NCBI GenBank assembly: GCA_035387745.1
Contig: DAOOON010000008.1
Coordinates: forward strand, 10,037-23,424
Source of the DNA: an archaeon
Lineage (GTDB): Archaea > Iainarchaeota > Iainarchaeia > Iainarchaeales > CSSED10-239
DNA: 13,388 nt
Direction: 5' to 3'
Part shown: positions 1-13,388 of the stretch, piece by piece
How the letters are laid out: each line of letters begins with the position of its first letter
Position numbering within the stretch: position 1 is the stretch's first letter
The notes under the pieces: generated by a model
What the model was told of the DNA's origin: nothing
Seen by the model: the letters and a program-made list of their open reading frames with translations, nothing else
Databases searched by the model: none
Translations under genes and position numbers: made by a program

Positions 1-1
1 T

Positions 2-84
2 GCAGAGGTGGCGGAGTGGTCAAACGCGCTAGCCTGCTAAGCTAGAGTCGAAAGACTACATGGGTTCAAATCCCATCCTCTGCG
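2..84 (+). tRNA. tRNA-Ser, anticodon GCU, class II (long variable arm), CCA not encoded
   Basis: Cloverleaf read by hand. Acceptor gcagagg (2-8) pairs with cctctgc (77-83), discriminator G84. D-stem gcg/cgc with loop gagtggtcaaa. Anticodon stem ctagc (29-33)/gctag (41-45), loop ctGCTaa, anticodon 36-38. Variable arm gtc-gaaa-gac. T-arm atggg-ttcaaat-cccat. A T-run (cttttt) follows directly. Confidence 0.93.
31..71. repeat. Left copy of a 41-bp perfect direct repeat (att-like), inside tRNA-Ser from the anticodon stem to the T-loop
   Basis: agcctgctaagctagagtcgaaagactacatgggttcaaat is identical at 31-71 and 911-951. Partial identity continues upstream (caaac at 21-25 and 901-905). Confidence 0.9.
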
Positions 85-324
85 CTTTTTATTCAAGTAA
101 GCATTTTGTTGTAAGTGAGCTTGTAGAGTGGATTAAAGGGAAGGACTTTGCTCACGACTACGAGACAGGACTAATTTCTAATATTTCTAGATTATTGTTG
201 AATAACGATAAAAGTATATATTTTTATTTTTCTAAGTGTATCTATTGTATGTTGTGTATGGTTAAATGGGATAGCAAGATATTTAAAGAGTTTTAGTCAG
301 TTAATAATATTTCGTGGTGGTAAT

Positions 325-981
325 TTGAAACACAACCAAAGAAAAGACAAATTTAATAGATTCTATAAAAGCAATTGGTTTATTATCTGGGTTGTGATTT
401 ATGGAATATTATATTATTTATCTACATTATTAATTACTGCTCTTGGAATTAGTAATTATTACATTAAAGTAATATTAATAGGAATATTAATTAGTATTAT
501 TGCAAGAGCAATATCCACTCATATACACAATTCTAATTTTAAGCTAAATTTTAATTTATTTATTTGGACATTAGTATATATTTTATTGTTATTTGGGTTT
601 AGATTTATATTATCTTATTTTGCCTTAAACCAATGGTTGGCTATTATTGTAATAGCATTAGGATTTTCAATATTTACTCATTTAATTAAAAAAATACCAT
701 TTGAAATTTTAGCGATAATTTGCATTATAATTTCTTGGATGTTTGCGGCGTTGTTATATGTAAATGAAAATGGATTTGATTTATCAAAATATATTTATAC
801 CAGTAATTCTTTATCTGAAAATTCAGATTTAAATCGCAATTCATTAAGATTAGCGTCAGGTAGTGGTTCTAAAGACTACACACCACACACTAACTACATA
901 CAAACTCATCAGCCTGCTAAGCTAGAGTCGAAAGACTACATGGGTTCAAATTTAATTATAAGTTATAGGCCTTTTATTTAG
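325..981 (+). CDS. Polytopic membrane protein of unknown family. Its last ~24 codons are encoded by the tRNA-derived repeat.
   Basis: A 218-codon ORF is long for this AT-rich DNA. TTG start preceded by ggtggtaat (SD-like). About six hydrophobic helices, then a Ser/Asn-rich tail ending ...QPAKLESKDYMGSNLIISYRPFI. A T6 run follows the stop. Confidence 0.6.
   Translation: MKHNQRKDKFNRFYKSNWFIIWVVIYGILYYLSTLLITALGISNYYIKVILIGILISIIARAISTHIHNSNFKLNFNLFIWTLVYILLLFGFRFILSYFALNQWLAIIVIALGFSIFTHLIKKIPFEILAIICIIISWMFAALLYVNENGFDLSKYIYTSNSLSENSDLNRNSLRLASGSGSKDYTPHTNYIQTHQPAKLESKDYMGSNLIISYRPFI
911..951. repeat. Right copy of the 41-bp direct repeat: a partial tRNA-Ser copy (att-like remnant) embedded in the 3' end of CDS 325..981
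   Basis: Exact 41/41 match to 31-71 at an offset of 880 bp. It lacks the acceptor and D arms, so it is not a functional tRNA. Confidence 0.9.
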
Positions 982-1017
982 GTTTTTTAAATATAACTAA
1001 TTGGTTTTATGTTTTCA

Positions 1018-1368
1018 CTACAAGGGGATTATAAAACCAGATAAAAAAGAAGCAAGATTCAGAACTATGGAAAGTAAAAGTAACTTTTTCTTATCTTTTT
1101 CTAAAACATAAAATAATATTTTCCATTCTACAAAAACAATTGTTATTTCAAGAACAATAGTTATTGCAAAAATTACATTATATACTATTTGGAAATTATA
1201 GCAAATAAGCAAAATGTAATTCAATAGCGGATTAGTAAGTAAATTTATTAAAAGAACAACGACTAGTGATTTCTTGTCTTTATAGCCAAAAAAGAAAGCA
1301 ATAATGCATTCAATTATAATTGTAAAAACTAATGCTATTAATAGATTTGTAATATATTGTGGGATCAT
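1018..1368 (-). CDS. Small 4-TM membrane protein (116 aa), unknown family; last gene of the 2851->1018 operon
   Basis: Its ATG overlaps the upstream stop (ATGA at 1365-1368). It has four hydrophobic segments with intramembrane Glu residues (IIIECII, LEITIVFVEW), an NLLTNP motif and no His. Confidence 0.65.
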   Translation of the reverse strand: MIPQYITNLLIALVFTIIIECIIAFFFGYKDKKSLVVVLLINLLTNPLLNYILLICYNFQIVYNVIFAITIVLEITIVFVEWKILFYVLEKDKKKLLLLSIVLNLASFLSGFIIPL

Positions 1369-1553
1369 GGTTTTTTAGTATTTAATAAGGTGTTTTTCTT
1401 AATTTTTAGTATAGATATAACAATAAACACAATTATTGTTATAACAACCCCAGGCAGAAGTATCCACAAAAAAATAATCTCTTCGGGGGTGTGTACAACA
1501 ACCCTATCGGCATAGGTAAAATTTAGTAATGCAAGAATTGCAGAAATCATCAA
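1365..1553 (-). CDS. Mini membrane peptide, paralog 2: signal peptide, YA|D cleavage-like site, one TM, Lys-rich tail
   Basis: Paralogous to 1584..1790, sharing LLN-x-x-YAD-x-V, TP-x-E-x-II and a TM followed by KIKK. The track start is TTG at 1553. The next codon (ending at 1550) is ATG and is the more likely start. Confidence 0.55.
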   Translation of the reverse strand: MMISAILALLNFTYADRVVVHTPEEIIFLWILLPGVVITIIVFIVISILKIKKNTLLNTKKP

Positions 1554-1583
1554 AATAAATTTATATTTTTTAATGTTATCGCC

Positions 1584-1790
1584 TTATTTTTTTGTGAGTT
1601 GTGCCTTGATTTTTTTTATTAGAAATATAGCAACACAGATAATCCCTACAACAACTGCCCCAACAATAATTATCGCAGCCACAGGGATTATATATTCAAA
1701 AGGCGTTGGAGCCAAAACCACATCTGCATAAATTATATTTAATAAAGATACTAGTCCAATTAAAACTAATAGCATTTTATTATTCATCAT
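1584..1790 (-). CDS. Mini membrane peptide, paralog 1: signal peptide, YA|D cleavage-like site, one TM, Lys-rich tail
   Basis: Its ATG overlaps the stop of the upstream transporter gene (ATGA at 1787-1790). The 68-aa product reads MMNNKMLLVLIGLVSLLNIIYA/DVVLAPTPFEY + TM + KKIKAQLTKK. Confidence 0.6.
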   Translation of the reverse strand: MMNNKMLLVLIGLVSLLNIIYADVVLAPTPFEYIIPVAAIIIVGAVVVGIICVAIFLIKKIKAQLTKK

Positions 1791-2851
1791 TTTTTATTCG
1801 CCTTATTATAATAGTTTAAACCAAAGTATATTACAACAGTAGAAATTAAAACCATTGCTAAAATTACAAAATTATTAGATAATGTGCTTTTTAAGCTTGT
1901 AAATGTAAAGATGGCGCCGATTTCTAAAGCAAGACAAGTTAAACCAAATGCAAATCCTGGTCTTCCTGGTAATGTGTTTGAGATTGCCACAAGAGTGATT
2001 GGCATAGTCATATTAAATAAGAACATCCCAAGGATTCCAAGCAAAGGATAATTTACTCCAAAAAACAATAATGGTGCAGAAACAAGTAAAGAGATTATTG
2101 CAACTCTTTTCCATCCAAATTTATCTCCTAAATAACCACCTAGTGCTTTTCCTAAGACCACGCCAAAAGTTAATGCAACAAGCAAAGATAATGTGGATTT
2201 CCAAGGAAAGATTATTGCTAAACCAACAATTGATCTTAAGGCAATTGTTAATAGTAATAGCAATAAAATTAATTCTAAATAATTGGTGTTGGTTTTACTA
2301 GTATCATAATCAATCTTAGGAGTTTTAATAATATACATTAAAAAACAAGCAACTAAAAGGCAAATTACAAAAGGCAATGCTGAGAAATTTCCAATTTTAC
2401 CTATAAGTGTTCCAACAAATAAGCCTAAGGCCCCAGGAGCCACAAATATTCCAGGCATTGTTGCTTTTCTATTGTCCAGATTAAGCGTTATTGTTCCTCC
2501 GCCAATATGGAAAAAAGCATTACCAATACCTGCAAGAATTATTGAGATAATTGGCGAAAATAAAACAAAAATAGCAGATAATCCAACAAGTATTGAACCA
2601 ATTACTGCTGACTCTCTAGGGCACTTATATTTATCAGTAAGTAATCCTATAAATGGTTGAAAACCAAAAGCTAATAGATTATAGAGAATTACTAATAAAA
2701 AAAGTGTAGAGGAATTAACTTTTTGTGTGAAATATAGATTAAAAATTACTGCTGCACAAGTTGCATCAATAAGGAAATGTGCCAAACTATAAACCATTAA
2801 ATTACCAAAAATATTTTTCTTAACAACTTGCATAAAATTTATAAGAAACAT
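1787..2851 (-). CDS. 12-TM transporter, MFS-like (short form)
   Basis: I count 12 hydrophobic segments arranged 6+6. Motif-A-like loops sit after TM2 (GLLTDKYKCPRE) and after TM8 (GGYLGDKFGWKRV), as in the major facilitator superfamily. A TATA-like tctatataaaa lies upstream. Confidence 0.55.
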   Translation of the reverse strand: MFLINFMQVVKKNIFGNLMVYSLAHFLIDATCAAVIFNLYFTQKVNSSTLFLLVILYNLLAFGFQPFIGLLTDKYKCPRESAVIGSILVGLSAIFVLFSPIISIILAGIGNAFFHIGGGTITLNLDNRKATMPGIFVAPGALGLFVGTLIGKIGNFSALPFVICLLVACFLMYIIKTPKIDYDTSKTNTNYLELILLLLLLTIALRSIVGLAIIFPWKSTLSLLVALTFGVVLGKALGGYLGDKFGWKRVAIISLLVSAPLLFFGVNYPLLGILGMFLFNMTMPITLVAISNTLPGRPGFAFGLTCLALEIGAIFTFTSLKSTLSNNFVILAMVLISTVVIYFGLNYYNKANKK

Positions 2852-2947
2852 AACCTTTTTATAAAGATAATAATTAGTTAGTTTATTTTATATAGAAAAC
2901 CATAGTTTTTTAAGCATAATCTCGTTTCTTATTTTTAGGTGATTAAA

Positions 2948-3142
2948 ATGTTTGAATGTATTAATAAGAAAATAAAAAAATATACCTGGAGACAAATTGC
3001 TTGTATTAAGCTTTCTGTTCTTTTCTTTACCTTAATGATTGCTAAGCTTTGGCCAGGAATCTTAGGGCTTAATTGGTATGTCTATATGATATTAGCAATA
3101 ATCTTTATGATTAGACCAATGATTATGCTTTTAAAAAAGTAG
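2948..3142 (+). CDS. Small 2-TM membrane protein (64 aa from the ATG)
   Basis: The track ORF starts at GTG 2939. However, AGGTGA (2936-2941) sits 6 nt before the in-frame ATG at 2948, so I prefer the ATG. Two hydrophobic helices and a KK tail. Confidence 0.5.
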   Translation: MFECINKKIKKYTWRQIACIKLSVLFFTLMIAKLWPGILGLNWYVYMILAIIFMIRPMIMLLKK

Positions 3143-3211
3143 TTTTTCAAATAAAATATCTTTAAATATATAATGTATAATTATATTGATACAAGAAAAA
3201 AAGGAGTAATT

Positions 3212-3472
3212 ATGTTAAAAAAAAAACAAGATTCTGATAAAATATTACAAGAAACCATCTATGGAACTGGCGGCATACCAAAAGAAGAACCAGGAGCAGT
3301 AACTGTTGGGAAAAGTAAAAGAAGAAGAAATGAACAAAACTTTTTTCAAAAGATCGTGAGCCCAAGAAAGATAGTTAGAGAAGAACACAAAGAGAAAAAG
3401 CCAGGCTTCTTTTCAAATCTATTTGGTCCAAAGTTTAAGAGAAGAAAAGGCAAAGGACTAGATGGTTTTTAG
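3212..3472 (+). CDS. Small, highly basic Lys/Arg-rich protein (86 aa), unknown function
   Basis: AAGGAG at 3201-3206 precedes ATG 3212, which I prefer over the track start at 3173. Its stop TAG abuts the next ATG (TAGATG at 3470-3475). Contains KSKRRRN and KFKRRKGKG clusters. Confidence 0.5.
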   Translation: MLKKKQDSDKILQETIYGTGGIPKEEPGAVTVGKSKRRRNEQNFFQKIVSPRKIVREEHKEKKPGFFSNLFGPKFKRRKGKGLDGF

Positions 3473-3844
3473 ATGACCAAAATAAACAAATTTATTTATT
3501 GGACACCAAGGATATTATCTATTCTTTTTATACTTTTTTTAGCCCTGTTTTCTTTAGATGTTATTACACCTGAAGCTAGCCTTAGTGAAATAATTATTGG
3601 TTTATTTATGCACAATATTCCGGTGTTTATTCTTACAGCAATACTTATAATTTCCTGGAAAAAAGAAATAGTTGGTGGCGTTATTTTTTGTCTTGCAGGG
3701 TTACTTTATCTTGTTAATGTTGTGATAACAATAATTAGAACCCCCCCTTTTGTGTGGCAGTATATCATTCCCATTTTATTGATTTCCGGGCCTGCTTTTC
3801 TTATTGGAATTTTATTTTTAATTGGCTGGTTTCAAAAGAAATAG
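3473..3844 (+). CDS. 4-TM membrane protein (123 aa), unknown family
   Basis: Its start abuts the preceding stop. It has four clear hydrophobic segments. Confidence 0.6.
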   Translation: MTKINKFIYWTPRILSILFILFLALFSLDVITPEASLSEIIIGLFMHNIPVFILTAILIISWKKEIVGGVIFCLAGLLYLVNVVITIIRTPPFVWQYIIPILLISGPAFLIGILFLIGWFQKK

Positions 3845-3847
3845 ATT

Positions 3848-5536
3848 TTAAGTTAATCTGTTATCTGGTGTTTCTGTAATTTCAAAGAAATTATTTAACT
3901 TATTATATAAGCAAGCAGTAATGGTTAGGCAATCGCTATTAGTTATACTCTCAATATCAGAATAACTTATATTTTTTTGGAAATAATCATTTAGTAAATC
4001 TGTGCCAATTTCAGGAATTATTGGAGTATACGATGGGTTATTATTTTGTATTTCTTGGTAAGCGTCTACTTTATCTTGTTGTTTTTGAAGTGATTTTTCT
4101 CGTTTTTCTTGTTCTAATTTATCTTGTTTTCTTTTATTTATAACAGCTGGTAATAATTCATTTATTTCATTACCTGATTTAGTAATCACGTTTCCAGAAA
4201 ATCCAAACATCTCTCTACATTCAAATTCAGTATCTTGATCTCCAATCCAAACTCTAAAATAACCTCCGTCTCCCCAGTGATCGCCAAAGCTATTTTTTAT
4301 AATCCAATATTCTTTGTTTCTTATTTTTTCTGTGCCCCAGCCAACCAGAAATAGTGCGTGGCCCATTGGTTCTGTATTTTTTTCAGAATTCAGTTTTTCC
4401 CACACCCCATGACCTGTAAACATCATTGAATCATAAAAGGCCATAGAAATAGCAACCGGCGTATGTTTTAATGCCTCTTTTATATTTTTTACAGTTTTTG
4501 AATTCTTTTTTTTGCAGTCAGTATTTTCAATTTCAATATAATTTTCTATAAAATATTTTGTCAAATTTTCTTGTTTTTTAGGAACAGTATATTTATATCT
4601 TACTGGGCTATCTAAACTGTCGTTATCCGATCCATCAGGACAGAGTTTACTATTTATTTCTGATGACGTAAATAATTCACTTATTGGAGAAATATTCATT
4701 CCACTCTTAGGAGTTTTAGATTTTTCTAATTTAATGATTTCACAAGAGTCGTAACTTACATATTTTAATTGTTCTTCTAATGGAACACCTAAAGGCACTT
4801 CTCCTACAGCTAAACTCAATTGTGTCTTTGTTATAAGCTTCCTTTTGGAATTTAATTTGTTGCTGTTGTTAAGTTCTGTATTTATTTTTTCTTTAAAATA
4901 GTTGTTTATATTTTGTGGGCTATATCCAGCCAAGGTTAATAAATTAATATAATACATAGAAATTTCCCCGCCGCACCCCATAAAACTACTATATGAGATA
5001 AGATACTGTTCTGATAAATTAATTCTTTTAGAACCAGTATAATTTAATTTTCTATTAATGTATCCCTCCATTGCACCCAATATTGAAAACGCTTTACAAG
5101 AACCGCAACTAATCTGTTCTTTTCCTGGAGTAATGTATTCTTTCCAATTTATTTCATCATTATATTCGTAAACCATCGGAGAAATAACTGCATCCGTTAA
5201 TAAAAAAAATCCTGTGTTTCCGGTTTTTTCTTTTTTTTGAGAATTAATGTCATCAGTATTTTGATTTTCAGGAAAAAATTCGTTTACATTGTCTATATTA
5301 AATATTTGTTTGTCGTTTGTATTGTATTCAGGGAATTCATAACCTAAAGGGATATTTAATATTTCGTCCGAATAATCTTTAGCAACCCAAGATGCGTTTT
5401 GTGCTCTTAATTGTTCATTAATAAGATCTGCACGCGTTGGGGTTTTATTTATAGAATAAACAGAGGCGAATATAAATACTCCGATAATTATTATTGTAAT
5501 AATTATTGCAAATATTGTGTTTCTTTTTTTGTTCAT
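3848..5536 (-). CDS. Membrane-anchored papain-like cysteine protease (peptidase family C1) with a large internal insertion and a C-terminal extension
   Basis: N-terminal TM anchor (residues ~8-27). The papain signature is present: QISCGSC-KAFS (Gln141, catalytic Cys147 at nt 5096-5098), GHALFLVGWG (His393 at nt 4358-4360) and YWIIKNSFGDHWGDGGYF (Asn415 at nt 4292-4294). A tttttatatatta TATA-like box lies ~20-30 nt upstream of the ATG. Confidence 0.85.
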   Translation of the reverse strand: MNKKRNTIFAIIITIIIIGVFIFASVYSINKTPTRADLINEQLRAQNASWVAKDYSDEILNIPLGYEFPEYNTNDKQIFNIDNVNEFFPENQNTDDINSQKKEKTGNTGFFLLTDAVISPMVYEYNDEINWKEYITPGKEQISCGSCKAFSILGAMEGYINRKLNYTGSKRINLSEQYLISYSSFMGCGGEISMYYINLLTLAGYSPQNINNYFKEKINTELNNSNKLNSKRKLITKTQLSLAVGEVPLGVPLEEQLKYVSYDSCEIIKLEKSKTPKSGMNISPISELFTSSEINSKLCPDGSDNDSLDSPVRYKYTVPKKQENLTKYFIENYIEIENTDCKKKNSKTVKNIKEALKHTPVAISMAFYDSMMFTGHGVWEKLNSEKNTEPMGHALFLVGWGTEKIRNKEYWIIKNSFGDHWGDGGYFRVWIGDQDTEFECREMFGFSGNVITKSGNEINELLPAVINKRKQDKLEQEKREKSLQKQQDKVDAYQEIQNNNPSYTPIIPEIGTDLLNDYFQKNISYSDIESITNSDCLTITACLYNKLNNFFEITETPDNRLT

Positions 5537-5618
5537 ATTTATTGTCTCTATATAATATATAAAAATGAATGTTTATAACTCTTTTTATCCTAAATTATAT
5601 ATTGTAGGTTTATTTCTC

Positions 5619-5701
5619 TCGGTTAACCATTGCGCGTGAGCCGAGCGAAACAGTAAAGTGCCATACAATATTGTAGCTGCGCGTTGACCGAGCGCAACCG
5701 G
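5619..5701. other. GC-rich structured island: two similar hairpins flanking a 12-bp palindrome. Candidate small RNA, tRNA-derived relic or operator.
   Basis: By hand count, 5618-5705 is about half G+C, against obviously AT-rich flanks. There is a 17-nt imperfect direct repeat, tgcgcgtGAGccgagcg (5631-5647) and tgcgcgtTGAccgagcg (5678-5694), 14/17 identical. Each copy can form a GC stem with a 9-nt loop. The palindrome tacaatattgta is at 5664-5675. An outer pairing tcggtt (5619-5624)/aaccgg (5696-5701) is possible. Confidence 0.3.
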
Positions 5702-5705
5702 TCAT

Positions 5706-5787
5706 GCTAGGGTTTCCGAGCGGTCAAAGGAGCCAGACTCAAGATCTGGTGCTTAGTGCTTCGCAGGTTCGAATCCTGCCCTTAGCA
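5706..5787 (+). tRNA. tRNA-Leu, anticodon CAA, class II, CCA not encoded
   Basis: Acceptor gctaggg (5706-5712) pairs with ccttagc (5780-5786), including one G-U; discriminator A5787. D region ccgagcggtcaaagg. Anticodon stem ccaga/tctgg with loop ctCAAga (anticodon 5740-5742). Long variable arm. T-arm gcagg-ttcgaat-cctgc. Confidence 0.92.
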
Positions 5788-5803
5788 TTTAACTTTTATT
5801 AAG

Positions 5804-6388
5804 ATGTTTATGAAATTTGAAAGCGTAATATTAAATAACAAAGAAGACGTTATAACATTTCTTAAAAGAGAAGAACTGATTAATCAATTGTATGAATTAG
5901 AGTACACCAATAATTTAATACAGTATAAAAAAGAAAAATATATTAAAACACTAAAGGAAAATCTATATTATGGGACGCAAAACTCAAGAGAAAATGGAGT
6001 TTATATTAATTTATTACATGAAAATAATAAAATAATTGGATTTTCTATAGCAAATAAAGAAGATAAAGAAAGAGCATATATTGGAAGGATTGCAATTAGA
6101 AAAGAATATCAAGCAAAGGGGCTTGGTAAGAAACTATTGATTAATACTGTTGCAAAATTAAGAACTAGGGGTTTTTCTGAGATAGAATTAACTGCTAAGC
6201 CAGCGCTGCATAGACTTCTTAAGCAACTAACTGCTCAAGAAAAAATAAATGGTAAAAGAAGACAATATAATTCCGATTTTAAATATTCTATGAGTACTAG
6301 AAAATTAGATCCACAAAAAAATGAACCAGTAACAATAGAAATTAAAAAGAAAAAAAGACCAATAATTAAACCAAAATTAAAAATATAA
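5804..6388 (+). CDS. GNAT-family N-acetyltransferase with a Lys-rich C-terminal tail
   Basis: Acetyl-CoA-binding motif A reads IGRIAIRKEYQAKGLGKKLL (the Q/R-x-x-G-x-G/A pattern), followed by ...GFSEIELTA. The tail is KKKKRPIIKPKLKI. An alternative ATG lies at 5810. Confidence 0.75.
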   Translation: MFMKFESVILNNKEDVITFLKREELINQLYELEYTNNLIQYKKEKYIKTLKENLYYGTQNSRENGVYINLLHENNKIIGFSIANKEDKERAYIGRIAIRKEYQAKGLGKKLLINTVAKLRTRGFSEIELTAKPALHRLLKQLTAQEKINGKRRQYNSDFKYSMSTRKLDPQKNEPVTIEIKKKKRPIIKPKLKI

Positions 6389-6402
6389 AATCACGTGCTA
6401 TT

Positions 6403-6789
6403 TTAATCACTATTTGAATCAGGTAAATTGACATTATTATTTTGGGGCATAATATTTCTATTGGTATCAATTGGTGTTGAATTATTCATATCTAAAAATT
6501 TTAAAAAACTTATATTTTCTAAATGTAGTTCGCCTTTTTGATGTTTATCATAGGCTACAAAAGAGCCAGCCAGTAAACCAAACAATAGTAATCCAATTAA
6601 TAGTGCTCTAAAAAAATTAGGTTTTCTGGGCGCTTTTGGTTCTTTAATTTTTTTTATAATTACAGGTTCTGCTTTTATTGGCGTCTCTGTCTTTTTTGGT
6701 ATTTCTTTTATTTTCTTAGTATTTTTAATATCAGAGTCGTCTTTTATTTCTGGCTCTGTAATATTACTATTTGTTAAGAAACCATCCAT
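6403..6789 (-). CDS. Single-pass membrane protein (128 aa): Lys/Pro/Glu-rich N-terminal region, one TM, small C-terminal domain
   Basis: GGGGGAG lies 6 nt upstream of the ATG, inside the 12-nt gap after the upstream gene's stop. The TM segment is ALLIGLLLFGLLAGSFVAY. Confidence 0.6.
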   Translation of the reverse strand: MDGFLTNSNITEPEIKDDSDIKNTKKIKEIPKKTETPIKAEPVIIKKIKEPKAPRKPNFFRALLIGLLLFGLLAGSFVAYDKHQKGELHLENISFLKFLDMNNSTPIDTNRNIMPQNNNVNLPDSNSD

Positions 6790-6801
6790 ATTAACTCCCC
6801 C

Positions 6802-7671
6802 TTATTTTTTCTTAAAAACTTCGCCAAGAAATATTTTATTGCTTACGCCATACTTCTTTATTTCAATATATCCTTTGTCCGAAAGCTTTTTAATGTTTCT
6901 GGAAACCGTGCCTTTTGGCAAAAAGCTTTTAGCAGTTATTGTTTTTTGAGTCTGCCCTTCATTTTCCATAATTACTTTAATTATCTTTTGCTCGTTTTCA
7001 TTAAGTCCTAAAAGCAAATCTTCTTTTTCAGAAACTTTTATTTTGGTTTTCTTCTTTGGTTTTTTCTTTAAAATTAAATGTATTCCAAAGACTATTGCCA
7101 ATAAAATAACTAAAATAATTAAATAGTTGTTTTCTGAGGTTTTTGATGATAATTCATAATTAATACTAATGTTTTTTATATCAAAAAGAGAAACAACCAT
7201 TTGCCCATTAATTACTTCTGCTGAAGATATCAATGGTAATTCATTTACTTTTGCAGATTTTGGCAAGGTGATCTTAAGCTCATCAATTGTTTCTTTATAT
7301 TTGGAGTTATAAATTAATGTCCAAAGTCCATTTGATTTACTAGTATAATAATCAGTTAAATATATGATTTCTATATTCATTTTTTCTAAATTTTTAATAT
7401 TGTCATTAAGATTAATTGTTAAAGAATTTAAGTTATAAGAAATAGAATCTGTTTTTTGATTATTAATTTTAACAATAAGATCATAGCAAGGGACAATGTC
7501 AAAGACAAGTTGGCTTTGATTAACATCTGACAAAATTAGATTGTCTTTTATTTTATAAGTATCAAATTCATAATGATTTATTTCGGTTTGTTGATAATCT
7601 GTGGTTTGTGCGAAATTATAATTAAGTATTATTAAAAAAATAAAAATCGGCAATATTTTTTTAAAATTCAT
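6802..7671 (-). CDS. Transmembrane one-component regulator: signal peptide, ~160-aa extracytoplasmic domain, TM, cytoplasmic winged helix-turn-helix (MarR/TrmB-like, archaeal COG2512-type architecture)
   Basis: Residues 1-21 look like a signal peptide. The TM is YLIILVILLAIVFGIHLIL (183-201), followed by KKKPKKKTK. The wHTH reads LNENEQKIIKVIMENEGQTQKTITAKSFLPKGTVSRNIKKLSDKGYIEIKKYG (about nt 6805-7029). Confidence 0.75.
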   Translation of the reverse strand: MNFKKILPIFIFLIILNYNFAQTTDYQQTEINHYEFDTYKIKDNLILSDVNQSQLVFDIVPCYDLIVKINNQKTDSISYNLNSLTINLNDNIKNLEKMNIEIIYLTDYYTSKSNGLWTLIYNSKYKETIDELKITLPKSAKVNELPLISSAEVINGQMVVSLFDIKNISINYELSSKTSENNYLIILVILLAIVFGIHLILKKKPKKKTKIKVSEKEDLLLGLNENEQKIIKVIMENEGQTQKTITAKSFLPKGTVSRNIKKLSDKGYIEIKKYGVSNKIFLGEVFKKK

Positions 7672-7723
7672 AATTATTCAATAATATTATATTGCAATTA
7701 GTTATTTAAATTTACTTATTGAT

Positions 7724-7740
7724 AAAAAAATAAGAAAAAA
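7724..7740 (-). terminator. Oligo-T tracts (T6 and T7 on the minus strand) just downstream of the 615-aa gene stop; archaeal-style terminator candidate
   Basis: The plus strand reads aaaaaaataagaaaaaa at 7724-7740. On the coding (minus) strand this gives TTTTTT and TTTTTTT starting 5 nt after the stop at 7746-7748. Confidence 0.35.
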
Positions 7741-7745
7741 GGAAA

Positions 7746-9593
7746 TTATTCAATAATTTCCTTAGTTGCAGAGATTCTTTTTTCTGTAATTTTTTCGCCA
7801 ATAGGTATAAACCAAAGAAGTTTCCTTTGTTCTTTAACTTCAAAAACATATGTTGGAATCTCTGAAACAGTTTCTAGATTTATGTCTCCAACCACTTTTG
7901 AAATATCAATTTTGTTTTCTTGAAGCATTTGTGTAACAGGCATTATCTTTTTTACTTTATTGTCTTTAGTTACATATATTTCATCACTGTTTTTTACAGT
8001 TAGTTGTTTAGAATTTAGTGATTTTGTTTCAAGTGTTGAATTTGTATTTATAGATTCTATATTTTCATAGTTTATATCTGTAACTTCTGAGTTGAGGTTC
8101 TTATTTTTAACTTGTATTTGTTTTTGGGCCCTGGCATTTTCGGCTATTAGATTTGAGTTGTCTGAATCAACAATTAGATATCTTATTATGCCGGAGTTTA
8201 TACCCGTAAGTTTTTCTCCAGTTTTTGAGTCTATTGTAACTTCAAATTTAAGGGGAGTATCTATTCCACAAGAATTTACAAAGCCATCCATGTTATCTAA
8301 TGCAAATTCTTTAGAATCGTTTCCTTTAACATAACTAATTTTTCCTACAAACAGATTTTCTTTTGTTGAGCTTTTAAATAATTTTCTAGTAAAACAAGCG
8401 TTTTGATTATATTCGTTATAGAAATTTATTGTGGCAGTTTCAATTTCTGAAAAATTATTTTTTTCGGTTAATATTGTTAAATCAAGGTAATATCCTTCAT
8501 TTTTCTTTAAATGATGGGTTTTTGTTTCTGCATTAAAATAAGAACTAGAATTACAAATAGTCTTGTATTGTCCAGTATAGTTTGGGTCTATTTTTGCAGG
8601 CAATATTATCTTTGTTTTATCAATTGCACAAGGTATCTCTAGTTTATATGTATATTTAGAATCTGTTTGAGGGAGTGGTTTATCAGTAATTTTAACTGCA
8701 ATATCTGCATAATTACTAAAACTTATATAATCAGAATTGTCTGTAGTTGAAAGAGTTTCTTTATCTAATGTTATTCTTGAGCTATAAACAGTATTAACTT
8801 TTAGATTTGTATTTAAATAATTTTCAAAGATATTGTCTCCGCTTTCATAGGTTTCAATTGCATTTAAATTATTACCACTTATACTAATAGTTACTTCGTG
8901 TTTTAATCCAGGAGGTGTTGTGTTTGCTTTAATCTCTTTAATAGTTAAGGTATATCCGTCAATATCAAAGGCATCTCCAACCTTATAGACTGTCGTTTGT
9001 ATATTTCTGGAATTTATTTTTGCCCATTCTCCTATAGTTAAAGTATAGTTTTTTGGTTTTTCATTATAAGTGCTTGAAACCCTTTCTATTTCTTTAAAAA
9101 CCTCTGAATCAATTATATAAGAATAAGTATATTTATATTTCTCTTGTCCAGATTCTGATTCTGTAATAGATAATTTAAGATCTTTAATTACTTCATTATG
9201 ATTGTAATACGCGCCTAAAGGCATTAGTGTGTTTTGAGAATTTATTGCATTTACAACTAGAGATGAACCGATGTCTGCGATATTAGAAATATCTTTAGAA
9301 GCAGTAAAATATATATTTATCCTATATTCATTATTTGGATTAAGATATATTGGATTTTCGGAATTATCATATATTGGGCTCTGTGCTAGTACCTTTCCTG
9401 TGCTTAAATCAATTAATTCTTTATATGCGCCGGTTATTGTAACTGGAGAATTTAAATTATTAAATTTTATTTCTCGAGATTGTCCTTCATATATAGAATA
9501 ATATTCTGCAAACAACCTAGGGGATGTTGCGATAAGGAATATAGTTATTGCAAATATTGCAACTATAAAGTTTATTGTTTTTTTTATTTTCAT
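7746..9593 (-). CDS. Large secreted or surface protein (615 aa), beta-rich, Asn/Ser/Thr-rich, unknown family; possible PepSY-like C-terminal motif
   Basis: GGAGG lies 7 nt upstream of the ATG. The signal peptide is MKIKKTINFIVAIFAITIFLIATSPRLFA/EYY. There are no further TM segments. The C-terminus YVFEVKEQRKLLWFIPIGEKITEKRISATKEII loosely resembles PepSY. Confidence 0.7.
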   Translation of the reverse strand: MKIKKTINFIVAIFAITIFLIATSPRLFAEYYSIYEGQSREIKFNNLNSPVTITGAYKELIDLSTGKVLAQSPIYDNSENPIYLNPNNEYRINIYFTASKDISNIADIGSSLVVNAINSQNTLMPLGAYYNHNEVIKDLKLSITESESGQEKYKYTYSYIIDSEVFKEIERVSSTYNEKPKNYTLTIGEWAKINSRNIQTTVYKVGDAFDIDGYTLTIKEIKANTTPPGLKHEVTISISGNNLNAIETYESGDNIFENYLNTNLKVNTVYSSRITLDKETLSTTDNSDYISFSNYADIAVKITDKPLPQTDSKYTYKLEIPCAIDKTKIILPAKIDPNYTGQYKTICNSSSYFNAETKTHHLKKNEGYYLDLTILTEKNNFSEIETATINFYNEYNQNACFTRKLFKSSTKENLFVGKISYVKGNDSKEFALDNMDGFVNSCGIDTPLKFEVTIDSKTGEKLTGINSGIIRYLIVDSDNSNLIAENARAQKQIQVKNKNLNSEVTDINYENIESINTNSTLETKSLNSKQLTVKNSDEIYVTKDNKVKKIMPVTQMLQENKIDISKVVGDINLETVSEIPTYVFEVKEQRKLLWFIPIGEKITEKRISATKEIIE

Positions 9594-9608
9594 GTTTTTG
9601 CCTCCAAT

Positions 9609-9728
9609 TTATTTTACAAATCTTATTTTAAATAATGTAAATATCAATGTACCAAGAATAGCAAGGTAAACAAAAACTGCAAATATATATTGTCTTAATT
9701 TCTTTGCTGGACAACTTAATTTCTTCAT
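9609..9728 (-). CDS. 39-aa single-TM micro-protein, first gene upstream of the 615-aa secreted protein (not in the supplied ORF track)
   Basis: My own translation is MKKLSCPAKKLRQYIFAVFVYLAILGTLIFTLFKIRFVK*. GAGGTGA lies 7 nt upstream of the ATG (9726-9728). Its stop at 9609-9611 is 15 nt from the next ATG, and that gap contains the next gene's GGAGG. Confidence 0.5.
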   Translation of the reverse strand: MKKLSCPAKKLRQYIFAVFVYLAILGTLIFTLFKIRFVK

Positions 9729-9811
9729 TTTTATTTCACCTCGCTTTTTTTGGAATAGGGGATTAAAATGTGGCTAAGTAAATAGCACATTATAAGTAAC
9801 TCTTGTTTTTT

Positions 9812-9870
9812 AGTATTTAAATACTTTTAGTGAAACTAGGCGAAACTTATAGAAAATTACTGAAATTTTT
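9812..9870. promoter_or_regulatory. Candidate operator array in the divergent control region: a 14-bp perfect palindrome plus four 10-bp-phased NGAAA repeats
   Basis: agtatttaaatact (9812-9825) is a perfect palindrome with a TTTAAA core. It is followed by tgaaactagg / cgaaacttat / agaaaattac / tgaaattttt at 9831, 9841, 9851 and 9861. The same register recurs at 9891 (tgaaaag) and 9951 (tgaaat). Confidence 0.35.
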
Positions 9871-9949
9871 CAGGATTTAAAGGTAATTTGTGAAAAGTTT
9901 ATATATTTTTAGATGTAATATATTATATGTATAAAAAAGTGAAGAATTT

Positions 9950-12900
9950 ATGAAATATTCAAAAATAATATTAATTTGTATAATTTTCTTAATCTTGCCA
10001 TTTATATTTGCAGAAGAAGAAAGTGCCTCTGTAGTTGTGCCTTTGGCAATAAATGGAATAGAAGGAGAATTAGATATTTCAACAACCCCCTTAATTTTTC
10101 CAGAAACAGAACAAGATGAATCTTCAGACACCATAAATATTTTTACATCTATTGACAACAATTTAGGGTTTTCTCTTAATACACAACTAAATTATAAAAC
10201 ACTTGATATCCCTTATTATTTTTTAAAAGAAAATCAAAATCTTAAAAAAAGGATATATCCTTTTAATCAAGGCAGAACATATGTAATAAATAATTCCTCT
10301 CAGGAAATTACAAAAGACAAAACTCTAGAACTAAAATTAAATTTATCAGATACTACTCAAACCGTATATTTAGTTATTGATAATTTGCAGTCTAGCCAGA
10401 TACCAGAAATGAACCGATTTGTAAATGTCACATCTTCAACAATTGAAATAAATTCTGTTCCAAGATATCTTAAAATAAACAAAAGTGCCATTGCAAATAA
10501 TAAATTACTTTTAAATTTAAAAGCAAATATTACTAATTTTTCTTTTCAGATCATAGAAACAGATAATAACAAGAACGTAAACGGAATGTATAGTACAAAT
10601 ATTTTACAACTAGATTACGATTCTTTTAACAAATACGCTTTGTTTCAAATTAATCGTAACATTATAGAATTTTATTGCCCGTATTGTCATCTTAAAGACT
10701 ACGGAATTAATGAAAATGGCTTTTCTGCATGTGGGAAATCTGTCTTTGAAGAAGAAAAAAAGCCAATAACAGAATATTTGAGCGCCAAAGAAAATGTTTG
10801 TCTTTTGCCAGATGGTTCTAAAATTTCTGGCTTTACTAATGATTCTTTGGAAGTATTTGGTTTAGACAGATTGTATTTTGAATGGAATGACAAAATCCCC
10901 TCTGATCTTTTTGATTATGGAGAATATTATGTTGATCAAGACCAGTTTAGAATTGCGGTTTCAAAAAAGATAGACGCAATTACTAATAATAACTATATTG
11001 AAATAGGAAATATAAAATATAAGAAAGGCAAAAACAACTTAATTTCAAAAGCAGGAGTCTATATTGAACAAGACTTATCTAAAATAACTGATTTATCCAC
11101 TAATAATTCAATAATAGAATCTTTGGAATTTTCTATCGCGGTATTAAACTCTATTCCGGAAGAATATAGAAAATTAACCATTTTAGACTTAACAAATAAT
11201 GAGCCAGACGTTAGTGATTCAGAATTTAATAGATTGCTGCAAGAGATTTTAGGTGGTAATTATTATAAATTTACAGATTATCACACCCACCATCAAATAA
11301 CACTAGAAAAATATCTCTCTTCTATTAATAATTTTAAAGTTTCTAGAGTAAATAACGATATTTATTCTAAACTATTATATGGCTTAGAATACAAAACACA
11401 AGGTTATTCTAATATTTATTATTCTGAAGGGCTGAATTATTTTATATATAATATTAAACCATTTACAGAAGAAACAACCGGAATACTAAATAACGAACAC
11501 ACACAAATGTTTGGTAATTATTGGAAACTAAATTTAATAGATTTAAATAATACAATAGAACCAAAAACAGTAGTAGTAAATGTTTCAGAAATAACCCCTG
11601 AAAGTAAAAGAGCAAAAATAATTTTCAATAATCCTTCAACAAATTTATATGTAAATTATTATTTTGAAAATCAATATTTTTCTAGTAATCCATTATTTTT
11701 AAAAACAATAAATGCATTAAGTTATAATCGAGGCAATATTTTTGAAAATACCTCTTCTTTTACGTCTAAGCTTCCAGAAGTTATTCAGAACTATAATAAT
11801 CTACAAGATGGTTATATTGTTTCTATTGATTCTGTACATTCTGATTTTATAATTAATTTAACAAAACCAGTAATAATCACTAAAGGTGCAGGAGAAGAAA
11901 TTCTGGTTAAATATTATAATGGCAGAGAATATGTTAATTATACAAACAACCTCACAACTATAAATAACTCAAGAGAGGATTTCGCAACAAAAGAAACGCT
12001 TGTAATATACCCTCCAAAATCAGAAAATACAAATTATCCAATAATAATAGAATCACAAAGCCCTTTAATCTTTAATAGTGAGGTTTTTGAAAGCACAGAA
12101 AATGGAAAACACATATATAGATTAAATAAGGAAAATCAAAATTTAAGATTTCTTGAACTAATAAATGACGTATACAATAACGAAGCGTGCTTTTCAATTT
12201 CTGAAAACCAATTTTCGTTATGGAAAAATATAGACGAGGAATTGGATATTAAAAAGGCAGAGAGCTATTTGGAATTTGCAAGTGCTTTACAATATAATGT
12301 TGGCGAGTCTTTAGAGAATCAAATATCTCAAAATCAAAATTCACAACCAAACAATTCTTTTGCAGTATACACAATTGATGAGTCTCAAACACTATATAAA
12401 AATGCACAAGCAGTTAATACTTTTATTAAGACAGAAACAGATAATAGAAACTTAAACATATTAAAAGACTATAGCGAGGTTTATGAAAAAGCAATAGAAA
12501 GCGAACCAACATTATATAAAGAATTTAGAGATCTATTAAATTGCAATGAAACATTAATCTGTAGAATTTCTAAAACAAGATACACCCCGCAAGGATATTT
12601 TTTTGAGAGATTTAAAAACGTATGTGTTGATAATACTCCAACAGATTGTGTTAGTTTTTGGTCAAATCCAAAAGTGAATTATTGTTCTGCATTTGTTAGA
12701 AATTTTAATAATAATTTCTTTGGATATAGATTTGATTCAGCAGATGCTTGGGATTTAGCTAAACAACCAAATAATAAAAGTATCTGGAAAGCAACAACCG
12801 ATTCATTACAAGAAAAAGATTTTGATTTATTAATTCCCGGGTCAGTTCTTGGAATAAAGCATAATAATACAAGCTATAAAAATAAAGAATATAGCCATGT

Positions 12901-13388
12901 AGTTGTTTATCTTGGAAAAATTGGTTCAAGGCACTATATTATTCATTCTTGGGTAAATACGTTAAAAATAGAAAGATTAGATGTTTTCTTAAAAACTACA
13001 GCAAGAGGGAAAAATGCATATGGCTATTATGAAAATGGTCAAATAAAAGAAGTAATGATTTCAAATAATCTTAATCAAAAACTAATTGCAAAAGCCAGAG
13101 AGAACGGCATCTCTTTAGGGTCTGTGGATTCTTCTATTTATCAAGGCATTATCCCAGATTATATCTTTGATTCATTTAATAATAATAAAATGTTGTTAAC
13201 AAATATTGAAAATCCAAGTAATAATGCCGTATATCAAGAGCTTGAAGAAGTTTATAATAGAATATTACAAAAAGACTTTGATATTTATTATAAGACCAAT
13301 TACTATACAGAAGAATCTCCAGAAATTAACGAGAAAATAAGATTGGATTCTAATGAGCCAATGATTGTAATACTTGGCAAATACAAAA
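9950..13388 (+). CDS. Giant secreted protein, 5'-complete and 3'-truncated by the window end (>=1146 aa), with an NlpC/P60-like papain-fold Cys peptidase/amidase domain near residues ~900-1010
   Basis: I translated the frame from ATG 9950 and found it open to the window end. It is absent from the ORF track because it has no stop in the window. The signal peptide is MKYSKIILICIIFLILPFIFA/EEE. NlpC/P60 motifs: NYCSAFV (Cys912, nt 12683-12685), LIPGSVLG, YSHVVVYLG (His983, nt 12896-12898) and YIIHSW (His999, nt 12944-12946). Many N-x-S/T sequons are present. Confidence 0.85.
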   Translation, partial: MKYSKIILICIIFLILPFIFAEEESASVVVPLAINGIEGELDISTTPLIFPETEQDESSDTINIFTSIDNNLGFSLNTQLNYKTLDIPYYFLKENQNLKKRIYPFNQGRTYVINNSSQEITKDKTLELKLNLSDTTQTVYLVIDNLQSSQIPEMNRFVNVTSSTIEINSVPRYLKINKSAIANNKLLLNLKANITNFSFQIIETDNNKNVNGMYSTNILQLDYDSFNKYALFQINRNIIEFYCPYCHLKDYGINENGFSACGKSVFEEEKKPITEYLSAKENVCLLPDGSKISGFTNDSLEVFGLDRLYFEWNDKIPSDLFDYGEYYVDQDQFRIAVSKKIDAITNNNYIEIGNIKYKKGKNNLISKAGVYIEQDLSKITDLSTNNSIIESLEFSIAVLNSIPEEYRKLTILDLTNNEPDVSDSEFNRLLQEILGGNYYKFTDYHTHHQITLEKYLSSINNFKVSRVNNDIYSKLLYGLEYKTQGYSNIYYSEGLNYFIYNIKPFTEETTGILNNEHTQMFGNYWKLNLIDLNNTIEPKTVVVNVSEITPESKRAKIIFNNPSTNLYVNYYFENQYFSSNPLFLKTINALSYNRGNIFENTSSFTSKLPEVIQNYNNLQDGYIVSIDSVHSDFIINLTKPVIITKGAGEEILVKYYNGREYVNYTNNLTTINNSREDFATKETLVIYPPKSENTNYPIIIESQSPLIFNSEVFESTENGKHIYRLNKENQNLRFLELINDVYNNEACFSISENQFSLWKNIDEELDIKKAESYLEFASALQYNVGESLENQISQNQNSQPNNSFAVYTIDESQTLYKNAQAVNTFIKTETDNRNLNILKDYSEVYEKAIESEPTLYKEFRDLLNCNETLICRISKTRYTPQGYFFERFKNVCVDNTPTDCVSFWSNPKVNYCSAFVRNFNNNFFGYRFDSADAWDLAKQPNNKSIWKATTDSLQEKDFDLLIPGSVLGIKHNNTSYKNKEYSHVVVYLGKIGSRHYIIHSWVNTLKIERLDVFLKTTARGKNAYGYYENGQIKEVMISNNLNQKLIAKARENGISLGSVDSSIYQGIIPDYIFDSFNNNKMLLTNIENPSNNAVYQELEEVYNRILQKDFDIYYKTNYYTEESPEINEKIRLDSNEPMIVILGKYK

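Follow-up and report, generated by a model that had tools for sequence, protein, structure and literature searches.

The cassette at positions 2-981 of a 13,388-nt stretch of archaeal DNA (GCA_035387745.1 DAOOON010000008.1:10037-23424; this whole stretch is termed the window) very probably represents the inert remains of a small integrative element that had an SSV-type integrase of the family PF16795 and became trapped in the chromosome. This family, named 'archaeal phage integrase', is that of the SSV-type, or 'suicidal', tyrosine integrases. The cassette is flanked by att sequences, contains a degenerate integrase gene with an internal deletion and is fixed at one site in at least five assemblies. 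A first-pass annotation had described the same 880-bp segment either as a mini-element mobilised in trans or as a new kind of gene switched by integration, and the evidence set out below bears on these readings as well as on the one preferred here.

The left end of the cassette is an intact tRNA-Ser(GCU) gene on the plus strand (2-85), which is detected by ARAGORN, scores 66 bits with the Rfam tRNA model, folds into a cloverleaf and is identical at 84 of 84 positions to the tRNA gene of L005, a contig without the cassette. The segment from the middle of its anticodon stem to its T loop (31-71) recurs on the same strand at 911-951 with all 41 nt conserved, precisely as the first-pass annotation had it. 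No other direct repeat in this AT-rich window (G+C approximately 27%) rivals it, the next families having reference lengths of at most 28 nt or identities of 64-82%. On the left of the repeat, the pentamer CAAAC is also common to 21-25 and 901-905. On the right, identity ends abruptly at 71/951, within the T loop, and the 3' strands of the T stem and of the acceptor stem (72-85) are absent from the second copy. The tRNA gene doubles as attL, in which a 5' part from the host is followed by the core and by a 3' end that the element contributes. The right copy is the core of attR, cut in the T loop and lacking the 14-nt tRNA 3' end of a canonical attR, such as those that are complete in the contigs L001 (5598-5655) and L024. 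The att core of L001, an intact relative, is 58 nt long and extends to the 3' end of the tRNA, as does the repeat in L024. The combination of an intact tRNA-Ser(GCU) gene and a 41-nt repeat is that expected of integration into a tRNA gene, and the attL/attR footprint proposed in the first-pass annotation was borne out, with the caveat that the repeat stops at the T loop.

Two plus-strand ORFs are related to each other through this repeat. The longer (325-981, 218 aa, with a TTG start) comprises a membrane domain, a remnant of the N-terminal part of an integrase gene, the translated att core and nine codons of flanking sequence; it reads through the right copy of the repeat. A near-identical database protein, P0001, could not be located on any contig. 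The frame of the longer ORF is open in the left copy as well, where it extends from 33 to a stop codon at 294-296 and contains a 78-aa ORF (60-296) with its ATG inside the T stem of the tRNA gene; we read this as an integrase pseudogene from which all of the catalytic residues of PF16795 are missing and which has no Pfam match. Joining 325-951 to 72-296, as would happen on circularisation, gives 283 codons and a stop without interruption, and leaves a 28-nt spacer containing GGTGG (297-324, plus strand) between the stop codon of the integrase gene and the start of the cargo gene. The same layout is found in L001, where the integrase stop (1683-1685) and the cargo ATG (1713) are separated by a G-rich spacer of approximately 28 nt with the motif GGGG. 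The frame continuity, the fused ORF and the spacer of the window had been predicted, and translation confirmed them. The accompanying estimate that approximately 8% of random codons would be stops is fair, because 8.4% are expected from the base composition and 5-8% are observed per frame. The judgement that 75 open codons beyond the repeat are unlikely to occur by chance also stands: the continuity of the frame is not random. It can be attributed to the start of the C-terminal part of an integrase gene surviving in its native frame.

In elements of this type, attP lies inside the integrase gene, int; because of this position, recombination with a tRNA gene splits int, such that the N-terminal part, int(N), ends by reading into attR, and the C-terminal part, int(C), begins directly after the tRNA at attL. 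The continuity across both copies of the repeat would then represent the old int frame running through attP. The sequence beyond the repeat agrees with this. When the fused 283-aa protein, the tail of which reads '...PAKLESKDYMGSNPILC...VEWIK...', was compared with 5.8 billion proteins, three matches were returned: P0001; P0002, a membrane protein of 397 aa that matches the N-terminal part of the query only; and P0003, a PF16795 protein of 264 aa that aligns with window 105-185 (E = 2e-4 database-wide). The N-terminus of P0003, 'LFVVTELVEWIKSKKFAHDYETGLISKI', matches 'HFVVSELVEWIKGKDFAHDYETGLISNI' in the window. It was only through this large protein search that the link to integrases emerged, Pfam and PHROGs having detected nothing in either cassette ORF and Pfam nothing in the fused protein. 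A further integrase, P0013, matches the window frame at E = 6e-16 in a pairwise comparison. The start 'MGSNPILC' is common to the window ORF at 60-296, P0013 and P0009, and the motif 'KSIYFY', further along, is shared between the window, P0030 and others.

The relationship extends to the DNA. Window 91-184 aligns with 877-970 of L001 at 80 of 94 nt (85%) and without gaps (score 59; mean of shuffled sequences 8.6, sd 1.1), and a second, collinear patch of similarity joins window 210-236 to L001 1016-1043. Together with the protein matches to P0003 and P0013, this marks 72-236 (plus strand) as a remnant of the start of int(C) that retains the ancestral frame and also forms the P' arm of attP. 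Close to the end of the pseudogene, window 280-298 (plus strand) matches the last int codons of L001 (1658-1676) at 18 of 19 nt, with a score of 16.5 that none of 500 shuffles reached (mean 9.1, sd 1.2). This match to the 3' end of int, which may also be a promoter region for the cargo, is significant for L001 only, the corresponding scores with L012 and L013 being reached by 37 and 191 of 500 shuffles, respectively. What the window retains of int amounts to approximately 165 nt from the 5' part and approximately 20 nt from the 3' end. As the matches to the 5' part of int, to the patch at 210-236 and to the 3' end at 280-298 are collinear, the alignments demonstrate an internal deletion between approximately 236 and 280, which removed some 610-640 bp and with them the whole catalytic domain.

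An HMM of the integrase family gives a single match in the six-frame translation of the window, inside 72-236, which covers positions 9-48 of 273. No signal of the catalytic domain was detected with this HMM in the window, nor in the 25.7-kb contig L006, and no recombinase domain was found by Pfam or PHROGs in the cassette or the rest of the window. What corresponds to the PF16795 domain of the reconstituted integrase of L001 (residues 146-302) is deleted here, and because the catalytic domain is absent the window copy represents a remnant rather than a functional member of the family. On the strength of these alignments, the 'tail' at 72-296 is the 5' end of an SSV-type (PF16795) tyrosine integrase gene; this identification, made by sequence comparison, draws on approximately 55 N-terminal codons and the 19-nt patch from the 3' end, with no catalytic residue left. 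The first-pass annotation was correct that the cassette encodes no working integrase, and it also named the right comparison in the genes of SSV-type integrases that are split by their own att site, but wrongly dismissed it, since 72-296 is itself the beginning of such a gene. Similarly, it anticipated that the frame at 33-296 might be conserved as coding in relatives. It is, but as part of a recombinase of approximately 300 aa and not as the tail of a membrane protein.

The upstream flank of the right repeat supplies the other part of the integrase. Window 861-903 matches 540-582 of L024 at 35 of 43 nt (score 23; shuffled mean 8.3, sd 1.1), and this stretch of L024 precedes the complete attR of a tRNA-Ser(GCU) gene; a weaker similarity (20/26 nt) is found with L001 5564-5589. 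An ORF of L024, P0082, contains 'SGSTDYIYNTDYTQSFRPAKLESKDYTGSNPVLC', which resembles 'SGSGSKDYTPHTNYIQTHQPAKLESKDYMGSN' of the window, and continues through the complete attR as '...RPAKLESKDYTGSNPVLC'. Because of this match and the likeness to P0082, window 856-910 (plus strand) is interpreted as a remnant of int(N), and as the P arm of attP, with two RACTACA motifs at 874 and 892; it is in frame with the cargo ORF. Three RACTAC motifs, with a conserved spacing of 18 nt and 42 nt, are candidate binding sites for the integrase. L024 provides a parallel to the window, in that an ORF upstream of int(N) continues into it without a change of frame, and given this parallel the in-frame fusion of cargo and int(N) may be a designed feature rather than an accident. 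A 7-nt sequence, TTAATTA, which follows attR in both the window and L024, was judged to be shared by chance. The arrangement as a whole is that of a split int: a continuous frame, a downstream flank similar to int(C) of P0003, P0013 and L001, and an upstream flank similar to int(N) and the P arm of L024 and L001.

Homology on both sides of the repeat also bears on whether the structure might be an artefact of assembly, or whether part of the tRNA gene could have been duplicated, by chance or segmentally, without the involvement of a mobile element. Assemblers evidently struggle at this point, as two Logan contigs, L008 and L010, end inside the repeat at window 922. However, the same structure was assembled independently in ENA (L006) and JGI (L032), although the contig of the NCBI metagenome-assembled genome (MAG; L007/L033) covers the region only from 1112 onward, and both flanks of the repeat are homologous to the integrase or attP arms of independent elements. 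An artefact or unrelated duplication consequently has almost no probability.

The form that the element may have had when intact can be seen in L001, where a tRNA-Ser(GGA) gene is followed by int(C), a gene for an S8 peptidase of 1,254 aa, int(N) and attR. The two copies of its 58-nt direct repeat (814-871 and 5598-5655), which begin in the anticodon stem and reach the 3' end of the tRNA, have a spacing of 4,784 bp, and int(N) is a short ORF reading into the right copy. When the ends are joined, a single ORF of 309 aa is formed, with PF16795 at residues 146-302; L001 represents a complete two-gene element of 4.8 kb. On three JGI contigs, the gene for P0003 immediately follows tRNA-Ser(GGA), and P0013 and P0009 start directly on tRNA-Ser(GCU), in L012 and L013, with tRNAs 95% identical to that of the window. 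The integrases at GGA-type and GCU-type sites pass through the tRNA in different frames, and an indel of 1 nt close behind the tRNA brings them back into a common downstream frame; length compensation around att is known to avoid frameshifts in such elements (PMC8371274).

A search of the wider family yielded 65 PF16795 clusters or proteins, many of which start with translated 3' halves of tRNAs. The relatives found in GTDB come from MAGs of DPANN archaea, labelled Candidatus Iainarchaeum, 'uncultured archaeon' and Nanoarchaeota. Of the seven GTDB loci with upstream sequence, six have the integrase gene immediately behind a tRNA gene (Thr-GGT or Met-CAT), and IMG/VR contained no relatives of the family. 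The host of the cassette appears to be an AT-rich (approximately 27% GC) archaeon of the DPANN type, because integrase relatives occur in Candidatus Iainarchaeum MAGs.

The cargo of the cassette is a membrane-protein gene in truncated form, of which the N-terminal domain, with multiple membrane passes, is left (325-780, plus strand); over 127 aa, this domain is 59% identical to the 397-aa P0002. When 1.84 billion representative sequences were searched exhaustively with HMMER, 21 matches were found besides the cluster of the ORF itself, P0001. Approximately 15 of these are to the membrane domain, and the remainder cover only the tail of the query. The better-scoring membrane proteins are 283-591 aa long, match only query residues 3-180 or thereabouts and then continue into unrelated C-terminal domains of their own; in the window ORF, only some 150-180 residues are homologous to this family. 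Because the homologues continue in this way, and a tail like PILCAF, or one derived from a tRNA or an integrase, follows in none of the approximately 15 recovered from the 1.84 billion representatives, the 218-aa ORF can be regarded as a chimera. It may still yield a short membrane protein that ends in meaningless sequence. The first-pass annotation described a membrane protein of around six transmembrane segments with a cysteine-rich soluble tail; this tail is integrase debris.

These comparisons also weigh on the proposal that the 283-aa fusion is a functional protein, made only from the circle and switched off by integration. The uninterrupted frame is in its favour, as is a second instance, P0082 in L024, in which an upstream ORF extends into int(N) and att with its frame maintained. 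Against this, the tail is the debris of an integrase gene with an internal deletion, and its last codons lie outside the ancestral frame; Pfam finds nothing in the fusion; and the homologues of the membrane domain carry C-termini unrelated to it. The contiguous homologues of approximately 283 aa for which a search had been recommended are absent from both the 5.8 billion proteins and the 1.84 billion representatives, such that no protein shares the fused architecture. The first-pass annotation had itself named homologues ending before the repeat as telling against the idea, and by its own standards a switched gene is largely refuted; the probability remaining to it is very slight.

With the fusion read as a decay product of a captured element, the membrane gene would represent the original cargo. 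This we infer rather than observe, because the regions around its close homologues P0068 and P0069 are ordinary chromosomal ones that contain neither a tRNA nor an integrase gene, and an intact GCU-type element with this membrane cargo was not found.

The distribution of the cassette between assemblies is informative as to its mobility. It is present at the same locus in virtually identical form (at least 99.97%) in L006 (ENA), L032 (JGI), and L008 and L010 (Logan). The locus occurs in the samples behind ENA ERZ27257431, SRR11845624, SRR11845627, SRR8925747 and JGI 3300009782. The only match in an exact scan of metagenomes with the 41-nt repeat core was L005, and the same scan gave no matches in GTDB genomes or IMG/VR; neither a second copy of the cassette nor a circle junction was recovered from these collections, which are incomplete enough that L032, itself a carrier, was not returned. 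In L005, positions 402-494 correspond to window 1-93 and positions 525-739 to window 2926-3140, with 94-2925 missing; the flanks are 94-97% identical to the window. There, the tRNA 3' end is followed by 'CTTATTCTTTTAATAC', and the gene at window 2939 is reached 38 bp after the tRNA. An empty site at the boundaries of the repeat had been proposed as a check on integration. L005 does lack the cassette, but it is not the product of joining 71 to 952, since all of 94-2925 is missing from it.

These data are relevant to the suggestion of a non-autonomous mini-element, one that has lost int, has kept the att core and both arms of attP, and is moved in trans by the integrase of a superinfecting relative. 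The P arm (856-910), the P' arm (72-236) and a perfect 41-nt core all survive, because of which an 880-bp circle would carry a complete attP. Intact integrases are found on a 95%-identical tRNA-Ser(GCU) in L012, L013 and L024, the accessions of which suggest the same ENA series, and exogenous related integrases are able to excise split elements, as reported for SSV2 and pTN3 (PMC8371274). However, attR is without tRNA positions 72-85, and excision would leave a truncated tRNA-Ser(GCU) gene. The cassette occupies the same place in every assembly that covers the region, the sole relative without it did not arise by recombination between the repeats, and the 41-mer scan, with L005 its only match, provided neither a second copy nor a circle junction. 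Mobilisation in trans, as put forward in the first-pass annotation, is for these reasons improbable. The captured remnant would be unable to excise by itself, and excision in trans by a related integrase would leave 1-71 joined to 952 onward; the cassette is effectively locked in, because this would deprive tRNA-Ser(GCU) of the 3' strands of its T stem and acceptor stem.

The variable island at this locus is larger than the 880-bp cassette, because L005 lacks all of 94-2925. Beyond the cassette it includes a strain-variable block (952-2925) with four membrane-protein genes on the minus strand, which, like the cassette, is absent from L005. A further contig, L009, shares 1028-3001 with the window and diverges to the left of 1028. 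No att site or tRNA fragment was found at the right edge of the block (approximately 2925), and no further tRNA-Ser fragments were present in any of the loci. Block 952-2925 might have been inserted separately at an earlier time, or might represent host DNA that was lost in L005. Tandem integration of two elements would need extra deletions, as neither int(C) nor a tRNA 3' end follows 951. As the block is also missing in L005, and no att site marks its far end, one integration event with subsequent decay is too simple a history for the island.

For the cassette itself, the anatomy and the intact relatives suggest that the ancestral circle most likely consisted of int, one cargo gene and attP, and that it inserted into tRNA-Ser(GCU). 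The loss of 610-640 bp of int(C), catalytic domain included, would have followed. A second deletion, suggested by the lengths of the cargo homologues, would have taken the C-terminal domain and stop codon of the cargo gene together with the start of int, thereby producing the in-frame fusion of the cargo with int(N). In attR, the final 14 nt of the tRNA copy are absent and would have been lost in a further event, presumably also a deletion; the truncated attR requires one such extra, unobserved deletion.

What had the appearance of an exotic gene fusion is explained by the routine decay of an archaeal integration system that is well described, and the new kind of integration-switched gene envisaged at first is not supported, as the tail is an integrase, no homologue of the fusion exists among the proteins searched and the membrane-domain homologues have unrelated C-termini. 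Rather than a new mechanism, the analysis reveals that PF16795 split integrases, with 65 clusters, are a family of considerable size in the AT-rich genomes of DPANN archaea, and that elements with such integrases can be as small as two genes. It also illustrates how decay leaves chimeric ORFs and tRNA fragments that mislead annotation, with gene callers starting 'proteins' inside tRNA genes ("MGSNPILC...", "MVERNLGKVEVAGSIPARSL..."). More speculatively, the cassette and L001 could belong to a group, so far undescribed, of mini-elements that consist of two genes, have a suicidal integrase and inhabit mesophilic DPANN archaea. Such elements would carry one surface- or membrane-protein gene at a time into tRNA-Ser, tRNA-Thr and tRNA-Met genes, and their integrase-less derivatives, with a complete attP, might move in trans; this broader proposal is rather unlikely.

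The location of att inside int, the partition of int on integration, the trapping of elements and the translation of att within the integrase are all established (PMC8371274; PMC7253208). A review from 2021 treated suicidal integrases as a feature of hyperthermophilic archaea (PMC8371274), and in mesophilic Thaumarchaeota a split SSV1-like integrase is known from NitEve-E3 and a cryptic element of 2.6 kb from NitUzo-E2 (PMC6563490). The term 'suicidal integrase' did not occur in the top-ranked papers of a literature search that paired it with the names of DPANN lineages. The element in the window resembles SSV1, SSV2, pTN3 and pT26-2 in having attP within int, a tRNA gene as target, int(C) after the tRNA, int(N) running into attR and a translated att. 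As in SSV-type elements, the target has switched among class-II tRNAs, here Ser-GGA and Ser-GCU, with compensation of the frame around att (PMC8371274). Unlike them, the window copy is a fossil without the catalytic domain and the 3' end of attR; the apparent host is of the DPANN type and not a thermophile of the kind studied so far, and the element is tiny, the intact relative being 4.8 kb.

Elements that are flanked by att sites and lack recombination genes of their own have been described in relation to streptococcal ICEs as cis-mobilisable elements, or CIMEs. The cassette is similar in being bordered by att sequences without an integrase of its own. CIMEs, however, keep two functional att sites and restore their target on excision, whereas attR in the window is truncated and excision would break the tRNA: the junction of 1-71 with 952 onward loses the 3' strands of the T stem and acceptor stem, and the two sites do not amount to a target-restoring pair. 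Another parallel is 'gene capture', reportedly described by She et al. 2001 (Nature 409:478) and She et al. 2004, both of which PMC8371274 cites, in which elements bordered by tRNA repeats are said to become trapped with their cargo as the integrase fragments decay. Those elements likewise have tRNA-derived borders and a decaying integrase, but are of multi-kilobase size and occur in Sulfolobus and other thermophiles, whereas in the window a single truncated cargo gene is left within 880 bp. The thaumarchaeal NitEve-E3 and NitUzo-E2 are likewise small, contain few genes and are found in mesophiles, but they belong to another phylum and still encode their integrase (PMC6563490).

The stretch adjoining the tRNA-Ser gene (window positions 94-2925 and 3142-3173) is hypervariable when the window is aligned with the related contig L005 and the further strain L009, which are 94-99% identical to it elsewhere. 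L005 lacks window positions 94-2925 and has an additional 213-aa gene in between the 67-aa and 99-aa genes, while in L009 a different convergent gene lies to the left of position 1028. L006, the ENA contig carrying the cassette at the same site, differs from the window at only four positions over 12,851 bp, three of which fall inside the tRNA-Ser gene (window 60, 76 and 77). A60C and T76G compensate for each other within a base pair of the T stem, and C77T produces a G-U pair in the acceptor stem; the two att copies of L006 therefore differ from each other at one position. A patch left by recombination or gene conversion at att could explain this, as could the mixing of strains during assembly.

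Elsewhere in the window, several large surface or membrane proteins are predicted: an ORF of at least 1,151 aa that runs off the window end (9935-13387, forward strand) and has no match in Pfam or PHROGs, a 615-aa orphan protein (7746-9593, reverse strand), and a 562-aa papain-family (C1) peptidase (3848-5536, reverse strand), which, judged by eye, seems to carry an N-terminal membrane anchor. Such content is typical of DPANN archaea.

One family of SSV-type or 'suicidal' integrases (PF16795) comprises 65 clusters (proteins P0003-P0067; loci L014-L023), and its genome-borne relatives are found in DPANN metagenome-assembled genomes (Candidatus Iainarchaeum and Nanoarchaeota). No member of these clusters was detected in IMG/VR, and the term 'suicidal integrase' is absent from the top-ranked papers retrieved for it together with DPANN lineage names. 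The genes almost always start on, or directly after, a tRNA gene (Thr-GGT, Met-CAT, Ser-GGA or Ser-GCU), and gene callers have often placed the protein start inside the tRNA, as in 'MGSNPILC', 'MVERNLGKVEVAGSIPARSL' and 'MVRTRSGVQIPSGA'. On contig L024, the 89-aa ORF P0082 (400-669) runs in frame into int(N), the integrase part reading into attR, and a complete tRNA-Ser(GCU) attR. It has no Pfam match; by eye, its first ~47 residues resemble a ribbon-helix-helix domain. Either some integrases of this family may possess an N-terminal DNA-binding domain, or this may be another accidental fusion.

Three RACTAC(A) motifs are common to the cassette (window 874-880, 892-898 and 934-940), L024 (about 553-625) and the element of contig L001 (about 5562-5633), which are otherwise diverged. 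Their spacing, counted by eye on the sequences, is conserved at 18 nt and 42 nt. Of the three, two belong to the P arm, upstream of the core, and the third to the variable arm of tRNA-Ser. They are candidate integrase binding sites. In the window (280-296), L001 (1658-1676) and L004 (about 1548-1575), a second shared motif, 'TATTTAAA(G/T)AGTTTTA', precedes the start of the cargo or membrane-protein gene by 30-60 nt, overlapping the end of int wherever int is present. This motif may act as a TATA-type archaeal promoter of the downstream gene, instead of or besides being integrase coding sequence.

The L001 element itself (814-5655; JGI Ga0265294_10026343) is complete and integrated in tRNA-Ser(GGA), with a perfect 58-nt att repeat on both sides. 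One of its two genes is a split PF16795 integrase, which becomes 309 aa once the ends are joined and is also carried by L002 and L003; the sole other gene encodes a 1,254-aa S8 peptidase. At 4,784 bp, it is an unusually small example of an archaeal element that bears an integrase.

Follow-up and report, generated by a model that had tools for sequence, protein, structure and literature searches.

Gene organization

The window (the whole stretch of DNA analysed, 13,388 nucleotides) ends inside a giant gene on the forward strand, the features of which are collected in Table 1. Frame 1 has no stop codon in the 1146 codons from 9950 to the end of the window, a run that would arise by chance with a probability of ~2e-47 given the local base composition; in none of the other five frames does an open run exceed 83 codons. 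The ATG at 9950 is the earliest start downstream of an in-frame stop at 9932, and Met1 is at least 90% conserved among the homologues. The original prediction of a giant gene of at least 1146 aa, running off the window and missing from the ORF track for want of a stop before its end, is thus confirmed on both counts.

Table 1. Features of the giant gene and its upstream region (window positions; aa, residues of the encoded protein)
Feature	aa	Position	Strand	Basis
Divergent intergenic region, 615-aa secreted-protein gene (-) / giant gene (+)		9594..9949	.	Sequence reading
Gene of a giant, putatively secreted multi-domain hydrolase, 5' part	1-1146 of 1561	9950..13388	+	Open frame; window end cuts gene
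Putative signal peptide or signal anchor, MKYSKIILICIIFLILPFIFA	1-21	9950..10012	+	Sole hydrophobic segment in P0001; cleavage presumed
N-terminal region, fold unrecognised; proposed targeting/adhesion part	22-860	10013..12529	+	No family match; role presumed
Cys cluster C243-P-Y-C246 ... C261 ... C284	243-284	10676..10801	+	Four Cys and Pro244 invariant in 17 sequences
Cys-rich linker before catalytic domain (Cys865, Cys871, Cys892, Cys900)	861-902	12530..12655	+	Conservation
Predicted papain-fold Cys-His-His hydrolase domain, NlpC/P60-CHAP superfamily	903-1042	12656..13075	+	AF2, Foldseek, hhalign
Cys912, proposed nucleophile	912	12683-12685	+	At least 90% conserved in alignment A4 (59 sequences)
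His983, proposed general base	983	12896-12898	+	Sole invariant column, 59 diverse sequences
His999, proposed third (orienting) triad residue	999	12944-12946	+	Invariant in giant clade
Linker, papain-like to YkuD domain	1043-1135	13076..13354	+	Moderately conserved; no family match
Probable first beta-strand of YkuD domain, EPMIVILGKYK	1136-1146	13355..13387	+	Presumed back-extension of YkuD match

The full-length gene, the recovery of which had been suggested as a check, was obtained through the orthologue P0001 on an independent contig from another sample (L001, 2847-7532). The two loci are collinear and 98.6% identical in DNA over 6.3 kb, and P0001 is 99% identical to the window protein. The L001 copy encodes 1561 aa without interruption, which settles the concern that the frame might be broken in the true assembly. 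The window accordingly encodes 73% of a protein of ~1561 residues, counted from the N-terminus. Beyond P0001, 15 homologues of 908-1947 aa were found, and nearly all of those of full length (1561-1947 aa) contain PF03734.

The intergenic region upstream presumably holds the promoters of both flanking genes, as judged from its sequence; a TATA-like TTTATATA at 9898-9905, 45-52 nt 5' of the giant-gene ATG, may serve in that of the giant gene. A 39-aa ORF with one TM also lies within this region, at 9609-9728 (-).

The archaeal origin of the gene is evident from its GTDB loci, which belong to archaeal MAGs in 6/6 cases, and from the MAG titles and names, a linked 424-aa non-discriminating AspRS and an archaea-specific ThrRS editing domain adjoining the stand-alone relatives of its papain-like domain. 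The named relatives of this domain are Nanoarchaeota or Aenigmatarchaeota, and the original assignment to an archaeon is upheld.

Putative signal segment and N-terminal region

The sole strongly hydrophobic segment of the protein is aa 1-26, in which MKYSKIILICIIFLILPFIFA is followed by EEE. Of four further homologues inspected, three likewise have such a segment, and P0001 has no C-terminal TM. The segment is compatible with a signal peptide or a signal anchor; of the signal peptide originally predicted, the N-terminal location stands, and its distinction from an anchor and its cleavage are presumptive.

The ~900 residues that had been described as being without a recognisable family gave no match in Pfam, NCBIfam and PDB-sequence searches. 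The N-terminal region has aa 201-500 as its best-conserved stretch, and no internal repeats were found in it. P0090 (1153 aa) shares the region at 27% identity and stops after the papain-like domain. We propose that these ~840 residues may serve in targeting or adhesion. The supposed richness of this part in N-x-S/T sequons is not borne out, since the 21 sequons observed equal the number expected from composition (18.9 ± 3.8 in 500 shuffles; 12% Asn).

The CPYC...C...C cluster noted earlier at ~243-294 proved to be strictly retained (Table 1), its sole Pfam hint being a zinc-ribbon match at chance level (E=0.24). In the Cys-rich linker, which is modelled poorly (pLDDT <50), Cys871 and Cys892 are invariant, and conservation is at least 90% for both Cys865 and Cys900. 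Pairing of these four Cys could leave Cys912 free.

Fold and family of the papain-like domain

Residues 903-1042 form the most highly conserved stretch of the protein, and their AF2 model has a pLDDT of 93.2 and a pTM of 0.88. With this model as query, Foldseek against the PDB retrieved Gsp amidase (prob 1.00, TMq 0.50), CHAP lysins, Tae2 and the NlpC/P60 structure 8er5. The best matches in the PDB and BFVD are nearly all of the CHAP, NlpC-P60 or staphopain type (prob 0.9-1.0, TM ~0.45-0.52), the best 15 in BFVD being phage endolysins or CHAP proteins; no match in either database reached E<=1e-3. When the family alignment A4 was compared by hhalign with E. coli MepS, MepH, NlpC and YafL, a probability of 93.3% was obtained (E=2.7e-7, 87 columns), as against 79% with MepS alone. 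The best three matches of the family profile among PDB sequences are all NlpC/P60-superfamily enzymes, below significance.

Sequence searches of the domain against Pfam, NCBIfam and PDB sequences, with the single sequence as well as the family HMM, gave no match at threshold. Even with a cut-off of E<=10, Pfam NLPC_P60 (PF00877) finds nothing in the 1146 aa of the window protein; it also matches none of the 16 domain segments and recognises only one of 68 distant relatives (E=0.002). The model, Foldseek and hhalign results agree in supporting the NlpC/P60-like domain of the original prediction, together with the papain-like NlpC/P60-CHAP fold that structural and profile comparison had been expected to reveal, short of the Pfam threshold. 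Residues 903-1042 are therefore best placed in the NlpC/P60-CHAP superfamily (clan CA) at superfamily level; by score, the domain is a separate unclassified family rather than a member of Pfam NLPC_P60.

The nearest structural neighbours of the domain are CHAP enzymes, namely Gsp amidase and phage lysins (Ly7917, PlyC, PlyGRCS and the phi812 hub; prob 0.96-1.00), and the Cys-helix motif YCSAFVRNF of the window domain resembles KWQCVEFARRF of CHAP. The likeness to CHAP is structural only, however, as TM is ~0.5 at an RMSD of 5-8 Å and there is no significant sequence-profile match: hhalign with the Gss amidase domain of E. coli yields a probability of 5%, over the Cys helix alone, and Pfam CHAP (PF05257) finds no match in the window protein, the domain segments or the relatives.

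Proposed catalytic residues

In the model, DSSP places Cys912 at the start of a helix (model residues 10-21), His983 at the start of a strand (81-89) and His999 in the next strand (92-99). The hhalign comparison pairs Cys912 with the Cys of DCSG, His983 with the His of HVG and His999 with the His of FVH in MepS, and His983 lines up with the His strand in 6biq and in 6win as well. The three residues are thus located where they had been claimed to be, in register with the catalytic Cys, His and His of the four E. coli enzymes, and their expected conservation is observed among the homologues (Table 1). We propose that they form a catalytic triad, as the model suggests.

Position 999 is mostly His in the distant relatives and otherwise D, E, Q or N, so that the family pattern reads C...H...[H/D/E/Q/N], with rare degenerate members; the matching position of MepS varies too (H/Q/E) among E. 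coli paralogues. Small relatives mostly have a single Cys (median count 1). In the giant clade, His995 is invariant along with His999, Cys912 is replaced solely in P0012 (Ser) and His983 solely in P0006 (Pro). The papain-like domain of P0017 is without the Cys.

Like MepS/Spr, MepH, NlpC and YafL of the NlpC/P60 family (MEROPS C40; PF00877), the domain combines a papain-like fold with a Cys that opens a helix and His on consecutive strands, and in both groups the order is Cys-His-His with a variable third residue. It differs from them in its motifs (C-S-x-[YF]-[AV]-R, DAW and Y-[ST]-H-V-x-x-Y-L-G), in a longer Cys-to-His spacer of 71 residues and in its occurrence in DPANN archaea, not bacteria.

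YkuD domain and C-terminal tail

Beyond the window, P0001 contains a Pfam YkuD domain (PF03734) at residues 1150-1300 (E=2.9e-16, 60.8 bits vs GA 23.4). The match begins at model position 15, and at most ~11 YkuD residues fall inside the window. The motif H1261...SHGC1277IR is present, and among the 15 homologues that extend this far 14 retain an intact H...S-x-G-C, the Cys being Asn in P0013. B. subtilis YkuD structures are matched in the PDB sequence search (E=2.6e-9). In NCBIfam the domain scores highest with the L,D-carboxypeptidase ElsL (E=2.5e-24), at 86 bits, far short of the equivalog cut-off of 270 bits.

The replacements in P0012, P0006 and P0013 and the Cys-less domain of P0017 raise the question whether these domains mainly bind, anchoring the archaeon to the wall of a partner without cutting it. 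The very large N-terminal region would suit such an adhesin, and attachment is among the roles that Castelle et al. proposed for proteins of this kind (PMC8204110). We consider this very unlikely, as the window protein and most homologues retain both active sites intact, conservation along the protein is among the highest in the papain-like domain and near the YkuD motif, and His983 does not vary among its diverse relatives.

The tail that follows the YkuD domain differs between homologues. In P0001 it is GH73-like. Matches of tails to the Glucosaminidase profile (PF01832) score 23-27 bits vs GA 30.2 and are thus sub-threshold; the tail of P0003 alone matches Phage_lysozyme2 (E=4e-5) and Transglycosylas (0.003), and in most homologues the tail reads 'AQESGT...GIAQI' and matches lysozyme/SLT-type profiles weakly. 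Comparisons of tail profiles with the PDB, and by hhalign with FlgJ, EmtA and Slt, were not significant. The C-terminal module tentatively resembles a muramidase or glucosaminidase in sequence.

Substrate and proposed function

The Pfam-less family of the papain-like domain comprises 76 clusters, and all of its named members are DPANN. Most members are stand-alone proteins of 150-250 aa, which form a conserved pair with an unrelated Pfam-less membrane protein of ~700 aa, and no murein enzymes were found beside them. The ancestral substrate of the family therefore need not be murein. The domain might be a general DPANN surface amidase or protease for which the YkuD fusion is a secondary specialisation, acting on an archaeal host S-layer, pseudomurein, isopeptide links or proteins digested for nutrients. 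The distribution and pairing of the stand-alone proteins favour such a role, as do the secreted papain C1 peptidases that are syntenic neighbours of the giant gene and the failure to recognise any murein-binding domain (LysM, SH3b, PG_binding) in the window protein or its homologues. To our knowledge, moreover, all cultivated DPANN have archaeal hosts. A non-murein substrate nevertheless appears unlikely for the giant clade, where one polypeptide joins the domain to a YkuD domain whose active site is intact; what is known of the YkuD fold comes essentially from murein chemistry. The same fusion occurs in P0017, in the 3182-aa P0034 the domain stands in tandem with a canonical NLPC_P60 domain recognised by Pfam (E=1.5e-23), and the structures nearest to it are those of murein amidases and of phage lysins.

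The giant gene occupies a fixed, vertically inherited locus amid housekeeping genes in the archaeal MAGs, not a mobile island. This would also agree with a role in the envelope of the archaeon itself, which would make a murein- or pseudomurein-like polymer for YkuD to cross-link and the papain-like domain to remodel. In bacteria such as E. coli, housekeeping of this kind is shared by MepS-type enzymes and L,D-transpeptidases. We regard this as highly improbable, since no murein synthesis gene is present in the 13-kb window or the examined 20-25-kb flanks, the YkuD domain is nearest to a carboxypeptidase rather than a transpeptidase, and a secreted protein of 1561 aa, ~840 of them in a non-catalytic N-terminal part, does not resemble housekeeping enzymes of envelope remodelling. 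In the literature retrieved, furthermore, DPANN murein enzymes are taken to act on other cells, and murein synthesis by DPANN is not reported (PMC8204110, PMC9723730).

It is rather likely, in our assessment, that the gene encodes a secreted multi-activity murein hydrolase of a DPANN-type archaeon, aimed at bacteria. The papain-like domain, as a divergent cysteine amidase/endopeptidase, would act on an amide bond at the peptide stem or within it; trimming or exchange of the L,D (DAP-D-Ala) bond would fall to the YkuD domain, and cutting of the glycan to the tail. The target would be the wall of a bacterium, be it host, prey or competitor, because the producer is without murein. The attack on another cell suggested in the original prediction is strengthened by the YkuD domain and the tentative glycosidase tail, its substrate and target organism being presumed. 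That the triple-enzyme giant is a host-wall-breaching device of a DPANN archaeon with a bacterial obligate partner or prey is a more doubtful suggestion, and we know of no cultivated DPANN symbiosis that crosses domains; if true, the Pfam-less Cys-His-His family would represent a tool specific to DPANN with which the envelopes of partners are opened.

Comparison with known systems

Large extracellular murein-lytic proteins of Woese-/Pacearchaeota have already been published (fam00969, Castelle et al. 2021, PMC8204110; GH23 proteins, Vigneron et al. 2022, PMC9723730), and the window protein is of this known kind: very large, apparently secreted, from a small-genome archaeon and equipped with bacterial-type murein enzymes, for which binding or degradation of bacterial walls has been proposed. 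It may be likened to fam00969 in its more than 1000 aa, its putative N-terminal signal and its murein enzymes, a transglycosylase domain being tentative. It differs in the GH73-like tail of its orthologue, and the published descriptions retrieved name a transglycosylase domain only, without a papain-like or YkuD domain. No paper linking YkuD and DPANN was found in the indexed literature. The protein class is thus already described, whereas the domain family and the domain combination are not.

Modular archaeal peptidoglycan hydrolases that kill bacteria are most prominent and diverse in Nanoarchaeota (PLoS Biol 2025, PMC12352652). The window protein resembles them in being archaeal and, presumably, secreted and murein-directed. 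Those enzymes are small, pair a catalytic with a wall-binding domain, both of known type, and show a patchy distribution biased towards plasmids, whereas the window protein is a giant with an unrecognised catalytic family, no recognised binding domain and a vertically inherited locus; that screen would probably have missed it.

Enzymes of the YkuD fold can be hydrolases or effectors, as with the L,D-carboxypeptidase ElsL (PMC8649774) and the T6SS effector Tlde1 (PMC9638812). Both precedents share the YkuD His/Cys site and show destructive action, not cross-linking. Unlike ElsL, which is cytoplasmic, and Tlde1, which is T6SS-delivered, the YkuD domain described here is a module of a giant protein that would be exported by a Sec-type route.

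Identification of the papain-like domain

The 1146 residues encoded in the window gave nothing usable in Pfam, NCBIfam or PDB sequences, and its Cys-His-His segment (aa 903-1042) had no Pfam or NCBIfam match even at E<=10. A domain profile built from the clade alone returned only a spurious ribosomal protein from the PDB, and a faint Peptidase_C92 match was recorded in 5 of the 16 clade members (best E=0.004). The domain profile, run against 1.84 billion representative proteins (cut-off E<=1e-3), revealed 76 clusters (at 50% identity), mostly proteins of 150-250 aa, in which the match begins shortly ahead of the Cys and ends shortly behind the third residue (His). Precomputed Pfam domains are found in none of them, and Pfam NLPC_P60 is recognised in 1 of 68 relatives (E=0.002). 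The named members belong to Nanoarchaeota (three) and Aenigmatarchaeota (one), all DPANN; one family member is labelled 'cell wall-associated NlpC family hydrolase' by JGI.

Cys912, His983 and His999 are present where the catalytic triad had been proposed. The alignment of 59 family sequences displays the signature C-[SA]-x-[YF]-[AV]-R ... DAW ... PG-x-[IL]-x-G ... Y-[ST]-H-V-x-x-Y-[LV]-G ... H, in which only the His983 column is invariant, Cys912 is retained in at least 90% and position 999 is His or D/E/Q/N, a pattern that upholds the proposed residues. The median cysteine count of the small relatives is one, and the conserved Cys can therefore not serve in a disulfide. Key residues are lost in P0012 (Cys912 to Ser), P0017 (no Cys), P0006 (His983 to Pro) and P0013 (YkuD Cys to Asn), which may be pseudo-enzymes or sequencing errors. 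These degenerate homologues hint at a giant protein acting as a non-catalytic adhesin, a reading to which only a slim chance is given.

The best three matches of the broad family profile among PDB sequences were the T6SS amidase Tae2 and two Trichomonas C40 NlpC/P60 peptidases (E=0.15-0.8), with alignments lying on the catalytic His strand. Comparison by hhalign with E. coli MepS alone gave 79% (E=1.6e-5), and that with MepS, MepH, NlpC and YafL of E. coli together gave 93.3% (E=2.7e-7, 87 columns). In this register Cys912 corresponds to the Cys of DCSG, His983 to the His of HVG and His999 to the FxH position. A CHAP identity by sequence was rejected, as hhalign against the Gss CHAP domain gave 5% and aligned only around the Cys helix.

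Structural model and superfamily assignment

A first model of aa 860-1060, built from 16 close sequences, was mediocre (pLDDT 73) with weak Foldseek matches, and was replaced by a confident AlphaFold model based on the 59-sequence alignment (pLDDT 93.2, pTM 0.88). In this model Cys912 opens helix 1, His983 opens a strand and His999 lies within the next strand. Foldseek matches in the PDB comprise the CHAP domain of E. coli glutathionylspermidine amidase (probability 1.00, TMq 0.50), the CHAP lysins Ly7917, PlyGRCS, PlyC and phi812 hub, Tae2 and staphopains; the NlpC/P60 domain 8er5 is also returned (TM 0.46/0.51). Among viral models, the best 15 matches are phage endolysins or CHAP proteins (probability 0.96-1.00, best E=2e-3).

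The claim of an NlpC/P60-like hydrolase thus stands for the superfamily fold and for the register of the triad, whereas direct searches of Pfam, NCBIfam and the PDB fail to return the family itself. The Cys-His-His segment is a genuine papain-fold domain of the NlpC/P60-CHAP superfamily carrying the proposed triad. As judged by sequence comparison, it is a separate family outside current libraries, an unannotated branch of the superfamily with about 76 clusters at 50% identity. Since both the current domain libraries and the published archaeal peptidoglycan-hydrolase screens miss this family, surveys undercount archaeal wall-lytic potential. The small size (about 140 aa) and confident model make the domain tractable for expression and bond-specificity mapping, and it is possibly a source of new lysin activity.

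Completeness of the gene and its N-terminal region

Translation of window 9950-13388 (+) is free of stops to the last base, and the frame had been omitted by the ORF lister only since it runs off the end, as originally predicted. The region has about 27% G+C, at which a stop is expected about every 11 codons, giving a probability of about 2e-47 for 1146 open codons; the remaining five frames hold at most 83 open codons each. ATG 9950 is the first start past an in-frame stop at 9932. An antisense ORF over the gene start (9877-10161, 94 aa, TTG start) was discarded as a by-product of AT-rich sequence. A search of 5.8 billion proteins revealed 16 homologues with 42-99% identity and full lengths of 1561-1947 aa. 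The closest orthologue, P0001 (1561 aa), differs at 8 of 1146 positions, and its gene is uninterrupted (2847-7532) on L001, an 8.9-kb contig from a separate sample, collinear with window 7103-13388 at 98.6% DNA identity. The full-length gene is thereby recovered with an intact frame, and the truncation is therefore an edge of the assembly or window and not a break in the gene.

The N-terminus, MKYSKIILICIIFLILPFIFA followed by EEE, is the sole strongly hydrophobic segment of the window protein. The cysteine cluster described at about residues 243-294 was located as C243-P-Y-C246...C261...C284, with all four cysteines invariant in 17 sequences; a zinc-ribbon identity was dismissed, the Pfam match (E=0.24) being taken as chance. 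The suggested richness in N-x-S/T sequons did not hold, as 21 are observed and 18.9 +/- 3.8 are predicted by a composition with 12% Asn. The N-terminal ~840 residues showed no detectable relatives, no internal repeats by self-BLAST and no solved homologue, and the profile of this region alone, searched against 5.8 billion proteins, returned just three known clade members, an uninformative result with a saturated word index. A role of these residues in targeting or adhesion is conjectured.

YkuD domain, C-terminal tails and domain combinations

Beyond the window, the Pfam YkuD match of P0001 starts at residue 1150 and at model position 15 (E=2.9e-16); therefore the last ~11 codons in the window probably encode the first YkuD strand. 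Of the 15 homologues extending to the active site, 14 keep its motif H1261...SHGC1277IR intact. The whole-family profile retrieved only YkuD structures from the PDB, those of B. subtilis at E=2.6e-9, and matches to JAK2 kinase were noise. The top NCBIfam match of the domain is L,D-carboxypeptidase ElsL (E=2.5e-24, below its cut-off), with transpeptidases ranking behind.

The C-terminal 230-350 aa of close orthologues consist of one of two unrelated modules, a distribution which, at the level of sequence, indicates module swapping within the clade. A GH73-like tail, scoring 23-27 bits for Pfam Glucosaminidase (threshold 30.2), is borne by P0001, P0002, P0004 and P0009, and an 'AQESGT...YGIAQI' tail by eight homologues, with matches in P0003 only (Phage_lysozyme2 E=4e-5, Transglycosylas 0.003, SLT_4 0.02). 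Family profiles of the tails against the PDB and hhalign against E. coli FlgJ, EmtA and Slt were all non-significant. A glycosidase nature of both tails is tentatively regarded as probable.

The papain-like domain also occurs in other combinations. In P0090 (1153 aa) it is the last part of the protein and is preceded by the shared N-terminal region (27% identity over aa 105-760), and in P0017 YkuD is present additionally. In P0034, a further giant protein (3182 aa), a papain-like domain and a canonical Pfam NLPC_P60 domain (E=1.5e-23) form a tandem (residues 2870-2972 and 3065-3151), along with Ig-like adhesin-type folds (CarboxypepD_reg, bMG3, SdrD_B-type). These combinations suggest that the N-terminal region and the papain-like domain act as a core on which the wall-lytic tails can be exchanged.

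Predicted role of the giant protein

The giant protein is rather likely to be an exported enzyme that combines several activities against murein, used by the archaeon against a bacterial wall. The papain-like domain would cleave an amide bond in the peptide stem, the L,D bond would be trimmed or exchanged by the YkuD module, and the C-terminal tail would probably cut the glycan; precedents for the YkuD fold are ElsL (PMC8649774) and the T6SS effector Tlde1 (PMC9638812). Remodelling of the producer's own wall is given a chance slightly smaller still than that of the adhesin.

It is unlikely, though a more serious alternative than these two, that the papain-like family serves DPANN generally as a surface amidase acting on something other than murein, as its stand-alone distribution and pairing with an unrelated membrane protein would suggest. 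Nanoarchaeota contigs of three samples (L015 6001-8726, L016 6001-8669 and L017 6001-8757) each have a stand-alone papain-like gene (181-196 aa) and, next along the same strand, the gene of a membrane protein of ~700 aa with no Pfam match (TM near aa 415-435); the pair adjoins ThrRS with the archaea-specific editing domain. Relatedness of this partner to the N-terminal region of the giant protein was ruled out (hhalign 0.3%).

The concept of a giant secreted murein-lytic archaeal protein is already published. Castelle et al. (2021; PMC8204110) described large extracellular proteins, up to 3,000 aa long, with lytic-transglycosylase domains, specific to Pacearchaeota and Woesearchaeota, and proposed for them a role in binding or degrading the walls of bacteria; such Woesearchaeota were termed 'vampiristic' by Vigneron et al. 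(2022; PMC9723730). The literature found contains no Pfam-less papain-like family, fusion of it with YkuD, swapping of C-terminal tails or vertically inherited locus, and no indexed paper connects YkuD with DPANN. To date, evidence that any DPANN live on bacteria instead of other archaea is purely genomic.

Genomic context

All GTDB loci encoding the giant protein are in archaeal MAGs, and P0016 is named 'L,D-transpeptidase [archaeon]' at NCBI. The block C1 peptidase - GNAT - membrane-tethered wHTH - p615 - giant gene - HhH-GPD - GGACT persists down to 42% identity and is surrounded by housekeeping genes, AspRS, ThrRS and FtsZ among them; the linked AspRS (424 aa) is of the non-discriminating type. 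The giant gene is thus vertically inherited in a low-GC lineage, whose phylum is inferred to be DPANN-like. Killing of bacteria has been demonstrated for archaeal peptidoglycan hydrolases (PMC12352652); those are patchy and plasmid-biased, unlike the vertically inherited giant gene. The locus offers a concrete, testable candidate for a DPANN life on bacteria, a core, vertically inherited and putatively exported protein with at least two, probably three, murein-directed activities.

Features accompanying the giant gene in the window and on contig L001
Feature	Location	Strand	Remarks
tRNA-Ser(GCT), at the very start of the window	window 2-85	+	ARAGORN and Rfam agree
Very basic 99-aa ORF, Lys/Arg-rich	window 3173-3472	+	abuts the DUF7670 gene, directly upstream
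DUF7670 membrane protein	window 3473-3844	+	Pfam E=5e-31
Exported papain-family C1 peptidase, 562 aa	window 3848-5536	-	Pfam E=8e-31, match split into two stretches
tRNA-Leu(CAA), between C1 peptidase and GNAT genes	window 5705-5788	+	ARAGORN and Rfam agree
289-aa protein	window 6802-7671	-	N-terminal signal, ~180-aa outside domain, one TM helix, C-terminal HTH_24/TrmB-type winged helix
p615, secreted, 615 aa	window 7746-9593	-	no family match; divergent from the giant gene
39-aa ORF in the divergent intergenic region	window 9609-9728	-	single hydrophobic helix MKKLSCPAKKLRQYIFAVFVYLAILGTLIFTLFKIRFVK
HhH-GPD DNA glycosylase	L001 7525-8235	-	
GGACT/AIG2 gamma-glutamyl-cyclotransferase-like gene	L001 8365-8787	+	

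The HhH-GPD and GGACT genes always lie downstream of the giant gene, also in L002, L003, L006, L008 and L009; the L005 stretch has HhH-GPD only. NlpC/P60 enzymes typically cut gamma-glutamyl bonds, and a functional link between GGACT and the giant protein is therefore conceivable, though it may be plain synteny. The 289-aa protein looks like a membrane-tethered regulator; it has weak Sta1/Lrs14 similarity, and its gene always adjoins the p615 and giant genes. Only the C-terminal half of p615 (aa ~295-615) is kept in relatives, whose versions are of ~340 aa. The C1 peptidase gene is syntenic in every related MAG locus, and a further C1 peptidase (724 aa) is encoded in a 142-kb relative; the window enzyme may belong to a set of secreted digestive proteins.
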